From IMG/VR virus record IMGVR_UViG_3300046318_000318: a stretch of 64,000 nt of DNA, one strand, 5' to 3'. Shown piece by piece: positions 1 to 64,000 of this stretch. This DNA is from a virus. Its lineage: Duplodnaviria > Caudoviricetes. Position 1 is the stretch's first letter, and every line of letters starts with the position of its first letter. Made by a program: the position numbers and the translations under genes. The notes beneath the pieces are model-generated. The model was not told the origin of the DNA and did not search any database. It saw only the letters and a program-made list of their open reading frames with translations.

Positions 1-8
1 TTAAAACA

Positions 9-1448
9 GTGTCGGCTATGCCTAACAAGATGATGGTGGCTGAGAAAGCTTATCCATATTACATCTCTGTGGTTGAGCGTGCTGATGCACAATCTTCTGC
101 TGCTGTGGTGCCTACGTTGTTTGGTGAGCAGCGTTTGATGGTTACTCTTAAAGAGAACGTTATCGATCCACTGACCGATCGGTCTATGAATCTGAACGAA
201 GTCTTCCTGAATAGCTATCAGAATCTGACTGACGCACGTTACCCTAAGCTGTTTGGTAACTTTGGTAAGCTTCATATTTACCAAGCCAACTTAGAGTTAC
301 TGTTGGGTCAATTCCACGCTGCTGAAGTAGCCCACATTGATGGTTTCAGTGATTTTACAGCAAATACTGCAGACAAACATCTGTTCAACATTGTGTCTGG
401 TGTTTCTAGCCAGAACGTGAAATACCACAGCTTCACTTTCATCGACGACACTTCTTCGACTCGTTTGTCTGAAGTGACCAACGTCTATGCCAAAGGTGGT
501 TCTGACGGCACAATGAACAACACAGTACACGCAGCTCTGACTTCTGCTGAAGCTCTTCGGTATCTGAATCCCAACGATGAGTTGATGGATCTGGCTTACC
601 ATGTTGAATCTATTGTCTATGACTCTGGATTCCCACTTCAGACTAAGAAAGATCTTTGCTCTATCATGGCTGTCCGTAAGGATACGTTTGTTGCTGTTGG
701 TACACATACCGCTGGTGAACGTGCTCTGACTCAGTCTGAAGAACAATCTGTGGCTATTGCTTTGCGCACTCACATGCAGATGTATCCTGAATCTGATTAC
801 TTCGGCACTCCTGTGTCCCGTGGTATGATCATGGGTTGTTCTGGTGTTCTGCGTAACAGTCAGTACACCGATCGCTTGCCTATGACTGGTGAGATATTGA
901 TCAAGTCTGCTAAGTACATGGGTGCTGCCGACGGTCGTTGGAAGAACGGCTTCCATTTCGATGGAGCGCCTGGTTCTGTTATTGATAACTTCACCGATAT
1001 CAACATCACCTGGGTATCTGCTTCTGTTCGGAATCGTTTCTGGGATGTGGGTCTGAACTGGGTTCTGACTTATGATCGTAGCTCGTACTTCTTCCCTGCG
1101 CTGAAGACCGTTTACGATAACGATACTTCTGTGCTGAACAGCTACTTCACGGCTATGGCCTGCGCCCAGCTGAATAAAGTCGCTAACAGCGTGTGGCGTC
1201 AGTTCAGTGGTGTGAGTCACTTGACCAACACACAGTTGGCTTCTCGTGTTAACGACGCTGTGACTGCACGGGTGCAAGGTAAGTTTGACGGACGGTTTGT
1301 GATTCAACCCGATGCGTTGTTCACCGACATGGATGAGGTTCGCGGGTTCTCTTGGACTCTGCCTATCAAGCTGTACGCTCCATCCATGAAGACTGTCATG
1401 ACTACCTATGTCCAAGCTTATCGCATCAGCGATTTGCCTGCGGCCTGA
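9..1448 (+). CDS. Tail sheath protein, C-terminal part (phiKZ gp29-like); the frame is open to the window edge, so the true start lies upstream
   Basis: 479-aa ORF with open codons (aaa aca) before the GTG. The C-terminal sheath-like region (NWVLTYDRSSYFFPALKTVYDNDTSVL...RVQGKFDGRF...FSWTLPIKLY) lies directly upstream of a tube-like gene. Family assignment is from recall. Confidence 0.8.
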   Translation: MSAMPNKMMVAEKAYPYYISVVERADAQSSAAVVPTLFGEQRLMVTLKENVIDPLTDRSMNLNEVFLNSYQNLTDARYPKLFGNFGKLHIYQANLELLLGQFHAAEVAHIDGFSDFTANTADKHLFNIVSGVSSQNVKYHSFTFIDDTSSTRLSEVTNVYAKGGSDGTMNNTVHAALTSAEALRYLNPNDELMDLAYHVESIVYDSGFPLQTKKDLCSIMAVRKDTFVAVGTHTAGERALTQSEEQSVAIALRTHMQMYPESDYFGTPVSRGMIMGCSGVLRNSQYTDRLPMTGEILIKSAKYMGAADGRWKNGFHFDGAPGSVIDNFTDINITWVSASVRNRFWDVGLNWVLTYDRSSYFFPALKTVYDNDTSVLNSYFTAMACAQLNKVANSVWRQFSGVSHLTNTQLASRVNDAVTARVQGKFDGRFVIQPDALFTDMDEVRGFSWTLPIKLYAPSMKTVMTTYVQAYRISDLPAA

Positions 1449-1511
1449 TCCATGACCATGAGGGAGAGCTTGAACACTCTCCCTCTCTGAACAAAAAACA
1501 GGAGTTAAAAT

Positions 1512-2375
1512 ATGTCTCGTATTACAGAAGCTTTGCTTGATCAAAAAGCCTTCGGTAAGAATGCCAATCAGTACATGCTGGATCCGGTCCACGGTGGTCA
1601 GTTTGGCTGGGCGCCTAACTTAACCGAGTGGGTCAGTAACCAAGCTTACGTTCGTCGTAATCTGGTTTGTATTCTACTGGAATCGCCACGGTTCTTCCAA
1701 CTGATGCCTGAACCACAGAAATGGGTAGACACCCTGAAGTCTTTGTTTGAACTGCACGCGCGTTCTATTGAAGGTTTCAACGGTGCTCTTACTGTTGAAA
1801 CGGATGCGCATCCTGTGGGTGGTGCTGGTGAGATGCAAGACGAAGTGACTAACGTCACTCGTGCTCGTACCGAACCTTCATTCACGTTTATGGAAAAAGC
1901 TGGTATGCCTATCCAGACTTTCCTGTATAACTGGATCACCTACGGTTTGATGGATCCTGATACCAAGTACGCCATGGTGGGTACTTTGGGTGGTGAACGT
2001 CCTACCGACATGCTGCCTGACTGGTATTCCGCAAGCTGCTTGTTCTTTGAACCAGATCCTACGCATCGTCGCGTGGTCAAGTCGTGGGTCACCACGAACA
2101 TGTTCCCTAAAGAAACAGGCGCTATCGAAGGCAAACGCGATCTGACCGCTGCAAGTGAAACATTGACTTTGACAATCCCTTTCACCGGTATCTCTCAGTT
2201 CAACTTGGGTACCAACAAGTTTGCTCAGTCGATCCTTGATAAGATCAACCTGACTAACGCTAACCCATATCTGCGCCCTTCCTTCATTCAGAAGATGGAT
2301 TCTAACATCAGCGAAACTTCTGAAGGTTACTTCAAGGGTACTGATGATCTGAGCAAGTCTGCTATCATTTCCTAA
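1512..2375 (+). CDS. Tail tube protein (phiKZ gp30-like)
   Basis: 287 aa, AGGAG RBS at about 1500, directly after the sheath gene. The GGQFGWAP...WVSNQAYVRRN N-terminus resembles phiKZ-like tube proteins as recalled. Confidence 0.75.
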   Translation: MSRITEALLDQKAFGKNANQYMLDPVHGGQFGWAPNLTEWVSNQAYVRRNLVCILLESPRFFQLMPEPQKWVDTLKSLFELHARSIEGFNGALTVETDAHPVGGAGEMQDEVTNVTRARTEPSFTFMEKAGMPIQTFLYNWITYGLMDPDTKYAMVGTLGGERPTDMLPDWYSASCLFFEPDPTHRRVVKSWVTTNMFPKETGAIEGKRDLTAASETLTLTIPFTGISQFNLGTNKFAQSILDKINLTNANPYLRPSFIQKMDSNISETSEGYFKGTDDLSKSAIIS

Positions 2376-2388
2376 TCCTCAGCTAGGA

Positions 2389-2433
2389 CCACTCTCCTCT
2401 AGACCTTCGGGTCTAGAGGGGTAGTGGATTTTT
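2389..2433 (+). terminator. Intrinsic terminator after the sheath/tube operon
   Basis: ccactctcctctagacc-ttcg-ggtctagaggggtagtgg followed by attttt; cUUCGg tetraloop. Confidence 0.75.
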
Positions 2434-2437
2434 CCTG

Positions 2438-2466
2438 AAAAAAAATACCAGACCGAAGTCTGGTAT
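2438..2466 (-). terminator. Intrinsic terminator for 2484..2957
   Basis: Minus strand reads taccagac-ttcg-gtctggta then T8. Confidence 0.75.
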
Positions 2467-2483
2467 CTTGTTTACTTGCTTAC

Positions 2484-2957
2484 TTACTTACCGAAGGCTT
2501 CTTGGGCAAGAGAATTCAACTCTTGACGAGCTTTCTTCAACTCGCCGGAGTTCTTACCACCACGCACTTCGAAGGTGGTTGTGGCAACGCCGAACTTGGT
2601 GATCTTGTTAGACTCACCTTCCTTAGCCAGAGAGTTGGTATACTCCTTGGTGCGATCAAAGGCGACGGTCATTTTATTTGGACCCATGTCAAGCTCGACA
2701 GAAGTCTTCTCCAGACCTTTGTTTTTCTTCATAGCCTCGACAGAGAGTTTGCCGAAGGCGTATGTACCTGCTGCGACGTAATCAGCATCGTAGCCGTTGA
2801 CCGTCTTCACGGTCTCCATGGTGATGCCTTCGGGCAAGTTACCACCATACACGTCACCTTCACTGGTGCCGATGCCAGTGGCTTTATCCAGCTTAATGCT
2901 GGCTTCAATCTGGCTGGCCAGAGACAGAACGCGTTCTTTGAGTTTGGATTCAGACAT
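2484..2957 (-). CDS. Hypothetical protein (157 aa)
   Basis: AAGGAAG RBS, strongly biased codons, own terminator. Confidence 0.8.
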   Translation of the reverse strand: MSESKLKERVLSLASQIEASIKLDKATGIGTSEGDVYGGNLPEGITMETVKTVNGYDADYVAAGTYAFGKLSVEAMKKNKGLEKTSVELDMGPNKMTVAFDRTKEYTNSLAKEGESNKITKFGVATTTFEVRGGKNSGELKKARQELNSLAQEAFGK

Positions 2958-3087
2958 GATTCTTCCTTAAATAAATGGTTGGGAAATTACTTTTGCAAAA
3001 GTGACTGATATAGTCAAGTAAAGTTTAAGTAGCTGACTTACTCTACAAAGGCCATTTAAAACCAGTCATAAAGAATAGGGTTCGGAA

Positions 3088-3126
3088 TAAAAAAATAAAC
3101 CCCAGCCGAAGCCAGGGTTTATTTTA
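3088..3126 (-). terminator. Intrinsic terminator of accessory gene 3124..3612
   Basis: Minus strand reads aaataaaccctggc-ttcg-gctggggtttattttttt. Confidence 0.7.
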
Positions 3127-3612
3127 CCTGTCAAGTACCGCGTTTCGGTACTCGCTATACTTCCACTCACCCACGGAAGCTTTCACCTTTTTATGTCTGG
3201 CTTCAGCATTCCGCCAGACCGCACCATCGTCAGTGTAGTCATGATACCAATCTACCGTTTTCAGCTGCTGTAGCTCTTCAGCTGATAAACCGATCAAAGC
3301 GACTCTTTCGCCAAAACGCTTTTTCGCTTCTTCTTGCTTGATCTTATCGATCAGATTTTTTCGAAGTTCTGGTATAGCATCATACCCTTTGAATGTCCTC
3401 AAAGGTTTGAAATCAAACTTGCCGCTGTCAATAGCGGCTATGATTTCACCGGGTGTGTCATCACAAATAAAGTCTGTGATGACGACAAATATGGGTAAGT
3501 ATTTGTCGCGTATTAATTTGTATCGACAAATAGTATTAACCCCCATGATACCTTCGACATCAATCATATTGACACCGTTAGACACTGCCAAAATTCCATT
3601 TAATTTGATCAT
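3124..3612 (-). CDS. Accessory hypothetical protein (162 aa) in a promoter-leader cassette
   Basis: AAGGAG RBS, repeated leader upstream and terminator downstream; C-terminal DWYHDYTDDGAVWR motif. Confidence 0.75.
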   Translation of the reverse strand: MIKLNGILAVSNGVNMIDVEGIMGVNTICRYKLIRDKYLPIFVVITDFICDDTPGEIIAAIDSGKFDFKPLRTFKGYDAIPELRKNLIDKIKQEEAKKRFGERVALIGLSAEELQQLKTVDWYHDYTDDGAVWRNAEARHKKVKASVGEWKYSEYRNAVLDR

Positions 3613-3693
3613 GAGTATCTCCTTAACCAGCAGCGTTACAGATGTGTAACTTAAACCACCAGCGATATCTCAGGTTAAGTATATATGACTGAA
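3613..3693 (-). promoter_or_regulatory. Repeated promoter-like motif plus structured leader, copy A
   Basis: TTCAGTCATATATACTTAACC...GGTTTAA-GTTACA(CATC)TGTAAC...GGTTAAGGAGATACTCATG; matches copies at 26570, 39984, 43971 and 61853. Confidence 0.7.
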
Positions 3694-3759
3694 TTTATTT
3701 ATACGCAGAAATATCTATACACCCGGCCTTTATGGCTCGGGTGTATAGATAGATGTTTA

Positions 3760-4533
3760 TCACCAACGAGAAAACGTTGGAAGGGTAACTACTTTAAGGC
3801 CAGAAGGGTTTGTGTTCTTAACAGCCCCATAAGCCTCTTTAGCCAAAGCCAAAGAAGATTCAGTAGCTACTAAAGAACCCATGCTTGTAGCTAATTTCTC
3901 AAGCTGGCTTACTTTAACTTCCTGTTCAGCCATGCACTCTAATACAGGACTGTATGTTTTCTTAGCTAAAGATAAGCCTGGTTCCACCACGTTATCCCAA
4001 GTGACGATTTGCTCAAGCACGCGATGAGTCGTACCTTTAAACATAAAGTCTCTTGTTAAAGCTCTGATAGAAAAGCAAACTTCTTCCTCAGGATTATTTA
4101 AAGAAGCTTCCAAAGATGTAGCATGAGGACCAGCTGGTTTCACTCTAGCCATGATAGCTATCAGATCTTTGTTGCTAAACTTAGGATTTCTTCTTCCGAA
4201 ATCTTCATCTAACCAAATCTCAGAAAAGTGACAAACCACATTGGTCTCTTCTATAGTCAGTATCCTGTTCAGGTAGTCATCCATAGACATACCAGGTGAT
4301 CTCTTAGGATGACCTGATTCACCTTTAAGACATCCTGATTTAACTCTACGCATAAAGATGCTGCTAGTCTCAAATAGCTTCTTAGCACCATCTGCTGTAT
4401 AGAACTGACCTACGCTGTTAAACACGTTAAGACCACCTACAGGCAGTGTATAGTATCCTGCACTGTCAGGTTTCAATAACCCTTTTTTACCAGTGCCCTC
4501 AAGCCTGGTAGATGTAAATTTGATTTGTCCCAT
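3760..4533 (-). CDS. Prohead (head maturation) serine protease, phiKZ gp175-like; start corrected to ATG 4533 (MGQIKF)
   Basis: GYYTLPVGGLNVFNS, LKGESGHP (catalytic His), CFSIR (catalytic Ser) and VTWDNVVEPG (Asp) motifs; position in the protease-vRNAP-tail muramidase cluster. Confidence 0.8.
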   Translation of the reverse strand: MGQIKFTSTRLEGTGKKGLLKPDSAGYYTLPVGGLNVFNSVGQFYTADGAKKLFETSSIFMRRVKSGCLKGESGHPKRSPGMSMDDYLNRILTIEETNVVCHFSEIWLDEDFGRRNPKFSNKDLIAIMARVKPAGPHATSLEASLNNPEEEVCFSIRALTRDFMFKGTTHRVLEQIVTWDNVVEPGLSLAKKTYSPVLECMAEQEVKVSQLEKLATSMGSLVATESSLALAKEAYGAVKNTNPSGLKVVTLPTFSRW

Positions 4534-4626
4534 GCCTGCCTCAATATAGAGTAAAAGTAACTGCAACCACTGTATTTAATTAAAAGAACATAAGAACTAT
4601 CTGGAACCTTGCGGCTCCAGATAGAC

Positions 4627-5340
4627 TTAAGCTCGAAGTATGCTTTCGATTTTATCCACTTTGGTGGTGGGGGTAACTAAAGCACTCACAACACCATCAG
4701 AGAAATAACTACCAGCTATCTTGTTAACTGTGCTGTTAACAGAATAGAAGATGCTGCTTAAAGGAACAAAGTCTATCTTGCTGTTGACTATGTCAGCATA
4801 GCTTTTAGCCACAGACCGTATGTACTTAGATCTATCATCTTTACTTCTGGTGACCATAGAAGCTATTAATTCAATAACTTCATAGTTACCAGCCACATCA
4901 CTACCAGCATGTGACTTTGCAGTATCGAATAACTTACCTACATCTTCATAACCCATATACCAAGGTATCTTACCTTTGAATATGAACTCATCGAAAATGT
5001 TGTACATCAACAGATCGTCTCTTACCACTTCGGTGTTCTTAATAACCACATCACCAGCTCTGAATTCAAATTGATGATATTCAACCTCATCAATCTCAAC
5101 CACAGAAGTCTTAAATGGATTAATAGACATAACCGCAGTTACGTTGCATAACGTGTATTCACCATTCTCAAAGATCACAGGAAAGCAACCGTAGATTCTG
5201 GTTTCCACGCCTACTTCACCCAGACCTCTTTCAGAGTAACGATAAGGAACTTGTATCTTACAGTTTTCTTTTGTAAGTATCTGTCCCTTACCATTATCTA
5301 CCAGTTTGGCTTTACACGCTGGTGAGCGTGTGTACTTCAT
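4627..5340 (-). CDS. Conserved phiKZ-like protein (gp176 position), probably virion-associated
   Basis: 237-aa ORF, translationally coupled to 5337..6797. Assignment rests on synteny and recall. Confidence 0.6.
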   Translation of the reverse strand: MKYTRSPACKAKLVDNGKGQILTKENCKIQVPYRYSERGLGEVGVETRIYGCFPVIFENGEYTLCNVTAVMSINPFKTSVVEIDEVEYHQFEFRAGDVVIKNTEVVRDDLLMYNIFDEFIFKGKIPWYMGYEDVGKLFDTAKSHAGSDVAGNYEVIELIASMVTRSKDDRSKYIRSVAKSYADIVNSKIDFVPLSSIFYSVNSTVNKIAGSYFSDGVVSALVTPTTKVDKIESILRA

Positions 5341-6797
5341 GATTGAACAGGTGTGATCTGGTCAGCCAGATAGTCAGTGACATAGTTTACAGCAGAAACC
5401 AAAGCTGCTTCTCTTGGATCCAGATTAGGATTCAGTTTAGTAGCTTGTTCAATACCAGACAGAATCTGATAACCTGCTGTAAAATAGAAACGTGCACGAG
5501 CCATCAAATTCAAAGCCAGTTCAGCAACCAGATCCAAATCATGCAGCTTGAGACAGCCGATATATTCAGACGCTACTTTCATAACTGTGTTTGCGTACTG
5601 AGGATCTTTATTGACGTATTCTTTTTCTACATCAGACAAATTACACATATGTGTATTCATCACAGTCAGTAAGAACAATTTGGTGTTATCCAAACGAGCG
5701 TTCTCAGCAGACACAGATGCAAATGAACAATAAGAGTTCCAGCCACGGGTCAGAGCGTCTCGTGAATCCAAAACTGTAGACAAAGATGTAGCTCCGCTGT
5801 TGGTAGCACAAACACCCAACACCATCTCTACAGTACCGCCTTGTTCAAGATAAGCTCTGTAAACAGAACCTTGAACATAGATAGACTTAGTCTTGCTATC
5901 AGACTTCAGAATCAGAGTGTTGTTCTTGATCATGAAGTAAGCGCGTTTGATAAGGCTGTTCAACATAGAACCAGCAAAATCACGCACTTCCAACATGTAA
6001 GACTGATACTCGTTCAAGCTGGTGTTCAAACCTTCAGGTACGTTGCTATGTAGTTTCTGAGCCATAGTGTACAGCACCAGACACATATACAAAGCATCAT
6101 ACAGATTCTGCTGACCCAGAGTAGAGTAACTTACATCTAATCCGCTATTTGGATTCTGTCTGAAGAAAGCATCAAAGACTCTTTTAGCAAAATCATCACC
6201 TATTTCTACAACAGCTTCATTAAGCAGCTTATCGATACGAGCAGAACCCAAAGACAACAAAGAGTTGTGATCAACAACCACATCATCAAAGCTAACATAG
6301 CCCTTAGGGATAATAGAAGCTTTACCTTCGTAGTACTTAAACTGCTCAATGAAACTCTGGTCTTCAAACAAAGCAGGAAGTTCTTTCTGAACGATGTTGA
6401 AAGAACTGGCAGGATCCACTACTTTGTTACGCTGACAATACTCAGCATACTCAGTCATAAATTCCAGAACATGAGGCTTAACCACATTACGAGCTATCGC
6501 TATGTGAGAAGTTACCACACCACTAAGAGTGTCGATGACTTGGCCAATAGCGTTGTCGTGTAAAGATGGGCTCTCAAGAGTTCCTGTTGAAACAGATGCA
6601 AGATCGTCTGCTGTAGTATTGATATACTCAGCAGACATCAAAGTCTCAGGAGATACCAATGCATTCTCTGCATTACAGGAAGACAGATTAACCAACTGAC
6701 CGAGAAGAGAATTGCTATTGGCTACCAGAGCCTTTTTCTGACCTGCGTAGTGAGCACCCAGCTCATACGAAGAAGTCAAAATTATTTTATCTAACAT
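5337..6797 (-). CDS. Conserved phiKZ-like protein (gp177 position)
   Basis: 486-aa ORF lying between the vRNAP beta gene and the protease. Confidence 0.6.
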   Translation of the reverse strand: MLDKIILTSSYELGAHYAGQKKALVANSNSLLGQLVNLSSCNAENALVSPETLMSAEYINTTADDLASVSTGTLESPSLHDNAIGQVIDTLSGVVTSHIAIARNVVKPHVLEFMTEYAEYCQRNKVVDPASSFNIVQKELPALFEDQSFIEQFKYYEGKASIIPKGYVSFDDVVVDHNSLLSLGSARIDKLLNEAVVEIGDDFAKRVFDAFFRQNPNSGLDVSYSTLGQQNLYDALYMCLVLYTMAQKLHSNVPEGLNTSLNEYQSYMLEVRDFAGSMLNSLIKRAYFMIKNNTLILKSDSKTKSIYVQGSVYRAYLEQGGTVEMVLGVCATNSGATSLSTVLDSRDALTRGWNSYCSFASVSAENARLDNTKLFLLTVMNTHMCNLSDVEKEYVNKDPQYANTVMKVASEYIGCLKLHDLDLVAELALNLMARARFYFTAGYQILSGIEQATKLNPNLDPREAALVSAVNYVTDYLADQITPVQS

Positions 6798-6871
6798 GTT
6801 AGCGTCCTAAAAAAGAATGGGAATACGGAACATCCAGCTAGACGTATCTAGCCGGATGTCATTTATAAGGA

Positions 6872-7063
6872 TTACTTAACCGCAGCTAATTTAGCTTGTA
6901 ATCTTTGCTTCACCAAACTGTGAATCACTTCAGCAGTGGCTTTAGATCCATTAATCGCGTTAGAGATATCGTTACCAGCAATGTTGGCAACCACACTCTT
7001 GACGATCTGACCTACGTTAGCAATAACCACTGTGTTGTGGACGGTGAGATTAGGAATAGCCAT
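6872..7063 (-). CDS. Small hypothetical protein (63 aa)
   Basis: ATG 2 nt after the beta exon-3 stop, with AAGG upstream. Confidence 0.55.
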   Translation of the reverse strand: MAIPNLTVHNTVVIANVGQIVKSVVANIAGNDISNAINGSKATAEVIHSLVKQRLQAKLAAVK

Positions 7064-7065
7064 GT

Positions 7066-7272
7066 TTAACCTTTATAGACTTTAACTGCCTTTTCGGCAA
7101 CTTTCTTTAACAACGTGGTGGTGGTACCTATCAGAAATGGAGAATTAACAACACGAGCCATAATGGATCTAAATCCAAAAATAGCATCGACTCTTTCACC
7201 AGATTCTGTATGGACATCATAGTCCATAATTTCACCTATCACACTCTTCATTTGATTAGCGAACACAATTTT
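7066..7272 (-). CDS. rpoB: vRNAP beta-like subunit (gp178-like), exon 3 (68 aa, KIVFANQMK...)
   Basis: Joins exon 2 (...GVGD) to give GD|KIVFANQMK, equivalent to bacterial GDKMAGRHGNK; preceded by the intron terminal G at 7273. Confidence 0.85.
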   Translation of the reverse strand, partial: KIVFANQMKSVIGEIMDYDVHTESGERVDAIFGFRSIMARVVNSPFLIGTTTTLLKKVAEKAVKVYKG

Positions 7273-8890
7273 CGTTATCTTCAGATAAGGGCGTTAGTCC
7301 TATCTCGCACCATAACGCGCAGCTCTAGCTTTCACTAGATGTCGAGACTATATCTTTACCGTACTTTATAAATACGGTATCTTCCGTTTCGAACTCCACT
7401 CGGAGCCCTACAGGTTGGTAAAACCTTAGTCGTTGGCCACACTCCTATACGGAGCTTCGGTGCTGGGTTGTCCATTGTAATATCTCAACACTTTTTAAAA
7501 CCATGACGCTTACCGTTTCCAGTTTCGCTTTGGTAGCTGAGCTTTAGGAGTTTCCCGCAATTAGGAAGAATTCTACGTCGCTATTACTAGCAACTAGGAC
7601 TATCAGTACTCATTTCCTTAAAAGTGAATTCATCATAAGACTTTCCTGTTTTTAATCTATCTGCTAAAGTTCTTTTATCTAAGCCAATGTCAATTGTCAC
7701 TGATCTCTTACTTTTATATACTTTCACATCGCCAGTAGTCAGATTAGTAACTATTACCATTTTTGGTGGAGTGAATCTAGTTTCTCTGAAATTTTCAGGC
7801 CATTTGTCCTTTGACACTTTTCTGAACAAATAACCGCTATGCGATATCACATCAACTGATCGTAGTGCAGACTCTATGCGGTCCTGACTAACACCAGTCA
7901 ATTCTGACAATTCTTTCACCGACTTAGCTTTAACAACTTTTTTGGAATCTAGTTCCAAAGCCTCTAATAGAACTTTATGATGCTTACGAGCGGTTTGGAT
8001 GACAGCCTGGTTATATTGCCAGGTTCTCTTCCCAACGTCTTTTGTAAACATCAGCTCAAAACGATTCAGGAATAAATTTGCAACGATCTCATTACCATGT
8101 TTTCTATAAATGGGTTTAACTGACCGCATACCCAGATATTTGAAAGCTTTTTTAAGTGAATAATGCTCGCTTACACTGTCGGTTTCCCAGTCTTTTACAA
8201 GCACATTGACACTGTCTGTTTTCAAACCTGTAACCATGGCGTGGGTGTTATTTTCTTTTGATGTCACCCATTCTAAATTTTTTAAATCGTCGTTCTGTTT
8301 GTTTCCGTCGATGTGGTTAACAAAGAATTTATTTGCGGGATCGCTGTTTCTTAAAAAGGCTCGCGCAAGAAGAATGTGGACACACACACCTCTCCATCTA
8401 TTTTTATCAGGATCATATATTGATACTTCAGTATAACCATAAGAACTTCTTCGTCGATTCATTCTCTTGTATTTTAAAAGAGAAATTACATCTCCGGCTC
8501 TATTGATTATAAAACCAGGGAAACCTGGAATCAGTACATATCCATCTTTATAACAAATAGGGGTTCGTATTTCCATCAGCCACTGACATCTTAGTTTAAG
8601 CACTTTTGATTTACATTCAGTAAATGTTATCTTTTCCAATTCAGGTAAAGTCAACATAACCTCATAATGAGCCAAAAGACTTAACCAATGTCTGTGATAG
8701 GTTCTGTATACATCACCTATCAAAACACTAATAACATTCTTCTCAACTTTCACAGACGGGGAATTTTCATTTTCCTTGAACCAACATTCGTGATTCTGAT
8801 TAAAAACATATCTTTTATCCACTAATAAAGGTTTTAGCATATATAGATCCTGAGTTATTATTCTCACTCTATATATGGAATACTGCTTTA
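7273..8890 (-). mobile_element. Group I intron (1618 nt) with HNH homing endonuclease, in vRNAP beta at GD|K
   Basis: Minus-strand core elements: P AAUUGCGGGAA (7552-7562), Q CAACCCAGCAC (7460-7470), R CCAACGACUA (7427-7436), S AAGAUAUAGUCU (7345-7356). The 5' exon ends in U, the intron ends in G, IGS is GUC, and P2 has a GUAA tetraloop. Confidence 0.9.
7587..8840 (-). CDS. Intron-encoded HNH homing endonuclease (NUMOD4-like + HNH + repeated C-terminal DNA-binding modules); likely start ATG 8840 (417 aa)
   Basis: VHILLARAF...VNHIDGNKQNDDLKNLEWVTSKENNTHA HNH motif; AGGA RBS before ATG 8840. Confidence 0.88.
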   Translation of the reverse strand: MLKPLLVDKRYVFNQNHECWFKENENSPSVKVEKNVISVLIGDVYRTYHRHWLSLLAHYEVMLTLPELEKITFTECKSKVLKLRCQWLMEIRTPICYKDGYVLIPGFPGFIINRAGDVISLLKYKRMNRRRSSYGYTEVSIYDPDKNRWRGVCVHILLARAFLRNSDPANKFFVNHIDGNKQNDDLKNLEWVTSKENNTHAMVTGLKTDSVNVLVKDWETDSVSEHYSLKKAFKYLGMRSVKPIYRKHGNEIVANLFLNRFELMFTKDVGKRTWQYNQAVIQTARKHHKVLLEALELDSKKVVKAKSVKELSELTGVSQDRIESALRSVDVISHSGYLFRKVSKDKWPENFRETRFTPPKMVIVTNLTTGDVKVYKSKRSVTIDIGLDKRTLADRLKTGKSYDEFTFKEMSTDSPSC

Positions 8891-9799
8891 ATCACCTACG
8901 CCAGATACGGTGTCTATGGTGATGTAGAGTTTGATCTCTGCTTTGTCTAAAGCCAGTCTTGTGCCACCGACTCTATACTCGTCATTGACCTCGCCCGTCA
9001 TGGACCCATTACCTATAGACCTGGAGTTAGCAGAAAAGTTCTTATCGCTCTTATCAGCTAAAGCTCTTAAAGAAGGAGACATGTCTTCTTTAGATCCATG
9101 GTAGTAAACTTCTATTCTATCTAGCACTCCGTCATATTTAGACTTGATAGCCTGTTTAGACAGATCCGCTAAAACAGATAAAGAAGCTTCATCAAACTGA
9201 CCAGTAGAAGTAATCTCATCCTCAAGAACTAGCAGTATGTCATTAGGTTTAATCTCTTTACCGAATTCCACCACGTTGTGGATATTCTGCTTAAAAGAAA
9301 CCATAACAGACTTCATCTTGGTGGTCTTAGCTGTAGTCATACCAGAAACACGTTTAGAAACAGCAGAGCTGTCTTCATGTGTTTGGTTGGTTTCCATCAA
9401 AGCCACTTTGACAGTCATAGAGTTCTTCATCACGACACGCTTAGGATCAAGCATATCTCTTTCAAAGAACCCTGTGTTGTAAGCTATGTTATCACCCTTA
9501 ATGAATTTATCGCCAGGTTTTAACTCAGTTACAACATCGTGAGGATACACACTACCTTCTGCTTTACCATAGATACGCCCTAGTTGAACACCTTTTCTTT
9601 CACCACTTGCGTATTCGATAATTATACCACGATTGTCCACGCTGATAACTTTACCAGCTTCAGTGGCGTTAAATGCAAACAAACCACTTGTCCTGTTAGC
9701 CACTACGTAATCATAACCTGTTCTTACGATAGGTTGGTGGTAATCTCTACAAGCGATGGTATGTGCCTGCTGTATTTGGACAAAGTTGACCCGTTTTCC
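8891..9799 (-). CDS. rpoB: vRNAP beta-like subunit, exon 2 (303 aa, GKRVNF...GVGD)
   Basis: Beta-like motifs PIVRTG, GDNIAYNTGFF and ETNQTHEDSSAVS. The spliced junction SQDD|GKRVNFVQIQQAH corresponds to bacterial HDDANRALMGANMQRQ. Confidence 0.88.
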
Positions 9800-11162
9800 C
9801 TTACTGTCCAATAAAGTCGCTCAGCTTCACAGCTTACCCTCTTTACCCGGTGTGCTCAGACACCCGCCTATATTCTCATACAGGAACAGACTATATCTTC
9901 ACCCTCTGTATACAGTAGGGCGCTCTCCGCTTCGAATACCGCTAGGTATCCTACAGGTTGATAAAACCTTAGTCGTTGAACTTTACACATGGTTGATCAG
10001 AATCAACTTTAGCGTCTTAGCTGCTGATTGTCTCTACCTACTAATTTTCAAACACGTTACGTATGTGTTTTCACACTCCGCTTTGGTTTAGTAGTCTAAC
10101 AAGAGTTTCCAGCAATTCAAAGAGATTCTTTGAAAAGTTTCTTTTCCAAAGGACTTAACTGACTGTAATACACATACTTTCTACCGTCACGGTGAACCTT
10201 TGCTTCTTGGTTTAAACGCCAGTGTAAGGTAGTTATTTTAATACCATTATCGCTAGCGCAACTTGTGACAGACTTATATATTTTTCTTTCGTCTGTCAGA
10301 CAGTTCCAAACAGTTATGACTTTACACCCTGTGAAATTTTCATAACTTTCAATGAAATCTGTGTGTGTTACCCAAGGTATCGAATTATCATTAGGTTTAA
10401 GCTGAATAAAATTATCTATAACCGGCTGATCTTTGTTGTAAAACAACTGAGAAACATAACCTGTGCTTAAGCCTAATTTTGACGATACTTCATTACAACT
10501 ACTGTAGATAGTGATTCTTTCAATAGCTGGATATGTTCTCACCGCAACGCTTTTGTTCCTACCGTAAAGTTTTTTCGCTTCTTCTAAATCTTTTATTTCA
10601 ACCCAAGGTGTTTTATCTTTCTTCAGTTTGAATTGTTGACCAGATGGCGATAATCTTTTACCTAGGTATCTTAATCTGTATAAAACAGTATCCTTACTAA
10701 CACCAAGATGTTTGGAACATTCAATGATGCTAGGGTATTCCGATATCAAACCACTTTTAACATCTCTTACTAAAATAGGTAAACACTTTCTACTTAAGTT
10801 GTTAAGACCTGCGTGTTCAACGTTCTGTTTAGGTGTTACGATTTCAAGATTTTCAAGTGTGTTGTTGTGTTTATTACCGTCCTTATGGTTTACATACAAC
10901 TCACCAAACTTTTCATAATCGCTGCAAATAAAACAAAACGCTATCAGTCTATGCAATCCCCAAGTTAAGGTTACGCCATTATCGGATGTTAATCTAATAT
11001 TGGTGTAACCTGCTGGATTTATAGATCCTTTTAAAAACTTTTCTCTATGAAACGAAAAAACTTTTCCATCTGGCGAGACTCTGTATTTAGAGTAACCTTT
11101 TGGAATCTTAAAATTAGGTGTATTACATTCAGTCATATACAGTTCCTCACTGTATATATTTA
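9800..11162 (-). mobile_element. Group I intron (1363 nt) with HNH homing endonuclease, in vRNAP beta at DD|GKR
   Basis: P AAUUGCUGGAA (10107-10117), Q CAAUCAGCAGC (10020-10030), R GUUCAACGACUA (9970-9981), S AAGAUAUAGUCU (9888-9899); GAU| 5' site and terminal G at 9800. Confidence 0.9.
10117..11136 (-). CDS. Intron-encoded HNH homing endonuclease (339 aa)
   Basis: KYRVSPDGKVFS NUMOD4-like segment; LHRLIAFCF...VNHKDGNKHNNTLENLEIVTPKQNVEHA HNH motif; GAGGA RBS. Confidence 0.9.
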   Translation of the reverse strand: MTECNTPNFKIPKGYSKYRVSPDGKVFSFHREKFLKGSINPAGYTNIRLTSDNGVTLTWGLHRLIAFCFICSDYEKFGELYVNHKDGNKHNNTLENLEIVTPKQNVEHAGLNNLSRKCLPILVRDVKSGLISEYPSIIECSKHLGVSKDTVLYRLRYLGKRLSPSGQQFKLKKDKTPWVEIKDLEEAKKLYGRNKSVAVRTYPAIERITIYSSCNEVSSKLGLSTGYVSQLFYNKDQPVIDNFIQLKPNDNSIPWVTHTDFIESYENFTGCKVITVWNCLTDERKIYKSVTSCASDNGIKITTLHWRLNQEAKVHRDGRKYVYYSQLSPLEKKLFKESL

Positions 11163-14100
11163 ATCATCTTGACTACTACCTGGTGCAAGCATAGTGGCTG
11201 TGCTTACCATAGAAGCAGGTGTTACATTTTTATCAGCTTTGATAATCCCACGCATATCCTTAAAATTTGGATTAGACGAAAGATAGAAGTTGATACCCAC
11301 GTCACCGCTGTCAACAGAAGCTTCAGAGACCACACCTACATCAGACACATGAAAAGCTCTGGTGGCTTTGTTCATGGATTCTTTACCACGACCACCTTCA
11401 CCTACATATGTCACTATCTCAGACTCTTTCATGTTCTGGATAGGGTTGATATCCTCTACTAACTTAATAGCAGGGTCTTTCATAATAGCTGACCATACAG
11501 CAAAAGGAGACATATCTATCTTGGATCTTCCAGAGATATTCTTATTCCTATACTGTCTTATAGCTGTAGATAATTGACTGTAGACTATGCCAGAGATACG
11601 CTCATAACCTCTGATACGCATGTGGTTTAGGTCTTGAGTATCTGGATGGCTGTAATCTACAAGCATCTCAGTAGACTTGACTAACAAACCTTCAAAAGTA
11701 ACAGGCATGTTCATCTGCTCAAGTATGGTTTTAGTAATCCCATCTATAAACAGTTGACGATAGACATCCAGTTCACGTATGTATAGTGAGCTCAGAGATT
11801 TACTTTCAAACAAGTTGAAATAAACATCTTTGTCGTTATACATCTCTACCGGATATTGTTTTAGAGTTTTCTCAAAGTCTAAGAAGCCAGAGAGTATTAA
11901 ACTGGCTGCTTTCTGTTTCCTGCTGAATATGTAAGACACATCAGCAAACTTCAAAGCGTATTCATCTTGCTGAAGATCCTTTTGGAACCTGCCTTCGACG
12001 ACACGATACTTGGCTTTAAGAAGAGTCAGTAGTTTATCTAGCCCAATGTAGTACCCAAGCACTACACCGACAGGTATTGTCTTAGCAAATACTCTAAGCT
12101 CTGTAAAGTCTACAGGTGATTTGGTTTTATCTATCCCTAGCATGGTCTCTATATGACCTATGCTGACATATCCACCTGCTTTATAGATAAAGAATTCTTC
12201 AGTCTCAGCCATCACGATAGGTTCCAGCTTAGCTGTAAACCCACAGACTATACTTCCGTTCTTCTCTATTTTAGCAAAGTCGTCAGAAATAACAGATCGA
12301 TCTCTTTCATCAAAGATGAAAGTATTACCTGCTATCTTAAACGTTTTATAGTTTTGAGACAGAAAGCTATAGAGGTAAGGAGCTTTAAGTAAGTTGTTAT
12401 ACACGTTAGCAGGACCCAGATCTGTAATGACAGGGTTTTCTAACATGCTTAACTTACTGATGTTTCTCAATAACCAATCGTAAGAGCTGTTGGCTTTCTT
12501 ATCAGATACAGCCACAAACGTCTTACCGTAATAGCTGGTTAAAGCTACTGTGATAGGGTCTATTTTGCGGATAGGTGTATCTACACGCTGTTTTCTGTAA
12601 GAGTAAGAAGACCCACCTACCTTCATCACTCCGTCTTCATCCACACACGGTACTCTGAACCGTATCGTAGAAGCCATACCGTCTACAGGTTTAAACTGTA
12701 CTTCATGTACATCGTAGGCACCCATGACACTACTTTCATTTCTGATCTCATAGCTGGTTATAGCTACACCAGCTTTCTGTAAACCAGACACCATCATCAA
12801 CATGTCTTTCTTCATGACTTTGTTGATGTAAGCTTTATCAAAAGACTGTAAAGAAGATTCAGCCATCGTCTTGTCTAACATGTATTCAGACGTGACTATT
12901 TTATTGTCTTCTTCATTTAAAGTGACATCAGCTACTGTAACAGAGTTCAACTCAGAGATTTTCTTCTTGCTACCGTAAGGATCTTCTATGTTGTCAAATT
13001 CTTCAGCCAGCTTAACCATCTTTTTATAATCAGCTGCTGACAACCTACCAGTATCAGCAGCAGCATCTATAGACATTTTAAGACTTTCTTTATAAGTCTT
13101 ATCCCCATAGACTTCAGCTTGTACTTGTTCTTCTGTAAATACTCTCTTGAGTTTGGTTTCGGTAACTGCACCTTCACCATCTACAGATATGCCTTTCTTG
13201 GCTAACTTGTTCTTCTGTACAGTATCAGCTACTTTGACTTCTTCATCCACTTGAGCCAATATAGCGTCAATATCTTTTATATCGTTTAAACCATCGTCTT
13301 CATCCTCAGAAACCTCAGGCTTTTTATCTGTGGTTTCTTTTGCTTTAGACTTGGTAACACCATGCATGAAAGCATCTGATACCTCACCAGGTAGATCTAC
13401 CTCATCATCGAAGTCAACAGACTCTGCATCCTGAACAGGATCTTCCATCAAAGGTTCTTCTTCTGCAATCTCAGAAGAAGTATTCAGCTCCATCAAAAAC
13501 TTCAGAAACAACTTCTGGATGTGGGTATCCTCAAGCTGCATAGTGTCATTAAAGCCTGTTAGGTTGTTATGTCCTTTGATCCAACTAGACATATAACCTA
13601 AGTTAACGATAGAAGCTTTATTGGTTTTGTTAAAGAAAACGATGTTTACTTTAGAAAGCTTGTCCTCAGTGATACCAGACAAAACACTTTGACCTGAGTT
13701 CTCTTTATCCAACCATTTGTAAACCTCAAGAACAAACAGTTTCTCAACTGTATTAAATACAGTCAGTAAACCTGTACTAGGCTTGGCTTTAGAGAACTGT
13801 TCTAAGAAGCTAACTGCAGGTACCTCTTTAGGCACAGACATGAAGATAAAGTGATGCCTTCCAGATATCCCACAATCTTTAGACACGTTTTCAAATAACG
13901 TATTATAAAGATTCTTAAACTTGAAATAAGGCGTTGTAGCCAGATCCATGTATTTATAACTCTCATGCAGATAGTTATAATTTTTCACGATTAAAGTACT
14001 GCTGTCTTTAACAACAGCTGTGGCTTCAGGTCTGTATTGAAACAGTTTGTTTTTCAGATGGAAATCTCTGATAGCCACTTTCAATACAAAAGGTACCTTC

Positions 14101-14333
14101 CTGGCACCACCTTCTGTAAAGTCCGACACAAAGACATAGTCAGTAGCTATCCTGTTTTTAAAACCTTTGAAATAAAGCTTAGAAACATCAAGATCCATAC
14201 CACCATCCATAGTGAGGTGGTGGTAAACAGAATCTCTGGGAAAGCTTATGAAATCCACTATTTTTGGACTGACTAAGTTCTGTATGCGTCTGGTACCTGA
14301 TTCTCTATAGAAGAGATTAAAAAGTTTTTGCAT
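11163..14333 (-). CDS. rpoB: vRNAP beta-like subunit (gp178-like), exon 1 (1057 aa); spliced product 1057+303+68 = 1428 aa
   Basis: RIRGYER, EDINPIQ, VTYVGEGGRGKES...RAFHVSDVGVVSEASVDSGDVG (fork/Rif-region-like) motifs; the ORF ends at the splice site SQDD|UAA. Confidence 0.88.
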
Positions 14334-14338
14334 GTTGT

Positions 14339-14500
14339 TTAACCTGTCATGTTGGCCAGTGTTAACTCAAGAACATCATCTCCAGCACTGAAGTTCATCT
14401 TGTTATTTACACCGACATAGAAATCTCTAGAATTTAATTTGTTTCTGATCTCTAACTTAGACTCTTCAGACAGAACGCAAACTAAAGACATCGTATCACC
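14339..14500 (-). CDS. rpoC: vRNAP beta-prime-like subunit (gp180-like), exon 3 (GDTMS..., 53 aa)
   Basis: Starts GGT GAT ACG ATG directly after the intron terminal G at 14501 and completes ADFD|GDTM. Confidence 0.88.
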   Translation of the reverse strand, partial: GDTMSLVCVLSEESKLEIRNKLNSRDFYVGVNNKMNFSAGDDVLELTLANMTG

Positions 14501-14839
14501 CTTATTGTCCAGTAAAGTCGCTCGGTTATATAAACCTACTCTCTTTACCCGGTGTGCTAAGACACCCGCCTGTACTTTCATACAGGAACAGACCATATCA
14601 CCATCTTCAGCTTTATCTGGTAAGATGCTTCCCACTTCGGATCTGCTAGATCCTACTCCCTTACGGGATGGTCGTTGAACGTTCACCTATACGGTGCTTC
14701 GCTGCTGATAACCCAATCCTAATCTTTTCAAACCGTGGCTTTGGCTTTCGCCTCGCGGTGGTGATTAGGCTCTAAGGGTGTTCCAGCAATTCAAGAAGTT
14801 TTCATTACAGAATTTCTTCTATATGCGACAATGTTACTT
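14501..14839 (-). mobile_element. ORF-less group I intron (339 nt), downstream member of the tandem pair in the beta-prime catalytic motif
   Basis: P 14781-14791, Q 14701-14710, R GUUCAACGACCA (14669-14680), S GAUAUGGUC (14591-14599). P7 is GACCA/UGGUC, a compensatory change from GACUA/UAGUC in the other three introns. P1 is CGAU|AA/UUGUCG; P10 is GUAACAUU/GGUGAUAC (7 of 8 positions pair). Confidence 0.9.
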
Positions 14840-14845
14840 ATCGAA
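14840..14845 (-). CDS. rpoC: 6-nt micro-exon (TTC GAT = Phe-Asp) of the vRNAP beta-prime catalytic ADFDGD motif (exon 2)
   Basis: Flanked by the upstream intron end (...GGACAAUAGG|) and the downstream intron start (|AAGUAACAUUGUCG). It is the exact piece needed to rebuild LGAD-FD-GDTM in frame. Confidence 0.85.
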
Positions 14846-15256
14846 CCTATTGTCCAGTTACAGTCGTTCGGTTTCAAACCTATCATAAAGTAACCCGGTG
14901 TGCTTAGACACCCGCCTTTGGCTTTCCCAAAGGAGCAGACTATATCTTCACCCTCTGTTTATACAGTAGGGTGTTTCCCACTTCGGAGATACTATCTCCT
15001 ACACCTTGCTTAAGGGTTAGTCGTTGAACTTTACGCATGGTTGGCTATAAAGTCAACTTTAGCGTCTTAGCTGCTGATTACCCATTGTTACATTTAATCC
15101 GTTTTCAAACCTTGGCTTTGATTTTCATCTAGCGGTGGTGGATTAACTTTAGGGTGTTCCAGCAATTCAAGAAAAATCTCTTTAAATATTACTATTTAAG
15201 AGGACAATCGGATATAAAATATGAATACTTTTAACTCACTTTTTATATCCTTTTTT
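14846..15256 (-). mobile_element. ORF-less group I intron (411 nt), upstream member of the tandem pair in the beta-prime catalytic motif
   Basis: P 15157-15167, Q 15070-15079, R 15018-15029, S 14937-14948. P2 is UAAAUA-GUAA-UAUUUA; the 5' exon ends GCU GAU and the intron ends in G at 14846. Confidence 0.9.
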
Positions 15257-16702
15257 ATCAGCACCCAATCTCCCAAGCTGCTTCACAGCGGGCGAGAACG
15301 AATTATAAAAACCATTTCCGTGTATGGGAAATTCAGCACAGACAAGTTCTGTAGGTTCCCAGTTATCATCCAGTAAAGTTCTGGTGTCAGCTTCTACTGT
15401 AGACTTCAGGTACACGTAGCTTGGATATATACTACCATACCCAGTGATAGGGTAACGCGTAGCAAAACAAGGTATCTCTTCAGACCCGTGATAAACACTT
15501 AACATGATCAGCTCAGTTAAAGTGATAGGGCTCACTTCTTCTTTGCTGTATCTTTCAGGTAGTTCATCTATGTCTTGTAAGAATCGATATGTGTTGTCCT
15601 TACCTTTAAAGATCAATCCTGCGTAATGACCAGATATCTCTATATAGTCATGTCTTAGGTTCTCTTGTCCGTAAGTAGCAAAGACTTTCTCTAGACCTTC
15701 GTTGGTCATCCACTTATCGTACTCTTTACCATTGATAGGTACAGTTACTTTCTTCAGAGTCTTTTTATCTACCAGTATCATGGGTGTGTTAGGTCCTGTA
15801 AAGACCTTAGACATAAACCCATCTCTTACGTTTCTAATAGAAAGAGGTAGAGTAGCTCTTAGAAACTGATAAAGACCCACCACAGTTTGTTCTGTGGAAA
15901 CAGACTTAGGACCAAAGAGTTGTGTAGACTTACTTACATAAGAGGTAATAACGTTTCTGGTAGAATGAAAAACTTTTCTACCTGCCCACTTACCTAGTAT
16001 GAGTTTAGACTTACCTTCTAACAGATTCTTAATATACTCAAAGATCTCATTACAAGCTATCTGTAGCTGAAACCTCATGTTGTTGAAATACTCAGCATTT
16101 AACTTAGAGTCTACCGTACCTATGACACCAGAAAGAGAAAGTACTCTTCTATAGAGTCCGTTGATCTCATCTTCGCTAGGTTGACTATTCTCATCTAGAG
16201 TATAGTCTCTCATACCAGCTGGCATCACTACAAACTTATCTATCAGAGCTTTACTGATATATTTATTTACCAGCTTAATATTAAACTCTCTCTTAGGAGA
16301 TGGTCTGTCTTCAAACTTGATATCCTTATAATGCTTAACAAAGAAATCAAATCCAGTTTTACCTGTGACAGGATCAGACTTAACAAAGTCTTTAAGTTCT
16401 GTGTCAAAGACAGCGTAAGCTCTAGATGACATGATGTCACCGTAAAGACTCTTAAGATCATAAAGAGCTTTAAAGATGATAGGATGGAAGATCTGGATGT
16501 TTAGATCTATATAAGAGAACATACGGTTTCTCTTCTCTTCCCCCACCATACCGAACGTCTCAGTGCTGAATAAACCATCTGGATGAAAGTTCTTACTGAA
16601 CCCGTCCATGATGTCAAGTACTTTAACAGGTCTTAAACTTCGAATGTCTAGATCTGCTAGGTTAAGCAAATCCAGGTTAAAGGGTAAAGAAGGTGATTGC
16701 AT
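15257..16702 (-). CDS. rpoC: vRNAP beta-prime-like subunit (gp180-like), exon 1 (482 aa); spliced product 482+2+53 = 537 aa
   Basis: FHPDGLFSTETFG, VMPAGMRD, GKWAGRKVFHSTRNVIT and ATRYPITG motifs (beta-prime regions A-D). The ORF runs ...LGAD then KKGYKK* instead of FDGD. Confidence 0.9.
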
Positions 16703-16746
16703 GCTTGATCCTATGAAATTAATCGGCCTTAAAAGGATTACCCAAA

Positions 16747-19700
16747 ATGGCTAAGAATGTAAAGAAAAAATTACAACGTGATGAGTTTGATCTAGATAAT
16801 GATCTAGACTTTGATGACTTTGGTATGGATGACATATCTTCCGAAATGTCACCAGAGTCTAGTAATTCTAAATCTAGATCCCCTGTCACGGAAGTTTTTA
16901 AAGGCACCATTTCTGGTGCTGCTGGGGAAGTGGTAAGGCCTGAGTTTTTAGCTAAGACTTTAGAAGGTGCTTTACCAGAAACTTTCTCTACCAGTTTCAG
17001 CACAGCTGATAAGGTAATAGACAAAACGTCTAAGCTATATGATGATACTATCAGGGAATTAAAGCCCCAGCTTAATAACCTCGGTAGAAAAATCGATAAG
17101 CTGGTGCCTCAGGAAGAAGGTTTCCTGAGAAGAATGACAGATAAGTTCTTGGAAATGACTGGTGGTAAAGACCAGATTTCCAATTCTTCTTCTGAAGGTC
17201 AACTAGAACAAAGCATCAACAGCACAATAGCTGGAGTATTTGCAGCTAATCAAGAAGCTCAAATACAGATGTCTGCTCGTTCTAACGCACAAGAGAATGT
17301 GCGTGAAGGCGTGGCTAAGAAACGTTTCGATAGCGAAATAGGTGTCTTAGGCGGTATCCACGATAACATAGCCAGATTGACCAGCTATAACGACACTGTA
17401 ACTCAAGCTTATCAAAAGAAAAGTTTAGAGTTACAGCTGAGATCCTTCTTTGCTCAGAAAGAACTTTTAGACTTTACCAGAAAGTACCAAGAAGTATCCA
17501 CTAAGCAATTCGAGGTCATCAGTAAGAACACGGCTTTACCTGAGTTTGTTAAGATACATCAGAGTGAACGGTTTAAAGAAGAATTACAGAACAGAGCTGT
17601 AAGTAAGATAACCAATAAGTTATTTGGCGATAATAGCTTTGTGGATAACTTCTTTAAGCGTCTTACTCCTTACATAGGTGAGAAGGTTTCGGAGATAGCT
17701 CAGGGTATTGAGCAAGGTGCCGGTGCTATCGATATGATAGGCATGGGCGTGGAGACCAACAGATCAATGGGTGGGTCAGCCGCTAGTTTCTTTGGTGAGT
17801 CTATTGGCAGCATGGGGGCGGGTTACATAAGAGATCTTCTCACGCCTGAACTTAGAAAAGAAATTGAAAAAGAGTTTCCTGATCTGAAGATGACCGGTCA
17901 GAAATGGGCAAACCTTATAAAGAACCCACACGAGCTTCTTAAGAAATTCAGAAAATCTGATTGGCTGCAGGGCGGATTAAGTAGTGATAATATTGTTAAA
18001 CGTCTAGCTGCCGAGACTCTGAGCGACATGAGTCACATGGGTGATAATGAAGGACTCAAAGATTCAATAAGCGCTAGAAAAATTTATGCTGGTGATGTTC
18101 CAGGAGTCGAACAACATACCAACAGCAAGATGTTTGTTAGCGTTACCGAGATTATACCTGGCTATTTAGCCAGGATGTATCGAGAACTTAAGATCGCTAA
18201 CGGTGGTGGTGAAACAACACCTCTGACTGTCTTTGATGAAAAGGCAGGAGAGTTCAAAACTGAGGATAAACTTAAAAGCGATGTTTTAGCCAATTTGGAA
18301 AAAACAGCTAAAGATTCTTCTACGTCTTTTAACCGTAAATTAAAAGACGTTACATCTGCAATACTAGGTAATGAAAGCACACCTGAGGAACAAGAACAGA
18401 CAAACAAGTTCTTGGCGGGATTCACTTTTGAGAATTCAAGTGATACTTCCATGCAGGCTATGTTTGACAGTAAATCTTTTAAAGATCTTCCGTCAAAGAT
18501 TAGAGAAAAGTTAACAGAGAAACTATTCCATAAATTAGGGGCTGAAGCCAACCCTGAGCGTGAGGGTAATAAAGGTAGAATGATGAAGGATCTGGAAGAA
18601 CTCAGATCCATGGCTCCTAATATACAAGGTACTATCAACGATCACCTTATGGCTAACCAAACTTCCGCGTTCAATGAACTCGGTATAGTTAAAATGGATA
18701 GTGGTGGTAAGTGGAGTCTTGATAGTGACAAATACAAAGATTGGTTATTAAAACAAGCTGAGTCTGAACGATTAGGTACGTCTGACATCAACGCCAAAAC
18801 TAATATTACTAACTTTAACGGAGTGCAGCTTCCTGGACATAATGGTAAATCTGTGCTTGAAAGTTTAAGCAAGACTGGTATCTTTAATTGGAATTACAAG
18901 AAGGGTCTTGGGGAAGACACAGAGAATGCTAAGATAGGTCCTATGGCCCAAGAGGTCAAAGCCAATTTTGGTAACGCTGCTGCTCCAGATGGTAAGAAAA
19001 TAGATCTGGTTAGCATGAACGGTATAGCCATGGCTGCCATCAAAGAGTTAGATGGTAAGGTATCTAAAGTCATAGATAACAAACCTGAAAACGTCGACGA
19101 TATCTTGGAAATGGCTAAGGTACAGACAGACTATCTTAAACAAATATCTGAGAATACCAAACTAACCAATGAGAAGATGGATAACCTAGGTAAATTGACT
19201 TTACTCAATATACCTGGTATAACTATCAACAGAAACTTCTTTAAATCCATAGGTAGTTCTTTCATGTCAGCTGGTAAGCTGATTAAAGACATGACCATAG
19301 GGACTGGTAGATTTGGACTTAAACTCACAGGTGGTATATTAGGCGCTGGGTTAAAAGGCGCCGGATCTGTGGTGGGTGGTCTTTATAAGAACAAAGATAA
19401 AATAGATTCTGGTATACGCACTGTTGGCAGATTAGGAAGAGACCTTATTACTAACGTAGGAGATATGGCTTATAAAGGTGCAGAACGCTTAGGCGGTAGC
19501 GTTTTTAAGATGGCTGCGTCTTTGGTAAGAGGTACCGTGAATCTGTTTATCGATACAGATATTTATATTAAAGGTGAACTTGCTCCTCGTATCAAAAAGA
19601 TATTGGTGGAGTCTGGTGAGTATTACGATAAGCAATCTGGAACCGTCATTAAGAAGTTCTCTGATATCAAAGGTGATATCGTAGATAAGTCCGGCAACAT

Positions 19701-22700
19701 TGTTATATCAGCAAGTGATCTGGCTAAGGGTTTAGTAGACAGACATGGACATCCTATCAAAACCATGTTTAAGAGCATGTTTGGTATGGCTGCTTCTACT
19801 ATCAAACTTGGTGCTAAGGTAGTAGGCGCTGTGGCGTCTGGTGCTTGGAAACTGGCTACTAAGGGTATTAAAGGCTTTAGAGATGGCGAATTTGGAATAG
19901 GTTTCGGTAACACTAAGATCTTCAACGTACTTGTAGAGATCAGAGATCTACTTAAAGGTCCTGTCTCTAAAAGTAAAAAGAAGAAAAAGAATGGTAAGAA
20001 CGAACCCATTGCTAAAGCTGAAGAAGTCAAACAAGATAACGACGACGCTTTTAAAGAACTTAAAGATATCTTTAAGTCAAGTCCACAAGGGCAAAGTCTT
20101 TTAAAGTTCGCTTCTATATTCGATCCCAGACTGAGCGACGATAATGAATCCACTGCTGATGGTGATAAGCCTAAGAAGAAAGGATTCTTTGCATCTATGC
20201 TAGACAGGATAGATGCTGCTTCTGACGCTCATGACGAACGTGTAAAGAAGTTCAAAGAAGGTCTTGATCAAAATAAAAAAGAAAACTTTGTCGGTCCTAT
20301 GCCTGAGAAGAAAGGTTTGTTTTCAAAGCTATCTTCATACGCTAAAAAGACTAAAGATAAACATGACGAACGTTTGCAGACTCTAGCAGATCAATACAAT
20401 CAGATAAAGAATGGTGGGTTTGTAGGACCCATGCCTCAGAAATCTGATGGAAAAAAAGGTCTCATGGGTAATGTATTCTCTACAGTCAAGAAACAATACG
20501 AAAAACTAAACCCAGCTTTTGTCGGCCCTATGCCACAAAAACAAGAACAGAAATCCATGTTCAAGAGAGCTGGTGAGTATATCAAGAAAGCCTCAGACGA
20601 ACAAAAAGCCAGGATGGTTGTTTTAGCTGAACAGCATGAACAGCTTAAAAATGGTGGTTTCGTCGGCCCTATGCCTAAGAAGAAGAAAGGATTCTTCAGA
20701 ACTGTCATAGGTGATATGGCCAGTGACTTTAAAGAAAATCGCAAAGCTATAAAAGAACACGCTCAGCAACAAGCTGAAAAGAATAAAGAGTCTAAACCTT
20801 CTATACAAGAATCTTCAGAACAGAACACCCCGGACGGTGAAAAGAAACCAGGTTTGTTTTCTAGAGTGAAGAACGGTATAATGGGTAAGCTTGCTGGTAA
20901 GCCAAAGGCTACTATCAAGATGCCTGGTAAAGCTGATAAAGGCACTACTGCTGAACGGTTAGCTAGAATAGCTGCCAAGAAAAAAGAAAAAGCCGGTAAG
21001 TTCAATGACGCGGATGGTGACGGAAGACGCTCTGGTTCCTGGATGGATATATTCGACAGGAATAAAGATAAAACTTCTCAACAGAATCCTGCAGCTAAGG
21101 GTAAGACCAACGCAGATCCAGACATGACTGTTAAGTACAAAGACGGTAATGGACTTGGGTCTATAATGAGTAAACTCATGGGTGTCTTGTCTGGAGCTGG
21201 GTCTTTGATATCAGGCGCTTTCTCTATTTTCGGTACTATAGGTAAACTGGGTAAAGGTTTAATGACCATGGGTAGAGCATTACCTTTAGCTAAGACTGCC
21301 ATGACTGCATTAAGAGCAGCTCCAGCTATAGCCAGTGTAGTAGCAGCTGGTACCATGGGTGGCGGCTTAGCTACTGGTCTTGCTGTTGTGGCTGGAGTGG
21401 GTAGCTTCTTAGTAGGAGCAGCCCCTTACCTTTTAGCAGCTGGTATAGGTTATGGTGCCTACAAAGGTGTTAAATACTTAATGAGGAACAACCTCAACAA
21501 GTATGAAAAATACAGAGCTTATCAGTACGGTTTTAGTAACTCTTCTGGTGATAGTCAACACCATCACAAAGTCATAGAGCTTGAAAATCTTATCATAGAG
21601 AAACATTTAGCTGTCTCTAACGGCGATCCTAAGATAGCTTCTTCTTTGGATTGGAAAGATGTTTCTAATATCTTCGGTGTGAACATAGAAGACAAAGAAC
21701 AATTCGATAAACTGAAAACTTGGTTTAAAGATCGTTTCAGAGTATTCTTTATCAACCACCTTAGAGTTTTATACAACATAGACAAGAATGCTTCCTTAAA
21801 CAAGGTAGACAAGCTTGAGCCTAGTAACAGAAAGCGCTATCTTGAACTCTCTAGTTTTGATGACGGTCCGCATGATGTAAAGACAAGTCCTGTTAAGGAT
21901 GTGCCTGAGTTGAGCGATAACCGTGAGATCATCAAAATAGAAATTAAGAACCTACTCGCTTCTACAGCTGTAGATATTAAATTAGAACCCACTAAAGTAA
22001 TTGATTCTTCAGGTAAGGTGAAAAGAGAAAAAGCTCCTTCATTAGAACCTAAGAAAGAAGACAAAGATCTGATTAAACCACCAGCTGCTAAAACCCAAAA
22101 CACAAAAGCTGTAGAGGGAACAGAAGATGGTAAAACAGAACCTAAAACCACTAATACAGATAGTACAGGTTCTTTAGGTGGTATGAAGACACCTGGTCTG
22201 GCTAATGGCCCTATGAGGGATGGTAGCACAGGTATGCAATTCATCTCACTGAAGCCAGGTGTGGATATAGAAAATCTACATCCAGAAGTTCGTAAGAACC
22301 TTTTGGCTATGGCTCAGGAATACGGTGAGATAACAGGTAAGTCTATATCTCTAAACGATGCGTTTAGATCTTACGAGAAACAAGCTGAAATACACAGAAG
22401 ATCACCTGGTACATCAGCAGCACCTGGTAAGTCTTTACATGAATTTGGTTTAGCCATGGATGCCGACAGAGGCATTATGAATGAACTAGATAAGTTAGGA
22501 CTCATGAAGAAATATGGTTTCACTCGTCCTGTGGGTAGTGAACCATGGCACTTTGAACCAGCTGGTATACAAATGGCTCTGATGGAATCTAAAAAGAATC
22601 CAGCAGTAGCAGCAGATCTTATTAATTACGGTGTGGGTAGAGGCGGTGGTGGTTACGGCACCATTATGCAAGGTGGTCTAAAAGGTCGTAATCACGCAAT

Positions 22701-23991
22701 GGCTAAAGCATTATTAGACGCTACTGCCAACGGAACTATCAATAATCAGTTAACTGAAGAAGACGTCAACTTAGCTGGTAAAGCTATGTCTGATAAACCT
22801 TTAGATAAACCAGCTGCTAAGACTGAGGAAATATCTATAGGCGGAGCATCTTCATTTGACGCTATGGGTAACTTTACAGGCATGGATGATGGGTCGACTA
22901 TCAAAGCTGCTAAAGCTCCTGCATCTTCTGTTCTCAGAACAAATGCGAGCAATAGCACTTACGATGCCTTGGGTAATGTTACTGGTAGTGAAGATGGTAA
23001 GATACCGCAGACAGATACTGTCAGCAAGACAGATGTGCCTCTAGATATAAACGCAGCTATGCAAAAAGCCGCATCGCAAACAGGTGTGGATCTTAATCTG
23101 CTTAAAACCTTTGCTACTTTGGAATCTAACATGAATCCAAATGCAAAGAATCCAAACTCTTCGGCTACTGGACTATTCCAGTTTACCAAAGGTACTTGGA
23201 TGGAGCAGATAAAGAAATATGGTAGAAAATACAACTTGGGTCAGGATGCCTCTCCAACAGATCCTTTGTCAGCTAGTTTAATGGCTGGTGAATATATCAA
23301 AACTAACCTAGATACTCTATCTAAAGTAAAACCTAATCCAGATGACTTAGATTTGTATCTGGCACATTTCTTAGGACCAGCAGGGGCTTCTAAGTTTCTG
23401 TCTGCTCATCCTAACGTACCAGGTTCTCAATTGTTCCCAGCTGCTGCCAGTTCAAATAAAGAAATTTTCTTTGATGGTAGAAGACCAAGAACACTGGCTG
23501 AGATATACGAACTGTTTAAGAAGAAGGTTAGTAAAGCCGGCGGTAAAGCTTTGGGTGCATTAAAAGCCAAGGTTGATTCTGTTACAGGTTCTACCCCATC
23601 TGCTACGACAACTTCTGCTAAACCAAGTACAGAGAGTGCAAACTCTTCTTCTGGTATACAAAATGCTTCTTATCAGGATGTGCCTCAGAAGAAATCTTTT
23701 ACAACTTTCCAACAGGCTCCTGACTTACAATCAGCTGGTAAAGCCAGCTCTGAGCTTGGTAGAAATACCATGCCGGATCTTAATATTGTGAATAATAGCT
23801 TAGGTGAATCACTGAGTGTGCAAAAGCAAATGCTGGATGTACTCAGTAAGATACATGGATTAATTTCCAATAAAGGCAGTGGTGGTAAATCAGATTCTGA
23901 TTCTGAAACTCCTGCGGCTCGTCCGTTGGGTAACAGTAAGAAAGAATCTCTTCCTAACCCTGCTTTAGATTTGAGAAGAAGATCCGCATAA
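16747..23991 (+). CDS. Large tail muralytic / tape-measure-type protein (phiKZ gp181-like, 2414 aa) with internal S74-like domain, M15-like peptidase and SLT-type lytic transglycosylase
   Basis: SLT motif TFATLESNMNPNAKN...SATGLFQF...LYLAHFLG (E at 23122); M15 motif FRSYEKQ...PGKSLHEFGLAMD...EPWH; divergent from the vRNAP genes as in phiKZ. Confidence 0.82.
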   Translation: MAKNVKKKLQRDEFDLDNDLDFDDFGMDDISSEMSPESSNSKSRSPVTEVFKGTISGAAGEVVRPEFLAKTLEGALPETFSTSFSTADKVIDKTSKLYDDTIRELKPQLNNLGRKIDKLVPQEEGFLRRMTDKFLEMTGGKDQISNSSSEGQLEQSINSTIAGVFAANQEAQIQMSARSNAQENVREGVAKKRFDSEIGVLGGIHDNIARLTSYNDTVTQAYQKKSLELQLRSFFAQKELLDFTRKYQEVSTKQFEVISKNTALPEFVKIHQSERFKEELQNRAVSKITNKLFGDNSFVDNFFKRLTPYIGEKVSEIAQGIEQGAGAIDMIGMGVETNRSMGGSAASFFGESIGSMGAGYIRDLLTPELRKEIEKEFPDLKMTGQKWANLIKNPHELLKKFRKSDWLQGGLSSDNIVKRLAAETLSDMSHMGDNEGLKDSISARKIYAGDVPGVEQHTNSKMFVSVTEIIPGYLARMYRELKIANGGGETTPLTVFDEKAGEFKTEDKLKSDVLANLEKTAKDSSTSFNRKLKDVTSAILGNESTPEEQEQTNKFLAGFTFENSSDTSMQAMFDSKSFKDLPSKIREKLTEKLFHKLGAEANPEREGNKGRMMKDLEELRSMAPNIQGTINDHLMANQTSAFNELGIVKMDSGGKWSLDSDKYKDWLLKQAESERLGTSDINAKTNITNFNGVQLPGHNGKSVLESLSKTGIFNWNYKKGLGEDTENAKIGPMAQEVKANFGNAAAPDGKKIDLVSMNGIAMAAIKELDGKVSKVIDNKPENVDDILEMAKVQTDYLKQISENTKLTNEKMDNLGKLTLLNIPGITINRNFFKSIGSSFMSAGKLIKDMTIGTGRFGLKLTGGILGAGLKGAGSVVGGLYKNKDKIDSGIRTVGRLGRDLITNVGDMAYKGAERLGGSVFKMAASLVRGTVNLFIDTDIYIKGELAPRIKKILVESGEYYDKQSGTVIKKFSDIKGDIVDKSGNIVISASDLAKGLVDRHGHPIKTMFKSMFGMAASTIKLGAKVVGAVASGAWKLATKGIKGFRDGEFGIGFGNTKIFNVLVEIRDLLKGPVSKSKKKKKNGKNEPIAKAEEVKQDNDDAFKELKDIFKSSPQGQSLLKFASIFDPRLSDDNESTADGDKPKKKGFFASMLDRIDAASDAHDERVKKFKEGLDQNKKENFVGPMPEKKGLFSKLSSYAKKTKDKHDERLQTLADQYNQIKNGGFVGPMPQKSDGKKGLMGNVFSTVKKQYEKLNPAFVGPMPQKQEQKSMFKRAGEYIKKASDEQKARMVVLAEQHEQLKNGGFVGPMPKKKKGFFRTVIGDMASDFKENRKAIKEHAQQQAEKNKESKPSIQESSEQNTPDGEKKPGLFSRVKNGIMGKLAGKPKATIKMPGKADKGTTAERLARIAAKKKEKAGKFNDADGDGRRSGSWMDIFDRNKDKTSQQNPAAKGKTNADPDMTVKYKDGNGLGSIMSKLMGVLSGAGSLISGAFSIFGTIGKLGKGLMTMGRALPLAKTAMTALRAAPAIASVVAAGTMGGGLATGLAVVAGVGSFLVGAAPYLLAAGIGYGAYKGVKYLMRNNLNKYEKYRAYQYGFSNSSGDSQHHHKVIELENLIIEKHLAVSNGDPKIASSLDWKDVSNIFGVNIEDKEQFDKLKTWFKDRFRVFFINHLRVLYNIDKNASLNKVDKLEPSNRKRYLELSSFDDGPHDVKTSPVKDVPELSDNREIIKIEIKNLLASTAVDIKLEPTKVIDSSGKVKREKAPSLEPKKEDKDLIKPPAAKTQNTKAVEGTEDGKTEPKTTNTDSTGSLGGMKTPGLANGPMRDGSTGMQFISLKPGVDIENLHPEVRKNLLAMAQEYGEITGKSISLNDAFRSYEKQAEIHRRSPGTSAAPGKSLHEFGLAMDADRGIMNELDKLGLMKKYGFTRPVGSEPWHFEPAGIQMALMESKKNPAVAADLINYGVGRGGGGYGTIMQGGLKGRNHAMAKALLDATANGTINNQLTEEDVNLAGKAMSDKPLDKPAAKTEEISIGGASSFDAMGNFTGMDDGSTIKAAKAPASSVLRTNASNSTYDALGNVTGSEDGKIPQTDTVSKTDVPLDINAAMQKAASQTGVDLNLLKTFATLESNMNPNAKNPNSSATGLFQFTKGTWMEQIKKYGRKYNLGQDASPTDPLSASLMAGEYIKTNLDTLSKVKPNPDDLDLYLAHFLGPAGASKFLSAHPNVPGSQLFPAAASSNKEIFFDGRRPRTLAEIYELFKKKVSKAGGKALGALKAKVDSVTGSTPSATTTSAKPSTESANSSSGIQNASYQDVPQKKSFTTFQQAPDLQSAGKASSELGRNTMPDLNIVNNSLGESLSVQKQMLDVLSKIHGLISNKGSGGKSDSDSETPAARPLGNSKKESLPNPALDLRRRSA
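20287..20676 (+). repeat. Four FVGPMP peptide repeats in the gp181-like protein
   Basis: Copies start at 20287, 20419, 20518 and 20659. Confidence 0.8.
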
Positions 23992-24050
23992 ACCACAGAT
24001 AGACAGGCTCCAACGAGCCTGTCTATCTATTTCCGAGAAGGTGTAGCCTC

Positions 24051-26219
24051 ATGGCCGATTTAAACAACATAGACCCCACCATAGCTGAAACTCCAGATGG
24101 CGGAAGTATATTCCCTATTACCAAGACGGATAAAGATGAGTTTGCACAAATAGACGATAAGGATTGGGTCAAACAAGCTTTTCTTATCTCAGATATAAAC
24201 CTAGATGAGAGCTTTGACAGAGCTAATAGGTATTTCACATCAGCATCTATGAAGTTCACCAGCACCAAACTGGGTAACAACATAGGTATCAATGCAAGAC
24301 CAGGGTTTACACCTTATGCTGATATCAGACAGGGTAGAAAGAACTCTGTATTTAGACCACCTACTGTAGGTTCTATATCTAACTGTGGTTTAGGTAGATA
24401 CTATTCAGAAGCTATAGATGATCCATCACAGATGATCTTTATTAGATTCGGAGTACCTCAGTTTAATGGATTGTTAAACTTCTTTGCCAGAGCTTATGAT
24501 GCTAACATGACCACGTTAGCTAAAACAGGCAGAGGCTTAGGGTTCTTCTATAACCTAGGTGACTTTGCAGGCACAGCTGTAGGTACTGTGTTTATGCCTC
24601 AGTTGGCTGTTTTGTCATTCTTAAATGGAACTATAGAGACTTTGTTTGGTAGACCCACCACAAAGTTCTATACTCTAAAACCAACCATGCACACATATTG
24701 GTCAGCTGTAAACACACTTGTGAACAGTCTGGCTGTAAACAGAGGTATAATGCCTAAGATGCTTTCTGATGATAAAAATCAGAAGTTAGGTGGTCAGCCT
24801 TTTAGATTAGATACTGAATACTTAGAAGAGATCAAGAAGTTAATGCCGGATCTCTTTACAGGCACTGGAGAGAACGCTAACTATATTGACGTATTCGCCA
24901 TAGCTTCAAAAGCTCAAAGAACAGCTAACAATGTGTTCATGGCCGAATACGACGCCAGTAAGAACAGTGATGACTACAACAGCCATATAGGTTTTTTAAA
25001 GAAGAGATCCGATATTCTTAGAACAGATATGGTTAACCCAGGTGGTATATCTACGTTCTTCAATTGGGTCAACGAGAAGTTAATGGCGCATAGCTATTAT
25101 AAAGCTGGTGTGGATAAAGGTAAGAACTCAGTAGGTGAAGAAACCACTTTGCTGAAAACAGAACAAACTGAATTAGATCCTAGGATAGATACAAGTGATC
25201 AAAAAGGCGGTCAGCTTAAAGAAGCACCTGCTGGGTTCGCTGAATACTTCGATGCTGAGTTTCGCCAAGGTTCTCAGTTTGCTGTATTTAGAGTAGATAG
25301 CACAGGTTCTGTATCTGAGTCTTTCTCTAACGTAACTACAGAGTCAGAACTTTCACAGAAGTTAAATAGCACAGCTTCTCAGATTCGGGATGTTCGATTC
25401 TCATTAGCTGATGGTAACCTAATAGACAATACGCTTACTAACGCAGTCGGTAAGGTAGTGGGAGCAGCTGCTGACTTTGCCATGGGTGCTGTGAGCGGTG
25501 TCACGTTTGGTATCTCTGATCTGATCATGGGTTTAGCTAATGCTGGATATATAGACATACCTAAACATTGGCAAAACTCTAACGCTAAATTACCCACAGC
25601 TTCTTACAAAATGAAACTGGTGAGTCCTTACGGTAACGTGATGTCTCAGTTTCAGAATATGTACATACCTCTCTGCATGCTGTTAGCAGGTACTTTGCCT
25701 TTATCAGCAGGTAGATCAGCATATGGCAGTCCTTTGATCTGTCAAGTATTTGACAGAGGTCGTTGTCAGATCAAACTAGGTATTATAGAATCCCTCTCTA
25801 TCACAAGAGGTACAACCAATCTTCCATTTAACACCACAGGTAATGCCTTAGGTATAGATGTCAGCTTTACCATAGCTGATCTGTCTTCTATCATGCACAT
25901 GCCTTTGACCTCATCTGGTATCTTCGGTAACAAGATAGAGATGACGTTGGATGAAGACAATATCTTATCTGACTATCTGGCTGTGTTAGCTGGACAGGAC
26001 ATATACAGTCAAATCTTTGCTTTACCTAAAGCTAAGCTAAGATTGGCTAAGAAATTATTGACTTTAAACAGACTTACTTCACCAGCTGAGTGGGCATCTA
26101 TAGCTCATGAAACTTTAACATCGGGATCTCTATCGTGGACTCTGGTAGGGAACGTGTTAGAAAACTTGGTGGGTAGCTCTGCTATATTGTCAGGTAGTAC
26201 TAACGCAACAAGAGTTTAA
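24051..26219 (+). CDS. Tail/baseplate structural protein (phiKZ gp182-like, 722 aa)
   Basis: Follows the gp181-like gene; recalled conserved segments GRYYSEAIDD and AEFRQGSQFAVFRVD...SVSESFSN. Confidence 0.6.
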   Translation: MADLNNIDPTIAETPDGGSIFPITKTDKDEFAQIDDKDWVKQAFLISDINLDESFDRANRYFTSASMKFTSTKLGNNIGINARPGFTPYADIRQGRKNSVFRPPTVGSISNCGLGRYYSEAIDDPSQMIFIRFGVPQFNGLLNFFARAYDANMTTLAKTGRGLGFFYNLGDFAGTAVGTVFMPQLAVLSFLNGTIETLFGRPTTKFYTLKPTMHTYWSAVNTLVNSLAVNRGIMPKMLSDDKNQKLGGQPFRLDTEYLEEIKKLMPDLFTGTGENANYIDVFAIASKAQRTANNVFMAEYDASKNSDDYNSHIGFLKKRSDILRTDMVNPGGISTFFNWVNEKLMAHSYYKAGVDKGKNSVGEETTLLKTEQTELDPRIDTSDQKGGQLKEAPAGFAEYFDAEFRQGSQFAVFRVDSTGSVSESFSNVTTESELSQKLNSTASQIRDVRFSLADGNLIDNTLTNAVGKVVGAAADFAMGAVSGVTFGISDLIMGLANAGYIDIPKHWQNSNAKLPTASYKMKLVSPYGNVMSQFQNMYIPLCMLLAGTLPLSAGRSAYGSPLICQVFDRGRCQIKLGIIESLSITRGTTNLPFNTTGNALGIDVSFTIADLSSIMHMPLTSSGIFGNKIEMTLDEDNILSDYLAVLAGQDIYSQIFALPKAKLRLAKKLLTLNRLTSPAEWASIAHETLTSGSLSWTLVGNVLENLVGSSAILSGSTNATRV

Positions 26220-26269
26220 AACAAAAAAAAATTAACACCCCCGGCCTGTTATGGCTAGGGGTGTTATTT
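26220..26269. terminator. Repeated bidirectional terminator hairpin (family copy 1)
   Basis: A-run + taacacccccggcc-tgttat-ggctaggggtgtta + T-rich tail; near-identical copies at 39388, 43722 and 61315. Confidence 0.75.
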
Positions 26270-26272
26270 ATA

Positions 26273-26569
26273 TTAAACCAAGTGCATGCGCACTTGGCTT
26301 TCATGTACCTCGGGGAATCCGAGGCTGTCAAGAGATTGTCGAATTGACCAGCCCTGACCAACGCGCCTGGCGTTGGTGCAGTAGAGATCGGCTGCGACAT
26401 CGTCGCAGCCGTCGGCTTTGACGGCTTTACCGAGTAACCCAGTGGTCTTGTCGACCACCAAGTATAGTTTCCCGATCCAGCCGTCTTTGACGGCGAGAGT
26501 TTGAACATTTGCGGCGGGTGCATAATTGCGCTCGCCTTCGTTGCCAAACTGGCAGGTAACTGCGTTCAT
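26273..26569 (-). CDS. Accessory hypothetical protein (98 aa; start corrected to ATG 26569, MNAVTC)
   Basis: AAGGAGATACTC RBS identical to leader copies A and E; visibly more GC-rich than its neighbours. Confidence 0.7.
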   Translation of the reverse strand: MNAVTCQFGNEGERNYAPAANVQTLAVKDGWIGKLYLVVDKTTGLLGKAVKADGCDDVAADLYCTNARRVGQGWSIRQSLDSLGFPEVHESQVRMHLV

Positions 26570-26650
26570 GAGTATCTCCTTAACCATGAGTTCGAAAGAT
26601 GTTTCGATTAAACCACAGCGATAGCTCAAATAGAATATATGTGACTGAAA
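26570..26650 (-). promoter_or_regulatory. Repeated promoter-like motif plus structured leader, copy B
   Basis: TTTCAGTCACATATATTC...GCTATCGCTGTGGTTTAA-TCGAAA(CATC)TTTCGA...GGTTAAGGAG. Confidence 0.7.
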
Positions 26651-26693
26651 AAGTTTACACAGGGGAAACCCTGTGTAAACTTATAATCAGCTT

Positions 26694-27761
26694 TTACCAA
26701 AGATCTTCACTCACTAATCCATCTGCGTCACTATAGAAGTCGTCTGTTCCAGCAGCTTCATAGGCAGAACTTAAAAACACTTGATCTGAATCAGGTATGA
26801 AATCTAAGCTGTCTTCATCGATAGCTATAGCTGTTCTTCTGGCAGTCATGACATCTGAAAGATCTTCGTTATAATCTCCAAACTCAGAGATAGATAACAT
26901 ATCCTCACTTCTGTCAAAACCTTCATCTAACAGCTCAGCCCCACCCATCATCCGATCAGACATTTCAGCCATGTCGAACTCCTTCACACCAGATGGCATT
27001 TTGAAAGATGATAGAGTCATGGATAAAGCACCAGGTAATTCTCTTAAAGGAGATAAGCCTGTAGAACCCGCTATCACGTCTAGGGCACCTAGGCTATTGC
27101 TAGACTTACTAAGCATGCCTAGAAGGCCAGCAGAGGCTCTGGAGAGCATAGGCTTGTTGGTCATGTCTTTAGTAACAGCATTGAACACACCACACATGTT
27201 CATTTTGTAACCGAAGGAAGCCAAAGCCATGACTTTCTTCAACATGCCATTCAAATCTTCATAAGAAGAATTATAAGCACCACCTGTTAGCTTGTTAAGT
27301 ATATCTCCATACTTACCTGCATTACAGCTGTTATTCTTAGTATTGGTTTTCCTACCGTTACAGGAAACACTAGGGTCGTAGGGTTTACCTAACCCTTGCA
27401 TGCTCAGAGGGTCTCTCTTACATTTGTCAGACATCTGTGTAAACACAGACCTGGCTATAGGGTTATCCGGAAAGAGATCCTGTACTCTCTTATCCATCTC
27501 TTTGACATCTAAGAGATTGACATCTTTCATATCAGCTATCAGATCCTTAGTAGCTCTGGTAGCCTCATCGATAGCATCTTCATAGTCGAAAGGTACTTCG
27601 TCCATCATGTCCTGGACAAACTCTTCCAACTCATCACTTATCTCACTGTAATCAGCATCAGGATCGTTACGTATAAACGTATCCTCTATCTCGTCAAGAT
27701 TGGTAATGCTTAGATTGGTTTCTTCTCCTATGATGGAAAAGCGTTTAGAAGATATAGCCAT
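26694..27761 (-). CDS. Conserved phiKZ-like hypothetical protein (355 aa), probably virion-associated
   Basis: Long ORF with GAGAG RBS; acidic ends and a Cys-containing core. Confidence 0.6.
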   Translation of the reverse strand: MAISSKRFSIIGEETNLSITNLDEIEDTFIRNDPDADYSEISDELEEFVQDMMDEVPFDYEDAIDEATRATKDLIADMKDVNLLDVKEMDKRVQDLFPDNPIARSVFTQMSDKCKRDPLSMQGLGKPYDPSVSCNGRKTNTKNNSCNAGKYGDILNKLTGGAYNSSYEDLNGMLKKVMALASFGYKMNMCGVFNAVTKDMTNKPMLSRASAGLLGMLSKSSNSLGALDVIAGSTGLSPLRELPGALSMTLSSFKMPSGVKEFDMAEMSDRMMGGAELLDEGFDRSEDMLSISEFGDYNEDLSDVMTARRTAIAIDEDSLDFIPDSDQVFLSSAYEAAGTDDFYSDADGLVSEDLW

Positions 27762-27803
27762 ATCTAGACTCTCTCTCTGTTAATTCACTATAGGATTGTG
27801 AAC

Positions 27804-27838
27804 AGAAAAAAAGACAGGACCCGAAGGTCCTGTCATTC
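27804..27838 (-). terminator. Intrinsic terminator
   Basis: Minus strand reads gacaggacc-ttcg-ggtcctgtc then T7. Confidence 0.7.
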
Positions 27839-28648
27839 TTATTCAGCAGCTGTAAAAGAAGGAGCTGTTGAAGAGTTATTATCCACAGTAACTTCAGAGA
27901 TAGCGTCCGGCTTCAGTTCCACTGCGTCTAATTTTGTTTCAGCGATTACTGTCTTTAGTTCAGTTGCTGAAGGTTTGATGGGTTTAACACCAGGATTCTT
28001 TGGCATTACGTAATCATAGATGCCAGAACCGTGCTCGTCCAATAGACAAGTGAAATCAGGCTCACGATCTTCCCTCAGAGCTTTGCGAATTTCTTCAGTA
28101 GCCCAAAGCAACCAACCGAAGAAAGGCGGGCGAATGCGCAGACCTGTGTCGTACTCTACTCGATAACAATCGAAGGGTAGATCGGAACGTTTCAACATGG
28201 CTATCAGAGCAGGTTTTGATTTGATACGTTGCCAGTTGCTATCTGCAATGATCGCTCTGAAGTTAACAACCCGTGTAGACTCCATCTTTCTACCGAAACG
28301 TACAGCTGAGATAGGGTTCATACCGCGCAAACGATCATCTCGTTCTTTGCTCTGCATGTAGAACCAAAATGCAGTCATGTTGTCAAAGTAACCAAAGATG
28401 GAATGTGTCAGTTCCAGAGGGCTGTTAAAATCCAATACGGCACCTAGGTCTGTTTCAGCGGCATGCCAGATGTTGATGTGGTCTTTACCATCAGCGATCA
28501 ATGCGTTAACATCTGAGTAAGGGCGCATGAAGTCCACAGTAGGGATGGCGTCATTACTTCTTACTTTCTTGGACCTGGGTGAATTTTGATTCCTGCGTTG
28601 ATTTTTGATAGCCAACAGTTCGTCAAAGAGAGATTTAGCCATGGTCAT
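27839..28648 (-). CDS. Conserved phiKZ-like hypothetical protein (269 aa)
   Basis: ORF in a coupled minus-strand run. Confidence 0.65.
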   Translation of the reverse strand: MTMAKSLFDELLAIKNQRRNQNSPRSKKVRSNDAIPTVDFMRPYSDVNALIADGKDHINIWHAAETDLGAVLDFNSPLELTHSIFGYFDNMTAFWFYMQSKERDDRLRGMNPISAVRFGRKMESTRVVNFRAIIADSNWQRIKSKPALIAMLKRSDLPFDCYRVEYDTGLRIRPPFFGWLLWATEEIRKALREDREPDFTCLLDEHGSGIYDYVMPKNPGVKPIKPSATELKTVIAETKLDAVELKPDAISEVTVDNNSSTAPSFTAAE

Positions 28649-29166
28649 TTACCCTTGAGATATATTTCGTTAAATGTTTTCAGTTCCGTGATGTGTTGTG
28701 ACACCACATAAAACATGATGATGATGGGGTTGGCGTGTAGAAACGCATGTAGGGCTGACAATCCATTTTCAGTATTGCGAAACTTAGTAGGTATGTCAAC
28801 AGTGGAAAGGAAGGCTTCTGGGGAAAGATGACTAACCGATCTCGTGGTCATGACCGCATAAGCAATCATTTCAACAAGTTCTTTATAACCATCTGCTGTA
28901 TCAGTCTTCAAACATTTCAGCTTAAACACAACACCGTCAGCAGCATTGTAGATAAAATCTCTGACTTTAGAATCAGAGTGTATTGTATCAACAAAGTTTG
29001 CCAACCGTGTAGGCATCAGAGCATAGAAAGGTTCAAAGCCTAGACTGAATTCAAAGAACTGATTCAGCACATTCATGGCAGTGTTATCAACTTTTGCTGC
29101 GACAAGTTGCTTCAAGCAAGCATTGTCGACAGCGTCTAGCACCGCTTGTACGTGTGGTTTGTACAT
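28645..29166 (-). CDS. Hypothetical protein (173 aa)
   Basis: 4-nt overlap with the next gene. Confidence 0.65.
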   Translation of the reverse strand: MYKPHVQAVLDAVDNACLKQLVAAKVDNTAMNVLNQFFEFSLGFEPFYALMPTRLANFVDTIHSDSKVRDFIYNAADGVVFKLKCLKTDTADGYKELVEMIAYAVMTTRSVSHLSPEAFLSTVDIPTKFRNTENGLSALHAFLHANPIIIMFYVVSQHITELKTFNEIYLKGK

Positions 29167-29169
29167 AGT

Positions 29170-29910
29170 TTAACTTTCGTTTTCAATATCAGCAGCTGTC
29201 ATGGAAACAGGAAAGCCTACCCGAAATACTCTTCGGTCAAACCTAACCACTTCCAAAGCCACCACGTAGTGTTCTATACCAAGGAAACACAGACCTTTGA
29301 TAAAGACTCTCCAAGTCATGTTACCACGAGAGATCTCTTTCTTGATGCTGCCTTTGATGGATGATAAATCACGTTCGTTGGTGTTCATCATTGTTTTCTT
29401 GGCATAGTCGATGACCATGTCTTGCTCTGTAACTCCGCAATCGATAAAGCACTGATGGATTTTTTGGTAAAGTCCATGTAACACATTGGTCTCTTCCAAC
29501 TCATCCTTTTCTTTATCTGTTCCACCGAACAATTTCATGTTGATGGTTTTATAATCGAAAATATGAGATTGCTCTATATTCTCGATCACGCTAGTTACTT
29601 TGTTGTTGAACGTGACAGAGAGTTTAAACTCCTTCACACCCAGAAACACCATAGACTTCAAGAAGACTTTCCAAGACATAGAAGGCTTAGCCAGTTCTTT
29701 CTTAATGTTACCGCGAACCGAACTCAGTTCTTTGATGTTCTTAGGCAAACCAGCATTTGTGATATACTGATCTATTCTGTTCTCGTACATGATACTGTCA
29801 ACATTCATAGACTTCAACATCTCAATAAAGAGACGTGTAAGCATGCTGTTGACACTTCCAGTTTTAATCTGTCTGTTCAGATCCAGACTGAAGAGATTGA
29901 CTGTGGACAT
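29170..29910 (-). CDS. Hypothetical protein with an internal duplication (two copies of L/E-SS-x-G-x-IKKE...M-S/T-W-K/R-VF-x-K)
   Basis: KELSSVRGNIKKELAKPSMSWKVFLKSMVFLGV versus RDLSSIKGSIKKEISRGNMTWRVFIKGLCFLGI. Confidence 0.7.
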   Translation of the reverse strand: MSTVNLFSLDLNRQIKTGSVNSMLTRLFIEMLKSMNVDSIMYENRIDQYITNAGLPKNIKELSSVRGNIKKELAKPSMSWKVFLKSMVFLGVKEFKLSVTFNNKVTSVIENIEQSHIFDYKTINMKLFGGTDKEKDELEETNVLHGLYQKIHQCFIDCGVTEQDMVIDYAKKTMMNTNERDLSSIKGSIKKEISRGNMTWRVFIKGLCFLGIEHYVVALEVVRFDRRVFRVGFPVSMTAADIENES

Positions 29911-30370
29911 TTTGTATATCTTTCATAAGTGTGAGTAGGTCTCCACATACACTACCTACTGCTTTAAAGTTATGCTCTTGATTATAAGTACGATTTAACA
30001 TTCTATCGTGCTTCTTATATAAGTCCATGAAGATCTCTACCTCTTCAAGAAAGAGGATCATCTGCTCAGATGGTTTTGTAAACATTCCATTAACAGTAAA
30101 CCAATCTGGTAAACGTATCTGGAAGTGCTCTGTTGTCAAGGATCTCAAATAGATCTCTTCTCCTGTTGAAAGCTTTCGATTGATTCTCCTAAGGTAGTTT
30201 AGATAGTCAGAAATGTTTTTCTTAACTACCGACAGACTTATCAAAGCTAAATCTGATGAATAAACAAATGCGTAATCTGTGTTTTTCAGTTTACGTATGA
30301 GTTCAGTTGTTTTCTCTTCTTGAGTTGGTTCTCTTGGTTTTTGAAACCAAGACTTGATGATCTCAAACAT
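29864..30370 (-). CDS. Hypothetical protein (168 aa)
   Basis: AAGG RBS; AT-rich divergent intergenic region upstream. Confidence 0.65.
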   Translation of the reverse strand: MFEIIKSWFQKPREPTQEEKTTELIRKLKNTDYAFVYSSDLALISLSVVKKNISDYLNYLRRINRKLSTGEEIYLRSLTTEHFQIRLPDWFTVNGMFTKPSEQMILFLEEVEIFMDLYKKHDRMLNRTYNQEHNFKAVGSVCGDLLTLMKDIQNVHSQSLQSGSEQTD

Positions 30371-30447
30371 GGTTACCTTGTGTTGATTGAATAACTAGAC
30401 TCAACTAGAATATATATTACTTTACTAATTAAAGAAAGGGGTCCATT

Positions 30448-30840
30448 ATGGCAACAGAAGATGTATTGGACATTGACGATAAACGCAGATTAGAGCTGGG
30501 TCTTTCTTTAAGGGAAGACATGATCAGAGAGCTTACTAAGAAAGGTTCTTTACCTGAGAATCCCAAAGATAGGTATTTTCTATTAAAGATCATGGAAACC
30601 ATGGATACCACTATCCTAGGCAAAGCCAAGATCAAGACTGATGATAATGGACAGAAGACACAGGAAGCTGTGGCTAAATCTCTGTCTGAAATTCTCATCA
30701 GAACCACAGCTAGACTTCCTGATAGTCAGAGAGAAGCGCCTGTTGTTTCTTCTGATCACCAAGTTACCAATAAAGTTCTGGGTGAAACAGATCAAGGTTC
30801 TAGCACTTTAGATTACGAATCTTTCACAAGACCAAATTAA
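30448..30840 (+). CDS. Hypothetical protein (130 aa)
   Basis: AAGGGG RBS; long hairpin terminator at about 30845-30880. Confidence 0.7.
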   Translation: MATEDVLDIDDKRRLELGLSLREDMIRELTKKGSLPENPKDRYFLLKIMETMDTTILGKAKIKTDDNGQKTQEAVAKSLSEILIRTTARLPDSQREAPVVSSDHQVTNKVLGETDQGSSTLDYESFTRPN

Positions 30841-30885
30841 AAAGCATTATCTCACTACCCTGAAAAGGGTAGTGAGATATGTTTG

Positions 30886-31572
30886 TCATTTAAAAGGATT
30901 GACTATCATAGAGAAGTCTTCTATGGGGAAAAACTTAAGACCTATGATAGGAGCAGTGATGGTCTCTAGTATCTGAAAAGGATTCCTTTCCATATCCACA
31001 TTTTCTTTGACCAATAAAGCTGGGCAAATAACTGTGACATCTGGACAAGCTCTTTTATTGAATCTACCAGCATCTGCTTGCACATCCATCCAAGCTATGC
31101 CATGGTACATGACCATGATAGACACATGGTTTCTGACATATTGAGGAGACAGCTCGTCATTATCCATAGAGACTATTCTGATATCTGCTTCCATGTTGGT
31201 AACAGATGCGAGTATCTCTATAAACCCTGAAGATTCCTGTTCAGTCAAAGTGTAAGGATGTATGTTCAGTATAATCTCAGGCTTGAACACATGGGGTGAA
31301 TTAAGATTGTTGAGAAGTGTGGATTTCACAAACTCTTTAATCATTCTTAAGACAGGAGTGACCATAGATTGCTTAAGAGTAGAAATATCTCTTTTCTGAT
31401 ATTTCTCTTTAAACCCTTCTACTTTAAAGAAGTCGTTCAATCTCTTAAAGTAATCTGCTGTCACACATGTCTCTAAAGCATCATTACCCATTAAAGCAAG
31501 CGTGCCTGCTCTGGTATCCATTAAAGCATCTAGCTCAACAAAGATAGTTTGTTTAGGTGTGTCTTTAATCAA
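30886..31572 (-). CDS. Conserved phiKZ-like hypothetical protein (228 aa)
   Basis: N-terminal IFVELDALMDTR resembles a HAD-like motif I; coupled to the vRNAP gene. Confidence 0.6.
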   Translation of the reverse strand: MIKDTPKQTIFVELDALMDTRAGTLALMGNDALETCVTADYFKRLNDFFKVEGFKEKYQKRDISTLKQSMVTPVLRMIKEFVKSTLLNNLNSPHVFKPEIILNIHPYTLTEQESSGFIEILASVTNMEADIRIVSMDNDELSPQYVRNHVSIMVMYHGIAWMDVQADAGRFNKRACPDVTVICPALLVKENVDMERNPFQILETITAPIIGLKFFPIEDFSMIVNPFK

Positions 31573-32234
31573 AGAGTGCTCCTTAACATCATAGATGTCA
31601 AGAACGTCTTAAGGGTTTTGGTAGACTCCACACCAGAGGCATAAGGCTCCACACTCTTTAAGTTAACTCTACCATATCTACTCAGCATGGCATTAAAAGC
31701 TATAAGACCTTTATTATCACCACCTCTGTACTTCATCAATTCTACCATGGAGTTATCTAAACCCATGGCAGCACAGACTTGTAATTCAGGATAGGATAAC
31801 TTAGCACCTTTGGATTCACCTGTTGGCTGACCTGTTAAAGCATCTACAGTTCTGCTGTCATCTGGCACAGAGATCTTCTTGATCAGAAGTTGCGAAGCCC
31901 TTCTGACAGGCAGATCCATAACCAAAGACTCTATAGGTGTTAAATGATCAGGTATATCTTTCTTACCTGTGATCCAAAGTCTTTGAAAGAACTCATGTCC
32001 TAATTCATCAGCTATCTTGAGATTGTTCTCAAGACTCACGCCTGTATGTTTAAAGTTAGGTAACTGAATGACCAAAAAAGCTTTACCAGATTCCAAGTTC
32101 TTCATGAACTCGTCAAACTGCTTGTCATTCATCTTACCGAACACAGCTTTGTAGACGTCAGAATTACCTGACTTAGGTGCTATCTTTTCTATGTAAGACA
32201 GTATGACTGCCTCGGCTTCTTTTCTTTTGGCCAT
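31569..32234 (-). CDS. vRNAP subunit equivalent to the beta C-terminus (phiKZ gp149-like); start probably ATG 32234
   Basis: [28 protein letters not shown] parallels bacterial [41 protein letters not shown] segment. Confidence 0.8.
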   Translation of the reverse strand: [221 protein letters not shown]

Positions 32235-32244
32235 TCTCCACACC

Positions 32245-32628
32245 TCAAATAGGTTTAGGTAGATTGTGCTGAATCATGAAGGGTACGACCTTAGACCTAA
32301 ATAAAGTCAGCCAGTCAGACACATCTCCATTAGGAATCAAACAGAATCTTTCTTCTGTAGAGTCTACAGGAGCCATAATTAACTGCATGCTGAAATAACG
32401 ATTCAGTTGAAAGCGTTGTACAGAGGAGCATTTGTCAGAAGCTTCTGTTACAAAACGATTTGTGTCATAGGCATCTAATGATTGACCAAGCCCATTGGAG
32501 ATAAGTATCTGTCTGACTTCAGCCACCAGATCTATTTCACCTTTTTCTCTGGGTTTAAAATAATCTTGACTCATGATGTTTGTTCTTTTCAGTAAATGAG
32601 AACATGAGTGACCACTCAGGTCACTCAT
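32245..32628 (-). CDS. Hypothetical protein (start may be the internal MSQDYF)
   Basis: ORF lying between the recombinase and vRNAP genes. Confidence 0.6.
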   Translation of the reverse strand: MSDLSGHSCSHLLKRTNIMSQDYFKPREKGEIDLVAEVRQILISNGLGQSLDAYDTNRFVTEASDKCSSVQRFQLNRYFSMQLIMAPVDSTEERFCLIPNGDVSDWLTLFRSKVVPFMIQHNLPKPI

Positions 32629-32636
32629 GTTTTATG

Positions 32637-34046
32637 TTAGGTTAACCAATAGGGTTTATATTCACCCTTGCGCATTCTGAGCAAATCCATGGTACTCAAA
32701 AACTTCAGTGGGTGGGTTTCGTTATTCACGGTCCACCAACCACGGGTTTGTGACAGGATCATATCCCAATCATAACCCAGCTCTTTTAAATCTTTATAGA
32801 GTTCTGCTGGTGTGCAGAAGTATTCAGATTGAGCTTTAAAGTATTCTTGTATCTGGCAAAGCTCAGAAGTGATATTCATGGCTCGTCGGAGTTTCAAATC
32901 TTTATCCAACTTACCACGAACCGTAGTTCTAGACAACTTACACTCAGGATAAATATCCAAAGCATAGTTCTGCAAAGATCCGTTTAGACCAAAACGTCCA
33001 GAGTCTTTAATGTAATTGAACTCGGTCAACCCAGGCAATACACCTTCGGTCTGACTAACGATGATTTCAATGGTATTTCCTGACGGGCCTGACTTGGATC
33101 TCAACTGTTTCAAACTGACCAAATTAAGATCAAGATCACCAGCTGCGTTATTGTCACTAGATTTAGGGTATTCAGGTCCTTTTGTACCTTGGTTAACTAG
33201 AGGCGTAACTGAGTTAGCCATCCAGAAATTGTTAGTCAAAAAGAAAAACTGATCTGTGACACCTTTGATCTTTTCACCCATCTTCATATGCTGAAGTTTC
33301 TTAGGTGGTGGTGCGGCATATGGACCAGATGCAATGGCTGTGTCTTGACCAAGATGGGCTGATAACAACATGAAATGGTTGTGTGTGCCTGCTAGACCAG
33401 GCACTTCCATCAGGAAGCGCATCTTAGCTAGACCTTGGCGCATGTGGATGGTGTTACCACCCGACTCACCCAGGGCATTCTCATCCTGCATTCTGGCTAC
33501 ATCTTCAGTCTCAAACCTACTAAAACTATCCACTTCAGAAAAGGTAGGGATGATAGTCTTCATTAATGTTTTACCATCTCTCTCCATGAAAGGGGTTTCG
33601 TACATGATAGAACTATCACCTTGTTTCTTATTCTCTTTCAAATAAGACTTCAGCTTCTCATACCAATCATTACCATGGTAAACAGTACGGTCAGTAATAA
33701 CCCAGGTGCCATCTGTAATGATATCTTTATTAGCAAAGGAAGTGAATTGATTTGTCAGCTGTCGAAGACGTTCTTCGTGAATGTTGATTTCTGTGTCATA
33801 AGTAGACATAGAAGTTTCAGCTGCAGACATTAGTCGATCAGCTGCCGACAACATCATGTAATGCATGATGGTGGATTTGAACATGTTGCCACGTCCTGTG
33901 ATGCCTGTCAAAGCACCTAATCCACCTAATAGAATACTCTCTCCGTGTTTACCCTTGACATAGAAACCTGTAGGTATATCCAGACAAGCTCCGATGTTGA
34001 GCATGATCTTGACACTGGGAGCTGGTTGAAAACCTTGTTTGATCAT
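32637..34046 (-). CDS. uvsX: UvsX/RecA-like recombinase (phiKZ gp152-like)
   Basis: Walker A GITGRGNMFKST, YDTE motif, Walker-B-like SEVDSFS, LRSKSGPSG. Confidence 0.8.
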   Translation of the reverse strand: MIKQGFQPAPSVKIMLNIGACLDIPTGFYVKGKHGESILLGGLGALTGITGRGNMFKSTIMHYMMLSAADRLMSAAETSMSTYDTEINIHEERLRQLTNQFTSFANKDIITDGTWVITDRTVYHGNDWYEKLKSYLKENKKQGDSSIMYETPFMERDGKTLMKTIIPTFSEVDSFSRFETEDVARMQDENALGESGGNTIHMRQGLAKMRFLMEVPGLAGTHNHFMLLSAHLGQDTAIASGPYAAPPPKKLQHMKMGEKIKGVTDQFFFLTNNFWMANSVTPLVNQGTKGPEYPKSSDNNAAGDLDLNLVSLKQLRSKSGPSGNTIEIIVSQTEGVLPGLTEFNYIKDSGRFGLNGSLQNYALDIYPECKLSRTTVRGKLDKDLKLRRAMNITSELCQIQEYFKAQSEYFCTPAELYKDLKELGYDWDMILSQTRGWWTVNNETHPLKFLSTMDLLRMRKGEYKPYWLT

Positions 34047-34151
34047 AATTATTCCTTGAGGGACGTAGCGGGTTTACGCTGCACATAGTATGGAAACTCG
34101 TGCTAGTTTTTTCATTTGCTTTCTAGCGCTCAACTTACAAGGTAGTTATCA

Positions 34152-35006
34152 ATGAATCTCAATATAGAAGCTCCGGTACAGAGCCTGGAACAAATGGCCC
34201 AGGTTATCACTCTTGAATCTTCATTTATAGACAATGCGATCTTTCGCATCAATGAATTCTTTCCTAAACTAAGTAACCAACTTAGCGATACCGTTTCAGG
34301 TTTTACTGGTGAACGTTTCGGTGGATATGACACACCTAAAATTACAGCGTTCCAAGCACAACGTGATTTTAAAGTTATCTCGAAACGTGTTCAATCTCAT
34401 AATTTCCTGGACTTTCAAGATATTCTTGTTCAAGTACCAGAAGGCTTTGATGGTAACCTCATAGATTACCTTCGGCTATTAGACCGCATCCACCTCGATG
34501 TTTTTAAAGAAACCCTTGAAGTAATAGGAGATTACAACATTGTTCTCTCATCTTTTATCACAAATAAAGAAGATAAAACGTCGCTTCGTGTGCATACTCA
34601 AGTTTATACGAGAGCCGATGCAAAAAGACAGCAAGTTCTAAAAGACATAGCTGGCTTCTTCAAACACGATAGTGATCTGTCTCGTCTTCCTCTGCGCAAA
34701 GTGATCGCTCGCTTTGCTGATATGGAACAGCTGACCGATGCAGCTGTGGATCTTACTAAAGATAACCATATTAAAAATCTTGAGAAAGTTAAAGCTGCTG
34801 TTAATGAAACAGTTATTTATCTTGACAAGATCATGGCTAATAAAGAAACAAGTGAAGTGTCTGGCTATGCAGCTAAGCAACTTGCTGAGAGTGCTATGTC
34901 GGTGGCGCGCTTGGTGGAGACTTGTTCTGTTTATGCTTTCAAAACCAGACAAGCTATCGAATGCACCAGATCTCTGGTGGACACAATCGATAAAGTAACA
35001 AAGTAA
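34152..35006 (+). CDS. Putative head/inner-body protein (gp153-like)
   Basis: N-terminal SLE and TLE candidate prohead-protease sites; coiled-coil rich. Confidence 0.55.
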   Translation: MNLNIEAPVQSLEQMAQVITLESSFIDNAIFRINEFFPKLSNQLSDTVSGFTGERFGGYDTPKITAFQAQRDFKVISKRVQSHNFLDFQDILVQVPEGFDGNLIDYLRLLDRIHLDVFKETLEVIGDYNIVLSSFITNKEDKTSLRVHTQVYTRADAKRQQVLKDIAGFFKHDSDLSRLPLRKVIARFADMEQLTDAAVDLTKDNHIKNLEKVKAAVNETVIYLDKIMANKETSEVSGYAAKQLAESAMSVARLVETCSVYAFKTRQAIECTRSLVDTIDKVTK

Positions 35007-35011
35007 AGAAA

Positions 35012-35049
35012 TAAGATACTACAGGACCTGATGGTCCTGTAGTATCTTA
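35012..35049. terminator. Long-stem hairpin between convergent genes
   Basis: taagatactacaggacc-tgat-ggtcctgtagtatctta (17-bp perfect stem). Confidence 0.7.
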
Positions 35050-35061
35050 AATGCTTTTTTG

Positions 35062-35508
35062 TTAAGCTGCACTCAGTTCAGGTAAACTCCGAACCAATTT
35101 CTTGATATCATAGCGCATGACATCTTCATTGGCATACTTGATCCACTGCGGTGTGGTTTCAATCAAGTGTCGAGCCATGCTGTCTAGATCAGAAGCTGTG
35201 TAGTTACCGCTTTTGAATTGATCTAGATTAAAGCTTTTACCATGATAGGTAAAACTTTTCTCATGGGCAAATTCTTTCCACAGCACTTCTTTAACAAACA
35301 TGGTGTCTGTCACTGCGGAAGGATTCTTACCCAATTGAAAAATGTCATTGAGTTTTCTAGCCAAAGCCTGATCGGACGTGGGTTGCACATCTATCACAGA
35401 AAGAAGACTGGAGATATACATCAGTCTCTTAAACATACCGGGAAGTATAAAACCGACGGCTGATTGTACTTTGTCTGAAAATCGCTCCATCATTGTAGTT
35501 GTTAACAT
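35062..35508 (-). CDS. Hypothetical protein (148 aa)
   Basis: ORF directly downstream of RNase H. Confidence 0.6.
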   Translation of the reverse strand: MLTTTMMERFSDKVQSAVGFILPGMFKRLMYISSLLSVIDVQPTSDQALARKLNDIFQLGKNPSAVTDTMFVKEVLWKEFAHEKSFTYHGKSFNLDQFKSGNYTASDLDSMARHLIETTPQWIKYANEDVMRYDIKKLVRSLPELSAA

Positions 35509-35522
35509 GATAAACGAACGAG

Positions 35523-36995
35523 TTAGTTAAGAAAAATTCTATCGGCAAAATAGTTAGACCATATACCGATACCAGAGTTACATTCTATTACAAATGCATA
35601 GCGAAGAGTTCTTTCTGAGTCTCTCCAAGAGATTAAAAAAATCTTAGGAGAATGATCCTCTAGCTTTTTAAGGTTATTCCGGGGTGGAATGTCCAGACCG
35701 AATAACACAGGTAGGTCTATCTTGTCAGTTCTTTCCTTGTAGGTGACAGAGATAGACAGCTTAATGTTTTTCAGAGCTGAAGTATATTCAGGTTTAAGAA
35801 CATGTTGAGTGATGGACTCCTTTTTTACAAGTTTAGATTCCAAGTCATAGAATGTACTTGTAACATCATGGATCTGAAAACCGTTGTGATTATCAGGCAC
35901 ATCACAGCCTGTTTTAGAGTAAGTTTGAAACTTAATCAACATATCCTCAAGGAAGTTGAAAGTCTCGATTGCTCTCATAGACAGGTTAGTTGGATTCAAC
36001 TCTACGGTAACTGATTGGTTATCTAGGAAGTTTAACCCCTTGGACTTCCTATCACCAAGTAAACAATACTTACCATGTTTCTCTAGATAAGGATAGACTT
36101 CTTTGCTATATACCCGATCTAGCTTCATCATCACTATAGAGTTGTGATTATTGGCATGATCAATTTGTTTGGCTTTGACATCCTCAATGACTTTTTCAGG
36201 TTCATAAAGTCTGACCACGGCAAAACCAGTTTCAGGTATGCGCTTACCAATGATGAAATCACCCACGCCTTTACCTGGCTCAGCTTGGAAGTAGCTGCCA
36301 GCTATGTTATACTCTTGGGTGGTGTTGAAATAAACTCTTTTGAAGTTCAGGAAAGGATGGCGCTCTACTGAAGATTTCCAATAGCCTTTAGGATCACTGT
36401 AGGTATAATGATCCTTACAGAGATTATCGGTAGAGTAATTCATACCGATCACAGCCAAGGCATCTGCTCTGGTATTACCCATGTCGTTGTTATGACCTCT
36501 GACCCACTCAATCGTGATCTCTTGACCTATAGATAGAAGTTGTTTATAGTAAGCATAGACTTCCATCCAGATGTCTGCGTTAACTACAGGCAATCCATCT
36601 TGCTTAATCCAGTTGTTTCTTTCCCAACCTTTACACCACTCAGTCAAACCTTTCTTGACATATTCACTATCTGTGAGAAAATGAATAGACTTGGGTTTAT
36701 GCTGTTGCAGTTCTTTGAGTGTGGACAGAAAAGCAAAGACCTCAGCTCGGTTGTTGGTTCCGTCCACAGCTGAAGTGCCAATGAAGTCTATAAACTGTGT
36801 GGGGGATACTTCGACGATGTCGTCTTTAAGCTGTTTTTTATAGCCTTTGTTGGTGAGAAGGTACCCACCATCTAACTTAACAGAAGGTTTACCTTCTAAA
36901 CTAAACAGATAGCCGTGGGTGCCGAATCCTATTTTACCTGGATTAGGTCTGGCAGAACCGTCGATGTAAACCACGGCATTGATTTGTGTGTCCAT
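35523..36995 (-). CDS. rnhA: Ribonuclease HI with long C-terminal extension (phiKZ gp155-like)
   Basis: YIDGSARPNPG, TNNRAEV, TDSEYV, WVRGH...GNTRADALA: a complete DEDD set. Confidence 0.9.
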   Translation of the reverse strand: MDTQINAVVYIDGSARPNPGKIGFGTHGYLFSLEGKPSVKLDGGYLLTNKGYKKQLKDDIVEVSPTQFIDFIGTSAVDGTNNRAEVFAFLSTLKELQQHKPKSIHFLTDSEYVKKGLTEWCKGWERNNWIKQDGLPVVNADIWMEVYAYYKQLLSIGQEITIEWVRGHNNDMGNTRADALAVIGMNYSTDNLCKDHYTYSDPKGYWKSSVERHPFLNFKRVYFNTTQEYNIAGSYFQAEPGKGVGDFIIGKRIPETGFAVVRLYEPEKVIEDVKAKQIDHANNHNSIVMMKLDRVYSKEVYPYLEKHGKYCLLGDRKSKGLNFLDNQSVTVELNPTNLSMRAIETFNFLEDMLIKFQTYSKTGCDVPDNHNGFQIHDVTSTFYDLESKLVKKESITQHVLKPEYTSALKNIKLSISVTYKERTDKIDLPVLFGLDIPPRNNLKKLEDHSPKIFLISWRDSERTLRYAFVIECNSGIGIWSNYFADRIFLN

Positions 36996-37031
36996 ACAGC
37001 TCTCTTTTAAATAACAAGTCAGTTGATAAAT

Positions 37032-37427
37032 CTACTTGCTACTTTTTAGATTGACGACGTCATTGATCATATCTTCAGGTTGTCGTCGCTTAAGCTTTCC
37101 GCAAACGATCTCATAGGCTCGTTCATTGACTCTACAGTTCTCAAGATCTTTCTTATCTAGCTCTATAGTCAGCTGTTTGGAAACTAAGTCTTTATTCAGT
37201 AAAGCTATTTCTTTTCTCTGCTTCATAACAGTGACACCAGTGGAGACTGAATTATATATTAGCAAAGCACCAAAGGTAAGTACACTGACTATGATAATTA
37301 ATATGATAGCAAGCCAGATGTTGAACTTCTTGCTGAAAGGGTCTAGCTCCCCTTTTTTAACATTAAAGCCTATTTTAAAACTGGTATAGACCACCTTGAT
37401 GATGGTCTTTAATGGTTTTAGCTCCAT
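37032..37427 (-). CDS. Single-pass membrane protein with coiled coil
   Basis: IWLAIILIIIVSVLTFGALLIY hydrophobic helix. Confidence 0.65.
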   Translation of the reverse strand: MELKPLKTIIKVVYTSFKIGFNVKKGELDPFSKKFNIWLAIILIIIVSVLTFGALLIYNSVSTGVTVMKQRKEIALLNKDLVSKQLTIELDKKDLENCRVNERAYEIVCGKLKRRQPEDMINDVVNLKSSK

Positions 37428-37453
37428 TTTTTTCTTTCAGGTAAAGACACGAT

Positions 37454-38767
37454 ATGAACTTAATCAAAGGCTTCGTTAACATAAACAGTTATGTTAACAA
37501 CACTCAGGGACAGGTAGCACCCTTAGGTGAACTCAGCACATGGTCAGAAACTTATAGCAGGGAAAAAGGAGAGTACTCTGACCCTGCTTATAACAATCTG
37601 AAATTAACGACTTTCAAATCTATTAAGATATCAGACAAAACACATTATGTTTTACCTGCGATACAGGTAAAACATATTTTGGATGTTGTTTCCACATGTT
37701 TGAATTACTCGACTAACCACATACAGCCTTTTGATTCAAACGATTTCCGAAACACAGTCATCTCTGCTCATAACGATAAGATCGCTGGATTAAACTTTGG
37801 ACCGTTTGTTTCTAACGGGCCCGTGGCTATGCCTCAGTGGTTATCATGGGTGGATCTAGCTACTACTAACGATGAGATCAAGATTTGGTTGTCAGATGCT
37901 TCTTTCAGAGATCAATACGATGAATATGAAATAGAAGTCATACCACCTGTTACTGATTTGAATGTTCTGTTTGGTTTCTATGCTCCTGCTGCCGCAGCCA
38001 TAGCCACCAACACAGTAGCCACGATCTATGAAAGAATAGATGCTATTAAGAATGGCGATCCTGAAACTTTTATCAGAATATTGCCTTTTGAATATAGCAA
38101 CAGTACAAACCCTACACAAAAAATAGTCACCAATTGGTCTGTGGTTATTTATGGTAAGGCTGGGGATCATATCGATGCTATCAAAGAAGCTGTTACAGCT
38201 TATGTATTAGCTAACTCTACCAGATCTATAACCGATTGGGAAAATATTCTACCTGAACTGTTTAGAAGAACAGAGTTCATAATGGTGCCTCTGTGGCATA
38301 AGAAGTCTATACCTAACTTGACAGATCTGTCAGCTTTGTATAGCAGCATCATTAAGTTCACAGAGATAAAAGCTTTCTTAGAGACTATGTACCCTATCAC
38401 GGTATATCCTTCTAACTACATAGCTGATAATCTGTCTATCATGCCTTATGATTATAAAGGTATAAGCTTAGCTGTGTTCCCAGGCATAACTAACATCTTA
38501 GGCAGACGCAGTCTGGTAGAACTCTTTCCTGACTATATAGCTGTGCCTAGTACGTCTTTAGACTTCGCTCGTATGTCTATCAAGACTTCTGAATTCGCTA
38601 TACTGTTAGGTAAGTTACTGGTAGCTGCTGAAAGTACATCTGTGTACGCATCTCTACCTAATAACTTCAGACGCATCACCAGAAATGGTAAGTTGTATAT
38701 CTCTACTGTGTATGATAACATCAACTACATGGTAGCTACAGCTTCTAACACAGACTTTACATCATGA
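37454..38767 (+). CDS. Virion structural protein (phiKZ-like, 437 aa)
   Basis: Recalled conserved N-terminus LGELSTWSETYSRE; coupled to the next gene. Confidence 0.6.
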   Translation: MNLIKGFVNINSYVNNTQGQVAPLGELSTWSETYSREKGEYSDPAYNNLKLTTFKSIKISDKTHYVLPAIQVKHILDVVSTCLNYSTNHIQPFDSNDFRNTVISAHNDKIAGLNFGPFVSNGPVAMPQWLSWVDLATTNDEIKIWLSDASFRDQYDEYEIEVIPPVTDLNVLFGFYAPAAAAIATNTVATIYERIDAIKNGDPETFIRILPFEYSNSTNPTQKIVTNWSVVIYGKAGDHIDAIKEAVTAYVLANSTRSITDWENILPELFRRTEFIMVPLWHKKSIPNLTDLSALYSSIIKFTEIKAFLETMYPITVYPSNYIADNLSIMPYDYKGISLAVFPGITNILGRRSLVELFPDYIAVPSTSLDFARMSIKTSEFAILLGKLLVAAESTSVYASLPNNFRRITRNGKLYISTVYDNINYMVATASNTDFTS

Positions 38768-39384
38768 GTGATAATGTACTACCCACGATAGGATCTTCTG
38801 GCTCGTATAAACTTTTAGCTCCTTTTGATACTCTTATCACAGAAGGTGAAAGATATACGTGTCAAGGTATCAGATCCTTAAATGACTATTTGGCTAATAA
38901 CGAAGATCCTTATAAGGATATCTACGTTAAATACCGGATACCAGATGCTGACTATGAACTCGATCTGCAAAACAACATGCATATCGTTTCTCTACAGTCT
39001 GATATAGGACATTGGTTATATGTGCCTGCTAGGTACATTTCTACCTACCCTATGGTAAATGGCATACCTTACAGGTCATATGTACTTACTGCTTCTCTAC
39101 CTTCTTTTCCTGTAGACAGAGATCTGAGCTTCTTACAAACAGAAGTGCGTAATCTGTGTATGGATACTCTGGGTGTAGTACCTACAGTTAAGTTTGTAGA
39201 AAGCAGCCGTGTGGTGTTAGTGTCCTCTGGTAAGCATGATACGCTGACTACTGCTAGAGCCGGTGTATCTCAAGGTAGAGGTACTGATAGAGCGAGATAC
39301 ATGGAACTGTTATACAGACATGATCAGGCTTTGACTAAGATAGCTGAGCTAGAAGCTTATATCAAAAGAAGACTGAGTATTTAA
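38764..39384 (+). CDS. Virion structural protein (phiKZ-like, 206 aa)
   Basis: ATGA overlap with the previous ORF. Confidence 0.6.
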   Translation: MSDNVLPTIGSSGSYKLLAPFDTLITEGERYTCQGIRSLNDYLANNEDPYKDIYVKYRIPDADYELDLQNNMHIVSLQSDIGHWLYVPARYISTYPMVNGIPYRSYVLTASLPSFPVDRDLSFLQTEVRNLCMDTLGVVPTVKFVESSRVVLVSSGKHDTLTTARAGVSQGRGTDRARYMELLYRHDQALTKIAELEAYIKRRLSI

Positions 39385-39387
39385 AAA

Positions 39388-39439
39388 AGCAAAAAAAAAA
39401 ATCATCCCCGGCCTGTGAAGGCTAGGGGGATGATTTTTA
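39388..39439. terminator. Repeated bidirectional terminator hairpin (family copy 2)
   Basis: A-run + atcatccccggcc-tgtgaa-ggctagggggatgat + T-run. Confidence 0.75.
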
Positions 39440-39760
39440 CTTTCCAGCAGGACAATGACCTGTAAAGTCCAGTTCATAACCTTTGCCGGGGGTAATATTC
39501 ACTGTTGGATATCTCCATCCAACAGCGCGACCATAGTGGTCGCGAAAGAAGACATGTGCCCCCAGCTGTCGCTGGGTGTTGTATCGGGTCCACTCCGACC
39601 TGTCGATCAGGTAGACGTCGGCCGTCCCGCCATCGGGGAGTGATAAGCTACACTCCCCGCTACCGTCGTCAACCCCACCCCAATCTTCGCCGTCGTCCCA
39701 CTCCTCGGCAAATGACGAGAAGAATGGAACTGTAATTTTTATGTTAGAATTTGCGTACAT
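39437..39760 (-). CDS. Accessory hypothetical protein (107 aa) with an acidic N-terminal patch
   Basis: AGGAG RBS; GC-rich relative to its neighbours. Confidence 0.7.
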   Translation of the reverse strand: MYANSNIKITVPFFSSFAEEWDDGEDWGGVDDGSGECSLSLPDGGTADVYLIDRSEWTRYNTQRQLGAHVFFRDHYGRAVGWRYPTVNITPGKGYELDFTGHCPAGK

Positions 39761-39896
39761 GACTATCTCCTGTTAACCTGTATTCACGATATGCGAACTT
39801 GAACAGGCTAATAATCCCTTTTTGCTGGCCAAGCGTCAGGGCAGGTTTTGGCCCAACTATTTATTTAAAGAGGTTAGTTGTCAACCTCTTGGGAAG

Positions 39897-39983
39897 TCAG
39901 CGACGTGTCGTCACTGCTTCCCAAATGATGAAAGGCGTTGTGATCGCCGCAAAGGCGATCACTGCAATGTCAATCATATCCAT
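39897..39983 (-). CDS. Unannotated 28-aa single-helix membrane peptide MDMIDIAVIAFAAITTPFIIWEAVTTRR
   Basis: Hand-translated; GAGGAG RBS; first ORF behind leader copy C. Confidence 0.65.
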   Translation of the reverse strand: MDMIDIAVIAFAAITTPFIIWEAVTTRR

Positions 39984-40066
39984 AATGTACTCCTCAGCTG
40001 ATAGCTAGATCAAAAACAATCTATTAAACTACAGCTATACATCAAGTTAAGTATATATGACTGAAA
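39984..40066 (-). promoter_or_regulatory. Repeated promoter-like motif plus structured leader, copy C
   Basis: TTTCAGTCATATATACTTAACTTGAT...GTTTAA-TAGATT(GTTTTT)GATCTA-GCTATCAGCTGAGGAG; nearly identical to copy D. Confidence 0.7.
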
Positions 40067-40078
40067 TCTTTTACAAGG

Positions 40079-40252
40079 TCAAGAAAGCACTCTAGCTTCT
40101 CTCACAGAAGATATCATCCTATACCCACCCATGCGCAAAGGTTTGGTAGGTTCTGTATAGATCTCCAGAACTTTATCTTCCTTCTTGGCCTGCTCGATAA
40201 GCTCACTCACCACTTTTTCAAACTCTTCACGGGTCTTGATATTTTCAAACAT
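40079..40252 (-). CDS. Unannotated 57-aa hypothetical protein (MFENIKTREEFEKVVSELIEQ...)
   Basis: Hand-translated; AAGGA RBS just after the SbcC stop; falls below the 60-aa ORF cutoff. Confidence 0.55.
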   Translation of the reverse strand: MFENIKTREEFEKVVSELIEQAKKEDKVLEIYTEPTKPLRMGGYRMISSVREARVLS

Positions 40253-40263
40253 GATTCTTTCCT

Positions 40264-42762
40264 TTACATTAAAGCAGGTTCAGTAAAATCTACACAGTTG
40301 TTATACCCACAACCTTTAGGTATCACCACGTTGTTAGGACATAGTACCACCACGTCTGCATTGGCTATACTGCCATAGCTGTCTTCATAATGGGATATTA
40401 GAAAGACTTGACTATGATTAGAGTTAGTCATCAGGTCAGTTACGGTGTTGAAAGCTGACTTTCTGTGAGCAGAATCCATGTTAACGGAAAACTCATCTAA
40501 GAACAAAGGTGCCTTATCCAGCTTTAGGTATTTCATAGACACTCTCATGAAAGCCATGTCTATCACTTCCTTCATAGCAGATGATCCCAGACTTACATCA
40601 GAGATATCGTTCTTATCATTGACTTTGACTTGAAACTTATAATCAAGTTCTAATTCATCGTCTAGTTGAAAGACAGGTTGTATCTCAAGAGGATATAACC
40701 AGACTTTCTTGATAATAGCGTTCATCTGTATAACGAAATGATTGATGAAGTTAATCAACCCTTTAGCGATAAGTCCTTCAGTAGGACTTAACTCTTTGAG
40801 CATGATCTTATACACTTCAGCCTGTTCTTGATACTCAGCTATCTGTTTCTCTATAGAGGTAAGCAGAGCTGCTTGGATATCTATCCTGGACACCATCTGA
40901 GTCAAACTAGCCAGTTCAGACTTAACCAACCTGATACAAGAAGTTATAAAATCTTGGCTAATAGTTTTCTCTATGTCTCTTACAGCTGAGCTATGGGCTG
41001 TCTGTAGATTAAACAGCTCTTGTTTCTTGAGATCTAGATTTTCTACGATGGCTATAGACTTAAGTAAGGATTGTTCTTTTACTTTGCTTCTTCTGATTTT
41101 TACCTGATAGTCCTGAGCAGACAGTTCTAATTTAGCATACTTGATCTTAAGGGCGGATAGGTCGTTACTTTGATTCTCAGCTGTGATCTGTTTGATCTTA
41201 GATAATTCAGCTAACTTATCTATAGAGAGATTGAGTTGTTTCTGTTTGTCCAGTTCCTGACTGTATGTCTGGATCATCTGTCTTACGCCTATAGGAGCCG
41301 TTCTCAGAGAACCATAAGACATGATGTGTTTCCACATGCTGTCTAAAGCTTCTACTTGTGTCATGAGTTTAAGAAACTGACTCATCAAAGTTAGATATTC
41401 AAACTGTTCAGCTTTTACACTCTCTAACAATTTAATCTGAAGTTCCAACACAGGTATGTCTTTATCCAATATTTCTCTGGATCTCAAACATTCATCATAC
41501 AGAGACTGAGAGAAACCTTTGAACCAAGTATGTTTACAGTTAGGGCAGCTAACTTCGTTATGTTGTTTAGCGTGGTCGTACTCCTTTAACTGAGTAAAGA
41601 GTTTATCAGAAGCAAATCTGGTGTTGTTAAGCTTCAGATTAAGATCTGCCAAAGCCTGAACATTACTCTGATAGCTTTCTTTTGTGTAACCTTTGTTAGC
41701 ATGCTTATACATCTCTGTCAGATACTCATCTAACTGAGGTTTAACAGAAGATAAAGCAGCAGATACAACATCAGGGTTTTTAACAATAGGGAAACTCAGT
41801 TGTTTATGCAACTGATCTATTTCATCTTGTATAGACTTAAGGCTCACATCTAGATCTTGAAAAGAAGCTAAGTTGTTCTGTTCCAACATGGATATAGACT
41901 TGCTCTGTTCATCCATCTCTTGATAGACCTTATGCAGAAGAGTCTCTAAAGACTTGATATCTGATTTAACAAATAACAAATCATCGAGTATTTCTTGCTT
42001 ACCCACATAGTTTTCTGGATTAATAAACTTGTTTCTATCTTGAACAGTATCTGTAGCTGCTTTCCTAAGTTTGAGCTGTATGGTATCAAAATCAGAAAGT
42101 GTGCTTGCCTTTAAGATAGACTGATCTGTTTGAGAAAGCAATCCGTCTAAGAACATGTTCAAATGACGTATGTCTTCTCTGTATTTGATATGCTCTTGCT
42201 CATTAGGCAGCTTGTTAGTCTCCTGCACTAATCTAGCTTGCTGTAGTTTGACAGCTCCTTGTATATCTCGGTACTGTTCTTTAAGCTTGTTGTAGAAACC
42301 TATAGCAAAGGTGTAATCACAATCAGCTATCTGGGTAAACCACTTTCTTCTCTCAGCCACAGACATCTTACTGAACTTAACTCTACCTGTCATAAGCCCA
42401 TGTACATCTGGAGTGATGTTAAACTCTTTTCTGACAAGTTCTTTAAACACAGTTACTGTGTGTCCAGGATTAAGCTCTTCCCCATCTTTACAAAAAGAAA
42501 ACTTATTACCCAGAGCTGTGAAGTCACTCTTTAAGGTATAGGTGCTTCCGTTGTGCTGGTAGGTTATATGTTTGTAACCTGACTTCTTATACTCAGAAGC
42601 TTCAGCAGGCAGAGGGCTCAATTCTTTAATCAAGCTGCTTTTACCAGATCCGTTACTACCAAGAATCAGCTGTATTTTTTTATCTGGGCTGTATTTGAAA
42701 TACTCTATAGAGTTCAAAGACATTCTCTCGTAGCCTTTAATCACCACTTCTTTTATCTGCAT
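40264..42762 (-). CDS. sbcC: SbcC/Rad50-like SMC ATPase (phiKZ gp165-like)
   Basis: Walker A GSNGSGKSS, long coiled coil, Zn-hook CPNC, Walker B LFLDEFSVNMD. Confidence 0.88.
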   Translation of the reverse strand: MQIKEVVIKGYERMSLNSIEYFKYSPDKKIQLILGSNGSGKSSLIKELSPLPAEASEYKKSGYKHITYQHNGSTYTLKSDFTALGNKFSFCKDGEELNPGHTVTVFKELVRKEFNITPDVHGLMTGRVKFSKMSVAERRKWFTQIADCDYTFAIGFYNKLKEQYRDIQGAVKLQQARLVQETNKLPNEQEHIKYREDIRHLNMFLDGLLSQTDQSILKASTLSDFDTIQLKLRKAATDTVQDRNKFINPENYVGKQEILDDLLFVKSDIKSLETLLHKVYQEMDEQSKSISMLEQNNLASFQDLDVSLKSIQDEIDQLHKQLSFPIVKNPDVVSAALSSVKPQLDEYLTEMYKHANKGYTKESYQSNVQALADLNLKLNNTRFASDKLFTQLKEYDHAKQHNEVSCPNCKHTWFKGFSQSLYDECLRSREILDKDIPVLELQIKLLESVKAEQFEYLTLMSQFLKLMTQVEALDSMWKHIMSYGSLRTAPIGVRQMIQTYSQELDKQKQLNLSIDKLAELSKIKQITAENQSNDLSALKIKYAKLELSAQDYQVKIRRSKVKEQSLLKSIAIVENLDLKKQELFNLQTAHSSAVRDIEKTISQDFITSCIRLVKSELASLTQMVSRIDIQAALLTSIEKQIAEYQEQAEVYKIMLKELSPTEGLIAKGLINFINHFVIQMNAIIKKVWLYPLEIQPVFQLDDELELDYKFQVKVNDKNDISDVSLGSSAMKEVIDMAFMRVSMKYLKLDKAPLFLDEFSVNMDSAHRKSAFNTVTDLMTNSNHSQVFLISHYEDSYGSIANADVVVLCPNNVVIPKGCGYNNCVDFTEPALM

Positions 42763-42851
42763 GTCTATCCTTTTAGGCTTTATACATCTGATTTATCTGA
42801 GTCTTAAAGAAATATCAGAGTTTATTTTGTGATGTTAAACAAGGATTTAAA

Positions 42852-43721
42852 ATGATAACTGAGTCAAAGTTAAAACTGTACTCTCTGGGCATCGTAGTGC
42901 AAACTAAGCCAGATGACACAGATATGATAAAAGTAGTCCCTATAGAAGAATACTCTTATGTAGACGGTAAACTGTCTGAACATAAAGAAGAGTTCAAAGC
43001 TGACTACAAAGATATGTCAGGTACTATAAAGAAAGCATCTGCTGAAAGTTCAGTGATCATAGAAGCCAGATGGTTTCCTTTTGCACATAGTAACCGCATC
43101 ACATCTCCTGATGTGGTAGTGAACGAAACAGTGATTATCTTTAGCTATGCCGATACAGATAAGTACTATTGGACGACTATCTATAGAGAACCTAAACTAA
43201 GAAGACTAGAAAGAGTTTTATACGCTTTCAGTAATCTGGCTACAGGTATAACCAAGAGAGCTTTTGATAAGCTATCTAGTTACTGGTATGAGGTAAGTAC
43301 TAAAGACAAACATATTTGGTTAAAGACTACGAAGTCTGATGGTGAACCTTTTGAGTATGATGTGAAGATAGATACCAGAAAGGGTTATGTAGAGGTAAAG
43401 GATGATGTGGGTAACTACTATGTGTTGGACAGCCCTAGTAACACCATCACTATAAATGCCTTAGAGAAGATACATCTTAAAGCTCCGTTTATACACTTTG
43501 AAGCAAGCGAAAGAGTATTAACCACAGCTCCTAAGATAGATGAGAAAGGTGATGAGATCACTGAGACTGCTGGTGGTGGTATCACCAATACTGCCGGTGG
43601 GACAATTACTGAAAGAGCCGGTAAAGTGTTGTGTGACACACCTATAGTGGAAAACACAGGTGAGGAATATACAGCTGGAGCTTCTAGAGCTAATCCGCAT
43701 ATCTGCGCAGTAGACTGCTAA
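42852..43721 (+). CDS. Baseplate central spike (gpV/gp5-like; phiKZ gp164-like)
   Basis: OB-fold-like N-terminus, beta-helix-like C-terminus (ITETAGGGITNTAGGTITERAG), terminal HICAVDC. Confidence 0.65.
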   Translation: MITESKLKLYSLGIVVQTKPDDTDMIKVVPIEEYSYVDGKLSEHKEEFKADYKDMSGTIKKASAESSVIIEARWFPFAHSNRITSPDVVVNETVIIFSYADTDKYYWTTIYREPKLRRLERVLYAFSNLATGITKRAFDKLSSYWYEVSTKDKHIWLKTTKSDGEPFEYDVKIDTRKGYVEVKDDVGNYYVLDSPSNTITINALEKIHLKAPFIHFEASERVLTTAPKIDEKGDEITETAGGGITNTAGGTITERAGKVLCDTPIVENTGEEYTAGASRANPHICAVDC

Positions 43722-43769
43722 ACAAAAAAAAATAACACCCCCGGCCTGTGAGGGCTAGGGGTGTTATTC
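43722..43769. terminator. Repeated bidirectional terminator hairpin (family copy 3)
   Basis: A-run + taacacccccggcc-tgtgag-ggctaggggtgtta. Confidence 0.75.
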
Positions 43770-43970
43770 TCACGAAAACGCCAGATAGGGTTTTCGTGAA
43801 AAGACCCGGACCCCGTCCTCGCGGACGAAACTCCAGGTTTTCCTAACCATACACTTTTTGTACCGGGTTTCCCCGGTTTTAATGCTTTTGCTCATCCGCG
43901 CAGCTGCGCGGAGAGCGTACCCCGCAGCATAAAATGCTGCGGTGGTTTCACGACGGGTCATGTGTTCCAT
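43770..43970 (-). CDS. Accessory small basic protein (66 aa)
   Basis: GAGGAG RBS; lies in a leader/terminator cassette; Arg/Lys-rich. Confidence 0.7.
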   Translation of the reverse strand: MEHMTRRETTAAFYAAGYALRAAARMSKSIKTGETRYKKCMVRKTWSFVREDGVRVFSRKPYLAFS

Positions 43971-44053
43971 AATACACTCCTCAGCTGATAGCTAGATCAA
44001 AAGCAATCTATTAAACTACAGCTATGTATCAAGTTAAGTATATGTGATTGAAA
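43971..44053 (-). promoter_or_regulatory. Repeated promoter-like motif plus structured leader, copy D
   Basis: TTTCAATCACATATACTTAACTTGAT...GTTTAA-TAGATT(GCTTTT)GATCTA. Confidence 0.7.
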
Positions 44054-44113
44054 TCTTTTATAAGCCGAATAAAAAACTCTATACCAGCCTAGGCTGGTAT
44101 AGAGTAATTCTTT

Positions 44114-46291
44114 TTAACCGTACAGGTAAACTGCACCGTAACCAGCTTGAGCTATAGGAGTAGCTGTCTTGGTTAAACCAGGATCTCTACCCCAAGCACC
44201 CACAGCCATCTCTTTAAGATCATCAGAAAGAGATACCTCGACACCAAACTTTTCGTTGTTGCCGATAGCTGAGTCAGGGAATACACGAGCTACTTCAGTC
44301 CACATACCAGTGACATCACTCTTCTTGAAGATATAAAGCATGCCTGCATCAGTACCTTTGGTGTCTTCATATTCAGCACCTACAGCGATGGTCTTACCGT
44401 TAGGAGAAACCCACACACTTCTACCGAAATGAGAATACTGACGCTGTCCGCTAGGGGTCAATTTCTGACCTCTGACATAGGCACCGTTGATATAGTCCCA
44501 AAGCTCTACATATCCATAACCATCACTATACTGGATATTTTTAGCAGCCATTTGGTCGGTTATCCATGTATTTGTATTAGGAGCTAATACACCGCGACAA
44601 GCAGCAGCTAACAACTTACCGTCCGAAGACATGTTCTGAACAGAGTTACCTAAATGACCGTAATGATCAGAGTGCCTGGGTGTAGAACTCTTCAACGTTT
44701 GGATCAAAGTAAACTGACCAGAGCCATTGTCTTTATACACATGCAAGGCACCCATCCAAGACACAGGGTATTGAGTTGGATTTGTATATGTAGCGGACTC
44801 ATCTAAAGTATCAAAAACAGAAATGGTTCTGCCATCTCTAGATATAGATACACTACCTGTGTTCTCAAGTGTATTAGGTATAGTGAGTGTTTGGCTCAAT
44901 ACCCAATCAGAGGCTGTCTTTCTATAAACCAAAGCTCTAGCGTTAGTACCAGCTGTGTTAAAGATCCAAGGTGTGTTCCATCTCTGTTTATAAGCTGCGC
45001 CATAAAAGCTATCAGCTATAACCAATACAGCGCCATCACCAGAAATCTTCACATCTGCATCTAGGGGGTATTCTTTAAAGTTGCTATTCAGGGAAATAGT
45101 TTTGTTCAAAGACCACGTATTGGAACCTGACACTCTGTTATAGATCTCTACAGCTGTGGTGCCATCTAAGTTAGCAGATTGTGAGACAGGCGTGGAATAA
45201 GAGAAATTAGCTTGAGTAAACTCAGAACCATAGAACTTATGCTCACCCAAAGTCAACACACCACCATCATAGCTAAGAGAAGCTTTGATAGCGCCTGATG
45301 TACCGGTGGGTCTTTGTATACGCTGTACATGAGACCAGGTACCACCTGACTTCACATACATATCAGCATAGTCACCACCAGACTCATGGTTACGATTAGC
45401 AGCTAAGTTAACATCACGTTTGTTACTGGTGGTTACCATGACTTGTCCGTCACCAGACAAAACCACGTTAGCACCATAGCCCTCACCAGCAGATGCAGTA
45501 TAACCTGCTTTGCTATTAGCTGTAACTATTTGCTTCTCTGTTATGGGAAGAAAAATAGTCTTGGTGGAGAACTGAACAATATCGCTATAACCAGATGCAC
45601 CAGAGTTAACACCTGTGTGTTTAGCTCTTACATAGTAAGTGGCATTCTCAGACAAACCTGTTACAGTCCAACTGATCTTATTAGCGCTGCTATTAATAGC
45701 TTCGCCAATCAACGTGTTAAAGTTGATATCACTAGATACTTGCCAAGATGAGGAGCTGTGAGTATCTGTGCCACCCACCACATCAAAAGGAGCAGTTACA
45801 AAAGTAACATCCCCACCCAGATTGTTGGATAGATTAACAGGAGATTGAATAACAGGTTTGTTAATCAAAGTCTGACCAACAGCTATATCAAACACTCGGT
45901 CGTTGATCCTAAAGCCTGCGATGCCATTAGCACCAGGTGCTGTATAGGTGATCACATCTTCTACACGACTTACAGTACCAGTTATGGCAGAGATACTGTA
46001 ACTGGTAAATGTATCATAGTTGGTGATGGTGTAAGTAGCTACCTGATTGGAGTTCAATAGAACAGGACCTTGGATACTGATAGTATCAGCATCTATAAGG
46101 TCTATAGGTAATCTACCCAAAGCGTCTAGACCGGCGATACCCCCAGGCCGATTGATCATCGACCTGTGGATACCACCAAGATTTTGCACAGCTGTTAAGT
46201 CTGTAGTGGCGTCAGTGCCGCCTTCATTGATACCCAGGACTCTGTCCAGAGCCCCGAGGTTCGCTGAAGGTCCTTGCAAATTACGAGGCAT
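44114..46291 (-). CDS. Tail-fibre/adhesin-like virion protein: FnIII/Ig-like domain plus FG-GAP-like beta-propeller
   Basis: YGANVVLSGDG, HFGRSVWVSPNGKTIAVGA...AGMLYIF and KFGVEVSLSDD...AVGAW repeats; TYYVRAKH FnIII strand. Confidence 0.6.
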   Translation of the reverse strand: MPRNLQGPSANLGALDRVLGINEGGTDATTDLTAVQNLGGIHRSMINRPGGIAGLDALGRLPIDLIDADTISIQGPVLLNSNQVATYTITNYDTFTSYSISAITGTVSRVEDVITYTAPGANGIAGFRINDRVFDIAVGQTLINKPVIQSPVNLSNNLGGDVTFVTAPFDVVGGTDTHSSSSWQVSSDINFNTLIGEAINSSANKISWTVTGLSENATYYVRAKHTGVNSGASGYSDIVQFSTKTIFLPITEKQIVTANSKAGYTASAGEGYGANVVLSGDGQVMVTTSNKRDVNLAANRNHESGGDYADMYVKSGGTWSHVQRIQRPTGTSGAIKASLSYDGGVLTLGEHKFYGSEFTQANFSYSTPVSQSANLDGTTAVEIYNRVSGSNTWSLNKTISLNSNFKEYPLDADVKISGDGAVLVIADSFYGAAYKQRWNTPWIFNTAGTNARALVYRKTASDWVLSQTLTIPNTLENTGSVSISRDGRTISVFDTLDESATYTNPTQYPVSWMGALHVYKDNGSGQFTLIQTLKSSTPRHSDHYGHLGNSVQNMSSDGKLLAAACRGVLAPNTNTWITDQMAAKNIQYSDGYGYVELWDYINGAYVRGQKLTPSGQRQYSHFGRSVWVSPNGKTIAVGAEYEDTKGTDAGMLYIFKKSDVTGMWTEVARVFPDSAIGNNEKFGVEVSLSDDLKEMAVGAWGRDPGLTKTATPIAQAGYGAVYLYG

Positions 46292-46306
46292 GGACCTACT
46301 CCTTTA

Positions 46307-46633
46307 TCAAACAGCTTTTTCTAAACCGTGTACACGAATAGACACGTTGCTAGAACTGGCTTGGAAGAACATCTTCTCGCCAGGACTCATAGTCATACAG
46401 CTACGTTCAACGATGCCGCCGTCCTGAGGGATCTTGGCATTGAAGTCAACGAAGTCAGCAGGAGATGGAGTTTCACTTGTGGTGATAGCCACTTTAAGGA
46501 ACACGTCTACTGTGTCCATGTTCAAAGCGTTATAACTGGCAGTAGTGAACACCACACCAGTAGAAGGTACTTCATACACCTTCACAAAGTTGTTAGCTAT
46601 AGCCATAGCTTTACCAAGCAAACCGTTTGCCAT
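46307..46633 (-). CDS. Small virion/tail-fibre-associated hypothetical protein (108 aa)
   Basis: AGGAG RBS; beta-rich; directly upstream of the fibre-like gene. Confidence 0.6.
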   Translation of the reverse strand: MANGLLGKAMAIANNFVKVYEVPSTGVVFTTASYNALNMDTVDVFLKVAITTSETPSPADFVDFNAKIPQDGGIVERSCMTMSPGEKMFFQASSSNVSIRVHGLEKAV

Positions 46634-46658
46634 AATAAACTCCTGATCTCAAAAAATG

Positions 46659-47336
46659 TTAGGGTGTGTTAAACTGATTAAAAAACATAACCAGTTGTCT
46701 GAGAGTGATGTACTTCTCTACTGGAGCAGCAGACAATACTTCGGCATCGGAAGCCACAGGTAAGTTTTGAACATTACCCAAACCCACTACGATCTTATCT
46801 GGTGCTGGTCTGTTAAGAATCTGAGTGGCGATACCATTAATAGCCGTAATCAGTTCTAGATGTCCGTAAACATAATCTAAGTTCTGATCGTGGTTAATAG
46901 GTGGAAAAGCACTGGGTTTGTCTGTGACGACATCCCAGACTGTGGTTCTTGGGTTATAGGCCATAGTGGCCAATCTCTCAAGAACATAATTATAATTAGC
47001 TGTCCATTCACCGCCGATAGTCTGATACGTTACTCGTAGAGTGCCGTTGGGGAAGTCAGTGTTAAAACTGATGCCGCCATACAGCATTTTTCCGATAGAT
47101 CTAGCCGCTCCTATATACGGTAGAGTAAGCATGTAATGCTGGTTCTCTACCATAGGTGTAATCACACCACCTGGACCCTCGTGTGAAACACTGAGATTAT
47201 CCAGATAAAATGGTGCGAAATTAGGGATTATGATCCTATAACGCGAATTGTTGACTTCGGTAAAAGTGTGTAGCTCATTAACGATTTTGTTACTGAGCAA
47301 TAGGCCAGTCGTGTCTAAAGGGTACGTTGACGGCAT
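46659..47336 (-). CDS. Conserved phiKZ-like virion protein (start probably ATG 47336, MPSTYPLDTTG)
   Basis: The YPLDxTG N-terminus is recalled from phiKZ-like tail proteins. Confidence 0.55.
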   Translation of the reverse strand: MPSTYPLDTTGLLLSNKIVNELHTFTEVNNSRYRIIIPNFAPFYLDNLSVSHEGPGGVITPMVENQHYMLTLPYIGAARSIGKMLYGGISFNTDFPNGTLRVTYQTIGGEWTANYNYVLERLATMAYNPRTTVWDVVTDKPSAFPPINHDQNLDYVYGHLELITAINGIATQILNRPAPDKIVVGLGNVQNLPVASDAEVLSAAPVEKYITLRQLVMFFNQFNTP

Positions 47337-47366
47337 AAAAGTTCTTCCTGAAGTTGACCATCCGAT

Positions 47367-48638
47367 TTGGAGAAACAAGAAATGTACAGCTACGTAAAAG
47401 CGGTGTGTTTAGCACGCACTGCCGGATCACAATGGATAGAGCAGAATATATCGAACCATGTTGTGTTCTCTATCTACGACACTTTCGCTAAGGTGTACAT
47501 CGAATTGAGCTTACCAGCTCTTCCTCAGAATATATACATCGACCTAGACACACTCAGATCAGAGTTTTCCAGCTTTGCTGGAACTCTGAATGAAATGCTT
47601 GTTTTATTAGGATCTAGAACATTAGAAACTGTTCCTCAGTTCCCTAACACAGAAGTTAAGTTTGTGAAGTATTGTGATGCGGTTCGAGCCAGATATAAAA
47701 TAGATATCTGTAGAATAGGCGTCAATCTTCCTGCAAATTACCCTGCAGAAGATAAACCTGATTTGGTTTTGACCAGACCTATTTATAGCACAGACATGTC
47801 TCTCATTCACAGCCACTGTTTAGTGACTGTGAATGGATTTGTGCATATGACTGATACTGACGGTGAAAAAGCTTACGTGGTAGATGGCGGTAAAACACTT
47901 CAACACTCACGTATGAATAAACTAGGCATCATCAGTTTTCTAGATGTGGGTAGACTCACCAAGATAAAACTGAACCCAGGTAACATCATACCTCAAACCC
48001 CCTCTGGTAACTTGGTAGATAGAACATTCTTTAGTGTAGATGCGGATTTAACTAGAAAGTCTTGCATACTTATACTGGGTGGGTACATAGTCATGCCTGA
48101 GCAAGGAGTCTTCTGGCAAACAGGTACCAATACTTTTGCTTTAGATTGGACCAAGATACCTCATATTGAACGTATCTATGAATCAGGCAAGACTTTGAAT
48201 CTGAGTTCTTTAAACCTAAATGCAGATCTCCTCAACCCTAATCTGTTTAGTTTACCAGAGATGATCAGCAATACCACACTAACTAAGTACATGACTTTAA
48301 GTCAAAGCTTTTTAGTGGTAGTGGATAAAGAGTTCTTAGTGACTAAGAAGATACCTATAAAGCATTCTAATATGCCAGGTATGTTCATAGCTTATCAAGA
48401 TCCTTCTTATCCTCTATTTGTGGGACATGGTAAGATCGCTGAGTATTGGAAAACACATGAAGGTGATAATCAGAGATGGGCCGTTACAGTAGCCGATAGC
48501 TATTATCAGAATTTCATTATCTCTCAACAGAACACAACCAACCTGAACTTAGTTAACAACAACGAAGTTAATCAAAGAAGTTTTTATAACTCCAGAGGTA
48601 ACATGTTAGAGATATCTGGTTACAACCTCACACCTTAA
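47367..48638 (+). CDS. Conserved phiKZ-like virion protein (start may be MYSYVK at 47382)
   Basis: Long ORF divergent from 46659..47336. Confidence 0.6.
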   Translation: MEKQEMYSYVKAVCLARTAGSQWIEQNISNHVVFSIYDTFAKVYIELSLPALPQNIYIDLDTLRSEFSSFAGTLNEMLVLLGSRTLETVPQFPNTEVKFVKYCDAVRARYKIDICRIGVNLPANYPAEDKPDLVLTRPIYSTDMSLIHSHCLVTVNGFVHMTDTDGEKAYVVDGGKTLQHSRMNKLGIISFLDVGRLTKIKLNPGNIIPQTPSGNLVDRTFFSVDADLTRKSCILILGGYIVMPEQGVFWQTGTNTFALDWTKIPHIERIYESGKTLNLSSLNLNADLLNPNLFSLPEMISNTTLTKYMTLSQSFLVVVDKEFLVTKKIPIKHSNMPGMFIAYQDPSYPLFVGHGKIAEYWKTHEGDNQRWAVTVADSYYQNFIISQQNTTNLNLVNNNEVNQRSFYNSRGNMLEISGYNLTP

Positions 48639-48648
48639 GAGAAACAAA

Positions 48649-51600
48649 ATGAGTAAACATATTTATAAAAATGATTCTGGTAGTTCTTCTTATATAGCCA
48701 GTATAAGTAACGGCGGTACAGGTGGGGCTAGTGCTACACAGGCTGCTGATAAGCTAGGTCTTTTGACCACAGACATGTTAGGCGTAGAGAAAGGTCTGGC
48801 TTTATTGGAATCTGTGAGTGGTCAACCTGTGTTGTCTATGGTAACTCTAGGTGATGAAGCCATCGTTAATAGAGTATCTGTGATTGGCTTAACCAATGCA
48901 GATATCAACACACAGCAAACTTACACCATTGTCAACTACGACAGTTTTACTAAGTATGCTGTTGTAGCTATTAATGGCAGTGTGGATAGTGTCAATGGTG
49001 CTGAAATACGCTACACCACTCCAGCTGTACCTGGTGAGTGTGGTTTTACCATTAACGGACAGAAGATATTGTTGAGAGCTATCGCTGGTGCTTATGTTAA
49101 TCCACCCACGATCACATCTCCTGTTAATAACAGTTTGGATAAAGGGCCTGATGTTACTATCACGACATCTCCTTTTCAAACCACAGGCGGTACAGATAAC
49201 CATCTGAGTACAGATTACCACATAGCTGAAGATCCTTTGTTTGAAACTGGATTTGTGGCTTACAGTAATCAGATCGCAGGTAAAACATCTTTTACAATAC
49301 CGAGTCTGCAAGCTGTCAAGACTTACTATATAAGAGCCAGACATCGTGGTGAAATGCTGTCTGTGAGCGGATGGTCTGCTGTGGCGATGTTTACTACGAA
49401 AACAGTATACAAACCTAACAAACCTTCTATCACATCCCCTCTGAATGCTCAGGAAGGATTAGGTCCTAATCTGACAGCTACTTCCTCAGCTTATAGCTTA
49501 ACTGGAAGCAGTGAGAGCTTACTGGCAGATGTGGAATGGCAACTGTCTAAGTCTAATACATTCAGTCCTTTGATTAACAGCTCTTCTGAGACTGGGCTGA
49601 ATGCTATTTGGAACAGCATAGATTATTCAAGTACTTATTATCTTCGGATAAGACATACATCTAACATCGGTACTGCCCCTAGTGATTGGAGTGATGTTAT
49701 AAGTTTTATGTCTGGAGCTATCCCTAATCCAAATACTCCCACTATCACAGCTCCTGTAGGTCAACAGGATATCGATCTGATATTGACAGCAGATGCATTT
49801 CACAGTGATGTGGGTGAGACTCATGCATCTTCCACATGGCAGATCTCTACAGACAGTAGTTTTGCCACAATAGTGAGTACCAAGTCTGTAACCAACAGCA
49901 CGACTCACCTGACTACTTATACAGTATTAGGTCTGAATACAGCTACTACTTATTACGCAAGAGTTTCTTATAAATCTGATCAAGGTAGAAGCAGTGCTTT
50001 TAGCGCTCCTGTTAGCTTTAACACCTTAGGTGTTTTGGTAGATACTCCTACGATCACATTTGTGAGCGGTGCTGATCCTTATTTGAATGCTTTGTCTAGT
50101 TACTATGTAGCTAACGATTCTGCTGGTCCTGTCAGTAAAATGCATTGGCAAGTCTACACCACTTCTGATTTCACATCTGGTGTTGTCTACGATCAAGAAG
50201 ACAACTATAACGGTACAGGTAATCCTTCCTTAACTGGTATCTATTTACCACCTAGTACGGTTCTGTATTTCAGAATGCGTTACAAATCTGCTAATGGTTT
50301 TTATAGTGGATACTCTAACGTATTGACTTCTACTTCTAGATCATATCTAACACCCCCTACTTTAAACACAGCTACTGTAGCAGAAGCAACAGGTACGTTT
50401 AGCTGGAACAGAGGTAGTAATACCGTCGTTGGTGTTGCCACTTCTTACAGATTTAGTCTTTATCCAACTTCTGATTTTTCCGGTGTTGGTGTGGATATAA
50501 ATACAGCATCCAGTACAATTAATGCTACTTTGGTTTATGATACTACTTACTACTGGAAAGTAGAACAGACAGATACCTTAACTTCTGCTGGATATACTGA
50601 AGTGAAAACTTCCACCACAGGTACTGTCAGTGTAGGTGCGCAACCTGATGTAGTTTACACTCTAACTTCTAGTGTTGATACTTATAACGAAGGTGAATCT
50701 GCTGTATTTATTTTGACTAAAAGCAGAGAAGATACTTCTGGTGACTTCTTAACTTTCAGTGGGGATGCTGGTAATGTCGCTGATATTAACTACTTATTAG
50801 AGAACACTTTGTCTTTTGGGGCAGGAATTGACGCACAACTAATTGTAACTGTACCTTTATTAGCTGATAACTTTACAGACGGTGATAAAATACTTACAGC
50901 TAACTGGAGAACTGGATCTATCACAGGTCCTATTGTAGCTAGTAAGTCAATCACTGTAGTAGACGTTTCTTTAACACCGGTTACACAACCTAGTGTCCAG
51001 CAACCTACCTTAACATTCACTGATAATACAGGTCCTAATTTATCAATTCTGGCAACTGATTACTCAGCTAATGCTGAAGCAGGTGTTTTAGAAACGGTGA
51101 TATGGCAATGGTCTTCAGATGCTACATTTACTGTTGTGGATGGTGAGCACCGAATTGACAGCACTGGTTCTACTGGTTATGATTTTAACAACACTGATTA
51201 TAGAGTTTTAAATAACATATACCTACCGCCTGGCACTACAATTTATATTAGGGTTACATACATATCAGCATCTGCAACAAATGCAGTATCCAATTTCATA
51301 AGCGGTTCTATAGCTTCTGGTGCTTATATCACAGCAGGTACTATAACAAATCCAGCTAATGATAGTTTAGACTTTGATCCTATTTACGGTAGTTTGGACA
51401 CTCCTATCTCCTCGACTCAATTTAGTCTTTTTCCAGGTTCTCAAAGCACAACCTTTTTAAACATATGGAAAGCTGGGTGGAGTGAACAATCTGCTCAAGA
51501 ATGGATGACATCCCCAATAGTAGATTATCCTGGACATGAATTTGGTTTATTGAACTTGGAATACGACACTCAGTATAATGCAAGAATACGAACAGTGGCT

Positions 51601-52131
51601 TCAGCTGATTTCTTCTCAGGTAACGCAATAGTATCCGCACAAAGCCCTATAACTACATTTAGAACAAAAGTATGTGACGTTTATTCTACCGCATCTATAG
51701 TCGCATCTATGACATCGCCGACGACAATGTCTGGTTATATACCTAAAAATAATCCTAACGATATATGGGTAGGTTGGGGCGCTAATACTGCTGATAACAC
51801 TATGAACGCCACATATATGTTAGCATCAGCAAGCGCACCGCAAACAGCTATAGATCAAGCTATGGCTTTGTATGGTGGTAACGTTAAGATGCGTACCTAT
51901 GAGTACTTACTTGGTTTGAACGGTGTTACATACAGTGCTTCAGAACTTAGTACTAATGCGGGTAGTTATTTGTACTGGTTCAGTGTAAATCTTGCTAATG
52001 CCTCAAGTGATGGACACAACGTCTCTATCACAAATAATTCTTTATGGCAATTGACATTTAATATAGATGGTACATTCACAGGCGTTTACGCTGGTGAGAT
52101 AGTTCCTAGTGATTTTGGTGGCCCTCCATAA
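48649..52131 (+). CDS. Large Thr/Ser-rich tail-fibre-like protein with tandem FnIII/Ig-like domains (1160 aa)
   Basis: Repeated P-x-ITSP...W(Q/H)...TYY(I/L/A)R...S-x-WS units; a Calx-beta-like segment VDTYNEGESAVFILT. Confidence 0.65.
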   Translation: MSKHIYKNDSGSSSYIASISNGGTGGASATQAADKLGLLTTDMLGVEKGLALLESVSGQPVLSMVTLGDEAIVNRVSVIGLTNADINTQQTYTIVNYDSFTKYAVVAINGSVDSVNGAEIRYTTPAVPGECGFTINGQKILLRAIAGAYVNPPTITSPVNNSLDKGPDVTITTSPFQTTGGTDNHLSTDYHIAEDPLFETGFVAYSNQIAGKTSFTIPSLQAVKTYYIRARHRGEMLSVSGWSAVAMFTTKTVYKPNKPSITSPLNAQEGLGPNLTATSSAYSLTGSSESLLADVEWQLSKSNTFSPLINSSSETGLNAIWNSIDYSSTYYLRIRHTSNIGTAPSDWSDVISFMSGAIPNPNTPTITAPVGQQDIDLILTADAFHSDVGETHASSTWQISTDSSFATIVSTKSVTNSTTHLTTYTVLGLNTATTYYARVSYKSDQGRSSAFSAPVSFNTLGVLVDTPTITFVSGADPYLNALSSYYVANDSAGPVSKMHWQVYTTSDFTSGVVYDQEDNYNGTGNPSLTGIYLPPSTVLYFRMRYKSANGFYSGYSNVLTSTSRSYLTPPTLNTATVAEATGTFSWNRGSNTVVGVATSYRFSLYPTSDFSGVGVDINTASSTINATLVYDTTYYWKVEQTDTLTSAGYTEVKTSTTGTVSVGAQPDVVYTLTSSVDTYNEGESAVFILTKSREDTSGDFLTFSGDAGNVADINYLLENTLSFGAGIDAQLIVTVPLLADNFTDGDKILTANWRTGSITGPIVASKSITVVDVSLTPVTQPSVQQPTLTFTDNTGPNLSILATDYSANAEAGVLETVIWQWSSDATFTVVDGEHRIDSTGSTGYDFNNTDYRVLNNIYLPPGTTIYIRVTYISASATNAVSNFISGSIASGAYITAGTITNPANDSLDFDPIYGSLDTPISSTQFSLFPGSQSTTFLNIWKAGWSEQSAQEWMTSPIVDYPGHEFGLLNLEYDTQYNARIRTVASADFFSGNAIVSAQSPITTFRTKVCDVYSTASIVASMTSPTTMSGYIPKNNPNDIWVGWGANTADNTMNATYMLASASAPQTAIDQAMALYGGNVKMRTYEYLLGLNGVTYSASELSTNAGSYLYWFSVNLANASSDGHNVSITNNSLWQLTFNIDGTFTGVYAGEIVPSDFGGPP

Positions 52132-52133
52132 TC

Positions 52134-52184
52134 AGAGCATAGTCCTATACCAGACCCTAGGGTCTGGTATAGGAGTTATGCTCT
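52134..52184. terminator. Long imperfect palindrome between convergent genes
   Basis: agagcata-gtcctataccagacc-cta-gggtctggtatagga-gt-tatgctct. Confidence 0.65.
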
Positions 52185-52187
52185 ATT

Positions 52188-52604
52188 TTAACTAAAACCC
52201 AAAAGTATAGCCATAAGCTCAGCGGCAGTTTTAAAGAAAGATGTTATGTCGTCACCTTCTCTGAGTTCTAATATGGCTTTTATAGCTGCTACGCTAAACA
52301 CCAATACAGTAACTACAGTAGCGCTTATAAGTGCCCAACGTATAACAGCAGAACGCTTCAAATCATCTTTTGCTTTTAGCAATTCTAATTCAGCTCTAAC
52401 TGTATCAGCTTTATGATCTTCTATCTCTTCACCCTCAGCAAAATGAGTATCTACCATATCTTCCAATATAGCGATCTTTTCTTGCTTGGATAAAGTCTCG
52501 AAAATAGGTAAGATGTTTTCTCTCACATCCCCATCATGATCGTCGTTAGCATGAGACTTGATTCTCAGTAAAGCACTTTTAAACTTACTTACATTATCGG
52601 ACAT
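52188..52604 (-). CDS. Membrane protein (138 aa)
   Basis: WALISATVVTVLVFSVAAI helix after a coiled coil. Confidence 0.6.
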   Translation of the reverse strand: MSDNVSKFKSALLRIKSHANDDHDGDVRENILPIFETLSKQEKIAILEDMVDTHFAEGEEIEDHKADTVRAELELLKAKDDLKRSAVIRWALISATVVTVLVFSVAAIKAILELREGDDITSFFKTAAELMAILLGFS

Positions 52605-52605
52605 G

Positions 52606-53361
52606 TTAAGACTCCTGTGTAGGCAGAGGCTGTGCCTGAGCAGGCTGTGCTATTTTCTGAGCTTCGGGGGTCTCATCAAAAGGTGGTAGATTCCATTCAT
52701 TATCCCAGATCTTACCCATGAGTTCTTTTTCAGCTGGTACTTGAGAACTACCCAACATACTTTTCTCAGGTTTAAAGGGAAGATGAGAAACCTTCAGGAT
52801 AACTCTAACAGGTTTACCCTCAGACTTTTCATTGATCAAAGGCAGTATGGTATCTAACTCCACATCGATCTTACACCATTCAGACTCAGTACCGTCTTTC
52901 TTCTTATAGACATCTACTTCATAGGTCAGATTAGGCAAGACGATGACAGTCGTAGATCCGTCTTCTTTAACCAACTTCATCTCTACAGATTTAGAGTGGA
53001 AGACGTATCTGGATTTTTTTAAACGTTTCTTAGCTACGTTTCTGAAACCTTCAAAGAAGTCTTGATCTATAGCAATATTATACTCTGTGTTGTTTTGCAG
53101 AGCCTTATCACCATCCTTCTTAACCTTGTATGTAAAAGTATAAGAAGTCTCAGTATTCTTAACTTCTTTTCTAACCCTACATCTGACACCGTTCATGAAC
53201 TCACTTTCGATTTGTTCTTGTTCGATGACCTGAGAGGCTTGTTTCAAACCTTCGGGATTGGTAATGTGAGCATAGATAGCTACTTCGATTTCACTGTTTA
53301 ACTTACTTTGATTAACAGCATCATCTTCAAAAGCTAACTGCAGCATGTTAAATAATTTCAT
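52606..53361 (-). CDS. CYTH-like (triphosphate tunnel metalloenzyme) fold protein
   Basis: EIEVAIY (ExE), CRVRK, FTYKVK, NTEYN, KKSRYVF, YEVDVY and IDVE pattern. Confidence 0.55.
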   Translation of the reverse strand: MKLFNMLQLAFEDDAVNQSKLNSEIEVAIYAHITNPEGLKQASQVIEQEQIESEFMNGVRCRVRKEVKNTETSYTFTYKVKKDGDKALQNNTEYNIAIDQDFFEGFRNVAKKRLKKSRYVFHSKSVEMKLVKEDGSTTVIVLPNLTYEVDVYKKKDGTESEWCKIDVELDTILPLINEKSEGKPVRVILKVSHLPFKPEKSMLGSSQVPAEKELMGKIWDNEWNLPPFDETPEAQKIAQPAQAQPLPTQES

Positions 53362-53371
53362 AGATATCCTT

Positions 53372-54085
53372 TTACCACTTTGAGAAAGCTGGTTTGTGCT
53401 CTAAAGAAAGTAAAGCAGCAGATATTTTCTTTACTTCTTTGAACTCTTTCTCAGAGATCGCTGTGTGTAAAATTTGCCGCTTAGGTAAGCTGTGATTCAC
53501 CACAAGCTTATGGTAACCCTTAGGTAAGAACAGATCATCTTTATAGAAGAGTCCTTCTGGGTTCTCTATTTCTACAAACCAGGTAATTATGATCGCACTG
53601 TTGACTAGACCACCTTTACCTTGTAGGAGTAAATCTGCAAAAACTATTTTACCTACTGTACGCTGATTGATGTTCGTGTGATCCTTGTCATACCCTACTA
53701 TCCAGTGCTCTCTTGTTCTATCAGCATCTGGTACCAGAGTCTTATCAGGTATCAGAGCAGCTTCAAAATCAAGTCTAGAAATGACATAGCCATTTTTGAA
53801 CTTATCAGAATCCATCAAAGTTTTATCAGCTAGGATGTCATCCAGAAAAACCGCATACCCGTTAAGACAATCTTCTATATTCATAGAAGCACTTATACGA
53901 GGTACTGTTCTATCTTCCCCTGGTGTGGCCTTATAAGGCATTAAAGGATAGAAACTGTCAGGTGGATTCTTATCTATGCGTATTAAAAAAGGCTGAAGAG
54001 TCTGTGTCTTATCCACCACAGTGAAGTTTTTCAACTTCTGAGGAGTTTGATTCTTTATGTATTCCTTGAGATTATCTTTAGACAT
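53372..54085 (-). CDS. Putative head protein (237 aa) with C-terminal SLE site
   Basis: GEDRTVPRIS core; ends ALLSLEHKPAFSKW. Confidence 0.6.
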   Translation of the reverse strand: MSKDNLKEYIKNQTPQKLKNFTVVDKTQTLQPFLIRIDKNPPDSFYPLMPYKATPGEDRTVPRISASMNIEDCLNGYAVFLDDILADKTLMDSDKFKNGYVISRLDFEAALIPDKTLVPDADRTREHWIVGYDKDHTNINQRTVGKIVFADLLLQGKGGLVNSAIIITWFVEIENPEGLFYKDDLFLPKGYHKLVVNHSLPKRQILHTAISEKEFKEVKKISAALLSLEHKPAFSKW

Positions 54086-54086
54086 A

Positions 54087-54416
54087 CTACTTAACCTCTA
54101 GCTTCTTAAGCATATCTCGTTGAAAGTCTCTGGCTTTACCCATCTGACTATTACAATCTTTCAGATGTTTGTTAAGAGTAACAGAATGATTAATTAAAAG
54201 ACTTTCCCTACCTTTATCCCCAGCAGACATATATTCTGTCTTGCTAGGTGGGGTGGATATTTCACAATCTTTGAGTAGCTCATTAGGAATAGTGATATAA
54301 CTGTATTCAGTTTTAATCACAGTCACAGGCTCAGTTCTAAATGTAGAGCAGCCCATAATACCCACGGTGGAAATCACCACCATTAAACGCCAGTAGCTGT
54401 ACCAGATTTGAAACAT
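54087..54416 (-). CDS. Outer-membrane spanin (Rz1-like lipoprotein)
   Basis: Signal plus lipobox GIMG-C, Pro/Cys-containing periplasmic part; overlaps the end of the i-spanin gene. Confidence 0.65.
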   Translation of the reverse strand: MFQIWYSYWRLMVVISTVGIMGCSTFRTEPVTVIKTEYSYITIPNELLKDCEISTPPSKTEYMSAGDKGRESLLINHSVTLNKHLKDCNSQMGKARDFQRDMLKKLEVK

Positions 54417-54898
54417 TTCTCATCTCCATCACAAAAAGATTCCCACAAAGCCTCGATATTTACTTCACTTGCCTTTTCACGGTAAGCTTCAACATCCGTA
54501 TCTGTAACACCAGGATCTGTATCTAATCCTTCGATGTCTTTAATACCTTTAGATTTCTGAAGATCAGAAATTCTTTTATCCTTTTTAGCCAGTATAGTTA
54601 CAGTACGTTTATCACGCTGGCTTAACTCAGTTGTCAATTCCAAAGTCAATTTCTCAGAAATAGCGATGCGGTTCTGAAGTATGTTAACTTCTTTGTCTTT
54701 AGAAGCAACAACTGCTTTCATGTCTTCTATGACTTTGTTTTGTTTCTCTAGTTCTACCTTAAGACTAGCCACAGTCTCAAAGCCAAACTTTTCCCTGATC
54801 TGGTCCATGTTAAAAAACATGAATAAAGATATCAGAAAAGTGAGCATGATAACCAAGTACAGACCGTACTTCTTACCTGCAAATAAAGCGGTTAACAT
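54383..54898 (-). CDS. Inner-membrane spanin (Rz-like)
   Basis: N-terminal TM helix, long coiled coil, C-terminal Cys pair; 34-nt overlap with the lipoprotein gene. Confidence 0.65.
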   Translation of the reverse strand: MLTALFAGKKYGLYLVIMLTFLISLFMFFNMDQIREKFGFETVASLKVELEKQNKVIEDMKAVVASKDKEVNILQNRIAISEKLTLELTTELSQRDKRTVTILAKKDKRISDLQKSKGIKDIEGLDTDPGVTDTDVEAYREKASEVNIEALWESFCDGDEKCFKSGTATGV

Positions 54899-55476
54899 AA
54901 GTTCATTTCTCCATTGTTCTTAATGAAAGTATAGCCTATAGCTATAGAGTCTATAGCGTGTTCATCCAGACTATCTAAACTAACCTTTAACACAGGTAGT
55001 ATTAAAGGATTCCTAAGGATAGCTTCCTTAACAGAACCTTTGTCGCTGCTCATAGTAGCCCCTATGGTTTTCTTAACCACCATAGGTTCTATGGTTCTGA
55101 AGAGTGTGTTGTGATTATGGGTTATGACACAATCATGCAGATGACTTATTACCTCTACTAAAGAAGCATAAGCACTGGGTCTAAAGCTTGAATAGAAAGG
55201 ACTTTCACAAGCCACCACTACAGGGTTATAGGTTCTGATCACATTTGAAAAAGCATTCTTAAGTCTATACAACTTAAATACTCTTTCAGGATGATAGTCT
55301 TCTTCAAACTCTATTGTATTTTCAAGATGTTCGTTAACCAGAGTAAAGGCAGTTATACTAACTACTTTCTTGCTCATCATGTCAATTTCGTAGACTGAAA
55401 CACCTGTTCTATTTAACCCTGGATCCACAGACACCATGTTATACGATTTAAAGCCATCAGGTATATCTAGAGGCAT
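54892..55476 (-). CDS. ruvC: RuvC-like Holliday junction resolvase
   Basis: VSVDPGLNRTG, VACESPF, VKKTIG...DKGSVK and DEHAIDSIAIG catalytic pattern. Confidence 0.85.
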   Translation of the reverse strand: MPLDIPDGFKSYNMVSVDPGLNRTGVSVYEIDMMSKKVVSITAFTLVNEHLENTIEFEEDYHPERVFKLYRLKNAFSNVIRTYNPVVVACESPFYSSFRPSAYASLVEVISHLHDCVITHNHNTLFRTIEPMVVKKTIGATMSSDKGSVKEAILRNPLILPVLKVSLDSLDEHAIDSIAIGYTFIKNNGEMNLC

Positions 55477-55568
55477 AAGACTTACCTTTTTTATTTAATA
55501 CAATTTCATAGCATATAAAAACAGGGTAAATATCTGACTGAGCCTTCAGTGGCTCAGTCAGATATGGT

Positions 55569-56408
55569 TTAGCTAAGAGTCAGCAAAGGTTCAACGCTAC
55601 CCACGTTCAGCATAACCGTCATATTACGGTTGATGGCGTTCATAGGCAAGAATGTACCAATGAAGTTACAAACCTGCATCGCTATGGCTTCGGTGTAACC
55701 AATAGAAGCACCGTTGAAGTCACCGGTCACGACACGATCCACACCAGAGCACAAAGCGATCTCAGAGATAATAGCGTAGTTAGGATCTCCATAGATCACA
55801 TTACATACGTTCATGAACTCTTCAATATCAGTAACACCCATGGTAAAAGGTACTTTGGCATTGGCAGCGATGTAATCACCTGTAGTGACCAGTACCCCGC
55901 CAGTGCCTATAGCAGGTGGGGTAGGGTTAAGATCACCAGCGTTAGGAGAGAACTCCACACTGGTAACCACACCAGAGTTTACTGTTCTCAATTCAAGAAC
56001 AGGTACTGTAGAAGAAACATCCATCAGTCTTGCATAATAAGCAGCGTAAGTAGCACCGTTATGCGTTTCCAATCTACGCATGCGATACTTGATACGCTCA
56101 GAAGCAGTCAGATCGTTAGCGATAGGTCGCAGAACAAAAGGTAGATGCTTGTACAAAGCAGCGTCACGAGGACGATGTTGTACCACTTCAGTCTTAGGAG
56201 TACCGTCAGCACCCACCGTAACTCTAACACCACCATTACCGATACACAAATATTTAAGTGTGGGTAACTCACCACCAGCTAAAGTCAATCCAGCGTGTAC
56301 GTTGAACTTCTCGTTCAATGTGCTATTGGGTTTGATAGTCAGAGGCAGATCCATGTACTGAGCTGTTTGCAGATGTGCACTGTAAACTGTACGTACGATA
56401 TTTTCCAT
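55569..56408 (-). CDS. Conserved phiKZ-like virion (baseplate/tail) protein, 279 aa
   Basis: PNSTLNEKF...YLCIGNGG...FVLRP...YYAR segments as recalled; synteny with the portal. Confidence 0.6.
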   Translation of the reverse strand: MENIVRTVYSAHLQTAQYMDLPLTIKPNSTLNEKFNVHAGLTLAGGELPTLKYLCIGNGGVRVTVGADGTPKTEVVQHRPRDAALYKHLPFVLRPIANDLTASERIKYRMRRLETHNGATYAAYYARLMDVSSTVPVLELRTVNSGVVTSVEFSPNAGDLNPTPPAIGTGGVLVTTGDYIAANAKVPFTMGVTDIEEFMNVCNVIYGDPNYAIISEIALCSGVDRVVTGDFNGASIGYTEAIAMQVCNFIGTFLPMNAINRNMTVMLNVGSVEPLLTLS

Positions 56409-56423
56409 GTTGATCCTTGTTTA

Positions 56424-58604
56424 TCAGGCAAATTTTAAAACTGACTTTTCTTCAGGAGTCAGAGATTCATAGATCTCATGTCCTAAATAACCTTTTTGGC
56501 TGTATAGTCCTGGTACATAACCTGGATAATCAGCTTCCATAACATGTCCTGGGAATAGTAAACTTACATCTGTGTCGTAAGTACCTTCTAGCAAAGCATC
56601 ATTTTTCAAAGTGATGACTTTATCCAGATTGATACTTACATCAAAGACATCAAAGTTTTTATCTATTACAGTCTCTATGTTTCTATCTACGATTACTTCA
56701 GTATCCGTGTCAAGAACATTGACTTCCACTTTAGCAGATTCTTCCAAACCTACTGTACAGAGTCTTTCCCCTACTCTGATGGCAGCCCAGTTAACAGGTA
56801 CGACTTCTTTGTCATTGATCTCTCTGAGATACTGTACGCTATAACTACTCAGCTGTACCATGATACTGATCATGGCTTTCTGTACGTTAGCCATCTGCTT
56901 AGTCTCATCTATGACATAGCCTGTGGCAGCCATAAAGATGTTCTTCATGAGATCATCAGCTTCACTATCTAGATAGTCATAGGTAGTTAGATTCTTCTCA
57001 GATAACCAATCGGTAAAGAGAGTTTGTGTAGGCATTAAGCTGTATCTCTTATCTCTATAAAGAGTATGGATCATCTCAGCTATCTGACCCCTATCAAACA
57101 AATCACCTGTATTGCCAAGTACAAACCATTGTCTTTGCACTGAATTATACAGTCTGTTTACCAATTCCAAAAAAGAAGAAGTTGAGTAAACAGGTATGAC
57201 ATGCGGCATGTCATCTAGTAAAGCTTGCGCTATCTGAGGCTTATCCGTAAAGATTTCTTTTTTAACACCTTTTAACATGGTGGTTAAAGAAGGTCTTGGA
57301 TTCCTTACTTCCTTGATATTGATGAAATCAGGTACATATTCACTGTCTAACTTAAATCTCTTATGTAGGATATAAGTATAGTAAATGAAAGCATCTGCTG
57401 TTTTCATTGTGTATATCTGAGAAGACTTAGGGTCCTTAAACGATGTATATACATCGTAGTATCCCATTCTGGTCAGTTGTACCCAAGTTCTAACCAACAC
57501 CTCTTCCATGGTGTCAGGTACTGAATCTGTGTAATCCAGCATAGACGACTGAAGATCCTTGCTCTGTATCACACTAGAGGAAGAAGTTTTCAACAGATGA
57601 GTAATCGTAGAAGTATTGTCATTCAGATAAGGTATGTTACCGACAGCTGTGGGTCTTTCGTATTCATACAACTTATCCAAAGAAAAATAATCTTTCTCAG
57701 GTACGTTGGTCTCTAGATTAAGAGGTTTCTTTCTAACCCTTACTTCTGGATAGATCTTATCATCAAAAGCAGCTAACTGCCTTACAGACAGTTCAGCTAA
57801 AGGTATACCTCTATCTGAGAGTAACTTCTCTATCAGAAGTTTGAATTGCTCTACCTTACCAGAGTTTCTTTCTAAATAGTTAATGTTTCTATAAAGAAAC
57901 ATCACTTGTTTGAAAGTCATGTACGGCATATACCTGTCTAATCTACCATGACTTGTCAAGTATTCTCTGATGTGAAAACTATGAGCTTCAAAAGTTTTAC
58001 ATTTCTCAGCTCTTAGATTTAAAAGCTTGCTGACTAAGTTTAAACAAAGTATAGCAAACTGAGCTGCGTTATATAAACTATCTGTCAAACCAAAAGCTTG
58101 CACATGCCATCTCTTCTGATAGTTCCAGATGTAGCTTTGCATTCTGGATATCAGGGTGGTTTCTTGTGGTTCTACAAGAGCGGGATCGTAACTGACTATA
58201 GTCCAATCAGGAGAAGCCAGTGTTTTAATCATATCAGCGGGTAGCAATATACCATTGATAAGCAACTCTTGTTCGGGATGATCTTTCAACAGACTGTAGT
58301 AGTATCTACTACCGTATCCGTATGCAGCCTTAGTGGCTGAGTGAGTAACCAGATTTTCCTTAGAAAAAACTATGGATTCGAGCGTATCTAATGATGTGAC
58401 ATACATAACTGTGTCTGTGGAATGATAAATTCCACAGATGTTTTTGTAATACTTCCATTGAGATTTGTCGTCAGGTTTACCGATACCTTTCGAAGTCAAA
58501 AGGTAATCCTGCATCATTTCAGCTGCTGTTTCTGATTTGATGCATATAGTTTTCACAAGCTTCTTATTGGCCTCTAGGTACAGTTTAAAGAAGTTTGTAT
58601 CCAA
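56424..58604 (-). CDS. Conserved phiKZ-like baseplate protein (gp128-like, 726 aa)
   Basis: WKYYKNICGIYH...LDT and FLYRNINYLERNSGK segments; divergent from the portal. Confidence 0.6.
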   Translation of the reverse strand: MDTNFFKLYLEANKKLVKTICIKSETAAEMMQDYLLTSKGIGKPDDKSQWKYYKNICGIYHSTDTVMYVTSLDTLESIVFSKENLVTHSATKAAYGYGSRYYYSLLKDHPEQELLINGILLPADMIKTLASPDWTIVSYDPALVEPQETTLISRMQSYIWNYQKRWHVQAFGLTDSLYNAAQFAILCLNLVSKLLNLRAEKCKTFEAHSFHIREYLTSHGRLDRYMPYMTFKQVMFLYRNINYLERNSGKVEQFKLLIEKLLSDRGIPLAELSVRQLAAFDDKIYPEVRVRKKPLNLETNVPEKDYFSLDKLYEYERPTAVGNIPYLNDNTSTITHLLKTSSSSVIQSKDLQSSMLDYTDSVPDTMEEVLVRTWVQLTRMGYYDVYTSFKDPKSSQIYTMKTADAFIYYTYILHKRFKLDSEYVPDFINIKEVRNPRPSLTTMLKGVKKEIFTDKPQIAQALLDDMPHVIPVYSTSSFLELVNRLYNSVQRQWFVLGNTGDLFDRGQIAEMIHTLYRDKRYSLMPTQTLFTDWLSEKNLTTYDYLDSEADDLMKNIFMAATGYVIDETKQMANVQKAMISIMVQLSSYSVQYLREINDKEVVPVNWAAIRVGERLCTVGLEESAKVEVNVLDTDTEVIVDRNIETVIDKNFDVFDVSINLDKVITLKNDALLEGTYDTDVSLLFPGHVMEADYPGYVPGLYSQKGYLGHEIYESLTPEEKSVLKFA

Positions 58605-58625
58605 TTTGTTCTCCAGGAGTTCTTA

Positions 58626-61304
58626 ATGAGCGAGAAGATAAATCAAGTAATCAAATCTATTAACTCTGGTAAAAATTACCCAGCTGTGGATTTGGTTCAG
58701 AAGAATCCAGAGTTGGCTGCTCTGGTAAGTAAACTTACCAGATCAAGAGATAGAACAGAATCTCAAATCATCAACTCAGATGGTAACTCAGCCATCGATC
58801 AGAGTCAGATGCTTGGCATATCTGATAAAATAAAAACCAAAAGAAAAGACAATGAAAACATCATTCAACTCTTTCCGGATATTGAATTAGGCATTCAAAT
58901 TCTGGTGAGTTCTATCTTGTCGCCAAAGGATATGGTCAAGACAGAACTTATTTACAAGCTAAAAGATAGTATTTTCCCTTCTGAAATCACGATGGGATTG
59001 CACGATATCGTTAGGAAACATCTGGAGAATCATTACGATTTGCTGAAAGATCTTCCTGTTCTTCTGAGAGAATCTTTGTTCGGTACAGGTAGTTACATCA
59101 AAACTGTAATACCAGAGTCTATTCTTGATGACATTATTCATCAGAGAACCATCTCAAAAGAATCTTTAAATCTAGCAAGTGAGTCTGGCTTCGCACAGAT
59201 ATCTAAGTCCATAGGTATCTTAGGCGGGTACGAACAAGATAAACGAATAGGTTTAGAATCTATCTTCACAGGTAGTAAACCAGCAGCCTCTTCAGGCGCT
59301 CTGTTCCAAAGGCTGAATGGAAACGTGAGTGTGTTTGACGATAAGATCAACATCACGGACAGCATGGAGTTGCTTAAGTTCAGTAAGCTTAAAGAATCTG
59401 TCAGAAAGAAAGCCATACGCAAACTAGCTGTAGAGAGTAATAGACTAGACAACACCATCATGACCAACATCATGTTTGGTGAACCCACAGGTAAATCACA
59501 GAACCTATTAGTAGTTCCTGATAAAGGATCTTCTTCTAGAAAGTCTATCGGTAGACCCCTCACTATGAAAATGCCTAGTGAGGCTGTCATACCTGTATAT
59601 ATACCCGGTGACGAAACCAAACATATCGGATACTTTGTACTGATAGATAGCTCAGGTTATCCAGTATCCGCTAACAGTAATCTTCAGGGTACTCAGTCTT
59701 TGAGTTCTTTGTGGCAACAAGCCAATCAAGGTGGTAGCTCTTCAGGTTTGATTCAAAAAGCCAGACAGAACTTGATAGCTGGTAATTGTAACGACACCAA
59801 CAACTTAGACCAGATAGTAAGGATCTATGGCAGTATTGTAGAAACCAATCTGGTAAACAGACTCAGGAACGGTGTATATGAATCTGAGTATGAGATTTCT
59901 GAGAATGAAGAAGTCTATCGGATCATGTTAGCCAGATCTCTGGCCGGTAAATTTACCACCATGGTTTATATACCTGAAGAGTTTATGACTTACTTTGCTT
60001 TTAAGTATCATCCAAACGGTACAGGTAAATCCTTACTGGATGATCTTAAGATCATTACAAGCATTCGTTCTATTCTTTTGTTTGCTCGTGTGATGGCTCT
60101 TACTAAAAGTGCCATTAACCTGACTCATGTCAATATGAATCTAGATCCTAATGATCCAGATCCAGAGAAGACTATCGAGATGGGCATGCATGAAGTATTG
60201 AAAATGCGTCAGAACTATCTACCTTTGGGCATTAACACACCCACGGATCTGGTAGATTGGATCAACAGAGCCGGATTTGAGTTTACATTTGACGGGCATC
60301 CTGGTATACCTCAGACCAAATTTGAATTTGAATCTAGAAATATTCAACATCAAGTACCTGATGATAGCTTAGATGAAAGTCTTCGTAAACAAACCTACAT
60401 GGCATTTGGTATTAGTCCAGAGACTATTGACAATGGCTTCAACTCTGAGTTTGCTACTACAGTAGTGTCTAACAACATTCTTTTGTCTAAACGAGTGAGC
60501 CAGTATCAAGACATTCTCTGTAGACAACTTGTCGATTACGTACAGAAGTTGTTGTCGTGCGATGAAGTTTTCAAGAAAGAAGCTTTGGATTTCCTTAAGG
60601 AAAACAAAGGTCTGATGGAGAAAACTTTCAGCGCTCAGGAAGTTAAAGATTTAGATGAAGATACTGAAGATGGCAATCTGCTGTTTGCTATTGAAAAGTA
60701 TCTGGAATATCTGGATATAGAACTACCCAAGCCTGATGAAACATCTGTAGACACACAGTTGGAAGCCTATACCAAATATGAAGAAGCTTTGGATAAAGCT
60801 ATTACAAGCTGGATCAGTCCAGATATCATAACGTCTGATGTCTCTGGTGAAATCAGTAGTTATGCTGATACTATCAAGAACATTGTGCGTGCTCATTACT
60901 TAAGACAGTGGATGTCTGATAATAACTTCTTGTCTGAACTGGGAGATATGGTCACCAAGGATGAAGATGGTAAAGCTAATATGGATGTCTTTGATATCAA
61001 TAAAGCTCACATCGAAGGTTTGGTGAAAATGTCTGTGCGGTTTATTGACTCTATGAAGTCTGTTAAAGCTGCTGCTGATAAGGATATACAGAACCTAGGT
61101 ACTGAACCTGCTCAGTCTAGCGGAGACAGTTCACAGTCAGGAGATGGCGGTGGATCACAAGACGGTGGTGCTCAGGATGGCGGTATGGATGATTTCTCTT
61201 TAGATGGAGAAGATGACATGTCAGCTCAAGATGGAGCAGCACAGGACGGTGGCACGCAAGATGGTGAAGAAGCACAACCTGCTCAAGAACCGCCTGCTCA
61301 GTAA
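58626..61304 (+). CDS. Portal protein (phiKZ gp129-like, 892 aa)
   Basis: QLFPDIELGIQILVSSILSP, PSEAVIPV...HIGYFVLID and FAFKY...G.G.SLLD segments; size and synteny. Confidence 0.72.
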   Translation: MSEKINQVIKSINSGKNYPAVDLVQKNPELAALVSKLTRSRDRTESQIINSDGNSAIDQSQMLGISDKIKTKRKDNENIIQLFPDIELGIQILVSSILSPKDMVKTELIYKLKDSIFPSEITMGLHDIVRKHLENHYDLLKDLPVLLRESLFGTGSYIKTVIPESILDDIIHQRTISKESLNLASESGFAQISKSIGILGGYEQDKRIGLESIFTGSKPAASSGALFQRLNGNVSVFDDKINITDSMELLKFSKLKESVRKKAIRKLAVESNRLDNTIMTNIMFGEPTGKSQNLLVVPDKGSSSRKSIGRPLTMKMPSEAVIPVYIPGDETKHIGYFVLIDSSGYPVSANSNLQGTQSLSSLWQQANQGGSSSGLIQKARQNLIAGNCNDTNNLDQIVRIYGSIVETNLVNRLRNGVYESEYEISENEEVYRIMLARSLAGKFTTMVYIPEEFMTYFAFKYHPNGTGKSLLDDLKIITSIRSILLFARVMALTKSAINLTHVNMNLDPNDPDPEKTIEMGMHEVLKMRQNYLPLGINTPTDLVDWINRAGFEFTFDGHPGIPQTKFEFESRNIQHQVPDDSLDESLRKQTYMAFGISPETIDNGFNSEFATTVVSNNILLSKRVSQYQDILCRQLVDYVQKLLSCDEVFKKEALDFLKENKGLMEKTFSAQEVKDLDEDTEDGNLLFAIEKYLEYLDIELPKPDETSVDTQLEAYTKYEEALDKAITSWISPDIITSDVSGEISSYADTIKNIVRAHYLRQWMSDNNFLSELGDMVTKDEDGKANMDVFDINKAHIEGLVKMSVRFIDSMKSVKAAADKDIQNLGTEPAQSSGDSSQSGDGGGSQDGGAQDGGMDDFSLDGEDDMSAQDGAAQDGGTQDGEEAQPAQEPPAQ

Positions 61305-61314
61305 TCTTTAAATA

Positions 61315-61358
61315 GAAAAAAAATAACACCCTGGCCTTTTGGGCTGGGGTGTTATTTT
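61315..61358. terminator. Repeated bidirectional terminator hairpin (family copy 4)
   Basis: A-run + taacaccctggcc-tttt-gggctggggtgtta + T-run. Confidence 0.75.
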
Positions 61359-61363
61359 AATTC

Positions 61364-61852
61364 TTATTTACTCAGGAGTTGTTTCAACTCCGTGATGTCT
61401 TTGGCAATACCGCCAGATCCATCCCAGGAATCACCTAGGAGCTGGATCATCGACGACAACCCAACCGCCCCTGTGGGAATTCCCAACAGGGTCAGTAGAT
61501 TGTTTTGGGTAGTCTTGACAAAGACCCCCTCATTACCACTCTTGTAGCGCTCATGGACACATACGTGCCCGTATTCGCTACCTTGGACAATCAAGAGCCG
61601 ATTAGTCTCCCAATCATAGGAGACGTACATGTCTCCGTCATTAATCTTCTCATACAGGACACCATCATAGTATCCCGTACCATTTGCCCACTCTTGGCGA
61701 TAAACCAGGATTTTGTTTTCTTTAACAAGTCTTTGACAGTGTCGGTAAAACACTGTCCCTGCTTCTGTCGTCGGAATGCGACCATTATTGTACAGGGTTT
61801 CATTGCCCTCACCCCAAAAGGTGAAAACGAATTTTTCGAATGTCTGTGCCAT
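61364..61852 (-). CDS. Accessory hypothetical protein (162 aa) in a promoter-leader cassette
   Basis: AAGGAGATACTC RBS shared with copies A and B. Confidence 0.75.
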   Translation of the reverse strand: MAQTFEKFVFTFWGEGNETLYNNGRIPTTEAGTVFYRHCQRLVKENKILVYRQEWANGTGYYDGVLYEKINDGDMYVSYDWETNRLLIVQGSEYGHVCVHERYKSGNEGVFVKTTQNNLLTLLGIPTGAVGLSSMIQLLGDSWDGSGGIAKDITELKQLLSK

Positions 61853-61934
61853 GAGTATCTCCTTAACTGATAGTGTCGCAGAAAGAACGACTTAAACCAC
61901 AGCGATAGCTCAAGTTAAGTGTACGTGATTGAAA
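61853..61934 (-). promoter_or_regulatory. Repeated promoter-like motif plus structured leader, copy E
   Basis: TTTCAATCACGTACACTTAACT...GCTATCGCTGTGGTTTAA-GTCGT(TCTTTCT)GCGAC...AGTTAAGGAG. Confidence 0.7.
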
Positions 61935-61980
61935 TATTTTCTAAGGCGAGAAAAAGAAAAACACCGAGGTGTTTTTCTTT

Positions 61981-62238
61981 TTAACCTTTTATTATCTTAT
62001 TGTGTATCTTTTCCAAGACCAATAAAAAGATAATCAAAGCTATAAAACCTCTTAACACAAAAGCTGGAAAAGCCAACCAAGGATGTAACCCTTCCATGAA
62101 AACACTTATACCTTCAGTTACGCTAAAGATAAAGATAGCTGTGACTATAGATACAAAAGCTGTCAGGCTTAATAACAAACCATAAGCACTTACAGCTATA
62201 GCCAGAAGAAGCACAACCAGCATGAGAAGATAACCCAT
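61981..62238 (-). CDS. Small multi-pass membrane protein (85 aa)
   Basis: Almost entirely hydrophobic; AGGA RBS. Confidence 0.6.
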   Translation of the reverse strand: MGYLLMLVVLLLAIAVSAYGLLLSLTAFVSIVTAIFIFSVTEGISVFMEGLHPWLAFPAFVLRGFIALIIFLLVLEKIHNKIIKG

Positions 62239-62298
62239 TTGTTCCTTTCGGTTAAAAAAGATTACCCTGGCTTATGCCAGGGTAATCTGATTCTTCAC

Positions 62299-63996
62299 TT
62301 ACACATCTTTACGGATGAGATAGCCACGACCGATGATGTTCTCGTATACACGATACACCACACCATCCTGAGTGATAATCAAATCATGGATACTGGTGTG
62401 CTGGCCTTGTTTCTTGTGAAGCACCAAAGAGTCTATGATCTTAGCAAGGATCGGAGTCTTACCGTGGTTCACAGAGCACAGCTGACCATCAAACTTGTAA
62501 CCAAGCTCACGGTCTGTCATAGGCAGGTAAGTCAGAGTGTAGTTCTCCGACAAAGAGATGCATCCGATCAGCTCACTGATGTCCAGGAGATTGCGAACTT
62601 CGTTGTCGATTTCATCACCCTCAGTTCGGAAGAACATGTTGATAACGTCATGACCGAAGTTACTCAAACCCAGATTACCCATCTGACCACAGTTCTCATG
62701 GACATACGAAACCAAAGCTTCGTAGTCCTCAGTGAAACTGTCGATGGTCACATCTTTGAGTTGTAGGTTGTTAGCCAGAAACTCATTGATCAGATTGGTG
62801 ATCCGGCGATCCACAGTCACCATCACAGAGATCTTGTCGTCCTGAGAACCTTCCACACCCCATTCATCACTGGCTTGCTTGAAAGCTGCGGACAAAGATT
62901 TCATAGTAAGAGCGAGTTGCTCAAAGTTAGAAGCTTTAGCCAACATCTTCTTGTATTCAGTCATATCGTCTTTGGACAATATGGCGTTAGTAGCGATACC
63001 AAAGCACCTGAATACTTTACCACCAGCTGTGATACATTTGGATTTACCAGCTAAGATGACTGAATCCTCACTGATCTCCAAGATCATGTTGTTACCATCA
63101 ACAACAGTGATATCAGCTTCATCAATCGCAGAGGCTTGTTTAAGAACCTCTACTTGCTGATTGAAGTTGTTGTTGCGTACCACAGAGTCCATAGGGTAAG
63201 CTTTACCCATGAACGTGATGGTGTGTTTGGATCGATCCATCTCATCTCCGTTGACATACACCACGTCTTTCAGACCTTGTGGTTCTGGTTTGCTGGCTGG
63301 TTTTTGGGCTTGTGGTTTTTCGTCTACCACATAACTCTTCTGTTGAACAGATACGTTACCGTATCGCTCGACGTTACCAGCGATGTTGGCAGCAGCAGGA
63401 TTTTGCATCATACCTGGATTACCCTGATGCATGAACCCACCCACAGGACCCTGCTGCATAGGTTGCTGCATAGGCATCTGTTGCGGGAACTGCTGAGGCA
63501 TCTGTTGCGGGTAGCTATGCATAGGTTGCTGCATAGGCATCTGCTGAGGATAGCTATGCTGCATAGGCATTTGGAGCGGGCGTCCAAACTGATCTACAGG
63601 CTGACCCTGTTGATTATAGAAAATCTGTTGGTTTTGTTGGTTTTGCATGGGTTGTGACAATTGCTGTTGATACATTCTGTTTTGCAGATCCTGCAACTCC
63701 AATTTTAAGTTGTTGAAAAAGGCGGCGTTTTGCGCTGATGCGTCTACTACCCGTGAGTCTGAAGCATCATGCACTGCGTCCACTGTAAGTACTAACATAC
63801 TCGTATAGAGAGTCAAATACTTTTGAACGCAGTCTTTCATAGCCATGTCTGTAGAGGTATGATTTCTCTTCTCCACTTCTAAAGCCATGAATAATAATGT
63901 TTGGGTCAAAACTTCTTGAAACTGTGGGTTGTTCCAATTGTTCATAACCAAACTGTTGTAACAATACATCCTGGCTCGGCTGTTGTTGGCTCTCAT
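62299..63996 (-). CDS. Conserved phiKZ-like hypothetical protein with a Gln/Pro/Met-rich linker; probably starts beyond the window edge
   Basis: Frame is open upstream of 63996; strongly biased codons. Confidence 0.7.
   Translation of the reverse strand: MRANNSRARMYCYNSLVMNNWNNPQFQEVLTQTLLFMALEVEKRNHTSTDMAMKDCVQKYLTLYTSMLVLTVDAVHDASDSRVVDASAQNAAFFNNLKLELQDLQNRMYQQQLSQPMQNQQNQQIFYNQQGQPVDQFGRPLQMPMQHSYPQQMPMQQPMHSYPQQMPQQFPQQMPMQQPMQQGPVGGFMHQGNPGMMQNPAAANIAGNVERYGNVSVQQKSYVVDEKPQAQKPASKPEPQGLKDVVYVNGDEMDRSKHTITFMGKAYPMDSVVRNNNFNQQVEVLKQASAIDEADITVVDGNNMILEISEDSVILAGKSKCITAGGKVFRCFGIATNAILSKDDMTEYKKMLAKASNFEQLALTMKSLSAAFKQASDEWGVEGSQDDKISVMVTVDRRITNLINEFLANNLQLKDVTIDSFTEDYEALVSYVHENCGQMGNLGLSNFGHDVINMFFRTEGDEIDNEVRNLLDISELIGCISLSENYTLTYLPMTDRELGYKFDGQLCSVNHGKTPILAKIIDSLVLHKKQGQHTSIHDLIITQDGVVYRVYENIIGRGYLIRKDV
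63451..63575 (-). repeat. Imperfect coding tandem repeats (QQMPMQQPM / HSYPQQMP)
   Basis: Repeated ctgcataggcatctg and gtagctatgc units on the plus strand. Confidence 0.75.
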
Positions 63997-64000
63997 AGAA

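Follow-up and report, generated by a model that had tools for sequence, protein, structure and literature searches.

An internal Peptidase_S74 domain in a phiKZ gp181-like giant tail protein of an uncultured jumbo phage

The Peptidase_S74 or intramolecular chaperone domains of the K1F endosialidase, the GA-1 neck appendage and the T5 L-shaped fibre (PF13884; 3gw6, 3gud) make up the C-terminal 100-150 residues of fibre or spike proteins, where they chaperone a triple β-helix and are then discarded. The window analysed here, a stretch of 64,000 nucleotides from a Caudoviricetes virus (IMG/VR record IMGVR_UViG_3300046318_000318), raises the question of what such a domain might do in a very different setting: a non-fibre protein, in which it follows a helical module and is itself followed by enzymatic domains. 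The protein in question is the 2414-residue product of a single open frame on the plus strand (16747..23991), a phiKZ gp181-like virion protein.

The source of this protein is an uncultured phiKZ-like jumbo phage with a gp181-type giant tail protein. Residues 3-870 match PHROG 3201 (E 7.6e-184), and tblastn aligns residues 46-709 of the query with phiKZ gp181, Goslar gp204 and PS119XW gp214 (roughly 22-24% identity). With the gene as a megablast query, no match emerged among 50,697 phage records, the homology being confined to the protein level. The gene is preceded by a divergently oriented gene (15236..16702, minus strand) for a phiKZ gp180-like piece of the virion RNA polymerase β-subunit (PHROG 2986, E 3.8e-165), and is followed on the plus strand (24051..26219) by a gene for a tail-tube initiator component (PHROG 3181), whose product retrieves phiKZ gp182 and Goslar gp203 in BLASTP (3e-59 and 1e-32, respectively). 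Goslar gp203 is a modelled part of the tube initiator complex (PMC13742148). This order, with vRNAP β genes upstream and a gp182-like tube initiator gene downstream, is identical in phiKZ, Goslar and PS119XW. The homology of the N-terminal module, the C-terminal muralytic domain and the neighbourhood are thus all those of the gp181-like (PHROG 3201) class, and its relationship to phiKZ gp181 is one of distant homology in a conserved gene order. It shares with phiKZ gp181 and Goslar gp204 the N-terminal module, a colinear layout and a C-terminal SLT domain; unlike it, the gp181-like proteins of phiKZ, Goslar and PS119XW have no S74 domain by either Pfam or a family-specific HMM. phiKZ gp181 is an essential, lysozyme-bearing protein and a probable tape measure, and its gene is the largest in phiKZ-like phages; with Goslar gp204 it represents the structural peptidoglycan hydrolases of the Chimalliviridae.

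The product of the 2414-codon gene is likewise a probable tape measure or tail lysin, and its parts, all encoded on the plus strand, can be laid out as follows. The N-terminal module (residues 1-678; 16747..18780), the predicted N-terminal cleavage product, is conserved throughout the gp181 family and is modelled by AF2 as all α-helical with long helices (mean pLDDT 63, with 80-90 at residues 460-678); a fold search against the PDB with this pLDDT 63 model returned nothing meaningful. Beyond the S74 domain lie four protein-level repeats of ~45 residues (residues 1140-1320; 20164..20706), each of which closes with the motif FVGPMP (at residues 1181, 1225, 1258 and 1305). Despite these, Tandem Repeats Finder detects no DNA-level tandem repeats in the gene, and a close relative, P0003, has two repeat units fewer, visible as an 80-residue gap. 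They are followed by Gly/Ala-rich hydrophobic, membrane-like segments (residues 1477-1498 and 1527-1569; 21175..21453), to which Kyte-Doolittle 19-residue windows above 1.4 are confined within the protein and for which we infer a membrane role. A VanY-like cell-wall peptidase stretch of the M15 type (residues 1843-1911; 22273..22479) matches PF02557 with E 9.2e-5 at 22.7 bits, slightly below the cut-off of 25, and the same family appears in the precomputed annotation of many homologues. Finally, an SLT lytic transglycosylase domain (residues 2105-2192; 23059..23322) matches PF01464 at 36.3 bits against a cut-off of 21.3, its region being 40% identical to residues 1854-2056 of phiKZ gp181. The long helices, the Gly-rich and hydrophobic segments, the variation of repeat number in close relatives and the literature on phiKZ orf181 lend indirect support to a probable tape-measure role.

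The S74 domain itself occupies residues 679-775 (18781..19071, plus strand) and is the only one in the six frames of the window. The residues that had suggested it to the sequence-only reading translate exactly in the frame of the gene (SDINAKTNI ... FNWNYK ... IGPMAQEV ... IDLVSMNGIAMAAIKEL), and, as (18781-16747)/3 = 678, the Ser is residue 679 (codon 18781-18783) and the Lys residue 684 (codon 18796-18798). The proposed identity is borne out by three lines of evidence, namely a Pfam match, a family profile and the predicted fold. In Pfam, residues 679-743 align with positions 1-55 of the 58 in PF13884 at 32.0 bits (curated cut-off 22), far beyond chance; the E value is 1.5e-7 with the full-length protein as query and 1.1e-8 when the query is cut down to residues 640-800. 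A profile of the family (77 homologues) retrieves from the PDB the tail fibre 8jov (1e-6), the MyRF ICA 7dc3 (5.5e-4) and the GA-1 chaperone 3gud (1.3e-3); it was through this profile that the relatives in the PDB emerged, a single-sequence phmmer search of the PDB with residues 640-800 having yielded noise only. In the AF2 model of the region (pLDDT 80.6), the three best VIA-align matches are 7dc3_B (Z 7.1, rmsd 1.8 Å over 79 residues), 3gw6_D (6.5) and 3gud_B (5.8), with unrelated rows at 4.5 or less; Foldseek places 7dc3, 3gud and 3gw6 as its top three PDB entries at E 3e-3, with none at E <= 1e-3, and with a probability of 1.0 for 7dc3. Hence, residues 679-775 are a true Peptidase_S74 or intramolecular-chaperone domain.

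Is the domain equipped to cut? The Ser-x4-Lys dyad of S679 and K684 lies at the canonical place, as had been proposed: Ser679 is position 1 of the PF13884 profile, and aligns with residue 1 of 3gud_A, the released GA-1 chain that begins at the cleavage Ser, and with the Ser of 7dc3. Among 86 S74-bearing homologues of 25-35% identity the dyad is near-invariant, S679 being kept in 83/86, D680 in 83/86 and K684 in 84/86, and the invariant positions of a curated alignment of 77 are the S, D and K, Y717, G731, M733 and A734. Of the giant proteins in which the core can be recognised, all (151/151) have S-[DS]-x3-K upstream of it, most commonly at a distance of 42 residues. These alignments allow a strong inference of self-cleavage before S679, at a predicted scissile bond between Thr678 and Ser679 (18778..18783, plus strand), which would give a helical N-terminal piece of 678 residues and a C-terminal piece of 1736 residues.

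The trimerisation that had been expected of the domain is also recovered in prediction: the predicted trimer reaches an ipSAE of 0.74, as against 0.02 for the best of three controls, although this score may partly reflect the trimeric S74 domains that have been solved and their likeness to this one. The mark used for ipSAE is reached by 20/30 solved homo-pairs and 1/23 single chains; across the trimer runs the contact agreement is at least 34% and the partner pLDDT at least 54. The contacts fall on model residues 96-207, that is, residues 704-815 of the protein, and so involve the S74 core as well as the helix C-terminal to it. This conserved helix (residues 783-818; 19093..19200, plus strand; AF2 model residues 175-210) is part of the predicted interface, and is kept in homologues without the S74 core. 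As the confident contacts begin at residue 704, the cut site and the segment upstream of it are outside the modelled interface.

This last point bears on the possibility that the domain folds and trimerises and that it cuts inefficiently or no longer, serving as a built-in knot that ties together three chains of a tape-measure-like protein left uncleaved. The distance between the predicted interface and the cut site is consistent with such a role, as is the predicted helical nature of the upstream segment, which differs from the known and solved S74 substrates and counts against the full cleavage mechanism too; furthermore, one metagenomic population, L006, has kept the S74 core with a degenerate Ser/Lys motif (S-V-Y-V-K). 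However, at 25-35% identity the conservation of the Ser, Asp and Lys equals that of the structural core, which is hard to account for without catalysis: in endosialidase and MyRF, the Ser and Lys dyad is reportedly needed for cleavage alone (Schwarzer 2007; Schulz 2010; cited in PMC7824862). We therefore regard such a knot-like role as unlikely.

If the domain does cut, the fate of the products could be the reverse of the fibre case, with the 678-residue N-terminal piece acting as a scaffold or pro-piece that is discarded, and only the C-terminal piece present in the virion. The trimer-forming helix and every envelope-acting domain are indeed on the C-terminal piece, and in contig L006 gene calling divides the protein into an N- and a C-terminal ORF, with their junction at the S74 motif and a 95-nt frame overlap. 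But this contig and its sister L008, in which 608 bp are deleted out of frame at that position, come from one sample and may stem from misassembly or from a defective variant, and we do not trust them as a real split; a wider search for a natural split, with the N-terminal module and S74 as a gene of their own, found only contig-truncated proteins (P0122, P0123 and P0128) or unrelated short S74 proteins. Moreover, conservation in the family is highest in the N-terminal module, also among the S74-less phages that could not remove it in this way. Loss of the N-terminal piece from the virion thus appears quite improbable.

The domain has a wide and patchy distribution. A family search recovers 624 representative clusters at E <= 1e-3, and most of the best 150 of these 624 are proteins of at least 1900 residues with S74 at about residues 640-1240. 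In a set of 120 metagenomic homologues S74 is at the same relative place in 86/120 and absent from 34/120; the related uncultured phages that conserve the domain with its catalytic residues number well over a hundred. Among the cultured phages of the 50,697-record collection, none has an S74-bearing gp181-like protein. The sequence-only reading had called the domain an insert that homologues might lack: such homologues do exist, in phiKZ, Goslar and PS119XW and as the 34 metagenomic proteins, whereas the domain seems to have been present ancestrally and lost repeatedly, not inserted recently. Its GC content (0.412, against 0.405 for the rest of the gene) argues against a recent acquisition, and at a colinear place in phiKZ gp181 there is a short core-like stretch that looks like a relic of the S74 core. 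Tree analysis suggests that S74 is an old domain of the gp181 family that was lost several times and looks dispensable. When only the S74 domains are placed in a tree (102 columns), to see whether the gp181 copies share one origin apart from the short C-terminal forms, there are 8 changes, and well-supported branches force only 2. In the S74-less homologues the rest of the protein is still colinear; hence, neither the folding of the N-terminal module nor the function of the protein strictly depends on the domain. That it is left over from an ancient fusion to a fibre-type gene, neutral and without a present function, would fit these several losses without loss of the gene, but is very improbable given the GC content and given that its motif set is near-invariant over deep divergence where present and decays fast where lost (to nothing recognisable in P0036 and P0038), which points to selection on the domain while it is present.

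Comparison with characterized S74 proteins helps to place the domain. With the K1F, GA-1 and T5 chaperones it has in common the Ser and the Lys (+5) at the domain start, the motifs W-x-Y-K and G-P-M-A-Q-E-V, the closing helix and the predicted fold, and a trimer is predicted for it. The solved S74 examples chaperone triple β-helix or β-prism structures; here, the fibre/spike-type hallmarks of an extreme C-terminal position and an upstream β-helical trimer are absent, and the upstream module is predicted to be all-helical. The MyRF ICA (7dc3) is the best structural match and is internal too. The internal, MyRF-like placement noted at the outset stands: the domain lies at 28% of the protein and ends at residue 775 of 2414, with 1639 residues after it, including the VanY-like and SLT stretches. 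By this arrangement, a cut would separate an N-terminal trimer from the long remainder of the protein, in which the membrane-like segments lie. Unlike the phage protein, MyRF acts in an ER membrane context rather than in a virion and has a β-helix rather than a helical segment upstream; moreover, the 2414-residue protein has no NDT80/PhoG-type DNA-binding domain (Pfam, E <= 1) and no MRF_C1/C2. The likeness to MyRF is thus one of arrangement only, and does not extend to the class of membrane-bound transcription factors. Among tail proteins, λ gpH, which is converted to H*, and T5 pb2 are tape measures matured by proteolysis, and offer an analogy as long trimeric proteins of the tail lumen with muralytic and membrane-active parts that are cut in tail maturation. 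To our knowledge, their cuts do not come from a built-in S74 domain; in the protein described here, in contrast, the protease would be built in.

Taken together, we think it likely from sequence comparison that residues 679-775 are a working S74 chaperone and autoprotease within a gp181-type giant tail protein, a probable tape measure with cell-wall hydrolases. During tail assembly three copies would join via residues 704-815, in the S74 core and the helix just after it, and this association would bring the long helical chains into three-fold register. Lys684 would activate Ser679, resulting in the cutting of the Thr678-Ser679 bond and yielding the all-helical 678-residue and the 1736-residue pieces. 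The latter would carry S74 at its start, followed by the Gly-rich stretches, the membrane-like segments, the VanY-like peptidase and the SLT transglycosylase, and, by analogy with other tape measures, may lie on the baseplate side, with the cell envelope as its target; the N-terminal piece would form a separate, head-proximal trimer. A more far-reaching and rather doubtful extension is that S74 is the ancestral, built-in maturation device of the chimallivirus tape measure or lysin, which it trimerises and severs in the manner of MyRF: on infection the C-terminal piece would insert into the envelope via its Gly/Ala-rich segments and digest the wall, the pre-cut N-terminal trimer would be ejected separately with an early-infection role of its own, and phiKZ and Goslar would be derived lineages in which the device is gone and the protein is matured or used in another way.

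Our literature search found no description of S74 in gp181-like or tape-measure proteins. S74 is listed for 'group 2' jumbo phages only (Iyer et al., 2021), and gp181 goes unmentioned in the searched portions of text of the phiKZ and Goslar whole-virion structure papers. The loss of the domain from the cultured model phages is probably why it went unnoticed; as regards the gp181-like protein, these phages are poor representatives of their family. If most of the uncultured relatives carry the module at a fixed point, this provides a testable prediction for assembly and maturation: three chains and one defined cut. If true, S74 chaperones would serve helical, non-fibre virion proteins too, and the internal arrangement of MyRF would have a counterpart in a prokaryotic virus.

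The single long open frame of the window (16747-23991, + strand) encodes a protein of 2414 aa. Translation of positions 18781-19060 within it exactly reproduces the residue string quoted in the sequence-only reading, with the Ser and Lys of the proposed Ser-x4-Lys dyad falling at residues 679 and 684 as numbered there. As that reading had anticipated for about residues 670-780, the Pfam-A profile PF13884 (Peptidase_S74, 'chaperone of endosialidase') matches inside the protein, at residues 679-743 and over profile positions 1-55 of 58; it scores 32.0 bits, where 22 is the curated cut-off (E 1.5e-7; 1.1e-8 if the scan is limited to residues 640-800). No second S74 copy was found in the window with a family HMM run against all six frames.

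The fold was approached both by profile and by model. A family profile built from an alignment of 77 homologous segments and searched against the PDB recovered the tail fibre 8jov (1e-6), the MyRF ICA 7dc3 (5.5e-4) and the GA-1 neck-appendage chaperone 3gud (1.3e-3); in the profile alignment S679 pairs with residue 1 of the 3gud chain, the cleavage Ser of the released fragment. An AlphaFold2 model of residues 609-819 (mean pLDDT 80.6) returned 7dc3 (E 3e-3, probability 1.0), 3gud and the endosialidase chaperone 3gw6 as the top Foldseek entries. The top three chains in VIA-align come from the same three structures: 7dc3_B (Z 7.1, rmsd 1.8 A over 79 residues), 3gw6_D (Z 6.5, 3.6 A over 83) and 3gud_B (Z 5.8, 3.8 A over 84), while unrelated rows score at most 4.5 and cover single helices only. 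The S74 domain is real and a chance pattern is excluded: by profile, dyad and fold the segment is a Peptidase_S74 domain, for which trimerisation and self-cleavage are predicted.

With respect to trimerisation, three copies of residues 609-819 supplied with the alignment gave an ipSAE of 0.74 (0.74, 0.74 and 0.76 in three runs; contact agreement at least 34%, partner pLDDT at least 54), against 0.02 for the best of three controls; in calibration, 20 of 30 proteins with a solved structure of same-chain pairs attain this mark, as does one of 23 solved single chains. The confident interface spans model residues 96-207, i.e. residues 704-815, comprising the S74 core and the following helix. Because trimeric S74 structures have already been solved, the score may partly reflect the known S74 likeness. 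As a prediction, it favours the proposed trimer.

The assignment of the host protein as gp181-like is borne out by PHROGs, where residues 1-870 match phrog_3201 (E 7.6e-184) and the C-terminus matches transglycosylase families, and by tblastn, which recovers 210 jumbo phages at ~22-24% identity over residues 46-666/709, the cultured counterparts being phiKZ gp181, Goslar gp204 and PS119XW gp214. No nucleotide-level relative was found among 50,697 phage records. In the Pfam-A scan, residues 2105-2192 form an SLT domain (36 bits), and residues 1843-1911 are VanY-like, their 22.7 bits falling slightly below that family's cut-off. Gene order around the ORF is shared with phiKZ, Goslar and PS119XW: the upstream genes, on the opposite strand, encode beta subunits of the virion RNA polymerase, and the downstream gene is homologous to phiKZ gp182 (3e-59) and also matches Goslar gp203 (1e-32), a modelled component of the tail-tube initiator complex (PMC13742148). 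A 339-aa HNH endonuclease ORF (10117-11136, - strand; PHROG 59, E 4.5e-41) adjoins the beta-subunit gene. Older reviews describe the gp181-type protein as a baseplate cell-puncturing device (PMC5380687); in two recent papers on whole-virion structures, text searches did not turn it up.

The remaining sequence is consistent with a tape-measure-like protein, a reading based on its helical N module, Gly-rich stretches, hydrophobic segments and variable repeat number. The N module (residues 1-678) is predicted to be entirely helical, with helices of up to ~90 residues, and Gly-rich stretches are present. The only strongly hydrophobic, Gly/Ala-rich segments lie at residues 1477-1569 (21175-21453, + strand); in this they resemble the segments through which tape measure and ejection proteins insert into membranes. 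Four protein-level repeats of ~45 aa occupy residues 1140-1320 (20164-20706, + strand), each a helix followed by G-G-F-V-G-P-M-P-x-K. The metagenomic relative P0003, whose identity is 92% across the full-length alignment and 96% over residues 1-900, has two units to the four of the ORF (a gap of 80 aa); no DNA-level tandem repeat underlies the units. This difference looks like the change in repeat number by which the length of a tape measure is tuned.

Residues 1-900, used as the query against 5.8 billion proteins, gave 271 relatives, and a majority of the best 90 have a precomputed PF13884 match. Among the 120 listed relatives, the family HMM finds the S74 domain in 86, at a constant position (Ser at residue 659-970, ~0.28 of the length), and does not find it in the other 34 even at E < 1. 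Homologues lacking the domain thus exist, and they include those of phiKZ, Goslar and PS119XW, in which neither the family HMM (even at E < 1) nor Pfam detects it. The carriers are 25-35% identical to the ORF protein and retain Ser679 in 83/86, Asp680 in 83/86 and Lys684 in 84/86; for some of the apparent exceptions the alignment has slipped at an insertion that separates motif and core, as checked directly for P0032. A regular-expression scan of 156 giant S74-carrying proteins recognised the G-P-M-A-Q core in 151, all with S-[DS]-x3-K upstream, most commonly 42 residues before the core. The S74 domain within the gp181-type protein is a canonical one, with its dyad intact and under selection. 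An exhaustive domain-only HMMER search of 1.84 billion representatives gave 624 clusters at E <= 1e-3 and 150 at E <= 1e-10; the best 150 are mostly proteins of at least 1900 aa with S74 at about residue 640-1240, and ~35 of them are 245-480-aa proteins with S74 at the C-terminus. S74 in gp181-type proteins is real and widespread.

A number of gp181-like genes are broken or shortened. In the near-identical contigs L006 and L008, from one JGI sample, the break is at the S74 boundary: in L006 (4221-11571) the gene is called as two ORFs (614 and 1856 aa) that overlap and meet where the motif is degenerate (S-V-Y-V-K), the core after it being intact, and L008 (8001-14782) has lost the last part of the N module and the first domain half to a 608-bp out-of-frame deletion. 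Either real variation (microdiversity) or faulty assembly may lie behind these breaks, and we do not trust them as evidence. The ORFs of P0152 (contig L007, 194-6802; with a 4-nt overlap with an unrelated upstream ORF), P0143 and P0180 begin at the equivalent of residue 457-535 in relatives of full length; the N module may carry an intron or a mobile insertion there, or the gene may be split once more.

In a quick, unrooted FastTree phylogeny of the N module (123 rows, viewed with a midpoint root), carriers occur on both sides of the root and non-carriers are nested among them; presence and absence require at least eight changes, six of them forced by well-supported branches. The non-carriers P0036 and P0038 align colinearly with P0020, a carrier, over their full length at 43% identity, their S74 region being ~60 residues shorter, with all motifs gone and the following helix retained. 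phiKZ gp181 (L001, NC_004629; 2237 residues) is likewise colinear through the region and lacks the Ser/Lys part. Its sole G-P-M tripeptide, at residue 727, lies at the equivalent place, in the run L-G-D-Q-N-N-P-H-F-I-G-P-M-Y-Q of the stretch 713-731; this stretch matches the family core consensus G-D ... H-x-G-P-M-x-Q and is probably what is left of an S74 domain since lost. The GC content of the domain is that of the gene. S74 is thus likely an old domain that was lost on several occasions, one of them in the lineage leading to the cultured models, an inference limited by the quick, unrooted tree.

Our literature searches yielded no report of S74 in tape-measure or gp181-like proteins; a comparative survey of jumbo phages gives S74 for 'group 2' phages only (PMC7824862). 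None of the cultured phages in the collection (50,697 records) combines a gp181-like protein with S74. Among cultured phages, the nearest S74 domains form the C-termini of ~430-aa virion proteins in 58-62-kb phages: Pavtok gp24 (Erwinia phage; 5975-7276), Itty13 and CF418P1 (Achromobacter phage; 5844-7031). Outside the gp181 family, the closest S74 domains, including those of contigs L011 and L012, terminate 290-430-aa virion proteins of small phages; in Pavtok a giant DarB-like protein, which has a transglycosylase, is encoded three genes downstream of the S74 gene, and in L011/L012 the S74 gene comes soon after an SU10-type adaptor gene. These cases suggest an S74 sub-lineage carried by proteins that are not fibres and are possibly ejected.

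In the textbook S74 case a triple beta-helix lies upstream and the chaperone-bearing piece is a small discard. Here, in contrast, the upstream segment is predicted to be helical, and the chaperone-bearing piece would be the large functional one, as it is in MyRF. The arrangement, which the sequence-only reading had likened to that of MyRF, is closest to MyRF, with a gp181-type tail protein as host. In the mechanism we propose, three chains would associate through the S74 domain and the following helix, Lys684 would activate Ser679, and the Thr678-Ser679 bond would be cut, which would split the protein into a helical N piece of 678 aa and a C piece of 1736 aa. That the domain is instead a trimerisation knot that does not cut is rather unlikely, as it leaves unexplained why Ser, Asp and Lys are conserved as strongly as the structural core. 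Still less probable is cleavage followed by discard of the N piece, a reading at odds with the conservation of the N module, which exceeds that of any other part of the family, also in members without S74. That the domain is a neutral remnant is hardly credible, given its near-invariance while present and its rapid decay once lost. Under the proposed cleavage, the C piece would begin with the S74 domain and carry the envelope-acting parts. Other tape measures have their lytic and membrane-active parts at the distal ends; by analogy, the C piece would point towards the baseplate, with the N piece on the neck side.
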